Assembly (NCBI GenBank): GCA_963816145.1
Contig: CAWFJP010000015.1
Location: 32,001 to 96,000 of the forward strand
DNA length: 64,000 nt
Origin: an uncultured delta proteobacterium
Lineage (GTDB): Bacteria; Desulfobacterota; Binatia; UBA9968
Direction: 5' to 3'
Made by a program: the position numbers and the translations under genes. Positions 1 through 64,000 of this stretch are shown here, piece after piece; the stretch's first letter is position 1; each line of letters opens with the position of its first letter. The notes beneath the pieces were generated by a model. That model saw only the letters and a list, made by a program, of their open reading frames with translations. It was not told where the DNA came from and made no database searches.

Positions 1-260
1 TGAGCAATCAATGCCAGCCCGGCTCCCTGACCGCGAAAGCGCGGTAAGAGTTCGGCGCTCAAAGAGCTAAACAAATAGCGGATCAGGTGATCCATCACCG
101 TCGAGTACGCCGCCGCGACTTCCATACCGCCGGCGCCTTGGCGATGGCGCTCGAACAATACGCGCCGGCCCCGGTCAAGGTAGCTCCGGCCGAGCGCCTT
201 GAGATCGACCTCGACCTGACTATCCTGCAATAAGCCCAATGCGATGGCGACAGCATCCAT
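1..260 (-). CDS. glnD: [protein-PII] uridylyltransferase, N-terminal part (runs off window edge)
   Basis: Own translation from ATG at 260: MDAVAIALGLLQ...LFERHRQGAGGMEVAAAYSTVMDHLIRYLF...GLALIA, resembling the GlnD N-terminus just before the A(V/Q)GGYGR motif. Not in the ORF track; starts 9 bp after the amidase stop. Confidence 0.75.
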   Translation of the reverse strand, partial: MDAVAIALGLLQDSQVEVDLKALGRSYLDRGRRVLFERHRQGAGGMEVAAAYSTVMDHLIRYLFSSLSAELLPRFRGQGAGLALIA

Positions 261-269
261 AAGTGGCGA

Positions 270-1688
270 TTATAAAGTTTTAGCGATCATGACCGACTGA
301 GCGTATTTCTGAATGCCTTCGAACAGCGAATTGACCATGGCGTCCTGATTGGCCTCCCGGCTCATCGCCGGTCCTTCGACGCGATGGGTGACGAAAAACA
401 TTTCGACCAAGACGCTCGGCATGCGAGCGCCGACTAGGACATAAAAGAGCGCCTTCTTGACGCCGAGATCGCGCACCTCGCCGACCGCTTTACCCATGCC
501 ACCGACCACCGACTGCTGCAGGCGGTGCGCCAGGGTGATCGAATCCTCGAGTTTCATGTTCTGTGTCATATCGCTCAAGATAAATTGCAGATCAGAGACG
601 TTCTTACGCGCACTGCTATTTTCCCTGGCTGCCAAGCGCATCGCCGCTTCATCGGTCGTATTGTCCAGATAATAAGTTTCGACGCCGCGGGCATCGGCAT
701 TAGGGCTAGCATTCATATGCAGGGAAATAAACAGATCGGCGTCTTCGGCATTGGCGAGGTAGGTGCGGTCCTCAAGAGCGATGAATCGGTCGTCTTTGCG
801 GGTCAACACGACCTGAACGCCCATCTCGTTCCTGAGTTTGACGGCGAGTTTCTTGGCGACGCTTAAGACCAGATCTTTTTCCGTGATGCCGCCGACGCCG
901 ATGGCCCCGGGATCTTTGCCGCCATGCCCTGGATCGATAACGATCTTGCGAATGCCCGTGGGACTTCCCATCGGAAGATTCGGTTTCTTGTCTTTGACCG
1001 TCGTACTGGACCGCGGGCTACGCTCAACCTTTGCCGGTACCTCCTTGGCGGCGCTCGACTCCGCCATCGTCTGACCCTGCAAGTCGATCACGAGCCGATA
1101 CGGATCCGGCAGAATGAACGCTTTGTGATCGATCAAGCTGGTCATGTCCAAAACCACGCGCACCACGTCGGCGCTATACTGGCCAAGGCGCACCTGGCGC
1201 AACAGGCCGTCATCCACTGGCACCGGTTCTTTTGAGGTCATCGCCAAGCGCGCCGCGGTGATATCGATATAGATGCGCGGCGGGACGCCCTTGGCGGCAT
1301 CCTCCTTCAGCCGCTTGACTTCATATTTAGCGTCTTGGGATAGATCCAACATGACCCGGGTAAAATTTTTCGACGATAAAAAACGCAAACCGGTGACTTG
1401 AACCTTGTCTGAAACCAGCGGGGTCGCGGTGTTCGGTACCACTGCGGTAGGCGCGGGGCTCTTTTCCTCCTCGGCCGGGCGGTATGGTGCGGCCGGCGTC
1501 AACCCGTCATTGTCAACGGGCTTTGGCGCACTCGATTGCCCATAACCGGGCAACGGTTCTTTTGGCATCGGATCGTTGCGTACTTGGCCCAACAGCCTGC
1601 TTTCCGGCCAGAGGATGAGCCCCGTCAGCGCTACTACCGCTATCCATCGAGTAAGACTTCGCCTTTGCATCATCATAGATACTCCCAT
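270..1688 (-). CDS. N-acetylmuramoyl-L-alanine amidase with signal peptide and AMIN domain (AmiC-like)
   Basis: Amidase_3 motifs IVIDPGHGGKDPGA, FISLHMN, PSVLVEM; AMIN-like segments (TRVMLDL, RLVIDL). Start uncertain. Confidence 0.93.
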   Translation of the reverse strand: MGVSMMMQRRSLTRWIAVVALTGLILWPESRLLGQVRNDPMPKEPLPGYGQSSAPKPVDNDGLTPAAPYRPAEEEKSPAPTAVVPNTATPLVSDKVQVTGLRFLSSKNFTRVMLDLSQDAKYEVKRLKEDAAKGVPPRIYIDITAARLAMTSKEPVPVDDGLLRQVRLGQYSADVVRVVLDMTSLIDHKAFILPDPYRLVIDLQGQTMAESSAAKEVPAKVERSPRSSTTVKDKKPNLPMGSPTGIRKIVIDPGHGGKDPGAIGVGGITEKDLVLSVAKKLAVKLRNEMGVQVVLTRKDDRFIALEDRTYLANAEDADLFISLHMNASPNADARGVETYYLDNTTDEAAMRLAARENSSARKNVSDLQFILSDMTQNMKLEDSITLAHRLQQSVVGGMGKAVGEVRDLGVKKALFYVLVGARMPSVLVEMFFVTHRVEGPAMSREANQDAMVNSLFEGIQKYAQSVMIAKTL

Positions 1689-1698
1689 TCATCTCCCA

Positions 1699-4272
1699 TC
1701 ACTTCTTGGCTTGCTCGCTCAACTCATAGAGCAGGTTCAATGCTTGGATCGGCGTCAGATTGGCGACATCGAGTTGGGTCAAACGATCGCGCAGCCGATC
1801 GCTGGCGGCATTGAACAAACCCATCTGCACCGGCAACTCGTTCTTTTCCTCGGCGCGGCGCTTACCCATGGAGCTCGGTGCCACGCTCTGGCTGTCTTCC
1901 AACTGAGCCAGTATGACCTTGGCCCGTTCGATCACCGGCGCCGGCATGCCGGCCAATCGCGCCACATGGATGCCGTAGCTGTGGCTCGCCGCGCCGGCGA
2001 CCAAGTTGCGCAGAAAAATAATTTCGCCGCGCCACTCTTTGACGGCGAAGTTGAAATTCTTGATGCGCTCATGGTTGAGCGCCAGCTCGGTCAGTTCATG
2101 ATAGTGGGTGGCGAACAGCGTGCGCGGCCGCTCGCGGCATTCGTGCAGCGACTCGGCCACCGCCCAGGCGATGGAAATACCGTCAAAGGTGCTGGTGCCG
2201 CGCCCCACTTCGTCGAGCAGGATCAAACTGCGCCGGCTGGCATGGTGCAAGATATTCGCCGTCTCCTTCATTTCGACCATAAAAGTCGACTCGCCCCGGG
2301 CCAAAGAGTCCGCCGCGCCGATGCGCGTAAAGATCCGGTCGACGATGCCGATCTGCGCTTCGGCCGCGGGTACGAAGCCGCCCATCTGCGCCATGATAAC
2401 GATCAAGGCGTTCTGGCGCATGTAGGTCGACTTACCCGCCATGTTGGGTCCGGTGAGCAACAGGATTTGCTCGGAATCCGCATCGATCTTGCAGTCGTTA
2501 GGGACAAACGCGCCGCGCCCGACCGCGTTCTCGACCACCGGATGGCGCCCTTCGCGGATATTCAAAACGGTGCTGTTATCGACGCGCGGGCGTACGAAGC
2601 GCTGCGCTTCGGCGACATCGGCCAATGCCGTGAGCACGTCCAAAATCGCCAGCGCGTTGCCCATCGCCTTGAGCGCCGGATAATGCAGCGCCGCTCGCTC
2701 GCGCACCTGGGTCAACAGATTCGCCTCGATCTTTTCCATCAGGCTTTCCGAATTGAGCACCTTGGCTTCGTATTCCTTGAGCTCGGGCGTAATATAGCGC
2801 TCACCATTGGCCAGGGTCTGCTTGCGAATGTAGTTCTCCGGTACAGATTTCAACTGGCTGTTGGTAACTTCGATGTAGTAGCCGAACACCCGGTTGTAAC
2901 GGACTTTCAGAGACGCGATACCGCTGCGCTTGCGCTCGCCGGTCTCGAACTGAGCGATCCAATCCTTGGCATGGCTGCGCATGGCGCGAATCTCGTCAAG
3001 CTCGGCGTCGAAGCCAGCGCGGATAAAACCGCCTTCTTTGAACGCAAACGGCGGGTCGTCGACGATCGCCCGTTCGATGAGACCGACGACTTCCGGCAAA
3101 TCCTTCAGACTCGCGCAAAGACCGACCAGCAACGGTGCGGCGAATCCGGCGGCCAGCTCGCGCACGGCGCTGGCCGCGGCTAGAGTTTGTTTGATCGCGA
3201 CCAAGTCTTTCGGCGTCGCGCTGCCGGACAACACGCGGCCGCTGAGCCGTTCGAGATCCTGAATTTTTGCTAAACGCAGCTTGAGTTCTTCCCGTACTGC
3301 GAAACCTTCGGCCAATTCTTGCACCGCGTCATAGCGGGCGCGAATCTCCATTTTGTCGAGCAACGGATAGAGCAGCCACTGGCGCAATCGGCGCGCCCCG
3401 ATGGCAGTTTGGCTGCGGTCGAGAATTGCCAAAAGCGAACCGCGCCGCTCCCCCTGAGCGGTGGTTAGCAGCTCCAAATTGACTCGGGTGATTTCGTCAA
3501 GAATCAAAAAGTTCGAGACCACATAGCCATGCAAATCGCGCAACAGCTTTACCGACTCGGGAATGTTAGCAGTGAGATAATTGACGATCGCCGCCGCCGC
3601 GCGAGCGCCTTGAGCAGGGATATCCGCTTCATGGCTCGGGCCAGTGGCGGTCGCATCGGCAAAGCTCTCGTCGGGCAGCGAAGTTAGATGGATCGCCGGG
3701 TATTCTTTATAAATGCGCTCGCGCAGCCGGCCATCGCGCGTCGCCAGCAAGATTTCGCTGGGCTGGACGCGGCCGAGTTCGTCGAGAAACGCCTGCTCGT
3801 CGGCGGTCTCGGTGCAGCGGAACTCGCCGGTGGTGATATCGCTCACGGCCAGGCCGTAGCTCGCTTCGCCCTGGCACACCGCGGCGAGAAAATTGTTGCC
3901 GCGAACGTCGAGGGCTTCATCCGCCGTCACTGTCCCCGGCGTGATCACCCGCACGACTTCCCGTTTGACCACGCCCTTGGCCAGCGCCGGATCTTCCACC
4001 TGCTCGCACACCGCGACTTTGTGGCCGGCTTCGAGCAGCTTTTGAATATACGGCTGCGCCGAATGATAGGGCACGCCGCACAGCGGCACCGAGCCCTCGT
4101 CGCTCTTGTTGCGCGAGGTCAGCGTGATGTCGAGAATTTTCGACGCCACATGGGCATCTTCGAAAAACATCTCGTAGAAATCGCCGAGGCGAAAAAACAA
4201 GATGGCGTCCTGGTACCGCTCCTTGATCTGGAAGTACTGTTGCATCATCGGCGTGACCTTGGTTCCGTCCAT
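1699..4272 (-). CDS. mutS: DNA mismatch repair protein MutS
   Basis: TPMMQQY...FFRLGDFYEMF, Walker A TGPNMAGKSTYMRQ, STFMVEM, DEVGRGTS, FATHYHEL, SYGIHVARLAG. Confidence 0.99.
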   Translation of the reverse strand: MDGTKVTPMMQQYFQIKERYQDAILFFRLGDFYEMFFEDAHVASKILDITLTSRNKSDEGSVPLCGVPYHSAQPYIQKLLEAGHKVAVCEQVEDPALAKGVVKREVVRVITPGTVTADEALDVRGNNFLAAVCQGEASYGLAVSDITTGEFRCTETADEQAFLDELGRVQPSEILLATRDGRLRERIYKEYPAIHLTSLPDESFADATATGPSHEADIPAQGARAAAAIVNYLTANIPESVKLLRDLHGYVVSNFLILDEITRVNLELLTTAQGERRGSLLAILDRSQTAIGARRLRQWLLYPLLDKMEIRARYDAVQELAEGFAVREELKLRLAKIQDLERLSGRVLSGSATPKDLVAIKQTLAAASAVRELAAGFAAPLLVGLCASLKDLPEVVGLIERAIVDDPPFAFKEGGFIRAGFDAELDEIRAMRSHAKDWIAQFETGERKRSGIASLKVRYNRVFGYYIEVTNSQLKSVPENYIRKQTLANGERYITPELKEYEAKVLNSESLMEKIEANLLTQVRERAALHYPALKAMGNALAILDVLTALADVAEAQRFVRPRVDNSTVLNIREGRHPVVENAVGRGAFVPNDCKIDADSEQILLLTGPNMAGKSTYMRQNALIVIMAQMGGFVPAAEAQIGIVDRIFTRIGAADSLARGESTFMVEMKETANILHHASRRSLILLDEVGRGTSTFDGISIAWAVAESLHECRERPRTLFATHYHELTELALNHERIKNFNFAVKEWRGEIIFLRNLVAGAASHSYGIHVARLAGMPAPVIERAKVILAQLEDSQSVAPSSMGKRRAEEKNELPVQMGLFNAASDRLRDRLTQLDVANLTPIQALNLLYELSEQAKK

Positions 4273-4277
4273 GGCGT

Positions 4278-4757
4278 TCAGGCCGAGCCGCTCCGTCCCG
4301 TGTCGAGCTGCCGGGTTGCCCGATTAGGCTTACTGGCGACACCGCCAAACCGCTTGACCGCGCCATCGAGTTCGCGCACCAAATTGCCGATCCCCAGCGA
4401 CAGCACAAATTGCCGCTCCATCGCATGGAGAATCTTCTGCCGGTCGCTGGTGATGACGAACAGCTCTTCGCCATCGGTGAGATAGCGCAGCGACTCGGGG
4501 GGGCGTACCGACGGGTCGGTCTGTTCTTTCAATGGCCGCAAGCAGCGGCGGATTTTCTTCAGGCTGAAACCGTAGCGCGCCAGGTCCTTGACCACCTTCA
4601 GACAAACCAGGTCGTGAAACGAATAAAGCCGCTTGGTGCCCCGGCCGCCGGCAAGTTTGATCGACGGCCGCAAAAACTTCTGCTCGTCCCAGTATTGCAA
4701 CTGGCGCAAACTGACACCGACAATGCGGCTGGCGGTCTTGCTATCGTAGGTATCCAT
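4278..4757 (-). CDS. MerR-family HTH transcriptional regulator (Rv1830/McdR-like)
   Basis: VGVSLRQLQYWDEQKFLRPS...GRGTKRLYSFHDLVCLKVVKDL and C-terminal YLTDGEELF...QFVL. Start moved to ATG 4757, downstream of the predicted promoter. Confidence 0.88.
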   Translation of the reverse strand: MDTYDSKTASRIVGVSLRQLQYWDEQKFLRPSIKLAGGRGTKRLYSFHDLVCLKVVKDLARYGFSLKKIRRCLRPLKEQTDPSVRPPESLRYLTDGEELFVITSDRQKILHAMERQFVLSLGIGNLVRELDGAVKRFGGVASKPNRATRQLDTGRSGSA

Positions 4758-4775
4758 GGGCGATCGGTCAATAGA

Positions 4776-4797
4776 ATGGAAACAACAATGTTTCCAT
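4776..4797. promoter_or_regulatory. Perfect inverted repeat ATGGAAACA-acaa-TGTTTCCAT, probable operator
   Basis: 9-bp perfect arms with 4-bp spacer, directly downstream of the predicted -10 box of the merR-mutS operon. Confidence 0.7.
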
Positions 4798-4798
4798 A

Positions 4799-4827
4799 AA
4801 AGTAAACGCAAGGTAACGGGAAGTCAA
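4799..4827 (-). promoter_or_regulatory. Putative sigma70 promoter of the merR-mutS-amidase-glnD operon
   Basis: Minus strand TTGACT-N17-TACTTT. Confidence 0.6.
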
Positions 4828-4991
4828 TCGAAAGTTGTCGGTTCGGCCTTGTTGTCGAGCTGCAGAACCTCGCGAGGGGATGTCGCAAGATAATCGAATA
4901 GACCTTTCAACACGAAGTGTTTATGAGCTTGCGCTCGTCTACAGACTTTGAAAACCGATGGATTCCCCGCCACCTGTTACTCTGCTCGAAT

Positions 4992-5069
4992 CGTCATTCC
5001 CGCGCAGGCGAGAATCCAGGTTTGTTTTCCGCCGAATTAGCCTGGATACCCGCTTCCGCGGGTATGACG
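4992..5069. repeat. GTCATTCC-type palindromic REP-like element
   Basis: cgtcattcccgcgcaggcgagaatccagg ... cctggatacccgcttccgcgggtatgacg forms a long imperfect hairpin. Confidence 0.8.
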
Positions 5070-5130
5070 GAACCCCGGGTGACCTCTTCCATTTGGCTGG
5101 AGATCATCCCCCGAACGTAATTTTTTTAAG

Positions 5131-5201
5131 GTGACACGAAGTTCACGAAGGGCTCGGAATTCCCGATTTCCAAACTTCGTGTCCTTCGCGCCTTCGTGGT
5201 C
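5131..5201. repeat. CACGAAG 9-bp-periodic hairpin element, copy 1 (degenerate left arm)
   Basis: gacacgaagttcacgaagggctcgga...tccaaacttcgtgtccttcgcgccttcgtggt. Confidence 0.8.
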
Positions 5202-5279
5202 AGGACGAAGTGTTATATTCATGCAATAACTGCAAGAACCTCTATTGAACGGGCGCCGCCGATATGGTGAAAAGTAGCC

Positions 5280-6086
5280 ATGCCTTTCCCCGCGAATTTA
5301 CTCGTCGGCACTTCCAGTTGGTCGAGCAGCGATTGGCTGGGATCCTTTTACCCGGCCAACCTGAAACCAGGACAGTTCATCGAGGCCTACGCGCGCAAGT
5401 TTCCCGCTGTCGAGATCGACTCCACCTACTACAGCATCCCGCCGCCACATGTGGTGGCGAGTTGGCGTGAAAAAACCCCGCCTGGATTTATTTTTGCCGC
5501 CAAGGTTCCCGGCGTGATCACGCACGAAAAGGTGCTGAAGGATTGCCAAGCCGAGTTCACGACGTTTTTGAACAACATATCGCTCCTGGGCGACCGTTTG
5601 GGGCCGCTGCTGTTGCAATTTCCCTATTTCAATCGTAACGCCTTTCCGTCGCGCCAGCCCTTCGATAACTTGCTCAAACCGTTTCTCCAAAGTCTGCCTA
5701 AGGAATTCAAGTTCGCGTTGGAAATTCGCAACAAGAATTGGCTCAGCTGGGACTTCCTCGAAATGCTGCGCGACCACCAGGTGGCGTTCGCACTGGTGGC
5801 GCAAGCGTGGATGCCGCGCATCGATACCTTGGCCAAAGCGCTCGACCTGGTCACCAGCGACTTCGCCTATGTGCGCTTCATCGGCGACCGCAAAGCGATC
5901 GAGGCCAAAACCAAACGCTGGGACAAACTGATCGAAGACAAGTCCGACGAAATGAAGATCTGGATCAGCGAACTAAAAACAATCACCGACAAGGGTGTGA
6001 AAACCTACGCCTTCTTCAACAATCACTACGCCGGTTTTGCGCCGGGATCGATCAAGCAATTCGAAGATCTGTGGCAACAGAGCTAA
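5280..6086 (+). CDS. DUF72 (YecE-like) family protein
   Basis: VGTSSWS...W...FYP, VEIDSTYYSIP, FAAKVP..ITH, LLQFP, YVRF.G, FFNNHY.G.AP. Confidence 0.92.
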   Translation: MPFPANLLVGTSSWSSSDWLGSFYPANLKPGQFIEAYARKFPAVEIDSTYYSIPPPHVVASWREKTPPGFIFAAKVPGVITHEKVLKDCQAEFTTFLNNISLLGDRLGPLLLQFPYFNRNAFPSRQPFDNLLKPFLQSLPKEFKFALEIRNKNWLSWDFLEMLRDHQVAFALVAQAWMPRIDTLAKALDLVTSDFAYVRFIGDRKAIEAKTKRWDKLIEDKSDEMKIWISELKTITDKGVKTYAFFNNHYAGFAPGSIKQFEDLWQQS

Positions 6087-6115
6087 TCCTGCTGCAGTTC
6101 ATTTCGACAGGTTTG

Positions 6116-6171
6116 CACGATGCGCTCGCAATGACGATTAAGTTTGTCATTTCGAGCAAAGCGAGAAATCT
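6116..6171. repeat. Degenerate back-to-back GTCAT/ATGAC-type repeat halves
   Basis: gcgctcgcaatgac followed by tgtcatttcgagcaaagcgagaaatct, similar to the arms at 17847-17930. Confidence 0.5.
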
Positions 6172-6230
6172 CCGCGAATCAATGCAACGGAGCACCATGA
6201 AAGCGAATCAGGATCTTAATCGTTAAAGTC

Positions 6231-6260
6231 TTGACGCCAATTCCCCACCGGGCGTAAGCT
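6231..6260 (+). promoter_or_regulatory. Putative sigma70 promoter
   Basis: TTGACG-N18-TAAGCT upstream of GGAGG RBS and ATG 6303. Confidence 0.45.
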
Positions 6261-6302
6261 CCGAGTGTCGAACTAAATCAAGCAAATTATTTGGAGGATT
6301 CC

Positions 6303-7274
6303 ATGGCTGCTAATGAAAAGAATGCGCTTCACCTCGCCACCCACTCCGGCTGGTACCGATATGAACGGCGCGGCGAGAATTGGGAACAGACCGACCGAGC
6401 GCTAACGTTCTGGCAGATGAGCTGTATCCAGGTGGATCCCCATGATGCCAAACATGTCTACGCCGGCACCGAGCACTCCGGTATGTTCGTCAGCCAAGAC
6501 GGCGGCAAAGACTGGAAGCGCGCCGAACCCAACGTGCCGATTTTGGAGATGTCGGCGATGCTCGCCTTACCCGGCAAAGTTTTAGTCGGCACTCGTCCCG
6601 CCGCGCTTTATCTGCACAAAGACGGCAGTGGCTGGCAGGAAGTAAAAGGCATTCGCCAAGGCGCCTTTGGCGGTACCTTTCCTCCCAATCCGGACTTGGC
6701 ACCGCGCACCCGCGTGCTGACCACGGAGAAGGCTTCCGGCAACCGGCTCTATGCCGGCATCGAAGTCGGGGGAATTTTGGTAAGCGACGACGACGGCGTG
6801 AACTGGGTCAAGCGCAATGACGGGCTCACCGATCCCGATCTGCATCAAATTTTGTCGGCAAACAAGAAGCCTGGCCTATTGGTGGCGGCCTGCGGCGAAG
6901 GAGTCGCCCGCAGCACCGATCGCGGCAACAAATGGGAACCGGTCACCCCGGCGGGAGGCCGGACCTACGGCAATGCGCTCGCCGAAGACGACCAGGGCAA
7001 TATTTATCTCGGCATCACGCAAGATCGGCCGCGCACCTGGCTGCGCGCGGGACGCGCCAAGACGGCGATCTTCAAATCACAGGATGGCGCCAGTTGGGAG
7101 TTTCTTACCGATCAGATGAGCGGCGGCGTCATGGAGATGTGTCCGAACGCCGACGGCAACGGCGTCTTGGTTGCCACCGCCGACGGTGAAGTCGTTAACG
7201 TGGACTCCAATGGCAAGACCCGCACCTTGATTAACGGTGTGCCGTGCATCAACGCCCTGGCCTTAGGAGCATAA
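6303..7274 (+). CDS. BNR/Asp-box beta-propeller protein
   Basis: Repeated Asp-box motifs SQDGGKDW, SDDDGVNW, STDRGNKW, SQDGASW; GGAGG RBS; no signal peptide. Confidence 0.85.
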   Translation: MAANEKNALHLATHSGWYRYERRGENWEQTDRALTFWQMSCIQVDPHDAKHVYAGTEHSGMFVSQDGGKDWKRAEPNVPILEMSAMLALPGKVLVGTRPAALYLHKDGSGWQEVKGIRQGAFGGTFPPNPDLAPRTRVLTTEKASGNRLYAGIEVGGILVSDDDGVNWVKRNDGLTDPDLHQILSANKKPGLLVAACGEGVARSTDRGNKWEPVTPAGGRTYGNALAEDDQGNIYLGITQDRPRTWLRAGRAKTAIFKSQDGASWEFLTDQMSGGVMEMCPNADGNGVLVATADGEVVNVDSNGKTRTLINGVPCINALALGA

Positions 7275-7293
7275 TATCCGAAACCAATCGGTT

Positions 7294-7324
7294 GTAGGGG
7301 CGACCGGCGGGTCGCGCTTTTTTT
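7294..7324 (+). terminator. GTAG-type REP hairpin with T-run between convergent genes
   Basis: gtaggggcgaccggcgggtcgcgc followed by 7 T. Confidence 0.65.
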
Positions 7325-7802
7325 ACGCCGCCGGCAGCTTCTGATACTTGCCTTTGAAAAATAGCAACGGCCGTTCGCCCTCGGCGGCGACGTTGAGAAT
7401 CTCGCCGACCACGATGGTGTGATCGCCGCCGCCATGACAGGCGGTAATCTTGCACTCCACCTGACCCAACGCGCCATCTATGAGCGCCACACCGTTGCCG
7501 CCCGCATGCCATTTCAAATCGGCGAATTTGTCGATCCCCTTGGTCGCGAAACGGCGCGAGATATCTTCCTGATCCTCACTCAAAAAGTTCACGGTAAACC
7601 CATTCCCCGGCGCAAAGCAGTTGTAGCAGGTAGCCCCCTTATCGACGCTGATGATCACCAACGGCGGATTGAGCGAGAGCGACATGAAAGCATTGGCCGT
7701 CAAACCTTGCGGCGCGCCGTCGGCATCTTTGGTCGTAATCACGGTAACACCGGTGGCGAAGTGCCCCATTACGCGGCGCAGTTCTTGAGCTTCAATGGCC
7801 AT
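7323..7802 (-). CDS. Flavin reductase (HpaC/RutF-like)
   Basis: LRRVMGHFATGVTVIT, SLSLNPPLV, GGDHTIVVGE, PLLFFKGKY; GGAG RBS before ATG 7802. Confidence 0.93.
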   Translation of the reverse strand: MAIEAQELRRVMGHFATGVTVITTKDADGAPQGLTANAFMSLSLNPPLVIISVDKGATCYNCFAPGNGFTVNFLSEDQEDISRRFATKGIDKFADLKWHAGGNGVALIDGALGQVECKITACHGGGDHTIVVGEILNVAAEGERPLLFFKGKYQKLPAA

Positions 7803-7898
7803 TGGATCTCCAGATTTAAAAAACTTTTCCAAGTGGTAGCAGAGCCCGCCGAGGACTGTCAATCCACCCGGCGCTATAGTGGTAGCTTACATCGGAAC

Positions 7899-7963
7899 GA
7901 TCCCTCACTTCGTTCGAGCTGACGGCTAATTTAGAATTGTCATTTCCAGCACAGCGAAAATTC
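7899..7963. repeat. Degenerate GTCAT-family repeat remnants
   Basis: gatccctcacttcgttcgagctgac ... tgtcatttccagcacagcgaaaattct resembles arms at 6145-6171 and 17903-17930. Confidence 0.4.
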
Positions 7964-8074
7964 TATTCGACCTACACTCGCAGGACTGGGCATGAACCCG
8001 AACCGTCAGTTGGCGCTGGTAGACGAAACGCTGCTAAAAGTGCTATCAAGAAAGCAATCAAAGGAGGTTTTTTT

Positions 8075-8638
8075 ATGGCATTACAGGAACAGAGAGCCGA
8101 CAACGCATTTGACCGCTATATCGCCGAAGTGCGCGCCGTCTGGGGTGATGGCAAGGACCCGCAGCTACCCTACAAAGTCGCCGGGCTGATGGAAAAACTT
8201 TTCGCCTCGACGAGTCCCGACGATCCCTGGATGGCCGAGATCATTCGCGACGGCAAACCATCCCGAGAGCTCTATCGCGACGCCGAGCATGGCTTCATTC
8301 AAATGGGCCATGTCCACAAACAAGGCCACGGCAACACGCCCCACGATCACGGCCCCTGCTGGGTCGTCTACGGCGCCTTTTCCGGCCTTACTGAAATCAC
8401 CAAGTACAAACGGACCGACGATGGCTCGCAACCGGGCAAATGCACGTTGGCAAAAGAGCGTCTCGATCGCCTCACTCCCGGCGCCGTGGTTCCCTACGTC
8501 AAGGGTGACATTCACTCGACCAACGCAGTTGAAGGTCCTGGCGTGGTTTTCCGCTTCTTGAGCTACGACTTGGATAAGATCGACCGCAGCCGTTACAACA
8601 TGGAAAAAGGCACGGTCATTCCGGTGCCGGCGCGGTGA
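8075..8638 (+). CDS. Cupin of the cysteine/thiol dioxygenase-like type
   Basis: PHDHGPCWVVYG ... GDIHS three-His pattern; AGGAGG RBS before ATG 8075. Confidence 0.72.
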   Translation: MALQEQRADNAFDRYIAEVRAVWGDGKDPQLPYKVAGLMEKLFASTSPDDPWMAEIIRDGKPSRELYRDAEHGFIQMGHVHKQGHGNTPHDHGPCWVVYGAFSGLTEITKYKRTDDGSQPGKCTLAKERLDRLTPGAVVPYVKGDIHSTNAVEGPGVVFRFLSYDLDKIDRSRYNMEKGTVIPVPAR

Positions 8639-8672
8639 GATTCCGGTCTTGCGGGTTTACCGTGAGAAGATG

Positions 8673-8759
8673 TGTTCACCACGAAGGACACGAAGATCAC
8701 GAAGTTCGGAGTTTAGATGATCTGAAGCCTTCGTGTCCTTCGTGGCTTCGTGGTGAACA
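8673..8759. repeat. CACGAAG hairpin element, copy 2
   Basis: tgttcaccacgaaggacacgaagatcacgaagttcgga-gtttagatga-tctgaagccttcgtgtccttcgtggcttcgtggtgaaca. Confidence 0.9.
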
Positions 8760-8820
8760 AAACAAATCGCACGTGACGACAAGTATCGAGACTAACAAGC
8801 CAAAATAGCGCAATACCCCA

Positions 8821-9531
8821 ATGAGCGGCAACGACATCATCTTCGAACAGATTCGCTCTAGCGGCTGCCTATCCTACGTGTTGGGCTGCGCCCAGGAAAA
8901 GCTTTGTGTGGTCGTCGATCCCGAGATCGACAAAACCGATGACTACGCAGGTTTGGTCGATTTTTTCGGCGCAGAACTGCTCTATGTCGTCGACACGCAT
9001 ACCCATGCGGACCATAATTCCGCCTGCAAACTCATGCGCGAGCGCTACGGTGTCAAGGTGGTCATGCATCGCGCCACCGATGCGCCCTATGTCGATATCA
9101 GGGTTGAAGACGGTGAGGAAATTCGCTTCGGCAAGCAGACGCTCAAGGTGATCTACACGCCCGGCCATACGCAAGATTCCATGTGTCTGCTATTCAACGA
9201 CCGGGTTTTCACCGGCGACACCTTGCTCATCGGCGGCTGCGGCCGCACCGACCTGCCCGGCGGCAGCGCCGAGCAACAATGGGACAGCCTGCGCCGCTTG
9301 CAGGCGCTGGCGAACGAGCTCCGCGTCTATCCCGGCCACGACTACCGCGAAGCGGTATCGACCCTGGGTGATGAAAAACAAAAAAACCCACGATTGACCA
9401 TCGCCTCACGCGACGAATTCATCCAATTCATGACCTCGCGAAAACCGCCCCTACCGCGCAAAATCCAGGAAGCCTTGGAGTGGAATCGCACGCCGATCTA
9501 CCGGCAACGCGGTTTGGGCGAGGGGATTTGA
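8821..9531 (+). CDS. MBL-fold hydrolase, persulfide dioxygenase (ETHE1/Blh)-like
   Basis: DTHTHADHNS, TPGHT, FTGDTLLIGGCGRTD, VYPGHDY, EKQKNPRL, P.P.KI..AL..N. Confidence 0.85.
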   Translation: MSGNDIIFEQIRSSGCLSYVLGCAQEKLCVVVDPEIDKTDDYAGLVDFFGAELLYVVDTHTHADHNSACKLMRERYGVKVVMHRATDAPYVDIRVEDGEEIRFGKQTLKVIYTPGHTQDSMCLLFNDRVFTGDTLLIGGCGRTDLPGGSAEQQWDSLRRLQALANELRVYPGHDYREAVSTLGDEKQKNPRLTIASRDEFIQFMTSRKPPLPRKIQEALEWNRTPIYRQRGLGEGI

Positions 9532-9532
9532 A

Positions 9533-9620
9533 GAATTCCAAATTCCAAATTTCAGATTCAAAATCGGACGCCCGTGATTTCGTATTTACTATTGCCTGCT
9601 ACCTAATGCCTCTTGCCTAG
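9533..9620. repeat. Two degenerate 7-bp tandem repeat tracts
   Basis: gaattcc aaattcc aaatttc agattca; tgcctgc tacctaa tgcctct tgcctag. Confidence 0.6.
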
Positions 9621-9657
9621 TCTTTCGCTTCATTGACTCCATAACCGGTGTCGTGTT

Positions 9658-11538
9658 TTGCTTGACCTTGTGAAACTAGAGCATTCAACAACACAATCTT
9701 CGAATAGTGCCATCCTCGATACCCTGCGGCGCTATTGGGGCTACAATGAGCTGCGGCCGCTGCAGGAGCAGGCGATCCGCGCTGAATTGGATCACCGCGA
9801 CTCTTTGGTCGTTATGCCCACCGGCGGCGGCAAGTCGCTGTGCTACCAGATTCCCGCGGCCGTGGCCAAGCGTACCGACATTGTCATCTCGCCGCTGATC
9901 TCGCTGATGAAAGATCAGGTCGACGGCCTGCGCGAGTGCGGCTATCCGGCCGGCGCGCTTTACAGCGGCATGCCCGCCCACGCGGTGCATGACACCGAAG
10001 CGCAATTCCTCGCCGGCCGCTATCAATTGCTCTTCGTCGCGCCGGAACGCTTGCTCATGCCGCATTTCTTGCAGTTGGCCGAGAAGATCAAGATTCATGC
10101 TTTCGCCATCGACGAGGCCCATTGCATCAGCCATTGGGGCCATGATTTTCGCCCGGAGTATCGCCGTCTGGCGGAACTAAAAAAACATTTTCCCAAAGCC
10201 AGTCTCCACGCCTACACCGCCACCGCAACGGAGCGAGTGCGCCTCGACATCGCCCAGCAGTTGAAGCTGCATAATCCCGAACTGCTGGTCGGCACTTTCG
10301 ACCGGCCCAACCTGGTCTATCGCATTGTGCCGCGCGTCGACGCCCGCGGTCAGGTGTTGGAAATATTGAAGCGCCACCGCAATCAAGCGGCGATCGTTTA
10401 TTGCATCAGCCGCAACGACACCGAATCGATGGCCAAGTTTCTCCAAACCAACAACATCCGCGCGGCCTTCTATCACGCCGGCATGGAGCCCGATCAACGG
10501 CGACGCACCCAGGAAGAGTTCACGTCGGAAGCGCTCGACGTGGTCGCTGCGACGGTCGCCTTCGGCATGGGCATCGATCGCAGTGACGTGCGCTGCGTTA
10601 TCCATGCCGCCATGCCGAAATCCATCGAGCACTACCAGCAGGAGACCGGCCGCGCCGGGCGCGACGGCTTGGAAGCCGAATGCGTGCTGCTCTACTCTGC
10701 CGCCGACGCCATGCGCTGGGATTCGCTCATCACCCGCAACGCCAGCGACGCCGAGACTGCGCCGGAAACTATAGCCGCCTCACGCCAGTTGCTCGATCAC
10801 ATGCGCCAGTTATGCAGTGGGATCCACTGCCGGCACAGAAAATTGTCGGAATACTTCGGCCAGCCCTATCCCAAGCAAAATTGCGAAGCCTGCGATGTCT
10901 GTCTCAGCGAAGTTGAGGGATTGGCCGACGGCACCGTGACGGCGCAAAAAATCCTTTCCTGCGTCGCCCGCGTCGGCGAGCGCTTTGGTGCCGCGCACAT
11001 CGTCGACGTCCTCGCTGGCGCCGACACCGAACGGGTGCGCCGCTGGGGCCACGACAAACTCAGCACCCACGGCCTGATGAAAGACACTGATCGCAAGAGC
11101 CTGACTAACATGGTGTACCAACTCATCGATAACGGCCTGTTAGAACGGACGGACGAAGAGTATCCCGTGCTGCGCCTGAACGACGCCTCGCGTGAAGTCC
11201 TAAAAGGTCAACGCAGCGTTCAGCTCGTCGAACCGAAGATTAAAGTGAAAGTGAAAAAGACCCGCTTCGACGAAAAGTCGTGGGAAAACGTCGACGAGGG
11301 ATTGTTCGAAGCGCTGCGAAGCTTGCGCAGAAAACTCGCCGACCAACGCGGCGTGCCCGCCTACGTCCTATTCAACGACGCCACCCTGCGCGACATGGCG
11401 CGCACCCGGCCAGGGTCCCTTGGTTCCTTACTGAACATCCGCGGTGTCGGTGAAAAGAAGCTTGCCGATCTCGGTGACCCGTTTCTTGAAGCGATATCGA
11501 ACTACTGCCGGGAAAAGCGATTGGAGTTGGATCTGTGA
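9658..11538 (+). CDS. recQ: ATP-dependent DNA helicase RecQ
   Basis: MPTGGGKSLCYQ, DEAHCISHWGHDFRPEY, ATVAFGMGID, QETGRAGRDG, Zn motif C..CDVC, RQC and HRDC domains. Start approximate. Confidence 0.97.
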   Translation: MLDLVKLEHSTTQSSNSAILDTLRRYWGYNELRPLQEQAIRAELDHRDSLVVMPTGGGKSLCYQIPAAVAKRTDIVISPLISLMKDQVDGLRECGYPAGALYSGMPAHAVHDTEAQFLAGRYQLLFVAPERLLMPHFLQLAEKIKIHAFAIDEAHCISHWGHDFRPEYRRLAELKKHFPKASLHAYTATATERVRLDIAQQLKLHNPELLVGTFDRPNLVYRIVPRVDARGQVLEILKRHRNQAAIVYCISRNDTESMAKFLQTNNIRAAFYHAGMEPDQRRRTQEEFTSEALDVVAATVAFGMGIDRSDVRCVIHAAMPKSIEHYQQETGRAGRDGLEAECVLLYSAADAMRWDSLITRNASDAETAPETIAASRQLLDHMRQLCSGIHCRHRKLSEYFGQPYPKQNCEACDVCLSEVEGLADGTVTAQKILSCVARVGERFGAAHIVDVLAGADTERVRRWGHDKLSTHGLMKDTDRKSLTNMVYQLIDNGLLERTDEEYPVLRLNDASREVLKGQRSVQLVEPKIKVKVKKTRFDEKSWENVDEGLFEALRSLRRKLADQRGVPAYVLFNDATLRDMARTRPGSLGSLLNIRGVGEKKLADLGDPFLEAISNYCREKRLELDL

Positions 11539-11676
11539 GTTGTGAAAGAACCGCAAGTGGGCGAAATGACCGACCCCTGCCTAACATGACGATAAGTTAT
11601 GCGTACAAAACACGCACCTAAGCTCAGCCCCCAAAGCATATGCGATACGCCCCTTGTCGGATTTCCTCCTGGATAT

Positions 11677-11708
11677 TTTATGTGCCCTCTGCGTTCGTTG
11701 CGGCCAAA
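11677..11708 (-). repeat. GGCCGCAA-type 9-bp-periodic repeat next to a degenerate GTAG-like REP (11635-11654)
   Basis: Minus strand tggccgcaacgaacgcagagggcacataaa; related copy at 44409-44441. Confidence 0.55.
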
Positions 11709-11722
11709 CTTCCGAATCCTGC

Positions 11723-14551
11723 TTATCCTTCATCCTTCTTGAAATAGTACGCTTCCGGCGCCGGTTTGTACGAGCGCGGCAGCCAGAGCGGACGGCGCAG
11801 ATTGTTCGGTCCCGGAGCCGGGCGGGTCTTGAGCATCCACTTCTTGTACACCTCATGCGACTTGTTGGTGTCGACGAAGACGTCCCCGTACTTGTCGTCG
11901 GGACCTGGTTTCGTCACCCGTACCTTTTGATGCCAGCAGTGCTGGCCGCTGATAAAATCGGGCTGCACCGGGAAAGTTAAATTCTGATGGACGCCGCCGT
12001 CCTGCCAAAAGATGCGTGAGGAATCGGGATCGCCGCTTTTGAACGGCTGGATGCCGTGGATCGTCCGCATCATCCATTTGCCCTCGCCCATTTGCTTCAA
12101 GTCGACCAGCGCCGTCGACCACCGCTCTCCGCCTTGATCCTCTGCCAAACGCCAGCGGCCGAGATGATGCGAGCAGGCGATGACGCCGGGCTTGATCCCT
12201 TCGGTGACCCAAACCTTATCGATGAAATAGCCAATCTCGGTGTGGACTTTCAAAAGGTCGCCGGTTTTGACGTCGAAGTTCTGCGCGTCCGTGGAATTTA
12301 ACCAGAGCGGGTTGCGATTGGAAATCTCATAGAGCCACTTGGCATTACCCGAACGCGTATGGATCAACGTCGGCAAACGGAAAGTCGGCAGGAGCAACAT
12401 CTCGCCGGCATTAATGTCGATATTGTCGGGATGGACATGGCTCTTAATGTAACCGGGGATGGCATGCTCGGGCCACTTCCAATCCTTGATCGTCTTAGAA
12501 AAGAATTCCAACTTGCGCGACGGCGTCGGAAAGCCGACCACAGCCTTGCCGTCGATTTCGACGCCCAGCGCCGCGCCATTTTTGGCGACGATTTTGGTCG
12601 TTGCATCGACCGTCGAGTCGGCGAGATCGGCGCTCTTTACCGTAGCTTCGTGGACTTTGTAAACGTTGTCTTCGATCAAAAACGCGCCGTACTTGCGCAT
12701 GTATTCGAGCGGGGTTAATCCTTGCTTGCCTGCCGCTTCCGGGAGTCCCGGCACGCTATTCTCGAACATCCAGCGATAGTAATCGTCCACCGTCATCTTT
12801 TTGCCGGGCTCGTAGGGCGATTCGAAATACTTGCGAATGCCCATGGAACCGTCGGGATCGACGCGCCAGGACAGCTCGATCCAAAATTCGTCTTCTTCCC
12901 ACACCTGGCCGATGCCGGCGGCTTCATGGGCTTCGTAGGTGGTGTTGAATTTCTTGCCCTGCTTTTCCAAAGCGACGCGCAGAACCGGCTGGCGGAAGCC
13001 GATCCAGCGCGCCGCCTGGGTCTCCTGGCTCATCACATCATGGCGCTCGGAACCATGACCCATCGGCAGAACGTAATCGGCAAACCACGCGGTCTCGCTC
13101 CAAGTCGGGGTTAGACAAGCATGACGTTCGATTTTGCTCTCGTCGGACAGCATCTCGATCCAGCTCATGCCGTCCGGGTTGGTCCACACCGGGTTGTAGA
13201 CGCGGGTAAAGTACATCGCCAATTTGCCGCGCCCTTCTTTGATGAAGTGCGGCAAGAGAAAACTCATCTCGAAAAACGCCAGCGGAAACTCTTTCGGAAT
13301 CAGCAGCTCATTCCACACCTTCGATGGCGGCGGCATCAACGGCGGCGCTGGAATGAACTTATTCGCCGCATTGGGCGCGGTGCCGCCAACGGTGCCGACG
13401 GCGCCGACCAGGACGCTGAGAAATTGCAGAGCCCGGGCGACTTGCCAGCCGCCGAGGTTGCCGGCCGCGGTGTTGCGCCAAACATGAGCGGCAAACGCCG
13501 AACCCGCTTTAGCGACCTCGTGAGCCACTGCGACGATCACACCCGGCTCGATGCCGGCCTCTTTGGCGGCGAATTCAGGGGTGTACTGGGCATAGACTTC
13601 TTTGAGCACGGCAACGAAGCTGGCAAAACTTACCTGCTTGTCCGGATGTTCTTCGCGCAAATATTCTTCCCAATTGACCCAGTGACGCACGAACTCGCGG
13701 TCGAACAGATCCTCTTGCAGGAGCACATTGCACATCGCCAGGAGCACGGCCGACTCGCTGCCGGGCCAGGTCGACATCCAATAGTCCGCCTTCGACGCGG
13801 TGTTGGAGAGCCGCGTGTCGATGACGCAAATCTTGGTGCCGGCTTCTTTGGCTTCGATAATCCGCTGGGCGTGAGGATTGAAATAGTGACCGGTCTCCAG
13901 GTGCGAGCTCAAGAGCAAAATAAAGCGCGCATTGGCATGATCGGGCGACGGCCGGTCGATGCCGGACCAGAAAGCGTAACCCGCGCGGGCGCCGGCCGAG
14001 CAAACATTAGTGTGGCTGTTATGACCGTCGATGCCCCAGGAATGCAGAATGCGTTGATGATAGAGCAGCTCGTGGCCAGGACGGCCGACATGGTACATGA
14101 TTTCGTTGCGCCGCTCTTCGTGGAGCGCCTTGCGAACCCGTCCGGCGATGTCGTCCAGCACTTCATCCCAACTGACCCGCTCCCATTTACCTTCGCCGCG
14201 TTTGCCGACCCGCTTTAGCGGATAGCGGATGCGTTCCGGATCGGTCACTTGATTGAGCGTCGCAGGCCCTTTGGCGCAATTGCGGCCGCGGCTGCCGGGA
14301 TGTTCGGGATTGCCTTCGAAGCGGCGGATCTTGTTGGTGTCCATCTCGACGACCGCGACCAGCCCGCAAGCCGCTTCGCAGTTGAAACAAATCGTCGGAA
14401 TGATCCGGCAATGCTTCTCGACCTTGCGCGGCCATTGCGCCGTGTCGTACTCAACCCAATCGTCCCATTTTTCAATTGGCGGGTAATTGACCAAGCCGTT
14501 GGGCTCCAACTTTAAGGCATCAGGATTAAGCGGCACGCGCGGTTCATTCAT
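11723..14551 (-). CDS. Mo/W-bisPGD oxidoreductase catalytic subunit (DMSO reductase superfamily, Psr/Phs-like)
   Basis: FS0 motif CFNCEAAC...NCAKG, RIRYPLKRVGKRGEGKWERVSWDE, probable Cys ligand in HTNVCS, ADYVLP, C-terminal molybdopterin-dinucleotide domain; no Tat motif. Confidence 0.93.
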   Translation of the reverse strand: MNEPRVPLNPDALKLEPNGLVNYPPIEKWDDWVEYDTAQWPRKVEKHCRIIPTICFNCEAACGLVAVVEMDTNKIRRFEGNPEHPGSRGRNCAKGPATLNQVTDPERIRYPLKRVGKRGEGKWERVSWDEVLDDIAGRVRKALHEERRNEIMYHVGRPGHELLYHQRILHSWGIDGHNSHTNVCSAGARAGYAFWSGIDRPSPDHANARFILLLSSHLETGHYFNPHAQRIIEAKEAGTKICVIDTRLSNTASKADYWMSTWPGSESAVLLAMCNVLLQEDLFDREFVRHWVNWEEYLREEHPDKQVSFASFVAVLKEVYAQYTPEFAAKEAGIEPGVIVAVAHEVAKAGSAFAAHVWRNTAAGNLGGWQVARALQFLSVLVGAVGTVGGTAPNAANKFIPAPPLMPPPSKVWNELLIPKEFPLAFFEMSFLLPHFIKEGRGKLAMYFTRVYNPVWTNPDGMSWIEMLSDESKIERHACLTPTWSETAWFADYVLPMGHGSERHDVMSQETQAARWIGFRQPVLRVALEKQGKKFNTTYEAHEAAGIGQVWEEDEFWIELSWRVDPDGSMGIRKYFESPYEPGKKMTVDDYYRWMFENSVPGLPEAAGKQGLTPLEYMRKYGAFLIEDNVYKVHEATVKSADLADSTVDATTKIVAKNGAALGVEIDGKAVVGFPTPSRKLEFFSKTIKDWKWPEHAIPGYIKSHVHPDNIDINAGEMLLLPTFRLPTLIHTRSGNAKWLYEISNRNPLWLNSTDAQNFDVKTGDLLKVHTEIGYFIDKVWVTEGIKPGVIACSHHLGRWRLAEDQGGERWSTALVDLKQMGEGKWMMRTIHGIQPFKSGDPDSSRIFWQDGGVHQNLTFPVQPDFISGQHCWHQKVRVTKPGPDDKYGDVFVDTNKSHEVYKKWMLKTRPAPGPNNLRRPLWLPRSYKPAPEAYYFKKDEG

Positions 14552-14562
14552 TATTCAAATCC

Positions 14563-14603
14563 TTCTGAATCAGACTTCTGAATTCTGACTGCCGACTTTT
14601 GGT
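14563..14603. repeat. Degenerate 7-bp tandem repeat (TTCTGAM)
   Basis: ttctgaa tcagac ttctgaa ttctgac tgccgac between the two subunit genes. Confidence 0.55.
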
Positions 14604-14608
14604 TACAC

Positions 14609-16132
14609 TCAGCTCAGCGGCACAGCCTGGCCGGCTCTGACCCACAGATGCTCGTACATCCATAGTCCGAAGAGCGCCAGCAACGCAGCAGCGATATTCG
14701 GGATCAATGAACTGATCGGCCAAAGCACCAAGACGATGGGTAGAATCGTGCCGGCAATGACGACGAAGAGCCAAAACGATCTTTTCAGCGGCCCGCGCAC
14801 AAGCATCTCGCCGGCGCGCACGGCGTCTTCTGCGCCATGCTTCATAAACAACTCGCCGAAGATCATTGCCAAGCTCAGACATAGCGAGATCACCAGCAAA
14901 TGGCCGAGCCAGCTGAATAGCGGCAGCGTGACACCGAGCACGCTCCCGATGAGCGTCAACGTCGCCGCGCCGGCGGCGATCGCTTGGATGAGCAAATGCC
15001 AGAACAACAATGGACTTTGCCAAAAATCCCGGCCGCGCGCCTGGGCGAAAAGAAAAGCCGAATAACCCGCCGAGGCGACGGCAAAAGTCGCGGTCGCCCA
15101 GACCAACAAGGGATGGATGCCGTTGCCTGTGAGCATGAGCGCTAGCCATACCGACAAGAGAATGCCGAAGATCGTCAAGACATAACCGCCCAGCACCAGC
15201 CAGGAGTTGAGGTTGGGCTTGGTGAGAATGTAAAAGAAACGGCCGGGCTTTTTCAGATCGAGCACTAATAGCAACATCGTCGCGGCGAGAAAGCTCAACG
15301 AGACGATCGGACCCACCAGACTCAACACACCGGCATCTTGCTCGAAGCCCATGTTCAGAAACAACGCCGACAGCAACAGCACGCCGGCGGAAATCGATTT
15401 GGTCCACAAATAGGACGCGATCTTTTTGCCCCAAGGGGTCTCATGCGGTACGTCATAAACTTCCCGCGCCGCCCCAGGGGTGGATCGCTCGCTGTGCGGC
15501 ACGCGCAGAGCATACAGATCCTCGCCCGGATCTTTGTCGGCCCAGAAATAGTTATCCTGCGGCTCCATCATGGTAGGATTCAGCAGATCGCCGTCAACGC
15601 CGGCATAGAAAAGTTTCGGCTTGGTGCCCTTCTCGGCTTTGCGCACGCTGACTTTCTCCATGGCGATACGCTTGCTGATGGTGCTGTTGGCATCGTCGAG
15701 GTCGCCGGAAAGAATCGCCTGGGTCGGACAGACGACTTCGCAGGCGGGCTTGTAGCCCATCTCGACCCGCGAAGCATCGAAGTTACACTTGGCCGCGGTG
15801 TTGCGATCGGGATCGATGTAGAGCGCGTCGTACGGGCACGCCTGCATGCAGGATTTGCAGCCGATGCAGCGCTCGTTATCGAAGTCGACGATGCCGTCCG
15901 GACGGCGAAACAACGCCACTGTCGGACAGATCTCGATACAAGGCGCATCGTCGCAGTGATTGCAGCGCAGCACCGCGAAATGGCGCCGGGTGTCGGGATA
16001 AACTCCCTTCTCGACATACTTGACCCAAGTACGATTCACGCCCACCGGGATGTTATGTTCTTCTTTACAGGCCACCGTGCAGGCGTGGCAGCCGATGCAG
16101 CGATGCTGATCGATAAGAAATCCGTAGCGCAT
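14609..16132 (-). CDS. Fused 4x[4Fe-4S] subunit plus NrfD/PsrC membrane anchor
   Basis: CIGCHACTVAC, CNHCDDAPCIEICP, CIGCKSCMQACP, KCNFD..PACEVVCP, then about 8 TM helices with WG..IASYLW and DLKKPGRF. Confidence 0.92.
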   Translation of the reverse strand: MRYGFLIDQHRCIGCHACTVACKEEHNIPVGVNRTWVKYVEKGVYPDTRRHFAVLRCNHCDDAPCIEICPTVALFRRPDGIVDFDNERCIGCKSCMQACPYDALYIDPDRNTAAKCNFDASRVEMGYKPACEVVCPTQAILSGDLDDANSTISKRIAMEKVSVRKAEKGTKPKLFYAGVDGDLLNPTMMEPQDNYFWADKDPGEDLYALRVPHSERSTPGAAREVYDVPHETPWGKKIASYLWTKSISAGVLLLSALFLNMGFEQDAGVLSLVGPIVSLSFLAATMLLLVLDLKKPGRFFYILTKPNLNSWLVLGGYVLTIFGILLSVWLALMLTGNGIHPLLVWATATFAVASAGYSAFLFAQARGRDFWQSPLLFWHLLIQAIAAGAATLTLIGSVLGVTLPLFSWLGHLLVISLCLSLAMIFGELFMKHGAEDAVRAGEMLVRGPLKRSFWLFVVIAGTILPIVLVLWPISSLIPNIAAALLALFGLWMYEHLWVRAGQAVPLS

Positions 16133-16248
16133 TACAAACCTTTCCGATCAACTAACTTAACAATCTGATTGCGAAGTTAAAGTTTCGACTCTGATAGCAG
16201 GAATGTTCAGGCTGGGTCAATTGAATGGTGAAGAATTCTTCCGAAAGG

Positions 16249-16332
16249 ATTCACCACAAAGTCGCGAAGCGCACGAAGTTGGGAATATTATTTATCCAAA
16301 CCCTTCGTGTCCTTCGTGCCTTCGTGGTGAAT
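16249..16332. repeat. CACGAAG hairpin element, copy 3
   Basis: attcaccacaaagtcgcgaagcgcacgaagttggga...tccaaacccttcgtgtccttcgtgccttcgtggtgaat. Confidence 0.85.
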
Positions 16333-16343
16333 GGAAATTCGCG

Positions 16344-17792
16344 TTAGACTTTTCGCGTCGAAAATGCCGGCGGGATGATTTGTTCGACGCTGCGGCCGTT
16401 CCAATCGCGCGCCGGCCAAGCATCCCAGGCGCGCTTGGCCCCGGCCTCGGCCTGAGCGAAGAGTTCGTCGTCGTTGATGCGCGTCGAGCGGCCATTGTCG
16501 ACGACCACTTCGCCGTCGACCATTACCATCTCGACATCGGCGCCGCTGCCGTACTCGACCAGTGCGTTGATCGGATCGCGCGTTGGACCGTAACGGGTGG
16601 TGCGCAGATTGACGATCACCAGATCTGCCTTGGTGCCGACTGCGAGCCGGCCCAGATCGGAGCGCCCGAGCGCATCAGCACCGCCGATGGTCGCCGCGTT
16701 GAAGACCGCCGCGGCACGGGCGCCGGACGCTTTGCGATCGACCAGCCGGGAAATCAGCGAGGCGTAGCGCATCTCGGAAACGATATCGAGCGGATAAGTA
16801 TCTGTCCCCAAACCGATGCGCACGCCTGCTTCCAGATAGCGGTCGAACGACTCCATGGCAAACGCCATCTTCGCGCACTTGTGCGGGCAGTGGCCGACGG
16901 TGGCGCCGGTCTCGGCGAGTATCTTCATCTCATCTCCGAGTGGATAATCGACCCGGGAATGACCGCCGGTGATCGCCATATGACCGAGCGTCGTGCGCGG
17001 GCCGAGAATGCCGACATCGGCCAGATACTCAGCCACCGGCTTACGATACTTGTTGAGGATTTCTAGGAACTCGCGAAAGTTGCCGCCGGCATGGATATGC
17101 AGCGGCACGTCCAACTCTTTGGCCGCGGCGACCGACTCTTTCAACAACGACGGCTCGCAGGTTTCCGCCTGGGCCGGATTCAAGATCCCTTGCAAGCGGC
17201 CGTTATGGGCGCCGTGAAACTTCTTGATGAAATCGACGGCGAGTTTGAGCCCTGGCCTGCCCTTGTCCGGCCGCTCTTCATAGTAGTGGCGCCCTTCGGC
17301 GTCGGTGAAAATATCATGGCTGCGAAACGGCGGACTGAAGAACACCCGCCCGCCGGTCTGGCCAACGATGGCGACATAATCGTCAAGAGCGCCCGGACCG
17401 CCACCGGGATCGAGAACCGTTGTCGCGCCGTTTCTTAACGCGCTGTAGAGCGCGTATTTGCGCCCGAGAGCCACCGCCGGCGGCGCTGGTGGTTCGATCT
17501 TTTCCTTCAACGGCGCACCAAAAACGAACCAATTGGCGGCAAGATAATCTTTCTTGGTGATATCGGTAAGGAGATAATCGCCGACGTTGAGCTGGGAATG
17601 AACATGCAGATTGACGAACCCAGGACAAACAAGTTTGCCTCTGGCATCGATCACACGATCCACCGGCTGCGACCTGTCCGCGCCCACCGACTTGATGGCA
17701 TTACCATCGATAACCACCGAACCGTTGGGGATAATTTCATGGCTAGTGCCGGACCAGCCGACGACAACGCCGCCGTCGATGCGAATGCTCAT
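16344..17792 (-). CDS. Amidohydrolase (Atz/Trz chlorohydrolase/deaminase-like)
   Basis: PGFVNLHVH, LHIH, TLGH, GLGTD, ATIGGADALG...G.L..G.KADL. Confidence 0.9.
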   Translation of the reverse strand: MSIRIDGGVVVGWSGTSHEIIPNGSVVIDGNAIKSVGADRSQPVDRVIDARGKLVCPGFVNLHVHSQLNVGDYLLTDITKKDYLAANWFVFGAPLKEKIEPPAPPAVALGRKYALYSALRNGATTVLDPGGGPGALDDYVAIVGQTGGRVFFSPPFRSHDIFTDAEGRHYYEERPDKGRPGLKLAVDFIKKFHGAHNGRLQGILNPAQAETCEPSLLKESVAAAKELDVPLHIHAGGNFREFLEILNKYRKPVAEYLADVGILGPRTTLGHMAITGGHSRVDYPLGDEMKILAETGATVGHCPHKCAKMAFAMESFDRYLEAGVRIGLGTDTYPLDIVSEMRYASLISRLVDRKASGARAAAVFNAATIGGADALGRSDLGRLAVGTKADLVIVNLRTTRYGPTRDPINALVEYGSGADVEMVMVDGEVVVDNGRSTRINDDELFAQAEAGAKRAWDAWPARDWNGRSVEQIIPPAFSTRKV

Positions 17793-17846
17793 ACTGATTC
17801 CTTCTCGGGAGTTTTTACATCCTCCCCCGCTGAGACTGTATCGCCA

Positions 17847-17930
17847 CTGTCATTCCGAGGCGAAGCCGAGGAATCCCTTCTTCGTACGTGGCTGAAAGCA
17901 CGAGATCCCTCGCTGCGGTCGGGATGACAG
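17847..17930. repeat. GTCATTCC-type palindromic REP-like element
   Basis: ctgtcattccgaggcgaagccgaggaatccc ... gagatccctcgctgcggtcgggatgacag. Confidence 0.8.
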
Positions 17931-18014
17931 ATGTGGGACATTTGCGCATTGCGACACAGACTCCCTGGGAGAGTACCAAGGCGAGGCGAATGCACTTATT
18001 GCCGCGCACTCCAT

Positions 18015-18719
18015 CTATAGCGCCGGCGTATCATCTTCCTTGCCGTGCAGTGCATACCAGTAAATATTGTTCATATAACGCCAACGCCGAATGGTGGCGT
18101 CCTCTACCTGCTTGATCGCCGCAGCTTGCAACTCCGGCGTAGTGCAGTATTTCTCGACAATAGCGAAACCCTTCGACCCATGGATTTCGTCAGCGTAAAT
18201 ATGTTCTTCGAAAAAGCGGATATCGCGCGCCTTCGGTTTATGGCCATAATGTTGGTGCAGCGCGGGCACGATTTTTTTGCAAATATCGAGGAACTGCGAC
18301 TCCAAGCCGATGAACATGCCGGCCAACGCGACCGGCCAGGGGCGCTGGTACACCATGCGCCAACCCCAGCATTGCAGCGCATCGGTGCCGCCCAGAACGA
18401 TGGATGACTCGACGCTGTCTCGCTCCACGCCGCAGGCACCGACAAAGTCCTTGAGCATGTCGAGATGGCGATCGTCGGGATTCTCCTCATCGCCGAGATT
18501 CTCGAACAAATAGTTTTTCACGTCGCGCTCTTCGATCTGCGACCCTTGGTAGGCGAGCCAGTTGAGAAACTGCGCAACAAAATGAAAGTGCTGGGTGCAA
18601 TAGAAAGCCATCTGCTCTTTGGTCAGCTTGCCCTGCGCCCAAAGCTCGAAAAACGGATGATTCTTGCTGTGCTTCCGGTCGCGGGCAGCGACCAATCGAT
18701 CGTGAAAAGAGTTGCTCAT
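18015..18719 (-). CDS. Heme-oxygenase-like diiron protein (CADD/PqqC/TenA fold)
   Basis: NHPFF.W..GKLTKEQ, ENLGDEE...H, ESQ, FF.EH..ADE.H; GGAGG RBS. Confidence 0.85.
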   Translation of the reverse strand: MSNSFHDRLVAARDRKHSKNHPFFELWAQGKLTKEQMAFYCTQHFHFVAQFLNWLAYQGSQIEERDVKNYLFENLGDEENPDDRHLDMLKDFVGACGVERDSVESSIVLGGTDALQCWGWRMVYQRPWPVALAGMFIGLESQFLDICKKIVPALHQHYGHKPKARDIRFFEEHIYADEIHGSKGFAIVEKYCTTPELQAAAIKQVEDATIRRWRYMNNIYWYALHGKEDDTPAL

Positions 18720-18852
18720 ATCTCACCTCCAACGAATCCCGGCTGCGAAAAGTCGTCGATCGTCGTTTAGCGCTGCTGGAAATAACGACGCCGGCCGAAT
18801 ATCCGCATGCGATACCCGGCCGGCGTCGACTTTTGACAATTCCTTGCGGGCT

Positions 18853-20589
18853 CTATCCTTCGCCGCGCTCCACCGTCTGCTCGACGGTTCTGAGCCGGAC
18901 ATCGATCAACGCGGGTTGGCCCGCGGCTACCGCCCGCAGGCCGCGTTCGACCGCTTTGCGCACATCGCCGGGCTCCTCGACTTTTTCGCCGTACCCGTCC
19001 CAGGCCTTCATCATCTGCGAGTATTCCGGACAGGGCGTGATGTGCAAACCGGAAAAGTTTCCCGATTTCACCGCCCATCCTCCTGGGTAATATTTGGGGA
19101 TTCCTGATTTTTGCGATAGGTAGCCTTGGTTGTTGAACATGATGGTCAGGAACGGCAGGTTATGCTCCTGGGCCGCGCCGAAGGCCGCCGGCGCCGGATC
19201 GTAGTTGAACGAGCCGTCGCCGATCAAACAAATCACCGGACGTTTCGGATTGGCCGCTTTCACTCCCAGCGCGGTCGCCAGTCCGGTGCCGAGGCCGCCG
19301 ATGCAACCGTTGAAAAATGATCCGGGTGTCAGATTATCCAGGTAACGGTGCACCGCCAACCGGTGCGTGATGGTCTCTTCGACCACCATGGCATCCTTGG
19401 GCAGCACTTGGCTGATCTCATGAGCGACCCAGCGGGTGTCCATCGGCTTTTGACTGCCGAGGGCGATCGCTTCGTCGCGCCATTTTTTGCGGCGCACGTC
19501 GTTTTTGGCTTTGAGATCTTCGGCCCGGCGCGTCCGCGCCGGATCGCCCTTGGAAACTTTCTTCTTCAAAGCCGCGAGCAAATGCTCCAGCGACGACTCG
19601 ATCTCGCCGGTGAGGCAAAGGTCGCACTGATAGCCGTAATATGGGATCTCGGCGCGCAACGGATTTTCATCGAGCATGGCGACCTTGGCGCCCTTGGCCG
19701 GCGTAATTGACGCCGGATGCCACGGCGCAATCACCGAGGCCAAAAAGATTACATCGGCGCCCTGAGCTATTTCTTTAACGTCATAGCCGCTGTGCAAGGC
19801 ATGGGTGCGCGGAATATTGATCACGCCAGTGCTGCGCGTCTCCACCACCGGGCAGCCGAGCAGTTCGGCGATCTCGACCAGCAGATTGACGCTCTTCATC
19901 GTCTTGCCGGCGTCTTCGGCGACAATCACCGGATTCTGCGCGCCGGCGAGCAGATTGGCGAGCTCTTCAATGCCTTGGGGATCGGCGGTGGCCAAGGGCG
20001 AGCTGCCGAGATCGGACGGGACATCCTTGGTCATGGTGTCGAACATATATTCCATCGGCATCGACACGAACACCGGCCCGCGCGGTCCGGCCATAGCTAA
20101 GCGGCAGGCGCGCTGCACGGTGGACGGCACGATCGCTTTGGTATTGACGCCGAAACTCCATTTGACCGTGTGATCGACCAGCTTGGCTGGCCCGCCCATG
20201 TCACCTAGATGCCCCTGCCATTGACCGCCGACATCCGGTCCCTCATCTTCGCCGAAACCGATCGACTCGCCGGCGAACACGACCATCGGCACCTGCTCGT
20301 GCAACGCTGCGCGCATCGCCATGGTTGCATGGAGCGCGCCGACCGTAGTGTGAATCACCACCGCCGGCAGTTTGCCGGTCGATTTGGCGTAACCGCTGGC
20401 CATGCCGACGGCGATCTCCTCATGGCGCGTGCTGTAGTATTGCGGCATCCCTTCCACGCCCGGCTCCGCCAGCGCTTCCCACAGCGGCGACCATTCCGAG
20501 CCTGGCGACGCGAAAATTTTCTCGACGCCCATCTTTCCCAGGACGCGCAGCATCGACTGCGCACCGGTCAATCCTTTGGTTTGAATCAT
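18853..20589 (-). CDS. Thiamine pyrophosphate-dependent enzyme (acetolactate synthase/benzoylformate decarboxylase-like)
   Basis: RHEEIAVGMASGY, GPVFVS.P, GDGSF...FNNQGY. Confidence 0.92.
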   Translation of the reverse strand: MIQTKGLTGAQSMLRVLGKMGVEKIFASPGSEWSPLWEALAEPGVEGMPQYYSTRHEEIAVGMASGYAKSTGKLPAVVIHTTVGALHATMAMRAALHEQVPMVVFAGESIGFGEDEGPDVGGQWQGHLGDMGGPAKLVDHTVKWSFGVNTKAIVPSTVQRACRLAMAGPRGPVFVSMPMEYMFDTMTKDVPSDLGSSPLATADPQGIEELANLLAGAQNPVIVAEDAGKTMKSVNLLVEIAELLGCPVVETRSTGVINIPRTHALHSGYDVKEIAQGADVIFLASVIAPWHPASITPAKGAKVAMLDENPLRAEIPYYGYQCDLCLTGEIESSLEHLLAALKKKVSKGDPARTRRAEDLKAKNDVRRKKWRDEAIALGSQKPMDTRWVAHEISQVLPKDAMVVEETITHRLAVHRYLDNLTPGSFFNGCIGGLGTGLATALGVKAANPKRPVICLIGDGSFNYDPAPAAFGAAQEHNLPFLTIMFNNQGYLSQKSGIPKYYPGGWAVKSGNFSGLHITPCPEYSQMMKAWDGYGEKVEEPGDVRKAVERGLRAVAAGQPALIDVRLRTVEQTVERGEG

Positions 20590-20656
20590 GTTCGACTCCT
20601 CTCAAAATTTACGGTTGTTGCTAAGCGGGCACTATGCGAATCGTGCCTTTTTCTAT

Positions 20657-20740
20657 GTCACCCTCGGGCGCTGAAAGCAACGAGGAATCCGACTCGCCGC
20701 GCCGCGGCCAACCGCGATTCCTCGTTTGCTGGAGAATGAC
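20657..20740. repeat. GTCA...TGAC palindromic REP-like element
   Basis: gtcaccctc...agcaacgaggaatc ... gattcctcgtttgctggagaatgac. Confidence 0.65.
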
Positions 20741-20747
20741 CGTTCGA

Positions 20748-21764
20748 TTAAATGTTGTAAAAACGCTTGGCGTTATTGAGCAACAGATCTTTTTTCACGT
20801 CGAGCGAAATGTCGTCACGATTCCACAGGATCGTCGCCGACTCCGGCCAGCTCATGTCCCAGTGCGGATAATCGGAAGCGTACATGAGCGTCTTCGAGCC
20901 GATCTCCTTGGTCACATAGCCGATCATTTTCTCTTCCGGTTCGCAGCCGTAGTAGCTGTTCTCACTGTACAAATACTCACTGGGTTTTTTCTTGCACAGT
21001 GGCGCCTCGACTTTGCCGCGCTTTTCCCACTCCTCATCCATACGCTCGGCCCAGTACGGCAGCCAGCCGCAACCGACCTCGAGATAACCGATGCGCAGCT
21101 TGGGAAACATCTCCGGAATCCCGCCGAATACCATCGCCGTCAACTGGCGGAGGATTGGGAATGGATGCCCGCAAGTATGCAAGCTGATAAACTGGTCGAA
21201 CACCTCGCTGCCCGGCTCGTCGCCGCCGAACGCATGGATCGAGATCGGCGTGTTGAGCCGCTGCGCCTCCTCGTAAAGCGGATAATATTCCGGACTGCCG
21301 AGATTCTTACGGTGCGCCTGGGCAACCAACATCCCGCCGCACAGCCCCAGCTTGGTGACCGCGCGAGTCAACTCCCGGGTGCATTCGGCGGGATCGTTCA
21401 CCGGCAGATTCGCCACGGCTTTGAGACGCGGCGAAGCCTTGCAGTAGTCGGAGATAAAATCATTATAGGCGCGGCAGAGCGCCACTTGGAACTTGCTGTC
21501 CCGCACCCGGCCAACGCCGAGACCGCTGGTCGGAAACATCACCGCGGTGTCGATCTGCTGCAAATCCATGGCGGCCAAACGGTCTTCGACTTTGGCGCCG
21601 GACTGCCCCAGAGTGCCGCCCAGATTGCGGTCGTAATGCTCGCTCGGAATAAACGACGCTTTCTGGCTGCGGTAGGGTTCAGGCAAATAGTTCCTGATGT
21701 CGTTATCGAAATCGCGCGCGTGGGCGTCCGAATCTAACACTTTAACTGCTTCGCGTAACTCCAT
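20748..21764 (-). CDS. Amidohydrolase_2 family (ACMSD/LigW/LigJ-like)
   Basis: DSDAH, SIHA, GGIPEMFPKLRIGYLEVGCGW, YASDYPHWD. Confidence 0.92.
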   Translation of the reverse strand: MELREAVKVLDSDAHARDFDNDIRNYLPEPYRSQKASFIPSEHYDRNLGGTLGQSGAKVEDRLAAMDLQQIDTAVMFPTSGLGVGRVRDSKFQVALCRAYNDFISDYCKASPRLKAVANLPVNDPAECTRELTRAVTKLGLCGGMLVAQAHRKNLGSPEYYPLYEEAQRLNTPISIHAFGGDEPGSEVFDQFISLHTCGHPFPILRQLTAMVFGGIPEMFPKLRIGYLEVGCGWLPYWAERMDEEWEKRGKVEAPLCKKKPSEYLYSENSYYGCEPEEKMIGYVTKEIGSKTLMYASDYPHWDMSWPESATILWNRDDISLDVKKDLLLNNAKRFYNI

Positions 21765-21955
21765 AGTTCCTCCTCAAATGTCGCTCCAAGGGCGGCGCGC
21801 AAATGGCCTTCCCGCACAAATTTCCGTTCCCCTTCGACAGCTGAGCATGCAGGTGGGGGGCCTTCATTCTCTTGCCCCCATCTGCGCTTCCCAATCGAGC
21901 GGGAAAAACCCACAGATCAGGAGTTAGATAGCACAACCCAAAACCTAAACGCTAA

Positions 21956-23092
21956 CTACGCCGCCACCGGCAGGGACGCCGGCACCTTCAGGTTGTAGAG
22001 CTTTTCGCAATTGGTAAACAGCAATTTGCGCCGAACCTCCGGCTTCACATCGACCATGTCGCGATCGATGACCTGCCGGGAATTGGGCCAGGTCGAGTTC
22101 TGGTGCGGGTAGTCATTGGACCACATGCAGTTGTCAGACCCCCACCAGGAAAACATCTTGCCACCGACATGATCATTGAAGAACGTCGAAAAGACCTGGC
22201 CGTAAAAATATTCGCTCGGCAGCTTGTCGATGGGCAACTTCTGAGCATGGCGATGACGCTTGAAACCCTTGTCGCACTGGCCGATCCAAAACGGCATCCA
22301 GCCCACTTCGTTTTCCACCGAGACGATTTTGAGCTTGGGATAACGGTCGAGCACGCCGGTAAAAATAATATCGAACAGCGCCGATTCGATTTCGCGGGTT
22401 TGCTCGACGCCGATGCGGCAACGGTGGATGCCCTGAGCGGTCTGTCGATTCATGCTATCGCCGAAGCCGGTGAGGATATGCAGGTGCACTGGCATCTCGT
22501 TGGCCGCCGATGCGGCCCAGAAACGCTCGTAATGATCCGACGTGAACGGCAGCCTGGCGTCGGGCACCTGCCAGATCATCGTGCCGACCATGCCGGCTTT
22601 TTTGCAGCGCTCCATCTCGGCGATGGCATGATCGATGTTATACATCGAAATGAGTCCGATACCGTAGAGGCGATCGGGCACTTTACTGCAGTAGTCGATC
22701 ATCCAGTCGTTGAAAGTCCTAAACAGCGCCTCCTGAAAGGCAGCATCCTCGATACAGTAGAGTCCCAAGCCCAAGCTTGGATATAGCACTTCGGCGCACA
22801 CTCCGTCGGTGGCCATGTCCGCCTTGCGCGCGATCGGATCCCAACCGCCCGGTCTCGCGAGTTTGAAGCCCTCTTTGCGAAAGCGTTCGCGGTCTTCGGC
22901 TTTGTTGCCAGCCATGAACAACGCGCCAACGGCTTGCTCTTGCACTCCAGGCGCGCCAAACATCCAAGCGTCGCGCTTTTCGTCGAAGTAAATTTTCGGC
23001 GCGCGCTCTTGCAAAGACGCCGGCATGCCCTTTTCCCAGAGATCCGGCGGCTCGATAACATGAGAGTCCGACGAAATAATTAGTTCTTCCAT
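21956..23092 (-). CDS. Amidohydrolase_2 family protein
   Basis: ISSDSHVIEP, PVHLHI, GVLDRYPKLKIVSVENEVGW, WSNDYPH. Confidence 0.92.
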   Translation of the reverse strand: MEELIISSDSHVIEPPDLWEKGMPASLQERAPKIYFDEKRDAWMFGAPGVQEQAVGALFMAGNKAEDRERFRKEGFKLARPGGWDPIARKADMATDGVCAEVLYPSLGLGLYCIEDAAFQEALFRTFNDWMIDYCSKVPDRLYGIGLISMYNIDHAIAEMERCKKAGMVGTMIWQVPDARLPFTSDHYERFWAASAANEMPVHLHILTGFGDSMNRQTAQGIHRCRIGVEQTREIESALFDIIFTGVLDRYPKLKIVSVENEVGWMPFWIGQCDKGFKRHRHAQKLPIDKLPSEYFYGQVFSTFFNDHVGGKMFSWWGSDNCMWSNDYPHQNSTWPNSRQVIDRDMVDVKPEVRRKLLFTNCEKLYNLKVPASLPVAA

Positions 23093-23139
23093 GGCTCCTC
23101 CTTAAGCATCCTTAATCAAACATTATATCGATGAAACTA

Positions 23140-24144
23140 CTATCTTTTACCCCAGATTTGATCCCAAAAGCCACTCTTTTCCATGTCATTTAGAAACCGC
23201 GTATCGGTTAGTTCCTGCGGTTTGACCTTCTTGGCCCGCTCGTCGGTCTGCGCCACTTCATCGAGGATCGCTTGAAACGCCTCGGCTTTCAGCGCCAGCC
23301 GCGGCTCCATTACCTTGATCTCGGCGTTGTAGGCCGCTTCAATAATTGCCCGGTCGTTGATGCGCAACTGTTTGCCCAGAACTTTATAGACGAATTCGCG
23401 GTCGGTATGCATGACCTTCGATGCCTCGCCCATGGCGCGCATGTACTGCGCCATCACCTGAGGTCTCCGGGCAATGGTCGAACGCTTGGTGACAAATGAC
23501 GTGGCGGCATAGGGGATCTTAAGATCGGGCCCATAAATGACGTAGTGATAACCCCGGGTCAGGGCTTGCACGTCGGTCGGCGGGGTTAGGCAAGCCACCT
23601 CGACGCCGCCCGCTAGCAAAGCTGTGAGCGATTCCGGATCGCCGCCGGATTGCAGGAAAGTGTAATCGCGATTGGGCTCCATGTTATGACGGCGCAACGC
23701 TTGAATCGTAAAGTAATGCGAGTTGCTGCCGATGCGGCTCACTGCGATCCGTTTGCCCTTCAAGTCTTCGGGCCGTTTCAAATTGCCGCCGGCGATGATG
23801 TTCTGCGTCATCAAATTCTTGGCGCTGCCGACGTAAGCGATTTCCGTTGAGCCGCGCACGAAGGCGATGACGTTGCCGACGCCGCCGGTCATGGTCATGT
23901 CGGGGTCGCCGCCGAGCAGCGCGGCGGTGACGATGCTCGATGAGGCGATGAAAACCAGACTATGATCGAGATTGTATTTCTTGAAGAACCCGGCCTCCTC
24001 GGCGATCCAAGGCAAGGCCTGAGCCATCACCCTTGCCGAATAAATAGTGGTAAACTTCTCCGCCGCGCGGGAATTAGCCGGCGCCAGCATGGTCAAGCCA
24101 AACGCAACCAATAACAGCGGGCGTCGAATCATTTTTTGCTCCAA
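23140..24144 (-). CDS. ABC substrate-binding protein, NMT1/SsuA/THI5 family
   Basis: Signal peptide; WIAEEAGFFKKYNLD, DLKGKRIAVSRIGS; close paralog of 24129-25127. Confidence 0.9.
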   Translation of the reverse strand: MEQKMIRRPLLLVAFGLTMLAPANSRAAEKFTTIYSARVMAQALPWIAEEAGFFKKYNLDHSLVFIASSSIVTAALLGGDPDMTMTGGVGNVIAFVRGSTEIAYVGSAKNLMTQNIIAGGNLKRPEDLKGKRIAVSRIGSNSHYFTIQALRRHNMEPNRDYTFLQSGGDPESLTALLAGGVEVACLTPPTDVQALTRGYHYVIYGPDLKIPYAATSFVTKRSTIARRPQVMAQYMRAMGEASKVMHTDREFVYKVLGKQLRINDRAIIEAAYNAEIKVMEPRLALKAEAFQAILDEVAQTDERAKKVKPQELTDTRFLNDMEKSGFWDQIWGKR

Positions 24145-25127
24145 AGTTGATCCATAAAACCGCTCTTCTGCATCTCATCCAAGTACCGCGTGTCGACCAT
24201 TTCTTGCGGTTTGACATTCTTTGCCCGGGCATCGGTGGCCGTGAGTTCGTCCAAAATCGCCTGCAGAGAATCCAACTTCAAGGCGAGTCTTGGCTCCAAC
24301 GCTTTGATTTCCGCGTTGTAGGCAGAATCCAGGACGCTACGATCCGTTAAACGCAGATACTTACCCAAGACTTTGTAGAAAAACTCGCGATCGGTATGGA
24401 CGATTTTCGACGCCTCCGCCATGGCGCGCATGAAATTGGCGACCATGGCCGGCCGTTTGGCGATCACCGAACGCTTGGTGACAAACGCAGTCGCGGTGTA
24501 AGGTATTTTCAAATCGGGACCGTAGACCACGTAGTGATAACCCTTTGCGATGGCTTGGGCGTCGGTCGGCGGCGTCAAGTTGGCCACTTCGAGGGAGCCG
24601 CTCAACAGGGCGGCGAGCGCTTCAGGGTCGCCGCCGGTCTGCAGAAAACTGTAGTCGCGATTGGGTTCCATGTTATACCGGCGCAGCGCTTGTACGGTAA
24701 AATAATGTGAATTTCCGCCGATACGGCTGACGCCGATCCGTTTACCTTTGAGGTCCTCCGGTTTTTTGATGTTGCCGCCGGCAACCAACGTCTGGGTCAT
24801 GACATTTTTCACCCCGCCGATGAAAACCACATCGGTGGAACCTTTCACATATGCCGCGACATTGCCAATTCCGCCGGTGACCGTCATCTCGGTATCGCCG
24901 CCGAGCAGCGCTGCGGTGACGATGCTTGATGAGGAAATAAATACCAGATTGAAATCCAAATTATATTTCTTGAACAGCCCTGCTTCCTGAGCCACCCAAG
25001 GAAACGATTGCGACATCACCCGCGCCGAATGTACGCCGACAAGCTTGTCCGGCGCGGCGGCAGCGAAGCTTTGCTCTGTAGACAGCAAAATCAGCAAAAA
25101 CACTGCGAGTTTCTTAACGTTGTCCAT
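24129..25127 (-). CDS. ABC substrate-binding protein, NMT1/SsuA/THI5 family
   Basis: Signal peptide; WVAQEAGLFKKYNLD, DLKGKRIGVSRIGG; AAGGAG RBS inside the upstream gene end. Confidence 0.9.
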   Translation of the reverse strand: MDNVKKLAVFLLILLSTEQSFAAAAPDKLVGVHSARVMSQSFPWVAQEAGLFKKYNLDFNLVFISSSSIVTAALLGGDTEMTVTGGIGNVAAYVKGSTDVVFIGGVKNVMTQTLVAGGNIKKPEDLKGKRIGVSRIGGNSHYFTVQALRRYNMEPNRDYSFLQTGGDPEALAALLSGSLEVANLTPPTDAQAIAKGYHYVVYGPDLKIPYTATAFVTKRSVIAKRPAMVANFMRAMAEASKIVHTDREFFYKVLGKYLRLTDRSVLDSAYNAEIKALEPRLALKLDSLQAILDELTATDARAKNVKPQEMVDTRYLDEMQKSGFMDQLWSKK

Positions 25128-25894
25128 AAAGCTCCTTTATAAAACCGCTATCTTCTAACTCTTTAATGAACCGGTTGTCAAAGAACTCTTTGGGGTCCGC
25201 CGTTGCCGCTTTGGGATGGTCGGCTACGCTCAGAACCGCCCGAATATTTTCTATAGAGAAATTTTACATCCTGACCGGGGGCCAAATGATTGTGCCGCAG
25301 TACCGCAATCATGCCATGGTCCGCGGACGCGCCCTTGGTCATGACGCCGACTACTTTGCCCTTGAGACTCGAAATGTCTCTTACGTCGGCGCGGGCGTAG
25401 ACGGAAAAACCATAGGTCGGTACGATCAAAGCGATGTAGACCAGATCGGCACCGCTCAACACCGCGTTCACCACCGCCCCGCCGGTGGTTGCCATGTCGA
25501 TATCCCCAGCGACCAGCGTCTGGGTCAGCCGGGCATCGCCGGATATGTAAATGTTCTGGAGATCGAAACCGTATTTACGATCGAGCTTGGCCTCCGACAT
25601 CACCCAAAGCGGCAACTGCGCCCCGCTCGGCTGCGGATAGCCGACGCGAATCGTAATCGGCGCCGTAGCGGCAAAACACTCCTGTGGCGATGAAGGCATG
25701 ATAAGAGCCGATACCAAGATGACCAAAATAACTAAGGAAACCGAATCGGGATCGAATGAAAAAGAGTTTTCACCACGAAGGTCACGAAGAACACGAAGGA
25801 TTCGGATAATAATTTTTTCGAACTTCGTACCCTTCGTGTACTTCGTGGTAAGAAAGTTTCTTTCCACTCGGCAAAATCCCTTACCGCCGCCCAT
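25114..25894 (-). pseudogene. NMT1/SsuA binding-protein pseudogene with about 120-codon internal deletion and frameshift
   Basis: Matches paralog 25881-27023 up to GQDVKFLY (~25253), then in another frame ENIRAVLSVADHPKAATADPKEFFDNRFIKELEDSGFIKELYGQR* (stop 25114), the paralog C-terminus. Confidence 0.88.
25769..25852. repeat. CACGAAG hairpin element, copy 4 (in frame in gene 5' end)
   Basis: caccacgaaggtcacgaagaacacgaaggattcgga...ttcgaacttcgtacccttcgtgtacttcgtggtaag. Confidence 0.88.
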
Positions 25895-27023
25895 AGAGCT
25901 CATTGATAAAGCCACTATCTTCGACCTCCTTCAACAAACGGTTGTCGAAAAAATCTTTCGGATCAGCGCCCGCCGCCTTCGGGTGATCCGCGACGGCGAG
26001 GATCGATCGCACTTGTTCCTCAGTGGTGTAAGGGACCTTCGGATAGATGCCGCGATAGGCCTGGTAGGCTTCTTCCAGGATGGCGCCGTCGCTGGTCGCG
26101 AGATACTTGGCCAATGCCCGCTTGCTGATATCGCCATCTTCATTGACGACTTTGATCGCCGCAACGTAGCCGCGCAGGAACGCCTTCATGCGATCGGGTT
26201 GTTGGCGTAAAAAAGCTCGATGGGCGACGATGCCCAATTGAATGTAGGGAATTTTCAACTGCATAAAATTGACCAATTCTCTGTAGCCCATGCGCCGCGC
26301 CATCAACGTGGTCGGCGCGGAAATTGTCGTCGCCGACACGATGCCGCGGTCCAAGGCGGCCAAACCCTCCCGCACCCCGCCGAGGTACAACACTTTGACA
26401 TCCTGCCCCGAGCGCAGATTGTATTGACGCAAGAGTGCCGTCAGGCCATGGTCCGTCGACGCGCCTTTGGTCATCAACCCGACGACTTTGCCTCTGAGGG
26501 AAGGCACATCCTTGACATCGTTGCGCACGTAGAGAGAGAACCCATACGTCGGCACGCTCGCCGCAACATAGGTGAGATCGGCGCCGCTCAACACCGCGTT
26601 GATCACCGCCCCGCCGGTGGCCGCCAATTCGATGTCGCCGGAGACCAGCGTCTGCGTCAATCGCGCGCCGCCGGAGATGTAAATATTCTGCAGATCGACA
26701 CCGTATTTCCGGTCAAGTTTGCTTTCCGCCATGACCCAGATCGGCAACATCGCCCCGGAAGGCTGGGGATAGCCGATGCGAATATTGTTAGCCGACGCGG
26801 CGAAACTCTCCCGCGCCGATATATGCATGAGCAGCAGCGCCAAACTTACGAGCGTGCCCAGCACGACGCGCTTGCGAGGAAATGCAAAGCAGTATTCACC
26901 ACGAAGGACACGAAGAGCACGAAGTTCGGAATTATAATTATCCGAAACCTTCGTGTTCTTCGTGCTCTTCGTGGTGAGATCCAATGTCCCTACCACTCGA
27001 TAAAGCCGATTACCGCCGTCCAT
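25881..27023 (-). CDS. ABC substrate-binding protein, NMT1/SsuA family
   Basis: IRIGYPQPSGAMLPIWV, SLRGKVVGLMTKGASTD. Start placed at ATG 27023 (AGGAG-ctct-ATG overlapping the upstream gene end); start uncertain. Confidence 0.85.
   Translation of the reverse strand: MDGGNRLYRVVGTLDLTTKSTKNTKVSDNYNSELRALRVLRGEYCFAFPRKRVVLGTLVSLALLLMHISARESFAASANNIRIGYPQPSGAMLPIWVMAESKLDRKYGVDLQNIYISGGARLTQTLVSGDIELAATGGAVINAVLSGADLTYVAASVPTYGFSLYVRNDVKDVPSLRGKVVGLMTKGASTDHGLTALLRQYNLRSGQDVKVLYLGGVREGLAALDRGIVSATTISAPTTLMARRMGYRELVNFMQLKIPYIQLGIVAHRAFLRQQPDRMKAFLRGYVAAIKVVNEDGDISKRALAKYLATSDGAILEEAYQAYRGIYPKVPYTTEEQVRSILAVADHPKAAGADPKDFFDNRLLKEVEDSGFINELYGRR
26895..26978. repeat. CACGAAG hairpin element, copy 5 (in frame in gene 5' end)
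   Basis: ttcaccacgaaggacacgaagagcacgaagttcgga-attataatta-tccgaaaccttcgtgttcttcgtgctcttcgtggtgag. Confidence 0.92.
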
Positions 27024-28003
27024 AGAGCTCCTGGACAAAGCCGCTGTCTTCGATTTCTTTGAGAAACCTTGTCTCGAAAAAGTCTTTTGCATTGGCCCCA
27101 GCCGCTTTGGGATGTTCAGAGAGGACCAGGCTCGACTTGATCTGATCTTCGGTGACGTAGGGCACCCGTGGAAAGATACCCCGGAAAGTTTGATAGGCCT
27201 CATCCAGGATGGCGCTATCGGTGGTTACGAGATAGCGGCTGAGGGCGCGTTTACTGGTGCCGGCGTCTTCGTTGGCGATTTTGATGGCGGCGATGTAGGC
27301 GCGCAGATAGGCCTTGATCCGTTCCGGCTGCTGGCGCGCAAACGCCCGCCGCGTGGCGACGCCGCTGTGCATGTACGGCAACCCAAGGGTGGCGATATTC
27401 ACCAGTTCTTTTTGCCCCAGGCGGCGCGCTGCCAGCGTCGTCGGCGAGGACAACACCCCTGCCGCGGCGATGCCGTGCTCGATGGCCGCCAGCACTTCAC
27501 GCACACCGCCGAGATAGATGAACTTCACGTCTTTGCCCGGCTGCAGATTGTGTCGCTGCATGCAGAGCAATCACCGCATGCTCCGACGACGCGCCCTTGC
27601 TCATGATGCCGACGATTTTGCCTTGCAGGCTGGCGATGTCCTTCACTTCGGGCCGGGCGTAGAAGGAAAAACCGTAGGTCGGCACGCCAACCGCGATCGC
27701 CACCAAATCGCCGCCGCCCAGGACAGTATTGACGACGGCACCGCCGATGCTGGCGAGATCGATATCGCCGGCAACCATCGCTTGATTCATGCGCGCGGCG
27801 CCCGAGATGAAAATGTTCTGCACCGGCACGCCGTACTTTTGGTCGAGCTTGGCTTCGGTGACCAGCCAAAGCGGCAGCATCGCGCCGGACGGTTGTGGAT
27901 AACCGACGCGAATTGTCGCGGACGCAGCCAATAGTGCCGCCTCCGATCCAACCACGAGCATCAACACAAGCACGATGAATGTGACGCAAAGTTTTCGCTT
28001 CAT
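27010..28003 (-). pseudogene. NMT1/SsuA binding protein split by a 1-bp insertion near 27562 (pseudogene or sequence error)
   Basis: MKRKL...SEHAVIAL + extra C + MQRHNLQPGKDVKF. Removing one base restores collinearity with paralog DHGLTALLRQYNL. Confidence 0.85.
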
Positions 28004-28025
28004 CTTCGACAGGGAGCCGGATGGA

Positions 28026-29051
28026 TCACGACCGGAACCGTTCCCGCCAGCGCGGAATCGCGTCCGGATTAACCACAGTGTCGGGCACTTTGCCACCGAG
28101 AATCGTCAAGATACTCTGCGCCGCCATCGTCTGTCCGGCCTCGGCGGAGCCAGGATTGGCGCCGATGTTGTGCGGCGTCAGGATCAGTTTGAACGGATCG
28201 ACTTTAAGCAGGTCGCTGTCTTTGGGCAGCGGTTCCTGTTCGAAGACATCGAGCGCCGCGCCGGCGATGACCTTTTCGTTCAGGGCATGAATCAGTTCTG
28301 CTTCCTTGATCGCCGGGCCGCGCGACGTATTGATGATAAATGCCGTCGGTTTCATCATTTTGAGTTCGCGCATGCCGATCATGCCGCGGGTTTCGCGGGT
28401 CAGCACGACATGGATCGTCACTGCGTCGGAGCTTTTAAGCAATTCGTCCAAGCCGACCATCCTGATCCCGAGCGACGCCACGGTTTCCTGTTTGACGTAG
28501 GGATCGTAGCCCAGCACTTTCATGCCCCAAGCATCAAGCCGTTTGGCGACCGCCTGGCCAATACGGCCGACGCCGATAATGCCGACCGTCTGGCCGAGCA
28601 TCAGCGTGCCACGGTTTTCCAGCTCCTTCCATCCGCCGTTGCGGATAACCGCTTCGTTGAGCCTGAGCCTTTTGAACAACGCGACCATCAGACCCATGGT
28701 CGCTTCGGCCACACCGAGATAATTTTCCAAGGTCGGGCTGTTGCAGCACAAAATGCCCAGGTCCGTCGCGGCGTCGACATCGACGGTCTCGATGCCGATG
28801 CTCGATTTCACCACAGCTTGTAGATCCGGACAGGAATCCATCACGTCGCCGCCAATAAAATCGCGACCGGAAGGATAAATAATCGAGCTGTCACCGACCA
28901 AGTTGATCAATTCTTTGCGCTCGTAGCGAAAGTGGCGAAAATCATCCTGCGGCTTGCCCAACACCAGCTCGCAGCCGGCTTCGCGCAGCGTGTTTTCGAC
29001 GATCTTGATGCGCATCGGCCCGGTTATGCAGACTTTGCGTTTGGCGGCCAT
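28026..29051 (-). CDS. D-isomer-specific 2-hydroxyacid dehydrogenase (SerA-like, no ACT domain)
   Basis: GIIGVGRIG, IINTSRG, AALDVFEQEP, LTPHN. Confidence 0.92.
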   Translation of the reverse strand: MAAKRKVCITGPMRIKIVENTLREAGCELVLGKPQDDFRHFRYERKELINLVGDSSIIYPSGRDFIGGDVMDSCPDLQAVVKSSIGIETVDVDAATDLGILCCNSPTLENYLGVAEATMGLMVALFKRLRLNEAVIRNGGWKELENRGTLMLGQTVGIIGVGRIGQAVAKRLDAWGMKVLGYDPYVKQETVASLGIRMVGLDELLKSSDAVTIHVVLTRETRGMIGMRELKMMKPTAFIINTSRGPAIKEAELIHALNEKVIAGAALDVFEQEPLPKDSDLLKVDPFKLILTPHNIGANPGSAEAGQTMAAQSILTILGGKVPDTVVNPDAIPRWRERFRS

Positions 29052-29062
29052 CGTTCACCTCT

Positions 29063-30082
29063 TTACAAGTTGTAGAGCTTTTTCGCCGACTCGGCGAACA
29101 GCCACTTCTTCGCTTCATCGTTCAAATCCTTGCGCCGGCTTAGATGCTGGATATTCTCCGGGAATTCAGTGTCCCAGTGCGGAAAGTCGGAGGCATAATA
29201 AATATTGCGCTGGGACAATATCTCGGCGGTCGCGCCGATTAACGGTTCATAGTCTTCGGCGTGAAAATAGATGCGCCCATCCTTGAGATACTCGATGGGC
29301 TTTTTCTTGCACATCGGCGCCTCCACTTCGCCGCGGATCTCCCACTCCTCGCTCATGCGGCCGAACCAGTATGGCGCCCAACTGCACCCCGCCTCCATGA
29401 AGGCCACACGCAGTTTCGGGAAGCGGTCAAAGACGCCGCGAAACATCAGACTCGTGCAATGCATCATCTGCGCAAACGAATGCGACAAGGTATGCACTTC
29501 GATGAACTGGTCGAACATATCGCCAGCGAAGTAATGGGGCCCGCGCACGGTGGCGTGGACGCCGACCATGCAATCGAGCTTCTCCGCTTCCTCGTAGATC
29601 GGCCAGTAGCTTTCATGGCCGAGCGGCATTCGCAGCCCAACCGCCGGCAGCATCAAGCCGACCAGTTTCAATTCACTGACCGCTCGGCGCAGCTCTTTAA
29701 CCGCCTCGGGCACGTCTTGAAACGATACCAAGGCGACGCATTTCAAACGCGGGCTAATTTTTTGAAACTCTTCCGAACAGAAATTGTTCCATGCCTGGGA
29801 GTACTGCACCGCGACATCGGGTTCGCGAATCCAGCCGACGCTCAGGCCGTTGGTCGGATAAAGCACCGCCGTCGAAACGCCGCCGCGGTCCATGGCGTCA
29901 AGCCAACTTTTGGCATCGCCGGCGCGGCTGCCGAGTTTGCCGCTGAGCGAACGGTCCCAACTATCTCCCGGCGTCAGCGATGACACGCGCTTGACATATT
30001 TTTCCGGCATGTACTTTTTGAGCTGCGCGTCGCTCTCGGTGATGTGTCCATCAGCATCGATGACTTCGAATTGACTGGCCAT
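29063..30082 (-). CDS. Amidohydrolase_2 family protein (paralog of 20748-21764)
   Basis: IDADGH, GVFDRFPKLRVAFMEAGCSW, YASDFPHWD; GGAGG RBS before ATG 30082. Confidence 0.92.
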   Translation of the reverse strand: MASQFEVIDADGHITESDAQLKKYMPEKYVKRVSSLTPGDSWDRSLSGKLGSRAGDAKSWLDAMDRGGVSTAVLYPTNGLSVGWIREPDVAVQYSQAWNNFCSEEFQKISPRLKCVALVSFQDVPEAVKELRRAVSELKLVGLMLPAVGLRMPLGHESYWPIYEEAEKLDCMVGVHATVRGPHYFAGDMFDQFIEVHTLSHSFAQMMHCTSLMFRGVFDRFPKLRVAFMEAGCSWAPYWFGRMSEEWEIRGEVEAPMCKKKPIEYLKDGRIYFHAEDYEPLIGATAEILSQRNIYYASDFPHWDTEFPENIQHLSRRKDLNDEAKKWLFAESAKKLYNL

Positions 30083-30224
30083 ACTTAATTCCTCCCTCGG
30101 GCTTGATGGTTCGTCGTACGCCTCATCACCTCGCGCTGTCAAGAGAAGCCCAACGCAACCCTTGGATTGCCGGCCGATAAGAATTTTCTTGAGTTGAACG
30201 GCGCATTGATGATACCAAGCGATT

Positions 30225-30599
30225 GTGAAGGAGACCCATAGCCGCCCTCTTCGTCTGTTCCTGACGATAGTCATTTGGCTTTGGGCCGGCGGCTCATCCA
30301 GTCTCGCCCTCGCCACCATCAACGTCTCCTATCCAGGTCCGGCACCGTTTTATATACCGGTCGCGGTGGCGATCCACCAGGGGTTCTTCAGCGAGCAAAA
30401 TTTAGCTGTAGAATTGATCGTCACCCGGGCCGAGGTCGATCGCGCGGCGCTGAGCAGTGGCGATATTGCTCTTACCTTGCGCATCGGTTCGACGATCCTG
30501 TCCGCCGCCCGCGGCCTGCCAATACGGAAGGATGGCACGCTAAAAGACGCGGGGCTCAAATATCGTAATTATTCGATTTCAGCTTGTTGCAGCAGCTAG
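30225..30599 (+). pseudogene. Truncated NMT1/SsuA binding-protein fragment
   Basis: Signal peptide plus INVSYPGP..FYIPVAVAIHQGFFSEQNL..AALSSGDI..AARGLPIR, then loses similarity at about 100 aa. Confidence 0.7.
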
Positions 30600-30674
30600 T
30601 CAAAGACGGACGCTAATTGTATTGCAAGCTTTTCGCGGTCAAGTCGTCTAAGCTACGATTGGAGCGAGGAATAT

Positions 30675-30959
30675 ATGAAAAAAGCCTGTTACCTGACGCT
30701 GCTCCTCACCTGGACCCTCTGGACCCGGACGATATCGCAGACGTCAGACAATTGGTCCGCCGCACCCGGCTTGGCGTCACAAGACAAATGTCTAGCCAGC
30801 GTTAAAGAAAAGCTCGACATGTGGAAGCAGTTTAAGGATGCCAAGTTCGACAAGAACACCGTCATCTTCACCGACAACAATTCCTCCATGAGCTACGTCT
30901 GCCTCCCCGACGGTGAAGATCCGCGCAAACCGGCGAAAGCGCCGAAGCCGGCGAAGTAG
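30675..30959 (+). CDS. Small hypothetical, probably exported protein
   Basis: GAGGA RBS; hydrophobic N-terminus W.LW; two Cys; C-terminal CLPD..DPR. Confidence 0.7.
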   Translation: MKKACYLTLLLTWTLWTRTISQTSDNWSAAPGLASQDKCLASVKEKLDMWKQFKDAKFDKNTVIFTDNNSSMSYVCLPDGEDPRKPAKAPKPAK

Positions 30960-31044
30960 TTTTAGCTTCGTAGAATTAGATGCCGAACAGCTTTAGGGTG
31001 AGAAAAAGTCTAGCAAAATCTCTGTGATCCAATATCCCAGAAAA

Positions 31045-31077
31045 TGATCGATACCGATCAGTAGGATTGCCTACTGA
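31045..31077. promoter_or_regulatory. Two overlapping palindromes
   Basis: TGATCG-atac-CGATCA overlapping TCAGTAGG-attg-CCTACTGA in a convergent intergenic gap. Confidence 0.35.
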
Positions 31078-31404
31078 CTTGAGCGAAAACGGGCAAGTTG
31101 AAATCGACGCAAAACCTTAGGGTGGAAACGATACGCCCAGCGGTGATTGGCCATGAAGTCGCGCCAGATTTCCGCGCGCAAATTGGCCAATTCCGATTCG
31201 GTTCAAGCGAGATTGTAGCCCGGCAACCAGTTGATGCTGCGCCGTATTCTCCAATAGCCGCATGAGCTCGGAGTTTGTTTTGTCAGAGCCCGATTCGGGC
31301 GATGCCAAATCGTCGCCAGATAATCCCGGATTCCGCAGTAGAGAAATCAAGGGGACTGAGTGTGGGAGGAATCCGGGTTAAACGCAACATGTTAAATAAC
31401 ATTT

Positions 31405-33153
31405 TTACTCTTTGACCCCCGCCTGCCCGCCGAGCGCACGAGCGCACAACGCCGCGCTGACGACCAGTGCGACGATGATGACAGCCACCACCGTGGCTTT
31501 CTCGAACTCCGCGCCAGCGGCGAAGTCAAGCATCAGCAACGACAACGTGCGCGACCTGCCTGACCCGAGCAGCACCACCGTACTGATATCGCGCGCCGCC
31601 GAGATAAACCCGACCAGCGCGACCGTAATCATCGCCGGCATGATCAAGGGCAAAATGACGCGGCGGAAAGTATCGAACCATGTGGCGCCACAAACTTTCG
31701 AAGCTTCTTCCAAATCGGTGCCCAATTGAATTAACACGCTTTTGATCATCTGCGCGCCGAAGGGCATGCTCTTAATGACCATGGCGATCATCAAGATGTA
31801 AATCGTGCCGTAGATCGGCAAAAATATCTTGGTCTGGAGGAACGTCCAGAGCAGCGCCACTCCCAACAGGATTCCCGGCACCGACCAGGGCAGCCAAGAG
31901 AGAAAGTCGAGCAGGCCACGGCCGCTATAACGGGTCTTGACCACGACATAGGCGATCAACGAATAGAAGAACACTCCCACCAACCCGGAACCGAAACCAA
32001 TCGCCAAAGTATTCCATAGAGAGCGCAAAAGGATGGGATCGCTGAGCGTTGTGCGCCAGTTCTCCAGAGTCCAAGGTTCGGCAATGTGGAAAAAACCGAA
32101 CAGTTTCATAAACGTGCCCATCACTAGCAGTGTCGTCGGCACCAGCGTGATAAACACGGCGAAAAGCAGCACCAAAACGAAAGCCGGATAGCGCCACTTG
32201 CCAAGGGGGGTCGGCCTGATGCTGAATCCCCGGCCGGTAATGGTCTCGTAACTGCGCTTGCCAATATATTTGCGCTGCAGCGCGACCATCATCAATAGGA
32301 CGCCGAGAAACACGGTACTGAGCGCCATCGCCGGCGCGAATTGCGGCGGCTCCCAAGTCACCAGTTCGTGAATTTTAGTCGAGTAAACCTGTAAGCCGAT
32401 AGGAGTGCCTAGCAACAGCTCGATCTCGAAAGCTTCCAATGAGCGGATTAGACCCAGAATGGTCGTCACCAAGATTGCCGGCATCATCACCGGTATGACG
32501 ATGCGAAAGAAGGTCCGCGCGCCGCTCGCTCCGGAGATCTTCGAGGCCTCCTCCAGCACCGCATCGAGATTGCGAAACGCGGGAGCGAGCAACATGACCT
32601 TGACGCTCACCGTGCCGCCCATATGTGCCCAGACGATGCCCCAAAACGAATAGATGTTGAACAACGGCTGGCCAATGACACCCAAGCTCATCAATCCTTG
32701 ATTCATCAGTCCATACTTGGGGTCGAGCAAGAGTATCCAGCCCATGGTCTCCGGCAGCGCGGGTAAAAAGAACGACAACCAGAAGAAGAACTCCAGAGTT
32801 CCTTTCATGGGGATATCGGTACGCGCGATCAGCCAGGCGAAAAACGCACCGATCAAGAGCGCAATCGCCTGGCGCGTCAGCGCCAAAGTCACCGTGTTGG
32901 TCATCGCTTTGACGATTCCTGGCGTGGTGAATGCTTTGATCCAACCGTCAATCCCCCAAACGATCGGTTGGCCGGGGCGGGCAGTTTGAAAACTATTGAG
33001 GATCATCAAGAACAGCGGCGTCAGAACCAGGAAACCGACGATGACAATCAAGATGACGATCATCAGCGGCGGAGCTTGAAACCTGCGCTTCGGAAAAACC
33101 GCGGCTGCGACATACTCTATCGGCCGATCTAGGGTTTGGGATTTTTCATTCAT
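31405..33153 (-). CDS. ABC transporter permease, FbpB/AfuB type (two TM domains)
   Basis: Two EAA loops LEEASKISGA and LEEASKVCGA; about 12 TM helices. Confidence 0.93.
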   Translation of the reverse strand: MNEKSQTLDRPIEYVAAAVFPKRRFQAPPLMIVILIVIVGFLVLTPLFLMILNSFQTARPGQPIVWGIDGWIKAFTTPGIVKAMTNTVTLALTRQAIALLIGAFFAWLIARTDIPMKGTLEFFFWLSFFLPALPETMGWILLLDPKYGLMNQGLMSLGVIGQPLFNIYSFWGIVWAHMGGTVSVKVMLLAPAFRNLDAVLEEASKISGASGARTFFRIVIPVMMPAILVTTILGLIRSLEAFEIELLLGTPIGLQVYSTKIHELVTWEPPQFAPAMALSTVFLGVLLMMVALQRKYIGKRSYETITGRGFSIRPTPLGKWRYPAFVLVLLFAVFITLVPTTLLVMGTFMKLFGFFHIAEPWTLENWRTTLSDPILLRSLWNTLAIGFGSGLVGVFFYSLIAYVVVKTRYSGRGLLDFLSWLPWSVPGILLGVALLWTFLQTKIFLPIYGTIYILMIAMVIKSMPFGAQMIKSVLIQLGTDLEEASKVCGATWFDTFRRVILPLIMPAMITVALVGFISAARDISTVVLLGSGRSRTLSLLMLDFAAGAEFEKATVVAVIIVALVVSAALCARALGGQAGVKE

Positions 33154-33201
33154 GAGCAAACTTTTGGATTGTCACCGTTATACGGAGGCTGAAGAAAATC
33201 G

Positions 33202-34353
33202 TCAATCATCGTTGGCGGCGACATCGTAGTTCATGTCGAGCGCGATGCCTTTTTTCGCGAGTTCTACCTCATAGTTTCGGCGAATCGCCGCATCTTCATC
33301 CTCATATTCGATCAGCGTGCCACCGTGTTTGACCGAGGTATAAACTCCCGCGCGAATGGCGGCGACGCGAATACCCAACGGAAACTTCTGGCTGCCGCAA
33401 CGAAGCGCCAACTGCAGGGCTCGTTCGGGCCCAGTATTGAAGTGTTGATGAAACCAATTGGTTGGCGGACTGAAAACGCTCCCCGGCACCCAATCGACGC
33501 GAACCACCTGATCACCGTAGCCATTCTCGTAGGGTTTGACGCCCAAGTGATTGGGCCACATGAGCGAATAGCCTTCCGAGCGCAAAATGACCAGCACCGC
33601 GCCGCCGCCATGAAAATGCGCCTTGTGATAGCGCCCAACCGGCCATTCGGCGAGATGACCGATCAATATGTTATTCGAAATCTCGAACTGCGTCAGATTG
33701 ACGCCGGCGCCTTTTTGCTCCTGCGCATCGATCCGCGCCTTGCTCGCGTCCGGTATAAAATTGGTCTCCCATATCCATTGGCGGTTATTGGCCGCAAGGT
33801 AGCGATCAACGCCGGGTTCAAAATATCCCGACTCGCCGTCGTAGCGGTCTTGAAACGCAAAGTCGCTGTTAAAAACGAACTGCTCGTTGTGATAGTGATC
33901 GAGCGCCATCGGCGCGGTGGTGATAGCGAGAAACAATGCCGGTTCGCTGCCGTGATTGATTAAGCGATGCAGCGTGTTCATTGGCGGCGAAAATAAACTG
34001 CCGGCGCGCCAAAGAAGATTTTGCGGCACGCGGTCGCGCTGCTGAATCTCCGCCACGCCTTCGCCCTGAAGGATATAAATAATTTTCTCGTAAAGATGGC
34101 GCTCAGGCAGCGTCGTCGCGCCAGCGTCAAGTTTGCCAACATATACACCGGTAATGCCCTCGAGGCCGCGCAATTGCAGGTAGGCGCCGTCGCAACCGAT
34201 ACGTTTCCATGCTTTGAGCGAAATGTTTCGCACGTCGGTTACCCCGTAGCCGTCGACGACCGGTATGCCTTCGGTTTCCATGAATCGTTCGTAGTAGGTT
34301 CTTTGCCTCGCTTTTGCCGTGCCGATGTTTACCACCTTTGAGTCCATAGACAT
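33202..34353 (-). CDS. Bicupin protein (gentisate-dioxygenase-like fold)
   Basis: ERHLYEKIIYILQGEG...PPMNTLHR and KAHFHGGGA...PPTNWFHQHFN. Confidence 0.85.
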   Translation of the reverse strand: MSMDSKVVNIGTAKARQRTYYERFMETEGIPVVDGYGVTDVRNISLKAWKRIGCDGAYLQLRGLEGITGVYVGKLDAGATTLPERHLYEKIIYILQGEGVAEIQQRDRVPQNLLWRAGSLFSPPMNTLHRLINHGSEPALFLAITTAPMALDHYHNEQFVFNSDFAFQDRYDGESGYFEPGVDRYLAANNRQWIWETNFIPDASKARIDAQEQKGAGVNLTQFEISNNILIGHLAEWPVGRYHKAHFHGGGAVLVILRSEGYSLMWPNHLGVKPYENGYGDQVVRVDWVPGSVFSPPTNWFHQHFNTGPERALQLALRCGSQKFPLGIRVAAIRAGVYTSVKHGGTLIEYEDEDAAIRRNYEVELAKKGIALDMNYDVAANDD

Positions 34354-34464
34354 TTCCTTTCATGGCGTGACGGCTGTCACGTGAGTTCCGATATCCATCG
34401 ATCAATTGTTGCAGTTTGACCCTTTTGTGTCGCAGCCGCGCCTGCTGAAGTGCCACGGCGTGGT

Positions 34465-35940
34465 TCAGTGGTTTTTGAAACCATATTCTTCCCACCTGCG
34501 CTTTAACGTCGCCGCGATTTCCGGGGAAATCGCCGTGCCCAGCGGCGGATAGCGATGGCCGCCGTAGTGTTCCTGCGGTTCTAGCGCCCAGTTGATGGTC
34601 GCGTCGATTAACACCCGGGTCCAAAGGCCATGGCCGTATTTCACCGAGTTGCGGTCGGCGGCTGGCACACTCGGATCGAGCATCGAACCCGAGGTGCCGG
34701 CAAACGTTGAAATATCCCCCAATCCAGCGTTGACGCGGTAGCAAAGGGCCCACTCGATCGCTTCCCAATCGTGAATATCGATGTCGTCATCGACAACGAT
34801 CACATGCTTGGCGGCGTAGTTGCCGAGATGGCTGCCCCACAGCGCGGTCGCCACCTGCTGAGCATGGCCGCGGTGTGATTTGCGTATTTGAATGCGCAGC
34901 ATCTCGGGCCACTTGCCGCGCCATACACCGGTGACATTGGCGACGCCGGCTTGTTCGAGCGTATGCCAAGCCATCGCGGAGAAAGTCGCCGGCGTCCAGG
35001 TGCTGCACTCGTTGGTGCGACCCGGACTGGCGCCGGTCAAACAGCCGTGAAAGATCGGATCGTTGCGAAAAGTGATACAGGTGACTTTGATCGTATGCTT
35101 GGGCGATTTAGTGCCGCCGTAGTATCCCGGGTATTCGCTGAAAGGACCCTCCGGCGTAAAGGTCTCGGGATCCGGCGACACGAAGCCTTCGAGCACGATC
35201 TCCGCCGACGCCGGCACCATCAAATCGTTGGTCTCACATTTCACCAATTCCACCGGCGCCCGGCGCAGCGAACCGGCCATGTCGTACTCAGGGTAAATCA
35301 CCGGCGTCGACGCAGCGATAAACAGCGCTTGATCCCAACCCAGCACCACCGCCACAGGCATCGCTTCGTTGCGGCTCCGATGCTTAACAAAATGCATTCC
35401 CCAACCCTGGGTTGTCGCCAGCAATACACCGATGGTGTTCTTGCTGCCGATCATGCCGCGGTAGGTGCCAACGTTGAGGGTGCCGCTGTCAGGATCGCGC
35501 GTCACCACGCTGCCCGAAGTCATGATGTAGCGGCCGCCGTCGAGCGGATTCCACTTGGGAACAGGCAATTGATAAAGGTCGACACCGTCGCCCTTGACGA
35601 TGTTTTCTTTTACCGGTCCCTTGCTAACAGTGACCGGTTTGACCGGGTTGGCGAAGCGCTCCTTAAAAACCCGGACGATGTCGCGATCGTGGGTATTCTC
35701 GGCAACGCCAAGGATCCAGCACAGCCGTTTCTTGGTGCCGGTGCCGTTGGTAAATAGCCGCCGACATAAGGTTTCTTTATGACCCTTGATATTTTCGAAG
35801 AGCAACGCCGGTCCGTATTGGCTAGCAATTTCCCGAGTGATCGCACCGAGTTCTTCGTTCCAATCGACCTCGGCCCGTACTCTCGCGAGCTCGTTTCTCT
35901 CTTCCAAATCATTGATAAAATCGCGCAGATCCTGCCCCAT
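34465..35940 (-). CDS. UbiD-family (de)carboxylase, canonical active site
   Basis: DLRDFI..LE, LLFENIKG, DGGRY, NVGTYRG, EIVLEG, EGPFSEYPGYY, IVVDDDID. Confidence 0.93.
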   Translation of the reverse strand: MGQDLRDFINDLEERNELARVRAEVDWNEELGAITREIASQYGPALLFENIKGHKETLCRRLFTNGTGTKKRLCWILGVAENTHDRDIVRVFKERFANPVKPVTVSKGPVKENIVKGDGVDLYQLPVPKWNPLDGGRYIMTSGSVVTRDPDSGTLNVGTYRGMIGSKNTIGVLLATTQGWGMHFVKHRSRNEAMPVAVVLGWDQALFIAASTPVIYPEYDMAGSLRRAPVELVKCETNDLMVPASAEIVLEGFVSPDPETFTPEGPFSEYPGYYGGTKSPKHTIKVTCITFRNDPIFHGCLTGASPGRTNECSTWTPATFSAMAWHTLEQAGVANVTGVWRGKWPEMLRIQIRKSHRGHAQQVATALWGSHLGNYAAKHVIVVDDDIDIHDWEAIEWALCYRVNAGLGDISTFAGTSGSMLDPSVPAADRNSVKYGHGLWTRVLIDATINWALEPQEHYGGHRYPPLGTAISPEIAATLKRRWEEYGFKNH

Positions 35941-35948
35941 CGTGTGAC

Positions 35949-36950
35949 CTACTCCGTTCGTTTGGAATTTTGCTCCTCCAGCGAGATTAGCGCGCGCCGG
36001 ATTAGAGTCCTACTCAAATCGACTTTGTATTGATTCATGCGCAGCGGTTTAGCCGGCCGCAACGCAGTTTCCGCTGCCCCCGCGGCAAGATCTTCGCTCA
36101 TGGATCGGTTGCGTAGAAGATCTTCGGCCTCGGCGCAGCGGTACGGAAACGTCGCCACGCCGCCAAGCACGATTCTCAAGTCGCGCCAAACATGATCCTC
36201 AATCACCGCGCTCACGGCCACGCTGGCGATGGCGAAGTCCCACGACTTGCGCAGGGCGAATTTAACGTAGGTGCTATGCGTCGGACGAAAGGGCACTTCG
36301 ATTTCGGTGACGATCTCATCAAGTCCGAGTGTGTGTGATTGGAGCCTGCCGCCGACCCAGTTGTGCCCGCTGAGGAATTCGCCCATGGACACGACCCGCC
36401 CGCCCCGCGGCGAAGCCACGTGAAGGTTCGCGTCGAGCGCCGCTAGCGCCACGGCCGTGTCCGATGGATGGTTCGCTAGACAGAGATGGCCACCCATGAC
36501 GCTGCCGTAGTAACGGCTGTCGCCGCCGGCCAGATCGCAGAATTTGCCGCCGCTCTTCCAGCATGAAAAACCGTCCTGCAGATACCAGCACCACACGTCC
36601 TGGCAAATATTTCCGCCGAGCGTGCCTAAATTGCGAATCTGCGGCGACGCGACGACGGCCGCCGCTTGCGCCAACACGCTGCAGTTTTTCTGCAATTCCG
36701 CTGATAGCGCGACCTGCGACAGCGTCGCGAGGGCGCCGATGCGCAGATTCTCTTCCGGTCGCGAGCGGATCTGGTTCAGTCCCGAGATGTTTTTTAGATT
36801 GATGACGCACTCGGGTTGAACGATGAACTTCTTGATGCGGAACAAAAGGTCCTGGCCGCCGGCCAAGAGCCAGGCCCCTTCGCCGTACCGGCTAAGGGCC
36901 GACAACGCGTCGTCAGTCGAAACGGCGTTGATATGTTTGAAGTTGATCAA
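35949..36950 (-). CDS. Xanthine dehydrogenase family FAD subunit with Cys-rich [4Fe-4S] insert (PaoB/HcrB type)
   Basis: LAGGQDL, ASPQIRNLGTLGGN, WCWY....CWKSGGKFC...CLANHPSD; TTG start overlaps upstream TGA. Confidence 0.92.
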   Translation of the reverse strand: MINFKHINAVSTDDALSALSRYGEGAWLLAGGQDLLFRIKKFIVQPECVINLKNISGLNQIRSRPEENLRIGALATLSQVALSAELQKNCSVLAQAAAVVASPQIRNLGTLGGNICQDVWCWYLQDGFSCWKSGGKFCDLAGGDSRYYGSVMGGHLCLANHPSDTAVALAALDANLHVASPRGGRVVSMGEFLSGHNWVGGRLQSHTLGLDEIVTEIEVPFRPTHSTYVKFALRKSWDFAIASVAVSAVIEDHVWRDLRIVLGGVATFPYRCAEAEDLLRNRSMSEDLAAGAAETALRPAKPLRMNQYKVDLSRTLIRRALISLEEQNSKRTE

Positions 36951-39271
36951 GCGGCGCCCCTTTTTGCGTCTTGAAGCGCCTTAAGCACCCTGTCCGGCGT
37001 CATCGGCAGTTCGGTCAGCCGAATGCCGGCCGCATTAAAAATAGCGTTGGCAATTGCCGGAGCGACGCCGACGTAAGATATCTCCGAGCACCCTTTGGCG
37101 CCGAACGGATGGGTCGGCTCGCCCAATTCGACGACCACCGGATCGATGTTGGGAACATCCAAAATCGACGGGGTTCTGAGATCGAGAAACCATTGATTGA
37201 GCGCCGTCCCGGTCCGGGAGTCGAAACAAAAACCTTCGGTCATCGCGTAGCCCAGGCCCTGGGCCGCGCCGCCGAGAATTTGCCCATCGAGGATCATCGG
37301 ATTGATGGCACGGCCGACATCATGGGAGGAAACCAGGCGCAAAATTTTCACCTCGCCGGTCTCGACATCGACTTCAACTTCTGCAAACGCGGCAGCAAAG
37401 CCATAGGCGAAAAGATTATCATCCTTGGCGTTGTGAATGCCTTTGCCGCTGATTCTGCCGCCGGCATGACGCGCGACTTCGGCTAAATTTACCTTTCGCC
37501 AAGTCTCCGAGCGTACCCACACCGAGCCTTTGCCAACTTCGAGATCTTTAGCATCTCGATTCAACAACACCGCCGCGTGCTTGAGCACCAGTTTCTTCGC
37601 TTCCTCAGCGGCTCTGCAAGCGGCGATACCCGTGGCATAGACTGTGCGGCTCGAAAACGGTCCGGAATCGAAGGGACAGATCGCCGTATCTGCGTTGTCG
37701 CCATACACTTCTTCCAGGCCAACAGCGAAGATTTCCGCGACCATCTGGCGCAGCGTGGTCTGTTGCTCCGAACCTTGGTCCGGCGTCCCGGAAAAAAATG
37801 AAATCCGGCCATTACCGTCGATGACAACCTCCGCCTCCGATGTGCCCGCGGGATTGCTGCCGCAACTATGGATCACCAGCGCCATGCCGATGCCCTTTTT
37901 CCGCGGTCCAGGAGTGGCGCCCGGACGCGCCGATCGACGTTCCCAGCCGATCGCCTTCGCGCCGCTGCGCGCCGCTTCCTCGACCCAGACCGTCGACATG
38001 ATTTTCCCCGGCGCCGAGCACAGATCGTCGCCTTCATGGAGTCGGTTTTTGAGACGAAACTCGATGGGGTCCATCTGGATGGCGTCGGCCAATTCGTCGA
38101 GCACCGATTCAATGGCAAAGTGGCTCTCAGCATCGGCGCGGCCGCGGTAGGGCCCCGTGGTCGGATGGTTGGTGCGCACGACGAAGACCTCCCACTTCAC
38201 GTTGGGGCAGCCATGATAGAGATCCATCGGCCGAGTGCAGATATGTTGCGCGATATTTTCGCCGAGCCCGATCCAAAAGCCGTTGTCGAGATACGTGCGC
38301 ACTTCGAACGCCGTGAGAGCGCCATCCTTCTTTGCGCCGACTTTAACGTAGTGAGTCAGTGCCGAGCGATTATGCGAATCGAGGCTTTCTTCCTCGCGGC
38401 TAAACCAGACTTTGACCGGCCGACCCGTCTGGCGCGCCATGAGCGCTGTGAGAACGGCAAATCGGCCGGTAACCTTGACGCCGAAGGCGCCGCCAAGATT
38501 GGTCGACACCACGCGCACGCAAGCCATCGGCAGATCGAGCACCTGCGCGACGCTCTCTTGCAAGCGATAGGGGTCCTGGACCGAACACCACAGGGTGCAC
38601 TGGCCGTCTTCATAGACAGCCACGCAGGCGCGCGGCTCGTGGGACACCGCGCCGACATGGGATTGGCGAAAAACTCGCTCGACGACAACGTCGCTTTGCA
38701 AAAACCCCGCGGCGATATCGCCTCTGGCATTGACCACCGTCGGCCGGTCGGCATCGCCGCGCAAGACGTTGCTCGATGGGTCGATCGCCGTCGCCGGCCG
38801 GCCGCCGCCAGGGCGCGCCAGGACTCCCTCCGGCATAAACGCCACGGCTAACGGTGACTGCGGCTGAATGGCCATCTCCGCGTCCAACACCGCTGGTAAC
38901 ATTTCGTATTTGACTTCGATGGCGCGCGCCGCCGCTTCGGCAATATTCCAATCCTCGGCCGCCACCGCCGCCACCGAGTCGCCAACGAAGCGCACTTCCT
39001 GATCGAGCGGGTACAGCTCTTCTTGGTAAGGGCCGAACAGGACTTTTGGCACGTCGTCGTGGGTCAGGATCGCAACCACTCCGGGAATTTTTCGCGCCGC
39101 CGCGCTGTTCACTTCGACGATCCGCGCATGCGCGTGCGGACTCCGGACAATCTTCATCCAGAGCATATTCGGCAGGTTAATATCGGCGGCAAATCGCAGT
39201 TCGCCGGTCGCCTTCTCGATGCCGTAAACCGGGGCGACCGATTTGCCAACGGTGAGTAATTCTTCGCTCAC
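36947..39271 (-). CDS. Xanthine dehydrogenase family molybdopterin subunit
   Basis: RSPHAHARI, GGAFGVK, YRG, FSSR, GQILGGAAQGLG, GAKGCSE; GTG start 39271 overlaps the small-subunit stop. Confidence 0.93.
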   Translation of the reverse strand: MSEELLTVGKSVAPVYGIEKATGELRFAADINLPNMLWMKIVRSPHAHARIVEVNSAAARKIPGVVAILTHDDVPKVLFGPYQEELYPLDQEVRFVGDSVAAVAAEDWNIAEAAARAIEVKYEMLPAVLDAEMAIQPQSPLAVAFMPEGVLARPGGGRPATAIDPSSNVLRGDADRPTVVNARGDIAAGFLQSDVVVERVFRQSHVGAVSHEPRACVAVYEDGQCTLWCSVQDPYRLQESVAQVLDLPMACVRVVSTNLGGAFGVKVTGRFAVLTALMARQTGRPVKVWFSREEESLDSHNRSALTHYVKVGAKKDGALTAFEVRTYLDNGFWIGLGENIAQHICTRPMDLYHGCPNVKWEVFVVRTNHPTTGPYRGRADAESHFAIESVLDELADAIQMDPIEFRLKNRLHEGDDLCSAPGKIMSTVWVEEAARSGAKAIGWERRSARPGATPGPRKKGIGMALVIHSCGSNPAGTSEAEVVIDGNGRISFFSGTPDQGSEQQTTLRQMVAEIFAVGLEEVYGDNADTAICPFDSGPFSSRTVYATGIAACRAAEEAKKLVLKHAAVLLNRDAKDLEVGKGSVWVRSETWRKVNLAEVARHAGGRISGKGIHNAKDDNLFAYGFAAAFAEVEVDVETGEVKILRLVSSHDVGRAINPMILDGQILGGAAQGLGYAMTEGFCFDSRTGTALNQWFLDLRTPSILDVPNIDPVVVELGEPTHPFGAKGCSEISYVGVAPAIANAIFNAAGIRLTELPMTPDRVLKALQDAKRGAA

Positions 39272-39756
39272 GGCTCCCCCCTCATGACGCTTGCGGCTTC
39301 GAGCACCGCGTTGACGATGGAGGTGTAACCCGTGCAGCGGCAGAGCACCCCCGAGAGGGCAGCGCGTACCTCGGCCGCCGTGGGTTTGGGATTGCGGTCG
39401 AGCAACGCCTTCGCCGACATAATCATACCCGGCGTGCACCAGCCGCACTGGGCGGCATAAGAAAGCGCAAAGCTTTTCTGTAAGGGATGCAGGTTATCCT
39501 TGGTTCCGAGCCCTTCGATCGTCAGGATCTCTTTACCCTGCGCCTCCACCGCCAATATCGAGCAGGAGTAAACATCGACGCCGTCCATCAGAACAGTGCA
39601 CGAGCCGCAGCCACCGTAGTCGCAGGCGCGTTTGGTGCCGGTAAGATCGAGCCGATTTCTCAACACATCGTTGAGCGTCCAGTTCGAATCGATATCCACC
39701 CGATGAACACATCCGTTGATTTTGAGCGCAATATTGTGAGTTTCCTGATCGTCCAT
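39268..39756 (-). CDS. Xanthine dehydrogenase family 2x[2Fe-2S] subunit
   Basis: GTKRACDYGGCGSCTV, QCGWCTPG, LCRCTGY; no Tat leader. Confidence 0.94.
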   Translation of the reverse strand: MDDQETHNIALKINGCVHRVDIDSNWTLNDVLRNRLDLTGTKRACDYGGCGSCTVLMDGVDVYSCSILAVEAQGKEILTIEGLGTKDNLHPLQKSFALSYAAQCGWCTPGMIMSAKALLDRNPKPTAAEVRAALSGVLCRCTGYTSIVNAVLEAASVMRGEP

Positions 39757-39774
39757 TTTTTGGCTCGCCAAACC

Positions 39775-40908
39775 CTAATCCAGCAGCTTGCGCGCCAGCT
39801 CCGCGCCCGGCTCTCTAATTTTGTAGATCTTGTCTTCGGATTGATTCTCGCGTTTAAAAAACTCCTCCGGCGTCATGGTATCCTTCGCCGCACTGATACC
39901 GGTCTTTCTAAGCCAGGTGGTATCGACATCGAGCCGGCGCGTCGGTTCGCCCATACCGGTTGTATAAACCTCTTGGCCCTCTTTACCGAGAAACCAGTTG
40001 ACGAAGAGTTTGGTTGCGTTCGGGTGCGGCCCGTTCTTAATAACCGTCAGGCCACCGTAACCTGTGGTCACGTACATGCCTTCTTTCGGCTTGGGAAGGG
40101 GTTTGACGGGGAGGCCGGCCTTGATGAACGGCAAGAAGTCCGCGTAGGCAATACCGAGGGCGATGGAGAGACGCTCTTTTGCAGTGTTTTCGGCCAGCAG
40201 CCGCAGATCGCGGGAGATGAACATCTTCTGCCCGACGAGCGTCTTGAGAAATCCCTCTCCCTTAATCGACCGCATATACGACCACATGGACGCTCCGGAA
40301 CCGGGTGTGCGCGGGTCACTTAGACCGATCTTGCCCTGCCATTTCGGATTCAAGAGATCGTCAAAAGAGCGAAACTCCTCTGGCTTTACTAGATTCGTAT
40401 TATGCCAGAGGCTCTCGGTTTGATAGGCCGCGAAGCTGTAGATAAAGCGCTTGGCGTTGTCCATCCAGATATGGCCGCCCCACCAGTTTTTAGTCGCGGT
40501 AACTTCTGGAATTACAAACCAAGGTTCGACTGGTTCGAGGATTCCTTCGGCCATAAGCCCTTTAACGGCCGATTCAGTCCCACCGATGTGGAGATCGAAG
40601 TTTGCAATTCCGGCCTTGAATTCTTCAGCGATGCGAGTGATCAAAGTTGCGCCCCGCGCCGGAACTAACTCAAGGGTTATGCCGAAGCGTTTTCCAAAAG
40701 TTTCTTCAACGCCTTTGCGAAACTCCGCGCTCGGTGGAATCGACACGACGAGCTTGCCTTCCGCCTTCGCAGCTTCAGCGAGTTTCTGCCACTCGTTTCC
40801 AGCCGGCGCTCTGGCGCTTTGCCCGTAGGCCAACCATGGTAGTCCGGCAATGAGCGCCGACAGCATAAGCGCTAAACAAATCAAATTTGAATGCCGCATA
40901 AGGCTCAA
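39775..40908 (-). CDS. Extracellular solute-binding protein (AfuA/FbpA-like), paralog 4
   Basis: Signal peptide; AAKAEGKLVV, WWGGHIWMD, DPRTPGSG, PHPNA, ENQSEDK. Confidence 0.9.
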   Translation of the reverse strand: MSLMRHSNLICLALMLSALIAGLPWLAYGQSARAPAGNEWQKLAEAAKAEGKLVVSIPPSAEFRKGVEETFGKRFGITLELVPARGATLITRIAEEFKAGIANFDLHIGGTESAVKGLMAEGILEPVEPWFVIPEVTATKNWWGGHIWMDNAKRFIYSFAAYQTESLWHNTNLVKPEEFRSFDDLLNPKWQGKIGLSDPRTPGSGASMWSYMRSIKGEGFLKTLVGQKMFISRDLRLLAENTAKERLSIALGIAYADFLPFIKAGLPVKPLPKPKEGMYVTTGYGGLTVIKNGPHPNATKLFVNWFLGKEGQEVYTTGMGEPTRRLDVDTTWLRKTGISAAKDTMTPEEFFKRENQSEDKIYKIREPGAELARKLLD

Positions 40909-40962
40909 TCTTTCACCGGCTGAGCGTAGCTAAAACCGAATCGCAATCATTCTTGCGAATGT

Positions 40963-42075
40963 CTAATTGCCGAGTAGCTTGCGCGCCACCGCCGCGGCCG
41001 GCTCACGGATATTTTTAATCTTTTCCTCCGATTGATTTTCGTACTTGCCAAACTGTTCCGGCGGGAGAAAATCTTTAGCGGCAATGACGCCATAGTCGCG
41101 CAGCCATTTGGTTTCGATCTCCAAGCGACGGCTGCCCACACCCATGCCGCGCCCGAACACTTCTTGACCGTCACGGCTGAGCAACCAGTTGACGAACACC
41201 TTGGTGGCATTGGGATGTGGCTGATTTTTGAGAACGGTCAGATGACCGTAACCGCCGCTGATATAGAGCCCTTCCTTGGGCACCGGCAAGGGCAGAACCG
41301 GAAGATCGACTTTGATAAAGGGTTGAAACTCCGAGTAGCCGATGCCGGAGGTCACGGCGATCTTGCCCCGCGCCAAATTCTCCGCCAGCAGCCGCAGATC
41401 CCGCGTGATAAACAGTTTCTGCGCCACCAGCTTGCGCAAAAACTCTTCGCCCTTGATGTGGTGCATATACGACCACATCGATGAACCGGAGCCGGGCGTG
41501 CGCGGGTCGCTGATGCCGATCTTGCCGACGAGCTTGGGATCAAGCAGATCGTCGAAGGATTTAAACTCGCTGGGCTTGTACTGATTGCCATTGCTCCACA
41601 AACTGACCGTTTGGTAGGCGACGAAGTTGTAGACGTAACGCTTGGCGTTATCTATGTAAATATGGCCGCCCCACCAGTATTTAGGGTCGCGCACTTCCGG
41701 TAAAATCAAATAAGGATCGATTGGATCGAGAATATTTTCCGGCAAGAAGGCCGTGATCACCGACTCGGTGCCGCCGATATGCAGATCGAAATATTGCACG
41801 CCGGCCTTGGCCTCGCTGACGATGCGCTGCACCACCGCGCCGCCGCGCGCCGGCACGAACTCGGTAGCAATGCCGTAGCGGCGCGTGAACGCGATCTCCA
41901 TGAGCTTGCGCAATTCCGGTGTCGGCGGAATCGAAGCGACCACCTTGCCTTCCTTCTTGGCCGCTTCAAGAATCTTATCCCAGTCAGCCTGACGAAACTG
42001 TGAGGTCTGTGCTGCAAGAGGCGCAGCACTCAACAGCGCCAAGGTCAACGATGCCAACGAAATCAACTTCTTCAT
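40963..42075 (-). CDS. Extracellular solute-binding protein (AfuA/FbpA-like), paralog 3
   Basis: AAKKEGKVV, WWGGHIYID, DPRTPGSG, PHPNA, ENQSEEK. Confidence 0.9.
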   Translation of the reverse strand: MKKLISLASLTLALLSAAPLAAQTSQFRQADWDKILEAAKKEGKVVASIPPTPELRKLMEIAFTRRYGIATEFVPARGGAVVQRIVSEAKAGVQYFDLHIGGTESVITAFLPENILDPIDPYLILPEVRDPKYWWGGHIYIDNAKRYVYNFVAYQTVSLWSNGNQYKPSEFKSFDDLLDPKLVGKIGISDPRTPGSGSSMWSYMHHIKGEEFLRKLVAQKLFITRDLRLLAENLARGKIAVTSGIGYSEFQPFIKVDLPVLPLPVPKEGLYISGGYGHLTVLKNQPHPNATKVFVNWLLSRDGQEVFGRGMGVGSRRLEIETKWLRDYGVIAAKDFLPPEQFGKYENQSEEKIKNIREPAAAVARKLLGN

Positions 42076-42105
42076 ATCCGCACTCGATAAATTCGCGCGG
42101 CCAAT

Positions 42106-43224
42106 CTATGCGCCGCGAAATAATTTCTCCGCCGACTGCATGGCCGGCTTGCGATACTTGATAACCACCTCTTCGGAGCCGTTCTCGAGCTCGTCGTATT
42201 TCTCCGGTGTAAGAATTTCCTTCGCCGCCGTGTGGCCGAATTCGCGCGTCCATTTGGTGTCGACATCTAAACGGCGGGTCGGCTGGCCCAGGGCTTTGGT
42301 CAGCGCCGTTTGGCCGTCCTTGGACAACAGCCAGTTTAAAAATACCTTGGCGGCGTTGGGATGAGGCGGGTTCTTGATCAAAACAACGTTGCCGCTGCCG
42401 GACGCTGCGTAGTATCCCTCCTTGATGTTCGAAATCGGTTTGACCGGCAACCCCGCTTTGATGAACGGCAAGTAGGTGTAATAGGAAAGACCGATGGAAA
42501 TCGCCGATTTGCCGCGGGCGACGTTTTCACCCAATTGGCGCAGGTTGCGCCCGACCAACATCTCCTGGGCGGCTAGCTTAGCGAGATAAGCTTCGCCTTT
42601 GATGCGCCAGAGAAACGCCCAGCTCGATTCGCCGGAACCCGGCGAACGCGGGTCTAGAATAGCAATCTTACCTTTCCATTTGGGATCGAGCAGGCTATCC
42701 CACGAGCTGATTTCTTCGGGCTTGACCAGCGTCGTATTGTACCAAATCGTTTCGGTCATATAGGCGGTAAAGCCGTAGATAAATTTCTTAGCGATATCGG
42801 CCCAGAGATGGCCGCCCCACCAGTACTTGGGGTCGCGCACTTCCGGCAAAATCATCGCCGGCATCACCGGTTCGAGAAGATTTTGCGCCAACAGTCCGGT
42901 AATGATTGAAGTGGTGCCGCCAACATGCAGGTCGATGCTGCGCACGCCGGCGTTTTGCTCGTCGACGATCTTGTTAATATTGCTGGCGCCGCGCGCCACA
43001 CTGAGTTCCAGCTCGATTCCTGGAAATGCTTTTTGGAAACCGCTTTCGAATTCCTTGCGCAGCTCCGCGCTGGTGGGAATCGAAACAACGACGCGACCTT
43101 CCTTCTTGGCGGCTTCGACGACCTTGTCCCATTCGGGGCTGCTAGTTTGCGAGAAAACAGCTGAGGCTAGAAACAACGTCAAGATGGAGACATGGGCCAA
43201 TGACATGACCGATTTTCGAACCAT
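42106..43224 (-). CDS. Extracellular solute-binding protein (AfuA/FbpA-like), paralog 2
   Basis: AAKKEGRVV, WWGGHLWAD, DPRSPGSG, PHPNA, ENGSEE. Confidence 0.9.
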   Translation of the reverse strand: MVRKSVMSLAHVSILTLFLASAVFSQTSSPEWDKVVEAAKKEGRVVVSIPTSAELRKEFESGFQKAFPGIELELSVARGASNINKIVDEQNAGVRSIDLHVGGTTSIITGLLAQNLLEPVMPAMILPEVRDPKYWWGGHLWADIAKKFIYGFTAYMTETIWYNTTLVKPEEISSWDSLLDPKWKGKIAILDPRSPGSGESSWAFLWRIKGEAYLAKLAAQEMLVGRNLRQLGENVARGKSAISIGLSYYTYLPFIKAGLPVKPISNIKEGYYAASGSGNVVLIKNPPHPNAAKVFLNWLLSKDGQTALTKALGQPTRRLDVDTKWTREFGHTAAKEILTPEKYDELENGSEEVVIKYRKPAMQSAEKLFRGA

Positions 43225-43238
43225 GGAACGACCCTCCC

Positions 43239-44456
43239 CTAACCCAACAGTTTGCGCGCCAACGCCGCGGCGGGCTCACGCCAGCGATTGATCTTTTCCT
43301 CGGATTGATTTTGGCGTTTGTAATATTGCTCGATGGTCAGATGATCTTTTGCCGGCAGTACGCCGAACTCGCGCAGCCACTTGGTGTCGACGTCCAGGCG
43401 CCGCGTCGGTTGATGCATCGCTTTGGTGTAAACATCCTGGCCTTCACGGCTCATAAACCAGTTGAGAAACAGCCGCGCGGCGTTGGGATGCGGGGCGTTT
43501 TTCAAGACGACGACATGGCCGCTGCCGCCGGCGACGTACATCCCTTCCTTGGGCGCCGGCAGCGGCGCGACCGGCAAACCCGCTTTGATGAAAGGCGCGT
43601 AGTTGTAGTAACTAAGTCCGAGCACGAAAGCGATATTGCCTTTGGCCAGAATCTCCGCCAGAACGCGTTGATCGCGGCTCAAGGCGAGCTTTTGCCCCAC
43701 CAGCTTGCGCAGGTATTCCTCGCCTTTGATCTCGCGAAGATAGGACCATAACGATGCGCCCGAACCCGGAGTGCGCGGATCGAGAAAGCCGATCTTGCCT
43801 TTGAATTTCTCGTCGAGCAGATCGTCGAAGCTGCGCACATCTTCGGCTTTCATCATTTGGGAATTGAACCACAAGCTCTCCGGCTGATAGGCCAGGGTGC
43901 CGTAAACAAATTTTTTCGCGTTGTCGACCCAGATATGACCGCCCCACCACTGCTTCGGATCCTTGACTTCGGGCAGCACCATGTAGGGTTCCAGCGGATC
44001 GACAATACCTTCGGGCAGCATGCCCGTAACCACCGATTCACTGCCGCCCATATGCAGGTCGGTGTAGCGCACGCCCGCCTTGGCCTCATCCACCATCTTG
44101 CGCACCACGGTCGCCGCCCGGCCGACTATCGGCTCGACATCGATGCCGTAACGGTTCTCGAAAAGTCGTTCGATGGCGGCGCGTAACTCGTTGCTCGCCG
44201 GTAACGACACCACCACCTTGCCTTCTTTCTTGGCCGCTTCGACGACCTTGTCCCAGTCGGTTTGCCAAGCTGGTTTAGCCGTCTGCGCACTGACGCCGAC
44301 GGGGATCGCTGTCATGCAGCAAAATATCAGGCCGCTAATTAGTTTCATTGGAGGATTACGCATATCCAAGAGGGCGGGTTTGTAACCCGCCCCTACACGT
44401 CGTCTTTCTTTTTTGCGTCGTTTGCGTTCTTTGCGGCCATTTCTTCGGTCTCTCAA
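43239..44456 (-). CDS. Extracellular solute-binding protein (AfuA/FbpA-like), paralog 1; start 44456 (TTG), 44363 or 44348
   Basis: AAKKEGKVV, WWGGHIWVD, DPRTPGSG, QNQSEEK. Confidence 0.88.
   Translation of the reverse strand: MRDRRNGRKERKRRKKERRRVGAGYKPALLDMRNPPMKLISGLIFCCMTAIPVGVSAQTAKPAWQTDWDKVVEAAKKEGKVVVSLPASNELRAAIERLFENRYGIDVEPIVGRAATVVRKMVDEAKAGVRYTDLHMGGSESVVTGMLPEGIVDPLEPYMVLPEVKDPKQWWGGHIWVDNAKKFVYGTLAYQPESLWFNSQMMKAEDVRSFDDLLDEKFKGKIGFLDPRTPGSGASLWSYLREIKGEEYLRKLVGQKLALSRDQRVLAEILAKGNIAFVLGLSYYNYAPFIKAGLPVAPLPAPKEGMYVAGGSGHVVVLKNAPHPNAARLFLNWFMSREGQDVYTKAMHQPTRRLDVDTKWLREFGVLPAKDHLTIEQYYKRQNQSEEKINRWREPAAALARKLLG
44371..44441 (-). repeat. GTAG-type REP plus GGCCGCAA 9-bp-periodic repeat
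   Basis: Minus strand tggccgcaaagaacgcaaacgacgcaaaa ... gtaggggcgggttacaaacccgccct. Confidence 0.75.
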
Positions 44457-45574
44457 AGCCCAGCGTATTCGAAGTGCGGCATCGCCGAGGGCACACCGAG
44501 TTTCTTGATGGCGGACTCGAAGTCGATGCGGATCTGCGGGTCCTCATCCTCGTACTCGATTAAAGTTCCGCCGTCTCGCGTGCTGGTGCGCACGCCCTCT
44601 TTATTGATTGCGCGCCAGCAGCCGAGCAGATATTTTCCCGACTGGCCGCTGTAGCGAAACGCCAGCTGGCGCGCCTTTTCATCGCCGGTGTTGAAATGCT
44701 GGTGAAACCAGCCGCTCGGCGGGCTAAAAACACTGCCTTCGCGCCAATCGACTTTCACAACCTGATCCGCGTGTCCCGATTGATAGGGTCTAATCCCCGC
44801 TTCCGGCGGCCACATGAGCGTGTAGCCCTCGGAGCGCAGAATCAAAAGAATCGCCCCGCCTTGATGAAAGTGCGCTTTGTGATAACGGCCGAGGGGCCAT
44901 TCGGCAATATGGCCGACCAGCGTGCTGCCGCCCATGTCGAAGGAGGTAATCTTGACCCCATACCCTTTGGCTTCCGACGGATCGACCAGCGCGCCGCGCG
45001 CATCAGCGATGAAATTGGTATCCCAGTTGATAAAACCGCCGATTTCCTTGCGCGAATTTGTGGGGACAAAATAGTCTCTCTCGCTATCGAAACGGTCGCC
45101 AAACTTGTAATCGCTGCCCATGACAAACGGAATATTGTGCAACAAATCGATCATCAACGGCGCGCTGGTGACCGCCAGAAAAAATGCCGGTTCCCGGCTA
45201 CCGTTGATCATGCGATGGCGGGTATTGAGCGGGATCGCGAACAAACTCCCCTGCTGCCATTCAAAATGCATCTTGCACTTTTCATCGCCGGCGGACCAAA
45301 GCTCGGTCGCGCCGATGCCTTGAATAATGTAGATCAACTCTTCGTAGAGGTGATGTTCCGGATTGAGCGCGGCGCCGGGCGCGATCTCGCCGACGTACAT
45401 GCCGGTGAATCCTTCCATGCCCTTGAGGTCGATGTAAGCGCCCCTGCCGCCGGTTCGCTTCCAGGGCTTTAACGCGAGATCCCTGACGTCCGTGACGCCA
45501 TATCCGCCGACAACCGGAATGTCTTCTTCGTCGAGCCAGACTTCATAACTGGTTTTGCGTTTCGCCACCGTCAT
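44453..45574 (-). CDS. Bicupin protein (paralog of 33202-34353)
   Basis: EHHLYEELIYIIQG...PLNTRHR and KAHFHQGGA...PPSGWFHQHFN. Confidence 0.85.
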   Translation of the reverse strand: MTVAKRKTSYEVWLDEEDIPVVGGYGVTDVRDLALKPWKRTGGRGAYIDLKGMEGFTGMYVGEIAPGAALNPEHHLYEELIYIIQGIGATELWSAGDEKCKMHFEWQQGSLFAIPLNTRHRMINGSREPAFFLAVTSAPLMIDLLHNIPFVMGSDYKFGDRFDSERDYFVPTNSRKEIGGFINWDTNFIADARGALVDPSEAKGYGVKITSFDMGGSTLVGHIAEWPLGRYHKAHFHQGGAILLILRSEGYTLMWPPEAGIRPYQSGHADQVVKVDWREGSVFSPPSGWFHQHFNTGDEKARQLAFRYSGQSGKYLLGCWRAINKEGVRTSTRDGGTLIEYEDEDPQIRIDFESAIKKLGVPSAMPHFEYAGL

Positions 45575-45583
45575 CCATCCCTT

Positions 45584-47158
45584 CTATTTCTTGGCTGCAT
45601 AGAAATAATCACCGCGCGCCACGGCCGCGGCGATTTCGTCGTCTCGAGCGGTCCACAGATCGAGGGGATAACCGTACCAGGGATCGCGCAGCTTGAGCTC
45701 GGGCATTTCCTCTTGGCGCCAAATCTCCAAAGCGCGCTCCATGAACTCCTTCTTGGGCAAACCCACCGGCGGATATTTACCCTTGCGCGTCGCGTCGATA
45801 AGCAGGCCCGAGCAGCCCACCGGCGGCGGAAAGAAACGCTCTTCAGGATTATTCATCAAAGCATACGCCGACGGATCGAGCAGCGGGCTTTTGCCAGTGA
45901 CGATCTGCGCGTCGCGATGAGGCTGGCAGGCAAAGCTGATCGCCCACATGACCATCTCCGGGTCCTTGGGATCGATATCTTCGTCGACCGTGATGATAAT
46001 CTTGTTGGTCGTGTCCATGCCGGAGGCCGCTTGAAGCGCCTGCTTGGGCTTGCTCGGATGGCTTTTCGCCATGCGAATCACCCACCAATTCCAACCACCG
46101 CCCATTTCCGGACAACAGATTTCCAAAACCTCGGGAATGTTGCAGCTATATTTGAGAAAGTTATAGAGCATCAGCTCGCGGCAGGTGCGCGAAATGCCGT
46201 TGGATTCGCTCGGCGGCAAGCCGACCAAGATACCCGTGAAGATGGCGTTGCGGCGGTGGGTGATCGCCGTGATATCGATGACCGGCCGCAATCCGCGCTC
46301 GGCCATTAGATACCCTGGGTAATCGCTGAACGGCTCGCCGCGCTCCATGGCATCGAGGGAAATTTCTCCCTCGATGACGATCTCCGCGTCCGCTGGAACT
46401 TCCAGCGGAATAGTCTTGCACGGCACCATATCGACGGGGCGCTGGCGAATGCCGCCGGCGACGGCGATCTCATCGACCCCGTAAGGCAGATTGGCGGCGG
46501 AAACGTAGACAATGTCGGGGAGACAGCCAAGCACGATCGCCACGGGCAAGGGCTTCTTTTGCCGCACGGCGGTCGGGTGGTGGTAAAGCATGGCGTGGTG
46601 CGTCTTGGCGATGCCCGCAATCAGCTTGTGATCGGCGCGAAAGTGGCCGCTGTACATGCCGACGTTGCGCACGCCGGACTCGGGATCTTTCGTGATGAAC
46701 GGCGCCGTCACGCGAATCGCGCAGCTAAAGCCCGGCTCCTCCACCGGCGACGGCAAACGAGTGACGGGAAACTCTTTCAACCTGCTTCCGCTGAACACCT
46801 CTTCTTGCACCGGCGCGGTCGTGACGATCGCCGGCTCGTGCATATGCGCCATCGCATGGCGCCACTTTTCGTAAATATCCATCGGATCATCACAACCCAA
46901 TCCCAGGGATGCGATGGGCCGCGAGGAGCCATAGACTCCCGTGGCGACTTTGATGTCGAATTGCTTGTCGTTGCCGTCGCGCACGTTCTCGTACAGGAAC
47001 GCTTGCCGCTTGCTGTCGTCGATGCCGCGGTATTGCAGCCGCATGAGCGGCATCAGCTCGGTATCTTTGTTAACCGGCCGGCTCCAACGATGCAGCTTGC
47101 CGCGTTTTTCCAGCTCGCCGATGTAGTCGCGAAAGTCTGCAAAATAGTCTTTCAGCAT
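45584..47158 (-). CDS. UbiD-family protein with non-canonical active-site motifs
   Basis: DFRDYIGELE, FLYENV, RNVGMYSG, EIVIEGEI, GEPFSDYPGY, TVDEDIDP, LLIDATRK. Confidence 0.88.
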   Translation of the reverse strand: MLKDYFADFRDYIGELEKRGKLHRWSRPVNKDTELMPLMRLQYRGIDDSKRQAFLYENVRDGNDKQFDIKVATGVYGSSRPIASLGLGCDDPMDIYEKWRHAMAHMHEPAIVTTAPVQEEVFSGSRLKEFPVTRLPSPVEEPGFSCAIRVTAPFITKDPESGVRNVGMYSGHFRADHKLIAGIAKTHHAMLYHHPTAVRQKKPLPVAIVLGCLPDIVYVSAANLPYGVDEIAVAGGIRQRPVDMVPCKTIPLEVPADAEIVIEGEISLDAMERGEPFSDYPGYLMAERGLRPVIDITAITHRRNAIFTGILVGLPPSESNGISRTCRELMLYNFLKYSCNIPEVLEICCPEMGGGWNWWVIRMAKSHPSKPKQALQAASGMDTTNKIIITVDEDIDPKDPEMVMWAISFACQPHRDAQIVTGKSPLLDPSAYALMNNPEERFFPPPVGCSGLLIDATRKGKYPPVGLPKKEFMERALEIWRQEEMPELKLRDPWYGYPLDLWTARDDEIAAAVARGDYFYAAKK

Positions 47159-47188
47159 TCTTTTATTGCCTCCGAGTCGCTGGTATTT

Positions 47189-47317
47189 CTAGCGCAGAAT
47201 CGCTTGCGCGAATCTGGCCGCCGGCTCGCCCACCTCGTCGAGCTTTTCTTCGGATTGATTTTCCACTTGCAAAAAATCCTGCACGCTCATTTGATCCGTG
47301 GCGGGGACGACACCATT
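47189..47317 (-). pseudogene. 3' remnant of a fifth AfuA-like binding-protein gene
   Basis: Own translation NGVVPATDQMSVQDFLQVENQSEEKLDEVGEPAARFAQAILR* matches paralog C-termini (GVIAAKD...ENQSEEKIKNIREPAAAVARKLL). Confidence 0.85.
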
Positions 47318-47421
47318 GCGTGCATCCGTTTGCTTACTGTCAGTCGAAATAAAATTGTCCGAATTCGCTTGAACACGAGAACATCCGAGAACGCCAACTA
47401 AGATTTAGTTGGAATAAGAAA

Positions 47422-47458
47422 CCTTTAAAAGTAAATATTACATATGTCAAGTAATATT
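47422..47458 (-). promoter_or_regulatory. Putative promoter/operator of the UbiD-cupin-XDH operon
   Basis: Minus-strand TTGACA (47450-47445) inside inverted repeat AATATTAC-N9-GTAATATT; weak -10 (TAAAGG at N17). Confidence 0.55.
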
Positions 47459-47600
47459 CCCGTGTTTTTTCAAGGACTAGGAAGCCACCGAAGGCTAAAC
47501 CAGAATATTCCGTCGAATACCTTAAGGGAGCGTTGCTGCGGCCCAGTTGGACTGTCGAATACCAGCCATTGCCGGGGTATCGCATTGCTGGGAAAGACAC

Positions 47601-47646
47601 AACCGCATTAGGCTATCGAGAGATTCGATAGCCTAATGCGGTTTTT
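47601..47646. terminator. Perfect 19-bp stem-loop, terminator-like
   Basis: aaccgcattaggctatcga-gagat-tcgatagcctaatgcggtt, 40 bp downstream of the TPP gene stop; T-run is on the + side. Confidence 0.7.
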
Positions 47647-47684
47647 GCTAAAAAAACGAAGGGACTACGAAACCTATGGGCGGG

Positions 47685-49544
47685 TTATTTCTTTCCCAAA
47701 CTCGCCCGTTGATCGGGCCCGCTATCGGCGTAACCCGGCTGCACCAGGGAATCGATAAAGTACCGTCCGCCCTTGGCAACGATGGCCGCGCCTTTCTTGA
47801 GCGCTTTCATTAAAGCGTCTGAAGTCGACACCGGCGCTTCACTGTCGAAGCCCTGCGCTCGCGCCATGGCGACCAGATCGACGCGCGGGTTATCGATCTG
47901 CTGGCCGATCCAACGATTTTGCGCCGGACGGCTGCGCATCTTTGCGACCCGTTCCTGATGCAACTCGTCGTTGAAATAAGACCGATTGTCCGCCACCACG
48001 ATCATCACCGGAATATTGAAATGGGACGCCGTCCACAAGGCATTCACACCCATGAGGTAATCACCATCGCCGAGGACGCCGATGGTCAATCGCCCGGAAT
48101 CTTTTAGCGCCAGCGCCGCGCCGATGGTATGTCCAGGTCCGGTGCCGACTGCGCCGCCGCCGTCGTTGCCCATAAACGACAGCGGCCCATCGAATTCATA
48201 GGCTTCGCCCGGCCAACCGATCGGCAGACGCGAGAAAGTCACGTCGCGCCGTTTGGCGAACTCGCGGACGGTCATCGCCATATCCCACATAGTCATCTCG
48301 CCCTTCGTCGAGAACTTCGCGAATTTAGTATCGTTCCAATGACTCAGCGACTTCATCTCGGCGCGCTGCTTCACCTTCGGCGCTCTCACGCCGCCCAGTT
48401 CATTGAGCAATTGCCCGACGAATTGATCCGGCTCGGCAAGAATGGGAACATCCACCGCAGGAAGCGCCTGATGATCCATGCTCCAACCATTGGTCCGGTA
48501 GTTATCGACGGAGCAGTGAATAATCGTTTTCGCTGCCGGCTCTTGCGTCTGCGCCTTGCCCAAGCTCAAACGCAGCACACCGGCGAGATCGAGCCAATCT
48601 AAACTGATGATCAAATCGGCCTTTTGGATCAAAGCTGTCGCTGCCTTGTTCGGGCGCACGCAAGGCGCGGCAAAATGAAGCGGGTGCGTCGTCGGAAACG
48701 CCGACGGATCGTTGCTGCTGGTCAACACCGCGGCGCCGATCGCTTCAGCGAAGCGCACGCGCCGATCCCAATCGGCTTGATCGCGCGACACGCGCCCGGC
48801 CAAGATCAACGGGAACTTCGCTTGCTCGATGGCCTTCAGCGCCTGCCGAATCGACGCAGGCGAAACCGCCGGCGTCGGGGCCGGCGCGAAGCGCGAGGCG
48901 TCAGGAATGATGATTTCGTCGCTAAGCCCCGACTCCTGCAAACCGGCATCGAGACAGATATAAACCGGTCCGCGCGGCGCCGTGCGGGTGATTTGATTGG
49001 CCCGCAGCACCGACTCGACCGCCGCCTGAGCCGAGGCCGGTTGATCGTCCCATTTGGTGTAATCGCGAATCAGCGCGCCTTGATCCTTGGATGTATGAAT
49101 CCAGTCGATCCACGGCCGGCGCAGATGCGCATCCACCGGACCGGTCGCGCCGAAAATAATCATCGGCGTGCGGTCGCACCAGGCGTTGAAGATCGGCATG
49201 GTCGCATGCAGCAGACCGACGTTGGCATGCAGTGCCACCGCCATCGGCGTCTCGGTCACTTTGCCGTAGCCGTCGGCGATCGACACCGCGTGTTCTTCAT
49301 GAAGGCAAATCACCATCTGCGGATTTTCATTGCCGAGATAGTTGACGATGCTGTCGTGAAAACCGCGGTAGCTCGCCCCCGGCACCAAGGCGATGTATTT
49401 AAGGTTGAGCCGACGCGTCGTTTCGGCGACCACGTCGCTGCCCCACTTCATTTGCGGCGTGCCTAGGCTTTCCGGCCGGTCGATGCTGCCGCGGCTTGAC
49501 TGACGCTTGTTCGCCTTGAGCGCCTTTTTTGTGGTTTTCATCAT
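47685..49544 (-). CDS. Thiamine pyrophosphate-dependent enzyme
   Basis: PGASYRGFHDS, CLHEEHAVSIADGY, GPVYICLD, GDGDYLMG...DNRSY. Confidence 0.92.
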   Translation of the reverse strand: MMKTTKKALKANKRQSSRGSIDRPESLGTPQMKWGSDVVAETTRRLNLKYIALVPGASYRGFHDSIVNYLGNENPQMVICLHEEHAVSIADGYGKVTETPMAVALHANVGLLHATMPIFNAWCDRTPMIIFGATGPVDAHLRRPWIDWIHTSKDQGALIRDYTKWDDQPASAQAAVESVLRANQITRTAPRGPVYICLDAGLQESGLSDEIIIPDASRFAPAPTPAVSPASIRQALKAIEQAKFPLILAGRVSRDQADWDRRVRFAEAIGAAVLTSSNDPSAFPTTHPLHFAAPCVRPNKAATALIQKADLIISLDWLDLAGVLRLSLGKAQTQEPAAKTIIHCSVDNYRTNGWSMDHQALPAVDVPILAEPDQFVGQLLNELGGVRAPKVKQRAEMKSLSHWNDTKFAKFSTKGEMTMWDMAMTVREFAKRRDVTFSRLPIGWPGEAYEFDGPLSFMGNDGGGAVGTGPGHTIGAALALKDSGRLTIGVLGDGDYLMGVNALWTASHFNIPVMIVVADNRSYFNDELHQERVAKMRSRPAQNRWIGQQIDNPRVDLVAMARAQGFDSEAPVSTSDALMKALKKGAAIVAKGGRYFIDSLVQPGYADSGPDQRASLGKK

Positions 49545-49681
49545 CTCTCCTTTATTTGTCGGGTCGTGTTAAATAGATTCCAGGCAACTGGCGCGGCATT
49601 GCCGCGCTGCGCAGCAGTTCGCCGGATATAACCGATAGGACAGTTATGGTCCAACCCTGCTGGCGTGAAGACAGTGGTTTC

Positions 49682-50614
49682 TCACGCCGTCTTAGCATAC
49701 TTGCCGGTGAGCTGGGGCGTAAACCCTTCCAAGCCTTTTTCCTGACGCTGCAAACGAGTTTCCCGCGCCCAGGTGCGTTTGAGATCGTCGCATATCTTAA
49801 TATGCAAGCGGCCGAGCGGTTCGGTTTCGATCTCGATGAGATCGCCGTCTTGAAACGGATTGAGGCCGCGGTGATTCGTACCCAGAGCTAAAATATCGCC
49901 CGGCTCCAGCGGATGGATCGAGCTGACCCATTCGATGCAGCGGGGAATTTTATGCGCCATGTCGCTCGTGTGGTAGTTCTGCATCAACACACCGTTGTTC
50001 CACAGCCGCACCTGAAGATTATGTGGATCTTGGATCTCGTCGGCAGTGACGATAAACGGTCCGGTGGGCGCGAAGGTCGCCCGCGACTTCATCTGGTAAA
50101 ACGTATTGCCTGCCGGCGGCAGACCGCGCGCCGAGCCGTCGATAAAATTCATGTAGCCGAAGACATAGTCCATCGCCTGCGCCGCCGGCACATTGTCGGC
50201 GCGCTTGCCGATCACCAAGGCCAGTTCAGCCTCGCCTTCGAAGATCGGCGCCGGCACGTCGGGCAGGACCATGGTATCGCCATCGCCGACGATCGCGTTG
50301 GGCGATTTGTGAAAAGCATTGATCGGCGCCGGCTCTTTGCGCGTGCCGTCTTCCATGTAATTTACCGCCATGCAGTCGATATTCACCGGCCGCGGCAACG
50401 GCGGACGAATACGCACGCTGCTTAGCGGCACACCGGTTCCCGCAGCCGTAGCCTTTTCAAGCGCGCCGCGATAGTCGGCGAAGCGTTCGAGCAAGCCGCT
50501 GATGAGATTATGCGGCCCGGTGTGCGGAATCTCTTTTGTCACCGCCGACACATCCACGACAGCATCGCCTTTGAGCACGCCGAGCTTGAAATCGTCGAAA
50601 AACAGAATTTTCAT
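49682..50614 (-). CDS. Fumarylacetoacetate hydrolase family protein
   Basis: CMAVNY, FHKSPNA, EGEAELALVIG, KSRATFAPTGP, LEPGDILALGT; GGAGG RBS. Confidence 0.93.
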   Translation of the reverse strand: MKILFFDDFKLGVLKGDAVVDVSAVTKEIPHTGPHNLISGLLERFADYRGALEKATAAGTGVPLSSVRIRPPLPRPVNIDCMAVNYMEDGTRKEPAPINAFHKSPNAIVGDGDTMVLPDVPAPIFEGEAELALVIGKRADNVPAAQAMDYVFGYMNFIDGSARGLPPAGNTFYQMKSRATFAPTGPFIVTADEIQDPHNLQVRLWNNGVLMQNYHTSDMAHKIPRCIEWVSSIHPLEPGDILALGTNHRGLNPFQDGDLIEIETEPLGRLHIKICDDLKRTWARETRLQRQEKGLEGFTPQLTGKYAKTA

Positions 50615-50710
50615 ACCTACTCCTCCAAAATCATCCCAAGAGATATAACCGAGATGCAGGCGCGACAACAAGCGGTAAAGAGATCTTTCGAGAACAGTGA
50701 CCGAAGCAGC

Positions 50711-51358
50711 TTACCAGCGATCCTGGCCCATTGCCCAGCGGTCCAGGCTCGCCAGATATTCACGGAATAGGACCATGCGCATGGCGACCGCCCGGCGCAC
50801 GCGGTCTTGGCGTTCTTCAGTCGTTGCATAGCGCTTGAGAAACAGCTGCGGCACACTGCCATGCCCCTCTTCATCTTCAGTAATCTTCCGATAGGGCTGC
50901 TTGATCCATTCGGGAACATCGGGTGAGCTAAGACATAGCTGAATCAGATGGTTGGCAACCGTCTCGCCCGCCAGCGACAATCCGGCGATCCGTTCGCAGG
51001 TCTCGTTCAAACCCTCCATAGCGTTGAACATAGCGATCTGCGCCGGTAGCGGTTTGTAGTCGAAAGGCTCACGGCCGCGGTCGCGGATGCGCTTGCTCAA
51101 GAGCTGCGCGTGAACCATCTCTTCATGCGCCGACTCGGCCATGGTCGCTTTGACGTCGAACTCTGGAGTGGTTTTGAGCCAGCTGCCAAAGAGATCGGCG
51201 GCGCGCAGCTCGTTGAATAACCGACTCTGCATCACCCGGATGCGTTGGTCATCGGTGCGCAGCGGCACGTAGGAGTACGCCGGCGGAATGCCATCGAGAA
51301 CACGGCAAAACTCCCGCACCGGCGCTAGGATCTCCTGCAAGAATTCGTCACTGTTCAT
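50711..51358 (-). CDS. Ferritin-like diiron-carboxylate protein
   Basis: NE ... EEMVH ... GE ... DEEGH four-helix diiron pattern. Confidence 0.8.
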   Translation of the reverse strand: MNSDEFLQEILAPVREFCRVLDGIPPAYSYVPLRTDDQRIRVMQSRLFNELRAADLFGSWLKTTPEFDVKATMAESAHEEMVHAQLLSKRIRDRGREPFDYKPLPAQIAMFNAMEGLNETCERIAGLSLAGETVANHLIQLCLSSPDVPEWIKQPYRKITEDEEGHGSVPQLFLKRYATTEERQDRVRRAVAMRMVLFREYLASLDRWAMGQDRW

Positions 51359-51381
51359 AGGCGACGCCGCTTAAAAGGGTC

Positions 51382-51426
51382 TTGAAACGCTTTGAACGAC
51401 TTGAACTATTGGAACGTTTGGAACCT
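51382..51426. repeat. Degenerate 9-bp tandem repeat x5
   Basis: ttgaaacgc tttgaacga cttgaacta ttggaacgt ttggaacct. Confidence 0.7.
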
Positions 51427-51437
51427 TGCTTCCGACC

Positions 51438-52151
51438 CTAGACCCGCCAACCCTTCTGTGAAATATCGATGCCATTGCCTTCGGGATCGTGAACGCGATA
51501 CTCGGCGAATGGGATGCGCTCGGGCCGTTTTGCGCCGCGGCGCACGCCCGCTCTTTCCGCCCGGGTCTGCATTTCCTCGTTGCTCTGCACATAAAAACCG
51601 AAATGGTTAAGGCCGATGGGCTCTTCCTTACGTTGATAGAGCAATGCCAGGTTAAGGTAGCCGTCCGAGACGAAAATCGACGATCGGTCGGTTCGTTCGA
51701 CTTCCTTCATGTCGAGAACTTTGCAGTAAAAATCGACCATCTTCTGCGGGTCGGGCGTGTACAAGGCGATGTGACGAATCGGCACCGGCCGCGCGGCATA
51801 GGCGACATCGAAGGCACGGCGCGAAACTCCGACTGTGTTGCCGTCCGGATCCTTCAACTCATGGTCGATGCCGGCGAGCGAGTTCACCTCGCAAACGTCG
51901 CTGTCCGCGATGCCGACCTGGGCGAGCTTTTTGCCCATCGATTCGACTCGAACGGTGTCGAAGCCGAGATGACGAAAACCGCGTTTCTTCGGGTCCGGTT
52001 CCGGGACCACTCCTAAATTGAAGATACCGTCGGAAAGAAACAAGGCACCCTGATTCTCATCGATCTTTTCGAGATCGAAAACCTCTTGGTAAAACTTTGC
52101 CAACCTTTCAGGATTTTCGGCGGCGATCATCAACTGACGCAACTGTGGCAT
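51438..52151 (-). CDS. Two-domain VOC/glyoxalase family protein
   Basis: Duplicated (RH/RQ)..A...P..L..FY..V...SDG..NL...G..HFGF...DP(D/E)GN. Confidence 0.88.
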   Translation of the reverse strand: MPQLRQLMIAAENPERLAKFYQEVFDLEKIDENQGALFLSDGIFNLGVVPEPDPKKRGFRHLGFDTVRVESMGKKLAQVGIADSDVCEVNSLAGIDHELKDPDGNTVGVSRRAFDVAYAARPVPIRHIALYTPDPQKMVDFYCKVLDMKEVERTDRSSIFVSDGYLNLALLYQRKEEPIGLNHFGFYVQSNEEMQTRAERAGVRRGAKRPERIPFAEYRVHDPEGNGIDISQKGWRV

Positions 52152-52207
52152 AACGATTTCGATCCTTTCGTGAAGCGGCTTGTTTTCACTATGCCACGGC
52201 CGGTCGA

Positions 52208-54730
52208 TCAATGCAGCAGTTGGCGGCTCCCGGAGGCCGAATCCGACCGGCCACCGGGCATCGCCATCGGTTTTAACGGCAAGCGCAAACTAAAGACACT
52301 GCCGACACCCACCTCGCTGGAGAGATGCAGCTCCCCTCCCATCGCCTTAGCGAGTTTCTTACAAAGGCCGAGACCGACCCCGGTGCCGCCATATTGGCGG
52401 GTCGACGAACCATCGAGCTGGCGGAAGTCCTCGAAAATCAAGTCCTGATCCTCGCGGCGAATGCCGATGCCGGTATCGGCGATGGCGATTTCCAAAATAT
52501 CGCCGGTACAATCTTCGAGGCGACGGATGCGCAACTCGATTTTTCCCTTCTCGGTGAATTTCAACGCGTTGGTCACAAGCTCCAGTAATATCTGCTGTAA
52601 CTTTTGCCCATCACTCTCGATGGTCTCGATCACCGGTTCCATCTGGATGCCGAATTGGATCGGCCTTTGGCGGATCAAGCGCTGGGTCATCGTCTCCAGA
52701 CCGTCGAGAATTTCTTTCAATTTGACGATCTCGACCTGCGCCGAAGAACTATCGGTCTCCATGCGCGAATAGTTCATCAAATTGTCCATCAAGTGCGCCA
52801 GCTCCTGGCCGTTGTTCACCAGCCGGTCAAGAATCTCCCTGCCGCCGCCATTGACATCCGTATCGCGCAGCACTTCGCTGAAACCTATGATAGTGCTCAC
52901 CGGGGTGCGCAACTCATGGCAAATGTTGGCGACGAAATCCTTCTTGACGCGGTCCATTTCAATCAATTTACGGTTGGTGGCCTCGACCCGTTCACGCGCA
53001 TCCACCGACTCTTGATAGAGCCGGCCATTTTCCAAAGAGAGTGCCAACTGATCGGTCAAAGTGCGCAAGAGGCGGAAGTCTTCGGCGCCGTATTCGCCGC
53101 CGGACCATTTGCTGCCGAAACAAACGAACCCCCGTACCGCCCGTTCATAGACCAGCGGCATCAACAGTTCTGCTTGCCAGCGGTCAAAGATCTCCAGCAG
53201 CGCCACGCGCTTCTTGGCGTAACGCGGGTGGTTGGAAATCTCGCTGCGGCTCATGCCGCGCGCGACGGCCGCGGTCAAAACACCGGCCATGTAATCACTG
53301 TCCGTCGCCAGCTTCGCCTCATCTGGTGACGATTTTTGATCAAAGGCATAAACTATCTGAGCGGAATTCTTGGGTCGATAAACCAGCAACGCGCTGTCGA
53401 TTCGTAACGGCTTACACACACGTTCGACAAATCCTTGCGCCAGCGCCGGCGCCGCGTCCAAACTACGAAGAAACAGGCTGGTCTCTTCCTCCACCTGCGC
53501 TGGATCGTAATCCAGCCGATAGACAAAGCGGTCAACGGCGTGCTCGAGCCAACGCAGCAAGGGATTGAAAATCGCCACGACCAAAATCGAAAACAGAATT
53601 GGAATCAACGGCTCGTTGGCGTACTGACCGGCCCATGGGGCGAGCATTAAGGCAACCACGGCGTAGACGCCGATCAACATGCCCATCAGGGCGATTCGGC
53701 TGACCGTAACCCGCAAGGCATTACCGAGATCGAAAAGGCTGTATTTGAGCAACGCGTAGGCGATCGAGATGGGGAAAAAAATTGCCGGCACCAAAGCCAG
53801 ATTGTACGGAATGGACAGTCGAAATGAGCTCGTCAGCACGGTCATCAAACCTGGCACCAGGAATCCCAGGAGCGCACCGACAAACATCACCCGCAAACGC
53901 GAGCGTTCGAGATCCGAGGTACTTTGCCGCAGGGCTCTTCCAATGATCCAAAGAAAACTCAGCGCGCCGATGCATATATAAACATAGCCGGCACGAAAAT
54001 GTTCAATCCAGGTTTCCAGGGGACCGAAAAACGTTAGGCTGTTCATCGCTCCCATGGCCAAACCGATACCGTAAAGGATCGCCACGAAACGGGGTCGCAG
54101 CATCGGTTCCGCCTCGGAACGGCTCAACATCAAGGCCAAATGAATTGCCGCACTGGGAGTCAACGTTAGGGCGAAGATGCGCAATTCCTTGGGCAACACC
54201 GCTTCGGTCATGAAATCGAAGGTCGTCTGAAACCAGACGAACACGGTTAGCACCATAAAGCACAGCGGCAAGGCGACTGGAGTCGCCGCACGAAACAGGT
54301 ATGGTGCGACCCCCATGACCAAAAACGCCACACCAATTGCAACATAGACACCGAAACTGAGAAGCCAATCGCGCAGACCGAAAATCATCGTCGGCACTAC
54401 CAATTCCAGTCGTTGGCCGTCACGAACGATCTCGTAGCGCAGCGGCGTGCCCACCGGCACGCCGCGCACCGCCGCGTAAAGCTCAACGCGTCCACTAAGA
54501 GGCCGTCCGCCTATGGCGACGACATAGTCCAACGACTCCAGCCCCGCGACAGCACCGGACCAGCCCGGCAATGAGTAGGGCCCCACCGTCAAGTTTTCGT
54601 GGACGAAAAAACCCGGGAAAGGTCGGCCGATCCAGCGCCCTGAGGAGATAATCGATTCACCGATAAGCAGAGCACCGAACACGCCGCTAAGAAGAAGCAG
54701 TACCCATCTTTGCCAGCTCTGCCGATACAT
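52208..54730 (-). CDS. Membrane sensor histidine kinase (PDZ + multi-TM + GAF-like + HisKA/HATPase)
   Basis: AGLESLD.VVAIGG (PDZ-like), many TM helices, HELRTP, NALKFT, DTGIGI, GTGVGL. Confidence 0.92.
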   Translation of the reverse strand: MYRQSWQRWVLLLLSGVFGALLIGESIISSGRWIGRPFPGFFVHENLTVGPYSLPGWSGAVAGLESLDYVVAIGGRPLSGRVELYAAVRGVPVGTPLRYEIVRDGQRLELVVPTMIFGLRDWLLSFGVYVAIGVAFLVMGVAPYLFRAATPVALPLCFMVLTVFVWFQTTFDFMTEAVLPKELRIFALTLTPSAAIHLALMLSRSEAEPMLRPRFVAILYGIGLAMGAMNSLTFFGPLETWIEHFRAGYVYICIGALSFLWIIGRALRQSTSDLERSRLRVMFVGALLGFLVPGLMTVLTSSFRLSIPYNLALVPAIFFPISIAYALLKYSLFDLGNALRVTVSRIALMGMLIGVYAVVALMLAPWAGQYANEPLIPILFSILVVAIFNPLLRWLEHAVDRFVYRLDYDPAQVEEETSLFLRSLDAAPALAQGFVERVCKPLRIDSALLVYRPKNSAQIVYAFDQKSSPDEAKLATDSDYMAGVLTAAVARGMSRSEISNHPRYAKKRVALLEIFDRWQAELLMPLVYERAVRGFVCFGSKWSGGEYGAEDFRLLRTLTDQLALSLENGRLYQESVDARERVEATNRKLIEMDRVKKDFVANICHELRTPVSTIIGFSEVLRDTDVNGGGREILDRLVNNGQELAHLMDNLMNYSRMETDSSSAQVEIVKLKEILDGLETMTQRLIRQRPIQFGIQMEPVIETIESDGQKLQQILLELVTNALKFTEKGKIELRIRRLEDCTGDILEIAIADTGIGIRREDQDLIFEDFRQLDGSSTRQYGGTGVGLGLCKKLAKAMGGELHLSSEVGVGSVFSLRLPLKPMAMPGGRSDSASGSRQLLH

Positions 54731-54871
54731 GGCACCCCCTAATGGTTGCAATCGTCAGGAGCCTTCGATTTATCAAACGGGTTCGATTACTGTCAAGGAA
54801 TTGCTCGAGGCCAGCAACCGCATAGCCCTCGATCAGCAATACGATCAGCGTCGAGAGCGACGAGCAGGCCT

Positions 54872-55411
54872 TCAAATCTTCGCGATAGTTTCGCTGGCGA
54901 GAACGATGCGAGTTTGGCGGCCAAGGATGTCAAGCAAGACCGCCACCCGCTCGCTACCTTTGAGCTTTTGCTCGAAGATGGCCTCTAAACCGGAAAACGG
55001 CCCTTCGTTAATGCGGACCGTGTCACCGGGTTTGGCTTTCACCGGGTCGACTTGCGCTACACCGCCGGGACAACGTTCGCGCAGACCCTCAATGATGTCT
55101 TCACCGACCTCAGCTATTTGACTGCCAAAGGTAAGAAAGTCCTTCACACCAGGCGAATAGCGCGCCGACTTTCCCGACGCCACCATATCAAGGCGGCTGA
55201 ACACATAACCAGGGAAAAGCGGCACCTTGACCCAGTGGTATTTGCTGCCAATCCGCCGTCGTGCCTGCATCCACGGCAAGAACACTTCAAGATGCAAATC
55301 GGTCAAGCGTTTCTCGACATCTCGTTCGCGATTGGCTTTAGTTTGAATGGCGTACCATTTAAGACCCGCCTCGATTTGTAAGGCTTGTTGTATCATCCAG
55401 GTATGCGACAC
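54872..55411 (-). CDS. Specialised NusG paralog (RfaH/UpxY-like antitermination factor)
   Basis: WYAIQTK..RE, EVFLP, PLFPGYVF, KOW GDTVRINEGPFSGLEAIF, RVAVLLDILGRQ. Confidence 0.9.
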   Translation of the reverse strand: MSHTWMIQQALQIEAGLKWYAIQTKANRERDVEKRLTDLHLEVFLPWMQARRRIGSKYHWVKVPLFPGYVFSRLDMVASGKSARYSPGVKDFLTFGSQIAEVGEDIIEGLRERCPGGVAQVDPVKAKPGDTVRINEGPFSGLEAIFEQKLKGSERVAVLLDILGRQTRIVLASETIAKI

Positions 55412-55794
55412 TCCGCAACAACAGAAAATGATTCGTTCTGCTTATAATGGATCAACTGTATCAGACGACAGCAACATTGATAATCCTCAATTGGATTAGC
55501 GTTCGATAAACCTTTGCGTCGCGATTTCCGAAAACCGCTGTCAACAGCTGTCTAGCGCGCCTGGACATTAATCCTACCACACCGAAACCATCAGAAACCC
55601 AGCCTACCAGTTCAAAATAAACTAAATTAATTAATGATATAATAGTCTCAAATTATTAATATTGATCATATTTTTAATATCAACCTTGACCAACGAAGAG
55701 ATTTCCTATATAAATGGATCAGTTAGTTACTGTGGTACCGGCTGCCGAGGGCTTTCCAACCTCAACGGTCCAGCCCAAACCAAGAAAGCGGTTA

Positions 55795-56817
55795 ATGGCT
55801 ATTTATACAACATTGACGAAAAAAGAGATTCTGAACGTCGCTGACGAATTTCTCCTCGGCGATTTGGTCTCATTCACGGGGGTCAAAAACGGGTCGGTAA
55901 ATACGCACTACTTCATCGAGACCAAGAAAGGGAAATTCTTCGCAAAAATAGACGAAGTGAAGGGCGAACTTGAGGTAAAGCAGGAACTCGACCTCCTCTT
56001 GCACCTGCGAAAACAGAACTATCCTTGCAATCAACCACAAAAAACGAAAACGGGCAGATTCACAATCGACCTGCAGGGAAAGTGTCTTACCGTAACACGC
56101 TACATCGACGGCGTTGAACTGCCGGTGAACTCGATAACCCCCGCGCATTTGAGCGCTATCGGTCACGCTCTGGCAAACCTGCACCTCCTTGGCAGGAGTT
56201 ACAAAAAGGGTATCGATAATCGCTTCGGTTTTAATCGTATCGTGGGAATTTATCGCGATGTTCGCCGGCAATTACCGACACATTTAAAGAATATTATTCG
56301 GGTTCTCGACGATGAGTTTGGCTATCTGGAGAACTACCTGGACAACAATTTGCCTAAGGGAATCATTCACGGCGATCTCTTTGCAGACAATGTTAAGTTC
56401 AAAGGGAACCGCCTTACCGGAGTGATGGACTTCGAGGCGGCTTGCCGGGGCAAGTTGATTTACGACTTAGCCACAGCGGTTAACGCATTGTGCTTCATCG
56501 ACGACCGCTACCAAATCGATCGCTTCGAATCATTGATCGCTGGTTACGAAAGCCTGCGCCCGTTGTCGCTGCCTGAATGGGACTCCTTCCCCAACGAACT
56601 TAGGTTTTCGGCTTTGCGCTTTACCGTAACCCGGATCAAGGACTTTTTTCTCAAAAAAATGGACGAAAACCAGCGAGTCTATAAAGATTACAAAGAGTTC
56701 TATGACCGGCTGTTGATCTTGCGACGGGAAAAGAGTGGCGGCATGGAAGATATCTTACTGGCGATGGCGACTGGGTACGACTATCGAAAGTATCAAAAAT
56801 CGAAACCAGCCAAATAA
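55795..56817 (+). CDS. thrB: Homoserine kinase, type II (APH-like)
   Basis: MAIYT.L, G..NTHYF, LPKGIIHGDLFADNVKF, DFE; ORF is open further upstream to 55714. Confidence 0.85.
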   Translation: MAIYTTLTKKEILNVADEFLLGDLVSFTGVKNGSVNTHYFIETKKGKFFAKIDEVKGELEVKQELDLLLHLRKQNYPCNQPQKTKTGRFTIDLQGKCLTVTRYIDGVELPVNSITPAHLSAIGHALANLHLLGRSYKKGIDNRFGFNRIVGIYRDVRRQLPTHLKNIIRVLDDEFGYLENYLDNNLPKGIIHGDLFADNVKFKGNRLTGVMDFEAACRGKLIYDLATAVNALCFIDDRYQIDRFESLIAGYESLRPLSLPEWDSFPNELRFSALRFTVTRIKDFFLKKMDENQRVYKDYKEFYDRLLILRREKSGGMEDILLAMATGYDYRKYQKSKPAK

Positions 56818-56849
56818 TCCATGGAAACGATTTGCGGTGCGTTTCAGCC

Positions 56850-57230
56850 CTAAATCTCCAGATTTCGAATCTTTGATTGCGCGTCGCGGCGAATCATACG
56901 AACCAACATCACGACGGTGATCACGGATCCAATCAAAAACAACAGCCGACCACCAGTCAGGACAACGTAGAAAAAATTCAGTTTGACCCGCGCCGCATTG
57001 TATTTTTCTCGATTCTCAGTCAAGCGGCGCAGCACTTCTTCATTGCGCTGCTGATCGAGCTGCTGGAAATTACGATACGAGTCCTCCAACCCGGTATGAG
57101 CGGTTTTGAGCAACAAGTTTTGATATTTAACCGTTTCGATTGCGCCAATAACCCAATTGCCAACCCCAAAAACTAGACAAACCAGCCCGGCGATCATGAC
57201 ATAACTGGAGTAAATTTCGCGCACTTTCAT
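56850..57230 (-). CDS. Hypothetical membrane protein (2 TM around a helical loop)
   Basis: 126-aa ORF with two hydrophobic segments. Confidence 0.7.
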   Translation of the reverse strand: MKVREIYSSYVMIAGLVCLVFGVGNWVIGAIETVKYQNLLLKTAHTGLEDSYRNFQQLDQQRNEEVLRRLTENREKYNAARVKLNFFYVVLTGGRLLFLIGSVITVVMLVRMIRRDAQSKIRNLEI

Positions 57231-57330
57231 GCAAATTCCGGTTTCTCAATCATGGCTAGTCCGATTCAATTCGGTTGGCTCATCCCTCACTCATTTGCAC
57301 TGTCGGCACTAGTAGCTTAAATTCTAGCCG

Positions 57331-58035
57331 ATGACCAGCTTTGTAATTGGCGACATCCATGGTTGTGCTGACGAGCTGCGTTACTTGATTGACGGCTTAC
57401 CAGTTCGGCCTGACGATGAAATCATCTTTCTCGGCGACTATATCGATCGCGGCCCCGATTCCTGCGGCGTGGTTTCATTCTTAATCAAGCTAAAAAATCA
57501 ATTGACAGAGAATAGACTGGTATTCCTAAAAGGCAACCATGAGGACATGCTGCTCTCGTATCTGAAATTGAGCGGCCAACATGGCAAAATGTTTTTGCTC
57601 AACGGCGGGAATGCTACGGTCGAAAGCTATGGAGTCTCAGCCGAGATTTCTTCATCGGATCGCTTGAGCGCTGCGATCCCGCCCGATCATCTGGCCTTTT
57701 ACCAGGCACTGGTAAATTGGTACGTGACGGAGCCATACTTTTGCGTTCACGCCGGCGTCAACCCGCTCAAGACTTTGCCGGAGCAGACCGACGAAGAGTT
57801 ATTGTGGATTCGTCATCCGTTCCTGTCCAGCTCCCACGTTCTTCCGTATACGATTTTATTTGGTCATACGCCTCAACACTCGGTACTCTACGATTTACCG
57901 TACAAAATCGGTCTCGATACCGGGTTGGTCTACGGCAATATGTTGACTTGCTTCGACACAGATGAGAAAGTTCTTTATCAAATAGGTCGGGGCAAAAAGC
58001 GCGTGAACAGAGCTCCCATTCAGCAAAAATGGTAA
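57331..58035 (+). CDS. Ser/Thr phosphatase-type metallophosphoesterase (PphA/ApaH-like)
   Basis: GDIHG, GDYIDRG, GNHE, VHAG, GHTP, DTG. Confidence 0.93.
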   Translation: MTSFVIGDIHGCADELRYLIDGLPVRPDDEIIFLGDYIDRGPDSCGVVSFLIKLKNQLTENRLVFLKGNHEDMLLSYLKLSGQHGKMFLLNGGNATVESYGVSAEISSSDRLSAAIPPDHLAFYQALVNWYVTEPYFCVHAGVNPLKTLPEQTDEELLWIRHPFLSSSHVLPYTILFGHTPQHSVLYDLPYKIGLDTGLVYGNMLTCFDTDEKVLYQIGRGKKRVNRAPIQQKW

Positions 58036-58060
58036 TCATCTCCAGCGCCTTTCAGATGGC

Positions 58061-58089
58061 TTGATCTTTTTCCCGTCCCATCATAGTTT
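58061..58089 (+). promoter_or_regulatory. Putative sigma70 promoter of the tRNA gene
   Basis: TTGATC-N17-TAGTTT, 12 bp before the tRNA. Confidence 0.55.
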
Positions 58090-58101
58090 ATGCCACTGTT
58101 T

Positions 58102-58178
58102 GGCGGTGTAGCTCAGATGGTCAGAGCACGCGGCTCATATCCGCGGCGTCGACAGTTCGACTCTGTCCACCGCCACCA
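58102..58178 (+). tRNA. tRNA-Met (CAT), probably elongator
   Basis: Cloverleaf: GGCGGTG/CACCGCC acceptor, cgcgg-CTCATAT-ccgcg anticodon arm, TTCGA T-loop, encoded CCA. Confidence 0.95.
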
Positions 58179-58184
58179 AGTTTC

Positions 58185-58252
58185 CCCCCGAGAATCCCAG
58201 CATTTACAGAGTTCATTACAACTTGAGGGATTCTCGGGGGATGGCTTTTTTT
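58185..58252 (+). terminator. Long-loop hairpin plus T-run after the tRNA
   Basis: cccccgagaatccc-N28-gggattctcggggg then atggcttttttt. Confidence 0.55.
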
Positions 58253-58270
58253 CGGGTCTTGATGCAATCG

Positions 58271-58990
58271 TTAGAACTTTTCGTTCCATCCCGCGCACTG
58301 ATAGCGTTCGCCCATTAGGCGGTTAATCAGGTCAACCGGGATCGCCTTGAAATCATCTTCCGCGGACCATTGTAAACGCAATGAATCACGCAACTTTGCC
58401 GGGTCGACTTCCGCATTGATCAAAAACTCGCAATGACTCCTCCGGCGGCGATATTCCGGCTGCGTCGCTGGCAACCTTAAATATCTCTCGATCAACCGAA
58501 GATCGAAATGCAACAGGAACGTGCCGTGAACCAACACATACACGCGTTTCCGGTATTGCGCGTTGCCGGAAAACTTGCGCTCACCAAGAGTCAGATCGCT
58601 TAACCCTTGCACCGACACAGGTTGAGAGGTCAGGGCTTCCAGCGCTCGACGATGACGGGCGAGTACGAAATCGAAAGCGGCCTGGACATGAGGGCCGAAA
58701 TGATTATTCTGCCTGAGAATAAGCGTGTAATTGAGACAACCCGGCCCCTGTAACACCGTGCCGCCGCCGCTCGATCGCCGTAACACGGCTATCCCATCGG
58801 CAGCGCAAGCTGCAGCATTGACTTCATCGCGCCATTTTTTTCCGTGACCCAGAACGACAAAGTATTGCTCCGGATGCCAGAGCCGCAGCAGCTCTCCGCC
58901 GCCGTGGCTCTGTTCGAAAATTTCCAGCAAGGCCTCGTCGCAAGCAAGATTTTGCGCCGCATCGGGAAAGGTAAGCTCAAGATAATTCAT
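58271..58990 (-). CDS. Lipoate-protein ligase A family protein
   Basis: NLACDEALL, LRRSSGGGTVLQGPGCLNY, RKFSGNAQ, HGTFL; divergent from the PDH operon. Confidence 0.92.
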   Translation of the reverse strand: MNYLELTFPDAAQNLACDEALLEIFEQSHGGGELLRLWHPEQYFVVLGHGKKWRDEVNAAACAADGIAVLRRSSGGGTVLQGPGCLNYTLILRQNNHFGPHVQAAFDFVLARHRRALEALTSQPVSVQGLSDLTLGERKFSGNAQYRKRVYVLVHGTFLLHFDLRLIERYLRLPATQPEYRRRRSHCEFLINAEVDPAKLRDSLRLQWSAEDDFKAIPVDLINRLMGERYQCAGWNEKF

Positions 58991-59045
58991 CGGCTTTAGT
59001 TGATTTTACCACGGTTTTGTTGTCTCTTAAAAATACCGGGAGTGA

Positions 59046-61772
59046 GTGCGAATGGAGTTCGAAAACAAACCCACTGCCAATGGCAGCATCGTCAACGGCG
59101 AACCTGACAACGGCAAAATCGCCAAGTCGGACCGCCATAGATGGGTGGCGTCGCTGGAATATATTCTCGAATCTATCTTAAAGAACGAAGAACCGGAACA
59201 GGCTTCGCTGCTGGTCAAGGAGCTGTCAGACCGTTTGCGCCAGTCCGGCCTCAAGATTCCCTACCCCGTCAGCACGCCCTATATCAATACGATTTCTCCG
59301 GAAAATGAGCCGCCCTATCCGGGCAATCGCGAGATCGAGCGACGGATCAAGAGCTACGTGCGTTGGAATGCCATGGCTATGGTGGTCAAAGCCAACCGGC
59401 TTCATCCCGATATAGGCGGCCACATTTCGACCTACGCCTCTTCAGCGACGTTGTATGAAGTCGGTCAGAATCATTTCTTTCGCGGCAGCGACGGCAGCAA
59501 CTTGGGTGACATGGTTTACTTTCAAGGCCATGCATCGCCCGGCGTCTATTCGCGTGCCTATATCGAGTGGCGCATCAACGCCCCCAAATTGCATCATTTT
59601 CGCCAAGAGCTCTCGACTGTCGGCGGAATCTCCTCGTATCCGCACCCCTATCTTATGCCGGACTTCTGGCAGTTTCCCTCGGTGTCCATGGGGCTCGCGC
59701 CGATCATGTCGATTTACCAAGCAAGATTCGTCCGTTACCTGAAAAGCCGCGGCCTGATTAGCGGCGAAGAGCCGCGCATATTTTGTTTCGCCGGCGACGG
59801 CGAAATGGATGAGCCGGAATCTTCCGGCGCCCTAACTCTGGCATCGCGGGAAAACCTCGACAACTTGGTTTGGATCGTCAACTGCAACCTCCAACGGCTG
59901 GACGGCCCGGTGCGCGGCAACGGCAAAATTATCCAGGAACTCGAAGCATTGTTTCGCGGCGCCGGATGGAACGTCATCAAAGTAATCTGGGGCTCCGACT
60001 GGGACCCGCTGCTCGCCAAAGACAACAAAGGTCTGTTGCTCAAACGGATGGAAGAAGCCGTCGACGGCGATTACCAAAAATATTCGGTGGAGCCCGGCAG
60101 CTACACAAGAAAACATTTTTTTGGCAAATATCCTGAGCTGCTCGAAATGGTCAATCACATGACCGACGATCAGATTCATAAACTGCTGCGGGGCGGCCAT
60201 GATCCGATGAAAGTGTACACCGCCTACAAAGCTGCGGTGGAGCACAAAGGCGCGCCGACCGTCATCCTGGCAAAGACAGTCAAGGGCTACGGACTCGGCG
60301 AAGCCGGCGAAGGCCGCAACATCACGCATCAGCAAAAAAAATTGAACGAACGGGAGCTGCGCGAGTTTCGCACCCGTTTCGATATCCCGCTGCCGGACGA
60401 AGAAGTTGTCGAAACCCCCTTCTACCGTCCTCCGTTGGATAGCCCAGAGACCCAATACTTATTAGCGCGGCGAAAAGCTTTGAAAGGATTCCTGCCTGAG
60501 CGCAAGGTCCGCGCCAAGCCATTGGACGTTCCAACCGACTCCGAGTACGCGGAGTTTTACAAAGGTTCCGGCGGCCACTCGATGTCGACCACCATGGCGG
60601 CAGTCCGCTTGCTAACCAAACTGCTACGCCATGAAGGCGTCGGCAAGCGCATCGTGCCGATCATTCCCGACGAAGCGCGCACCTTCGGCATGGATTCGCT
60701 GTTTCGCCAGATCGGTATTTATTCGTCCAAAGGCCAGCTCTACGAACCGGTCGATAGCGAAACTTTGCTTTTTTACAACGAAGTGAAAGACGGCCAGATT
60801 CTCGAAGAAGGCATTACCGAGGCCGGCTCCATGTCGTCATTCATCGCCGCCGGCACAGCCTACGCCAATCTTGGCATCAACATGATTCCCTTTTACTTCT
60901 ATTATTCGATGTTCGGCTTTCAACGCATCGGCGATCTCATCTGGGCCGCCGCCGACAGCAAGAGCAAAGGCTTCCTGCTCGGCGCTACCGCCGGCCGGAC
61001 CACCTTGAACGGCGAAGGGCTACAGCACCAAGACGGCCATAGCCATCTGCTCGCCAGCACGATCCCGACGCTGCTTACCTACGACGCCGCCTTCGCCTAT
61101 GAGATCGCCGTGATTATCAAGGACGGGATGCGCCGGCTCTACGCAGAGGGTGAAGAAAGCTTCTACTACCTGACACTGTACAACGAGAGCTACGAAATGC
61201 CGGCGATGCCGGACGGCGTCGAGGAAGGCATACTCAAGGGCTTGTACAAAGTGAAACCTGCCAGCAAGGGCAAAAAGTACAAAGCGCATCTATTCGGCAG
61301 CGGGCCGATTCTGCGCGAGGCGTTGCGCGCGCAAGAATTGTTGGCCGAGCAATTCGATGTCAGTGCCGATGTTTGGAGTGCGACGAGCTACAAGTTATTG
61401 CGCGGCGATGCCCTGCGCACGAAACGCTGGAACATGCTCCATCCGACGGCAGCACCGAAAAAATCTTATCTCGAATCGGTGTTGCAGAATGAGGAAGGGG
61501 TGTTTATCGCGGTTTCCGATTACATGAAGATGGTGCCGGATCAAATCGCGCCGTGGATTCCCGGCGGACTGATGACCTTAGGCACCGATGGTTTCGGTCG
61601 CAGCGATACCCGCGCCAATCTTAGACGATTTTTCGAAGTTGATGCCGAGCTAACCACCGTCGCGACGCTTTATGCGCTGCACCAAAAAGAGGCCTTTCCA
61701 GCGAAGGTCGTCGAAGCCGCGATCCGTAAGCTCGATATCGATCCGGAAAAACCATTCCCGTTTTACCGATAA
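59046..61772 (+). CDS. aceE: Pyruvate dehydrogenase E1, homodimeric type
   Basis: RWNAMAMV, GGHISTYAS, QGHASPG, GDGEMDEPES, NCNLQRLDGPVRGN, GEGLQHQDG, GTDGFGRSD. Confidence 0.98.
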   Translation: MRMEFENKPTANGSIVNGEPDNGKIAKSDRHRWVASLEYILESILKNEEPEQASLLVKELSDRLRQSGLKIPYPVSTPYINTISPENEPPYPGNREIERRIKSYVRWNAMAMVVKANRLHPDIGGHISTYASSATLYEVGQNHFFRGSDGSNLGDMVYFQGHASPGVYSRAYIEWRINAPKLHHFRQELSTVGGISSYPHPYLMPDFWQFPSVSMGLAPIMSIYQARFVRYLKSRGLISGEEPRIFCFAGDGEMDEPESSGALTLASRENLDNLVWIVNCNLQRLDGPVRGNGKIIQELEALFRGAGWNVIKVIWGSDWDPLLAKDNKGLLLKRMEEAVDGDYQKYSVEPGSYTRKHFFGKYPELLEMVNHMTDDQIHKLLRGGHDPMKVYTAYKAAVEHKGAPTVILAKTVKGYGLGEAGEGRNITHQQKKLNERELREFRTRFDIPLPDEEVVETPFYRPPLDSPETQYLLARRKALKGFLPERKVRAKPLDVPTDSEYAEFYKGSGGHSMSTTMAAVRLLTKLLRHEGVGKRIVPIIPDEARTFGMDSLFRQIGIYSSKGQLYEPVDSETLLFYNEVKDGQILEEGITEAGSMSSFIAAGTAYANLGINMIPFYFYYSMFGFQRIGDLIWAAADSKSKGFLLGATAGRTTLNGEGLQHQDGHSHLLASTIPTLLTYDAAFAYEIAVIIKDGMRRLYAEGEESFYYLTLYNESYEMPAMPDGVEEGILKGLYKVKPASKGKKYKAHLFGSGPILREALRAQELLAEQFDVSADVWSATSYKLLRGDALRTKRWNMLHPTAAPKKSYLESVLQNEEGVFIAVSDYMKMVPDQIAPWIPGGLMTLGTDGFGRSDTRANLRRFFEVDAELTTVATLYALHQKEAFPAKVVEAAIRKLDIDPEKPFPFYR

Positions 61773-61808
61773 ACCATCTTTGAGTCTAACAGCAGCGGCA
61801 TCGACTCC

Positions 61809-63140
61809 ATGGACGTAAAACTTCCCCAACTCGCCGAAGGTGTAGAGGGCGGCACGGTGGTCAGCATCTTGGTCGCTGAGGGCCAGATGATCGACAAGGA
61901 CCAGGCGTTCATGGAACTGGAAACCCAGAAGGCCGTGGGTTCGATTCCGGCGCCCAGCGCCGGGGTGGTCACCAAGATTCATGTCAAGCAAGGCATGGAA
62001 GTTAACGTCGGCCAGACGCTCATCTCGATTGAAACGGCGGCCGCCAAATCACCCACCCCTTCAACCGTCACCCAAACCAATCCAAGCGTACCCGCAAGCG
62101 CTACCCCACCGCCGCCAGTAACTAGCGAAGCGCCGGCAAATATTGTCCATGCCGCCCCGGCCGCTGTGGCGGGCGACTACCGCTATGAATCGAAGAGCGG
62201 AATGGCGCCTCCGGCATCACCGGCGATCCGTAAGATCGCTCGTGAGCTCGACATCGACTTGACCCGGGTTCGCGGCAGCGAAGCCGGCGGGCGGATCAAT
62301 TTGGCCGATCTCAAAACCTACGTTCAAAAACTTCAACAGCTAGCCTTTGAAGGCGCCGCCGCTACGCCGGCTCCGGTCGCCGCGCCAACGCCGCCCGCCC
62401 CAGCTCCAGCGGAAGCCATCGATTTCGCCAAGTGGGGCCCGATCCGCCGCGAGAAAATGTCACCGCTACGCCGCACCGTAAGCCGGCGCATGGTCGAGTC
62501 CTGGACATCAATTCCAAAGATCAATCAATTCGCCGACGCCGATATCAGCGCGCTTCTCGCTTTGCGCAAAAAATACGCGCCCAGCTACGAGAAAAAAGGC
62601 GCGCATTTGACCTTGACTTCATTCGTGCTGTTCATCCTCGGGCGCGCGCTCAAGAAGCATCCACGCGCCAACGCGAGCCTGGACGATGGATCCCTGGAGA
62701 TCGTCTACAAAGATTACTGCCACATCGGTGTGGCAGTCGACACCGAGGGCGGATTGATTGTGCCGGTGCTGCGCGATGTCGACAAAAAAAACCTGCTGCA
62801 ACTCTCTTCCGACTTGCACGCGCTAACAGAGAAAACCCGGCAGCGCAAGGTTTCCATCGAAGAGCTGCAAGGCGGTAGCTTCACCATTTCCAATCAAGGC
62901 AGCATCGGCGGCAGCCACTTCACGCCGATCATTTACGCACCCCAGGTAGCGATCCTCGGTATCGGCCAAGGCCAAGCCAAACCGGTGGCCATCGACGGCA
63001 AGATCGCCATCCGCACGATCCTGCCGCTTTGCTTGGCCTATGATCATCGCGTGCTCGACGGCGCCGACGCCGTGCGTTTTCTCAAAGGCATCATCGCCGG
63101 CCTGGAGTCCTTTGACGAAGCCGACATCAAACTGAAATAG
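61809..63140 (+). CDS. aceF: Dihydrolipoamide acetyltransferase E2 (single lipoyl domain)
   Basis: ETQKA lipoyl site, ASPAIRKIARE binding domain, YDHRVLDG. Confidence 0.93.
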   Translation: MDVKLPQLAEGVEGGTVVSILVAEGQMIDKDQAFMELETQKAVGSIPAPSAGVVTKIHVKQGMEVNVGQTLISIETAAAKSPTPSTVTQTNPSVPASATPPPPVTSEAPANIVHAAPAAVAGDYRYESKSGMAPPASPAIRKIARELDIDLTRVRGSEAGGRINLADLKTYVQKLQQLAFEGAAATPAPVAAPTPPAPAPAEAIDFAKWGPIRREKMSPLRRTVSRRMVESWTSIPKINQFADADISALLALRKKYAPSYEKKGAHLTLTSFVLFILGRALKKHPRANASLDDGSLEIVYKDYCHIGVAVDTEGGLIVPVLRDVDKKNLLQLSSDLHALTEKTRQRKVSIEELQGGSFTISNQGSIGGSHFTPIIYAPQVAILGIGQGQAKPVAIDGKIAIRTILPLCLAYDHRVLDGADAVRFLKGIIAGLESFDEADIKLK

Positions 63141-63151
63141 ATCGACGCACT

Positions 63152-64000
63152 ATGGAACCGATTACGACAGAAATTTTGGTACTGGGCGCCGGCCCCGGCG
63201 GCTACGCCGCAGCGTTTTACGCAGCGGACAAAGGCAAAAAAGTTACGCTTGTCGAACAGAACCCCCGTCTCGGCGGAATTTGCTTAAACGTCGGCTGCAT
63301 CCCGTCGAAGGCTTTGCTCCACGCCACCGAAATCTTGCGCGAGATGAAAGAATCGGCCGCTCGCGGCATCGCTTTAGGCGAGGCAGAGATAAATCTCGAT
63401 AAACTGCGCGATTGGAAAAACAGCATTCTCGACAAGCTCGGCCAAGGCATCAAAACCCTCGCCGAGCATCGCAAAGTTCAGGTCATCCATGGCCGCGGAC
63501 ACTTTGAGGACTCCCAGACGCTGCGGGTGGAAACCGCCGAAGGACAAAAATTTATCCGCTATGAAAAAGCGATCATCGCCGTCGGCTCCAAACCGGCCTT
63601 GCCCAACGCGTTCGATCTGGGGAATCCGCGGGTCATGACCTCGACCGGCGCCTTGGAGATTCCTGATATTCCGGAAAAGCTTCTGGTCGTCGGCGGCGGT
63701 TATATCGGCATGGAGCTCGGCACGGTCTATGCCGCTCTCGGCAGCAACGTCGTGGTCCTGGAGGCCTTGCCGTCAATTCTTGCAGGAGTCGATGCCGATC
63801 TTGCCCGGCCCGTGATTCGCGCGGCGCAGAAGGCCTTCAAAGAAATTCGCCTTAACACCAAAGTCTTGAAGATGGCCACCGCCGGCAAACAGATCAAAGT
63901 CACCATCGAAATCGACAAGCAACCGCGCGATGAACTGTACGATCGCGTGCTGGTGAGCGTCGGCCGCACGCCCAATCTTGCCGACCTCGGCCTGGCAAAT
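63152..64000 (+). CDS. lpdA: Dihydrolipoyl dehydrogenase E3 (runs off window edge)
   Basis: Own translation MEPITTEILVLGAGPGGYAAAF...GGICLNVGCIPSKALL...VVGGGYIGMELG; not in the ORF track. Confidence 0.96.
   Translation, partial: MEPITTEILVLGAGPGGYAAAFYAADKGKKVTLVEQNPRLGGICLNVGCIPSKALLHATEILREMKESAARGIALGEAEINLDKLRDWKNSILDKLGQGIKTLAEHRKVQVIHGRGHFEDSQTLRVETAEGQKFIRYEKAIIAVGSKPALPNAFDLGNPRVMTSTGALEIPDIPEKLLVVGGGYIGMELGTVYAALGSNVVVLEALPSILAGVDADLARPVIRAAQKAFKEIRLNTKVLKMATAGKQIKVTIEIDKQPRDELYDRVLVSVGRTPNLADLGLAN

Follow-up and report, generated by a model that had tools for sequence, protein, structure and literature searches.

An in-frame palindromic heptad repeat ahead of the signal-peptide core in a substrate-binding-protein gene with a coupled start

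Known palindromic repeats and the heptad element

Rickettsia palindromic elements (RPEs) are in-frame palindromic repeats that are read as an extra peptide while the host protein is spared, and N-terminal RPE-1 cases are reported to be expressed in passages of two publications (PMC3733652, PMC10969869). The heptad element described here resembles RPEs in this respect, since one of its copies is in frame and stop-free inside a real protein-coding gene (gene B). An earlier sequence-only reading of this DNA had taken the in-frame copies to be RPE-like, which is reasonable, with in-frame carriage kept in 15 homologues. Compared by description, the two nevertheless differ: RPEs are about 100 to 150 bp long, occur in Rickettsia only, and occupy many internal sites of unrelated proteins, whereas the heptad element has 84 nt with arms of 9-nt period, is found in many phyla, is mostly intergenic, and was seen in frame, within the signal-peptide n-region, in essentially a single gene lineage.

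A second group of relatives is formed by REPs, BIMEs, and REPINs, which according to passages of PMC3733652 are, like the heptad element, short multicopy hairpins located mainly between tandem or convergent genes near their 3′ ends; both are also occasionally intragenic. The heptad element is multicopy and mostly intergenic with the same tandem and convergent bias, and five copies are present in the window (the whole 64-kb stretch of DNA analyzed here). By analogy with REPs, the element may play a part in mRNA stability or in termination. In contrast to REPs and REPINs, which carry GTAG/CGTC tags, the element ends in ACC...GGT, and no such tag is visible beside the five window copies; its arms are tandem heptads, whereas a REP is a single imperfect palindrome. 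A RAYT (Y1 domain) was found in 0 of the 48 ORFs of the window, and elsewhere, among the loci listed, a Y1 transposase domain was detected in 1 of 129 flanking ORFs (at L016), with the repeat on one side only. A link between the element and a RAYT or another transposase is thus not established from the window and the flanking ORFs.

MITEs (ERIC, BOX, and Correia type), as described in passages of PMC10969869, share with the element that they are nonautonomous inverted repeats, can be cotranscribed and form hairpins, and sometimes give in-frame fusions; the heptad element differs in being almost wholly inverted repeat plus a short loop. Inspection by eye of the five window copies and of the printed flanks showed no target-site duplication, nor did a parent insertion sequence come to light at the loci examined. 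Finally, PARCELs are, according to passages of PMC2996958, dyad-symmetric coding sequences that yield a similar peptide from either strand, are tied to membrane-targeted proteins, and are patchily distributed across distant taxa, as is the case for the heptad element. Compared by description, however, PARCELs are tandem 25-residue domains in dedicated ORFs and not a single hairpin in a signal peptide.

Copies in the window and their host genes

Allowing ≤2 mismatches, the heptad pattern matched 17 times in the window, compared with 0.66 matches expected, and 15 of the 17 matches are located inside the five hairpin copies (Table 1). A search for further flavors of the heptad (CACRRAG) found none in the window outside these copies. 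Copies 4 and 5 are palindromes of 84 nt (28 codons) with CACGAAG heptads at a 9-nt period; the arms of copy 5 contain 3 + 3 CACGAAG/CTTCGTG units and enclose an AT-rich loop of 24 nt with an inner stem. RNA hairpins are predicted with −52.1 kcal/mol (z −8.8) for copy 5, which is located 33 nt past the upstream stop, and with −42.5 kcal/mol (z −6.6) for copy 4. A hairpin of −52 kcal/mol within a coding region is unusual. An intrinsic terminator was considered and rejected for copies 2, 4, and 5, where no T-run is present within 2 nt of the stem; a terminator scan likewise reported none at these copies, which its loop limit of 3 to 8 would exclude anyway. A search of the whole window against Rfam 15 returned only tRNA at the gathering score and, at a relaxed threshold, just subthreshold look-alikes of microRNA hairpins.

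Table 1. Copies of the heptad element and associated genes in the 64-kb window
Feature	Position	Strand	Description
Copy 1	about 5130-5202		Degenerate; between divergent genes; hairpin z −1.2
Copy 2	8675-8757		Intergenic, flanked by plus-strand genes 7937-8638 and 8821-9531; −51.1 kcal/mol
Copy 3	16249-16332		Intercistronic, between amidohydrolase stop (16344) and start of next minus-strand gene (16132); −40.8 kcal/mol
Gene D	24129..25127	minus	Without element (control); coupled ATG in gene A tail, signal peptide directly after
Gene A	25117..25915	minus	Gene B paralogue with copy 4 at N terminus; pseudogene
Copy 4	25769-25852	minus	84-nt element, loop polarity opposite to copy 5; N terminus of gene A
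Gene B	25881..27023	minus	Intact NMT1/NitT-TauT-type substrate-binding protein, 380 aa from coupled ATG
Gene B signal-peptide hydrophobic core	26826..26867	minus	Residues 53-66
Copy 5	26895-26978	minus	84-nt palindromic heptad hairpin, codons 16-43 of gene B
Gene B RBS and start	27021..27032	minus	AGGAG 27028-27032 and coupled ATG 27021-27023, both within gene C's last codons
Gene C	27010..28003	minus	Paralogue upstream of gene B; stop 27010-27012; own start (MKRK...), without element

Translated from the minus strand, copies 4 and 5 give LTTKYTKGTKFEKIIIRILRVLRDLRGE and LTTKSTKNTKVSDNYNSELRALRVLRGE, respectively, and the peptides and in-frame 28 codons proposed in the sequence-only reading were thereby reproduced. 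The opposite polarity of the two copies also holds but is subtle: it is based on two classes of loop peptide and on an asymmetry of 2 nt next to the inner stem, and whole-loop identity is 18/24 in one orientation and 19/24 in the other. That both orientations encode the same peptide is correct but reflects trivial arithmetic, because dyad symmetry and a length divisible by 3 produce this outcome in the symmetric frame.

The positions claimed for the two copies in adjacent NMT1-type genes were confirmed: each copy sits past a coupled start, which overlaps the upstream ...ELYG(R/Q)R stop region, and ahead of the hydrophobic core of the signal peptide. The coupled start is at 27023 (ATG) in gene B and, in gene A, at 25915 (GTG) or 25894 (ATG), so that copy 4 corresponds to codons 22 to 49 (from the GTG) or 15 to 42 (from the ATG) of gene A. 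Among residues 1 to 95 of gene B, the core is the sole hydrophobic stretch, after which comes an Ala-rich cleavage region. The element-free junction from gene A to gene D uses the same coupled ATG (MDNVKKLAVFLL...), with AAGGAG 5 nt upstream.

These junctions bear on an alternative explanation, in which the element forms an intercistronic hairpin of RNA or DNA that is not translated, translation begins at a weak downstream GTG, TTG, or ATG, and the open frame results from chance plus extension by the gene caller. The calculated Shine-Dalgarno (SD) duplex energies are −6.6 (gene B), −13.3 (gene A), and −8.0 (gene D) kcal/mol at the coupled starts and between +0.3 and −2.9 kcal/mol at the in-frame starts past the element, in agreement with the earlier statement that no good RBS or start is found there. 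The sole in-frame starts past the element are inside the hydrophobic core, lack an SD, and would leave no charged n-region, which argues against the untranslated hairpin. The start of gene C likewise lacks an SD, and a missing SD therefore counts for little in this organism, which is Binatia-like according to the names given for its closest homologues. Repeats at the N termini of annotated genes are usually put down to miscalled starts; here, the overlap with the upstream gene fixes the start, and very probably an intergenic-type hairpin repeat has to be read by the ribosome, which would be a rare natural case.

Gene A is classed as a pseudogene because it has an internal deletion (residues 214 to 335 of gene B are absent) and a frame change. 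Gene C consists of two reading frames that overlap near 27533-27564, which reflects either a frameshift or an assembly error. With a pseudogene in gene A and an apparent frameshift in gene C, the array may be decaying, and the host genes could be dying paralogues in which an insertion is tolerated for that reason and frame continuity is a relic. Frameshifted orthologue fragments (P0122 and P0226) would fit such a decay. Gene B, however, is intact, its mature part is 84 to 97% identical to that of full-length orthologues with in-frame elements, and intact A-type orthologues of 383 to 390 aa carry in-frame elements as well. The conservation of the mature part in element-bearing orthologues suggests that the mature protein is under purifying selection, and we regard the decay explanation as very unlikely.

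The repeat family in other genomes

A genome scan yielded at least 121 element stretches, and the flanks of 80 of them were examined. The family is spread over at least 12 phylum-level groups in genomes of 38 to 74% G+C, and the 7-mer, the 9-nt period, and the ACC...GGT foot are constant across genomes, with the loop alone changing; the ACC...GGT ends are conserved in 91 of the 121 copies listed. The wider point is that one heptad hairpin recurs across many phyla. No description of a heptad hairpin was found in the literature searched by element sequence strings and heptads, and a blastn search of plasmid and phage collections gave no match, although the low-complexity filter may hide matches. 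We tentatively suggest that the heptad hairpin could be an undescribed pan-bacterial repeat family and, separately, that the n-regions of coupled secreted-protein genes could be a recurrent landing pad. If this were true, the recurrence of the 7-mer, period, and foot would imply either a trans-acting partner that is conserved or an agent that mobilizes the element across phyla, and the landing-pad repeats, several unrelated families included, would be translated there, only to be lost with the signal peptide.

Most copies at the loci listed are located between genes or cistrons, real starts follow 10 to 100 nt downstream, and typically 4 or 5 of the 6 frames over it are free of stops. Both observations would be expected of an untranslated hairpin. 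Among 76 loci listed, none of the 24 cases that were read and are open into a downstream ORF needs translation of the element. Where gene context was recorded, among 67 loci listed, 30 are tandem, 20 convergent, and 6 divergent, showing a bias to the 3′ side of genes. Such a preference would also fit a co-opted element, whose peptide or hairpin tunes export or initiation or protects the upstream mRNA and so leads to unequal expression of the paralogues.

Two apparent inserts embedded in recognized proteins were rejected. At L025, the frame is spurious: the true stop of infB is directly adjacent to the element, and the start of rbfA is 20 nt past it. At L063, the spanning ORF has no Pfam family, and the same was found for the other long element-spanning ORFs scanned (L064, L034, and L017). 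The ORF at L041 has a glycosyltransferase domain about 115 residues in, which is compatible both with the element being read and with its not being read. In a profile search, ORFs of <120 aa, mainly spurious small ones, made up 131 of the best 150 matches, and all nine matches of ≥200 aa either run over element arrays or have no family match. A search with a 40-aa element peptide found 4 proteins among 14 candidates, a figure that is not a census. ORFs over such repeats are mostly spurious and should be annotated with caution. At L009, two copies 1.4 kb apart flank a transporter-like ORF, with no transposase.

Frame retention in homologues of gene B

For comparison, we used 120 homologues of gene B, all of them predicted by gene callers, which extend any open ORF. 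The N terminus is extended and open from the coupled start in 31 homologues, and 15 of these carry the element, with 2 to 4 heptads per arm. Seven of the 15 have one polarity and 8 the other, and the Thr-Lys/Leu-Arg frame is used throughout. The remaining homologues comprise 80 that are standard and have no insert, many of them close orthologues, 7 that are truncated, and 2 that begin after the anchor. The third frame of the element contains stops, and the other stop-free frame (Arg-Arg ... Phe-Val) would encode a strongly hydrophobic stretch, with an 11-residue mean of 2.79 versus −0.06. In 14 of the 15 carriers, 16 codons separate the coupled Met from the element (counted by eye), compared with 15 codons in gene A of the window, a difference of 3 nt. 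Where no element is present, the coupled ATG demonstrably serves as the start: P0020 and P0022 begin with MAG... and continue straight into the hydrophobic core, and the coupled ATG is likewise the start of gene D in the window.

An untranslated hairpin would be consistent with P0109, called with a start within the element's right arm in the Phe-Val frame, and with P0008, called with a start after the element, both of which indicate that a call of the gene is possible even if the element is not read. Passages of Di Nocera et al. 2013 (PMC3733652) also describe many N-terminal REPs as not codogenic. On the other hand, the 31 extended homologues stand against about 11 out-of-frame candidates at most, while the chance of an insert being both in frame and open is about 1/3 × 0.68, or roughly 0.2; the homologues are not independent events, and the out-of-frame cases are bounded only. 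In addition, long nested inserts stay open, with 134 residues before the anchor in P0011 and 150 in P0067, and P0052 and P0067 are nested inserts that are still in frame. Given these frames and the coupled starts, we consider an untranslated hairpin unlikely, and the predicted proteins favor translation through the element. Taken as a whole, they suggest that the in-frame repeat is translated and then cut off with the leader.

We propose the following explanation, which we consider probable as a combination of repeat, coupled start, read-through, and discarding of the n-region. Copies 4 and 5 would be members of a nonautonomous REP/MITE-like hairpin family, with 2 to 4 CACGAAG heptads of 9-nt period in each arm, a foot of ACC...GGT, a loop specific to the lineage, and a usual niche just 3′ of genes. 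In the tandem binding-protein array, the downstream start codon lies within the last codons of the upstream gene, and the “post-stop” niche is therefore already coding, as the signal-peptide n-region of the next gene. Ribosomes from the coupled start would read through the palindrome of 84 nt in the frame that is hydrophilic and free of stops, giving a Thr-Lys-x ... Leu-Arg-x peptide with a net charge of +3 to +5. This insert would lengthen the basic n-region and be cleaved off together with the signal peptide, and the mature protein would therefore be unchanged; the cell would escape the cost of the insert because the signal peptide is removed. Selection would retain solely in-frame, stop-free, and nonhydrophobic versions. 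This offers a testable model for the tolerance of selfish palindromic DNA in coding sequence outside Rickettsia.

The n-region had been described as a safe haven for the element, which is plausible but was seen in one gene lineage only; gene D is equally coupled, and 0 of its 120 homologues carry the element. The same slot in the gene B lineage also holds several unrelated repeat-derived inserts (P0006/11, P0009/13, P0017/18/63, P0010, and P0092). A slot filled repeatedly by different repeats and the very stable hairpin close behind the upstream stop would agree with co-option of the peptide or hairpin. This explanation is at odds with the many close orthologues that do without an insert, with the variation of inserts in sequence, length, and polarity, with the empty gene D homologues, and with a conservation that tracks the DNA heptad and not the peptide; we judge it to be most improbable.

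Our favored reading, translation followed by removal with the signal peptide, is further supported by the many in-frame states that one slot takes. P0004 has 4 TK units, P0005 has 2 TK units, and P0012 has 2 LR units; gain or loss of a 9-nt unit keeps the frame, and the 9-bp period is therefore compatible with coding, as had been proposed. P0003 has the same total length as gene B, and 293 of 303 residues match in the mature part, whereas the N-terminal segments match at only 3/15, 18/28, and 16/34 residues. P0075 is possibly an empty site, to judge from its sequence, in which the flank preceding the element would have been kept as a plain n-region.

Heptad hairpin elements in an array of binding-protein genes

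The pattern CACGAAG-NN-CACGAAG (up to 2 mismatches allowed) matched the window 17 times, with 0.66 matches expected, and 15 of the 17 sit inside five hairpin elements, numbered by coordinate as copies 1 to 5. Each arm consists of two to three heptads with a 9-nt period, the complementary heptads forming the opposite arm; the AT-rich loop of 24 nt has an inner stem of its own, and the foot is ACC...GGT. The predicted RNA hairpins are very stable, except for that of degenerate copy 1. No Rfam family matched the element, and no U-tract, target duplication, or GTAG or CGTC tag was seen at the copies. The window also contains a perfect hairpin (19-nt arms, 5-nt loop) that lies inside another inverted repeat, between two minus-strand genes, and has no relation to the heptad family, as well as a perfect 14-nt inverted repeat with a 28-nt spacer directly past a tRNA gene.

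Hairpin elements, genes, and other features of the window (energies are for predicted RNA hairpins)
Feature	Position	Strand	Description
Copy 1	~5130-5202		Degenerate; z −1.2 (predicted RNA fold)
Copy 2	~8675-8757		−51.1 kcal/mol
Copy 3	~16249-16332		−40.8 kcal/mol
Copy 4	~25769-25852		−42.5 kcal/mol
Copy 5	~26895-26978		−52.1 kcal/mol, z −8.8
Gene A	25117-25915	minus	Without equivalent of B residues 214-335, plus a frame change; carries copy 4
Gene B	25881-27023	minus	Intact; carries copy 5
Gene C	27010-28003	minus	Read in two frames overlapping near 27533-27564
Genes D, E		minus	Intact; distant paralogues, ~28% identity to B
Second solute-binding array	39778-44456		Four SBP_bac_1-type genes
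Perfect hairpin	47601-47643		Within 47589-47698
tRNA gene	58102-58175		
Inverted repeat	58185-58240		

Copies 4 and 5 belong to an array of five tandem NMT1/NitT-TauT-type substrate-binding protein genes on the minus strand (genes A to E, 28003 to 23140). Given the deletion and frame change in A and the two frames of C, both A and C, out of three paralogues of the A/B/C type, are broken or misassembled. The A/B/C-type genes encode a C-terminal ...ELYG(R/Q)R, and the codons of this tail hold a ribosome-binding site and an ATG, i.e., a coupled start. This ATG is the real start, because at the element-free junction A->D (ATG 25127, AAGGAG upstream, duplex −8.0 kcal/mol) the signal peptide follows it directly. 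In gene B, 15 codons separate the coupled ATG at 27023 (AGGAG, −6.6 kcal/mol) from copy 5 (28 codons); 9 further codons lead to the hydrophobic core, beyond which lies an Ala-rich cleavage region; the leader of gene A is laid out in the same way around copy 4, with a strong GTG start at 25915 (AGGAGG, −13.3 kcal/mol). The sequence-only reading had placed both copies in frame between coupled start and signal-peptide core, which proved correct in all checkable details, and had seen no good ribosome-binding site or start downstream. The latter holds as well: past copies 4 and 5, in-frame starts occur only within the hydrophobic core and lack a ribosome-binding site (+0.3 to −2.9 kcal/mol).

Encoded peptides and N-termini of gene B homologues

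The element had also been said to give the same peptide in either orientation. This is true of the arms, since in a palindrome of 84 nt the frame with symmetry about the centre yields Thr-Lys-x from the left arm and Leu-Arg-x from the right arm on either strand; the identity is arithmetic, not biology, and the loop peptide alone varies with orientation (VSDNY-like versus FGIIII-like). One coding-strand frame contains stops, a second is open but hydrophobic (Arg-Arg-x ... Phe-Val-x; 11-residue hydropathy maximum, 2.79), and the third, the frame in use, is both open and hydrophilic (maximum, −0.06; net charge, +3 and +5).

Among the best 120 homologues of gene B (mainly metagenomic, the few named ones being Candidatus Binatia), 80 have an ordinary signal peptide, 32 of them starting like the coupled start (MAG..., MDG...). 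An extended N-terminus, defined as at least 52 residues ahead of the conserved [YF]PQPSG anchor and open from the coupled start, was found in 31; 7 are truncated ahead of the anchor, and 2 start past it. A CACGAAG-type insert is recognisable in 15 of the 31, in one polarity in 7 (P0001, P0002, P0003, P0004, P0050, P0055, and P0067) and in the other in 8 (P0005, P0007, P0012, P0052, P0054, P0056, P0059, and P0069), and all 15 have two to four repeat units in the Thr-Lys/Leu-Arg frame. In 14 of the 15 carriers, as counted by eye, the coupled Met precedes the element by 16 codons (by 15 in window gene A), and in P0052 and P0067 a second, unrelated repeat is nested within the heptad insert with the frame kept. 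Other repeat-derived peptides occupy the same slot (P0006/11, P0009/13/14/15, P0017/18/63, P0010, and P0092), of which some resemble heptads of a related kind whose middle differs, while others are unrelated palindromic repeats. As every one of these varied inserts leaves the frame open from the coupled Met, the junction resembles a hot spot for repeats. P0075 resembles an unoccupied site in which the flank preceding the element persists as a simple n-region.

The mature parts of P0003 and gene B are identical at 293 of 303 positions; in the first 77 residues, of identical length in both, only 37 positions match (3/15, 18/28, and 16/34 by segment), and the proteins agree in total length. Exchange or conversion of the N-terminal module seems more likely than drift. 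P0124 (79 amino acids [aa]), in which the start flank and left arm of gene B are joined to another loop, right arm, and downstream sequence, looks like a recombinant between two element copies.

The heptad family in other genomes

Representative genomes were scanned with a two-arm pattern that specifies 28 bases, which gave at least 121 stretches. Those matches listed with record titles (80 loci) fall into at least 12 phylum-level groups by our own grouping of the titles: Acidobacteriota, "Deltaproteobacteria"/Desulfobacterota, Binatia, Methylomirabilales, Nitrospinota, Schekmanbacteria, Verrucomicrobiota, Planctomycetota, Chloroflexota, Gemmatimonadota, Bacteroidota, and Gamma- and Alphaproteobacteria. 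Locus G+C among the matches listed ranges from 38 to 74%. The 121 copies listed also share features that the pattern does not demand: the foot AC...GT (ACC...GGT type) is present in 91, 9-nt spacing in 341 of 397 heptad steps, and a 3+3 arrangement of heptads in 45. Their 280 spacer-base pairs comprise 120 Watson-Crick pairs, 39 G-T pairs, and 121 mismatches; pairing is above chance, but mismatches are frequent. The heptad itself is kept, not pairing alone. Loops and outer flanks are lineage specific, the window's loop type recurring in Binatia/"delta" MAGs (loci L007, L012-15, L023, L028, L030, L042, L078, L084, and L088).

For 67 of the matches listed, with flanks of at least 900 nt, the context was tandem in 30, convergent in 20, and divergent in 6; 9 were spanned by a long ORF, and 2 had no gene call. 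Of the spanning ORFs, that at L025 was rejected as a spurious frame (the infB stop codon adjoins the element, with the rbfA start 20 nt past it), that at L041 contains, well downstream, a glycosyltransferase domain, and four others scanned matched no Pfam family. One Binatia contig carries three intercistronic copies in a cox-type operon whose downstream genes have their own ATG past the element. The family's bias to the 3' side of genes agrees with what is described for REPs (PMC3733652).

A profile of 30 Thr-Lys/Leu-Arg translations, searched in this frame only against 1.84 billion representatives (E ≤ 0.001), found 555 proteins. Among the best 150, 131 are shorter than 120 aa, 10 have 120 to 199 aa, and 9 have at least 200 aa; these long matches are ORFs that run over element arrays and contain no domain.

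None of the 48 window ORFs scanned encodes a transposase, and blastn, whose low-complexity filter may hide matches, found none for plasmids or phages in the respective collections. Flanking genes elsewhere are ordinary, with an IS200-like Y1 domain in 1 of 129, at L016 (ORF 789-1400, minus strand; element 1501-1558, ~100 nt from the ORF start). No second hairpin lies on the other side of this ORF; as a mobilising enzyme it is no more than a lead. REPs bear a GTAG or CGTC tag and are mobilised by RAYTs, their Y1-type transposases; no such tag was seen on the heptad element, and the one-sided L016 case is the sole candidate for a RAYT link among the ORFs scanned. In the way it works, the element resembles Rickettsia palindromic elements (RPEs) and previously described intragenic REPs and MITEs (PMC3733652, PMC10969869, and PMC2996958). 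No description of the CACGAAG heptad family turned up in the literature searched.

Probable translation of the element and proposed origin of the insertions

By chance, ~1/3 × 0.68 of inserts would keep the frame and contain no stop. Against this, 31 extended homologues versus at most ~11 candidate opposite cases (the 7 truncated, the 2 starting past the anchor, P0008, and P0109) favour selection for an open frame, and hence translation of the element, in a comparison of predicted proteins whose events are not independent. The main rival explanation, that the hairpin is untranslated and a weak start downstream of it is used, would fit P0109, whose predicted start is a right-arm ATG that opens the Phe-Val frame, P0008, whose predicted start lies just past the element, and ORFs "open through" the element in other phyla, where the real start is downstream. 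It is opposed by the excess of extended homologues and by the poor core-internal starts past copies 4 and 5, and we consider it improbable. The earlier proposal of a translated in-frame insert stands as regards the frame, kept by all 15 carriers, but reading of the whole element is not obligatory, as P0109 and P0008 are called from inside and after it.

We think it fairly probable that post-stop insertion, frame-preserving survival, and removal with the signal peptide act jointly. The heptad family would occupy the position directly past a stop codon, which in the array would already be coding, as the initial codons of the following gene, whose start overlaps the upstream gene's tail. Insertions would survive only if they kept the frame and brought neither a stop nor a second hydrophobic stretch; the 9-nt period would allow units to be gained or lost without frame breakage, and the extra basic peptide would be removed together with the signal peptide. 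The hairpin might also act at the mRNA level.

The sequence-only reading had called signal n-regions a "safe haven." This would apply to the 15 gene B homologues that carry the element in frame, but neither an extended N-terminus nor a heptad peptide occurs in the best 120 homologues of gene D (0/120). The second solute-binding array has ordinary spacers of 33 to 58 nt, own starts, and no heptad element. Coupled binding-protein genes therefore do not share this slot in general. P0171, a fragment (133 aa) of another protein, from the profile search and with no Pfam match, carries an element in frame close to the N-terminus, with a stretch like a signal peptide after it, and may represent another gene lineage arranged in this way.
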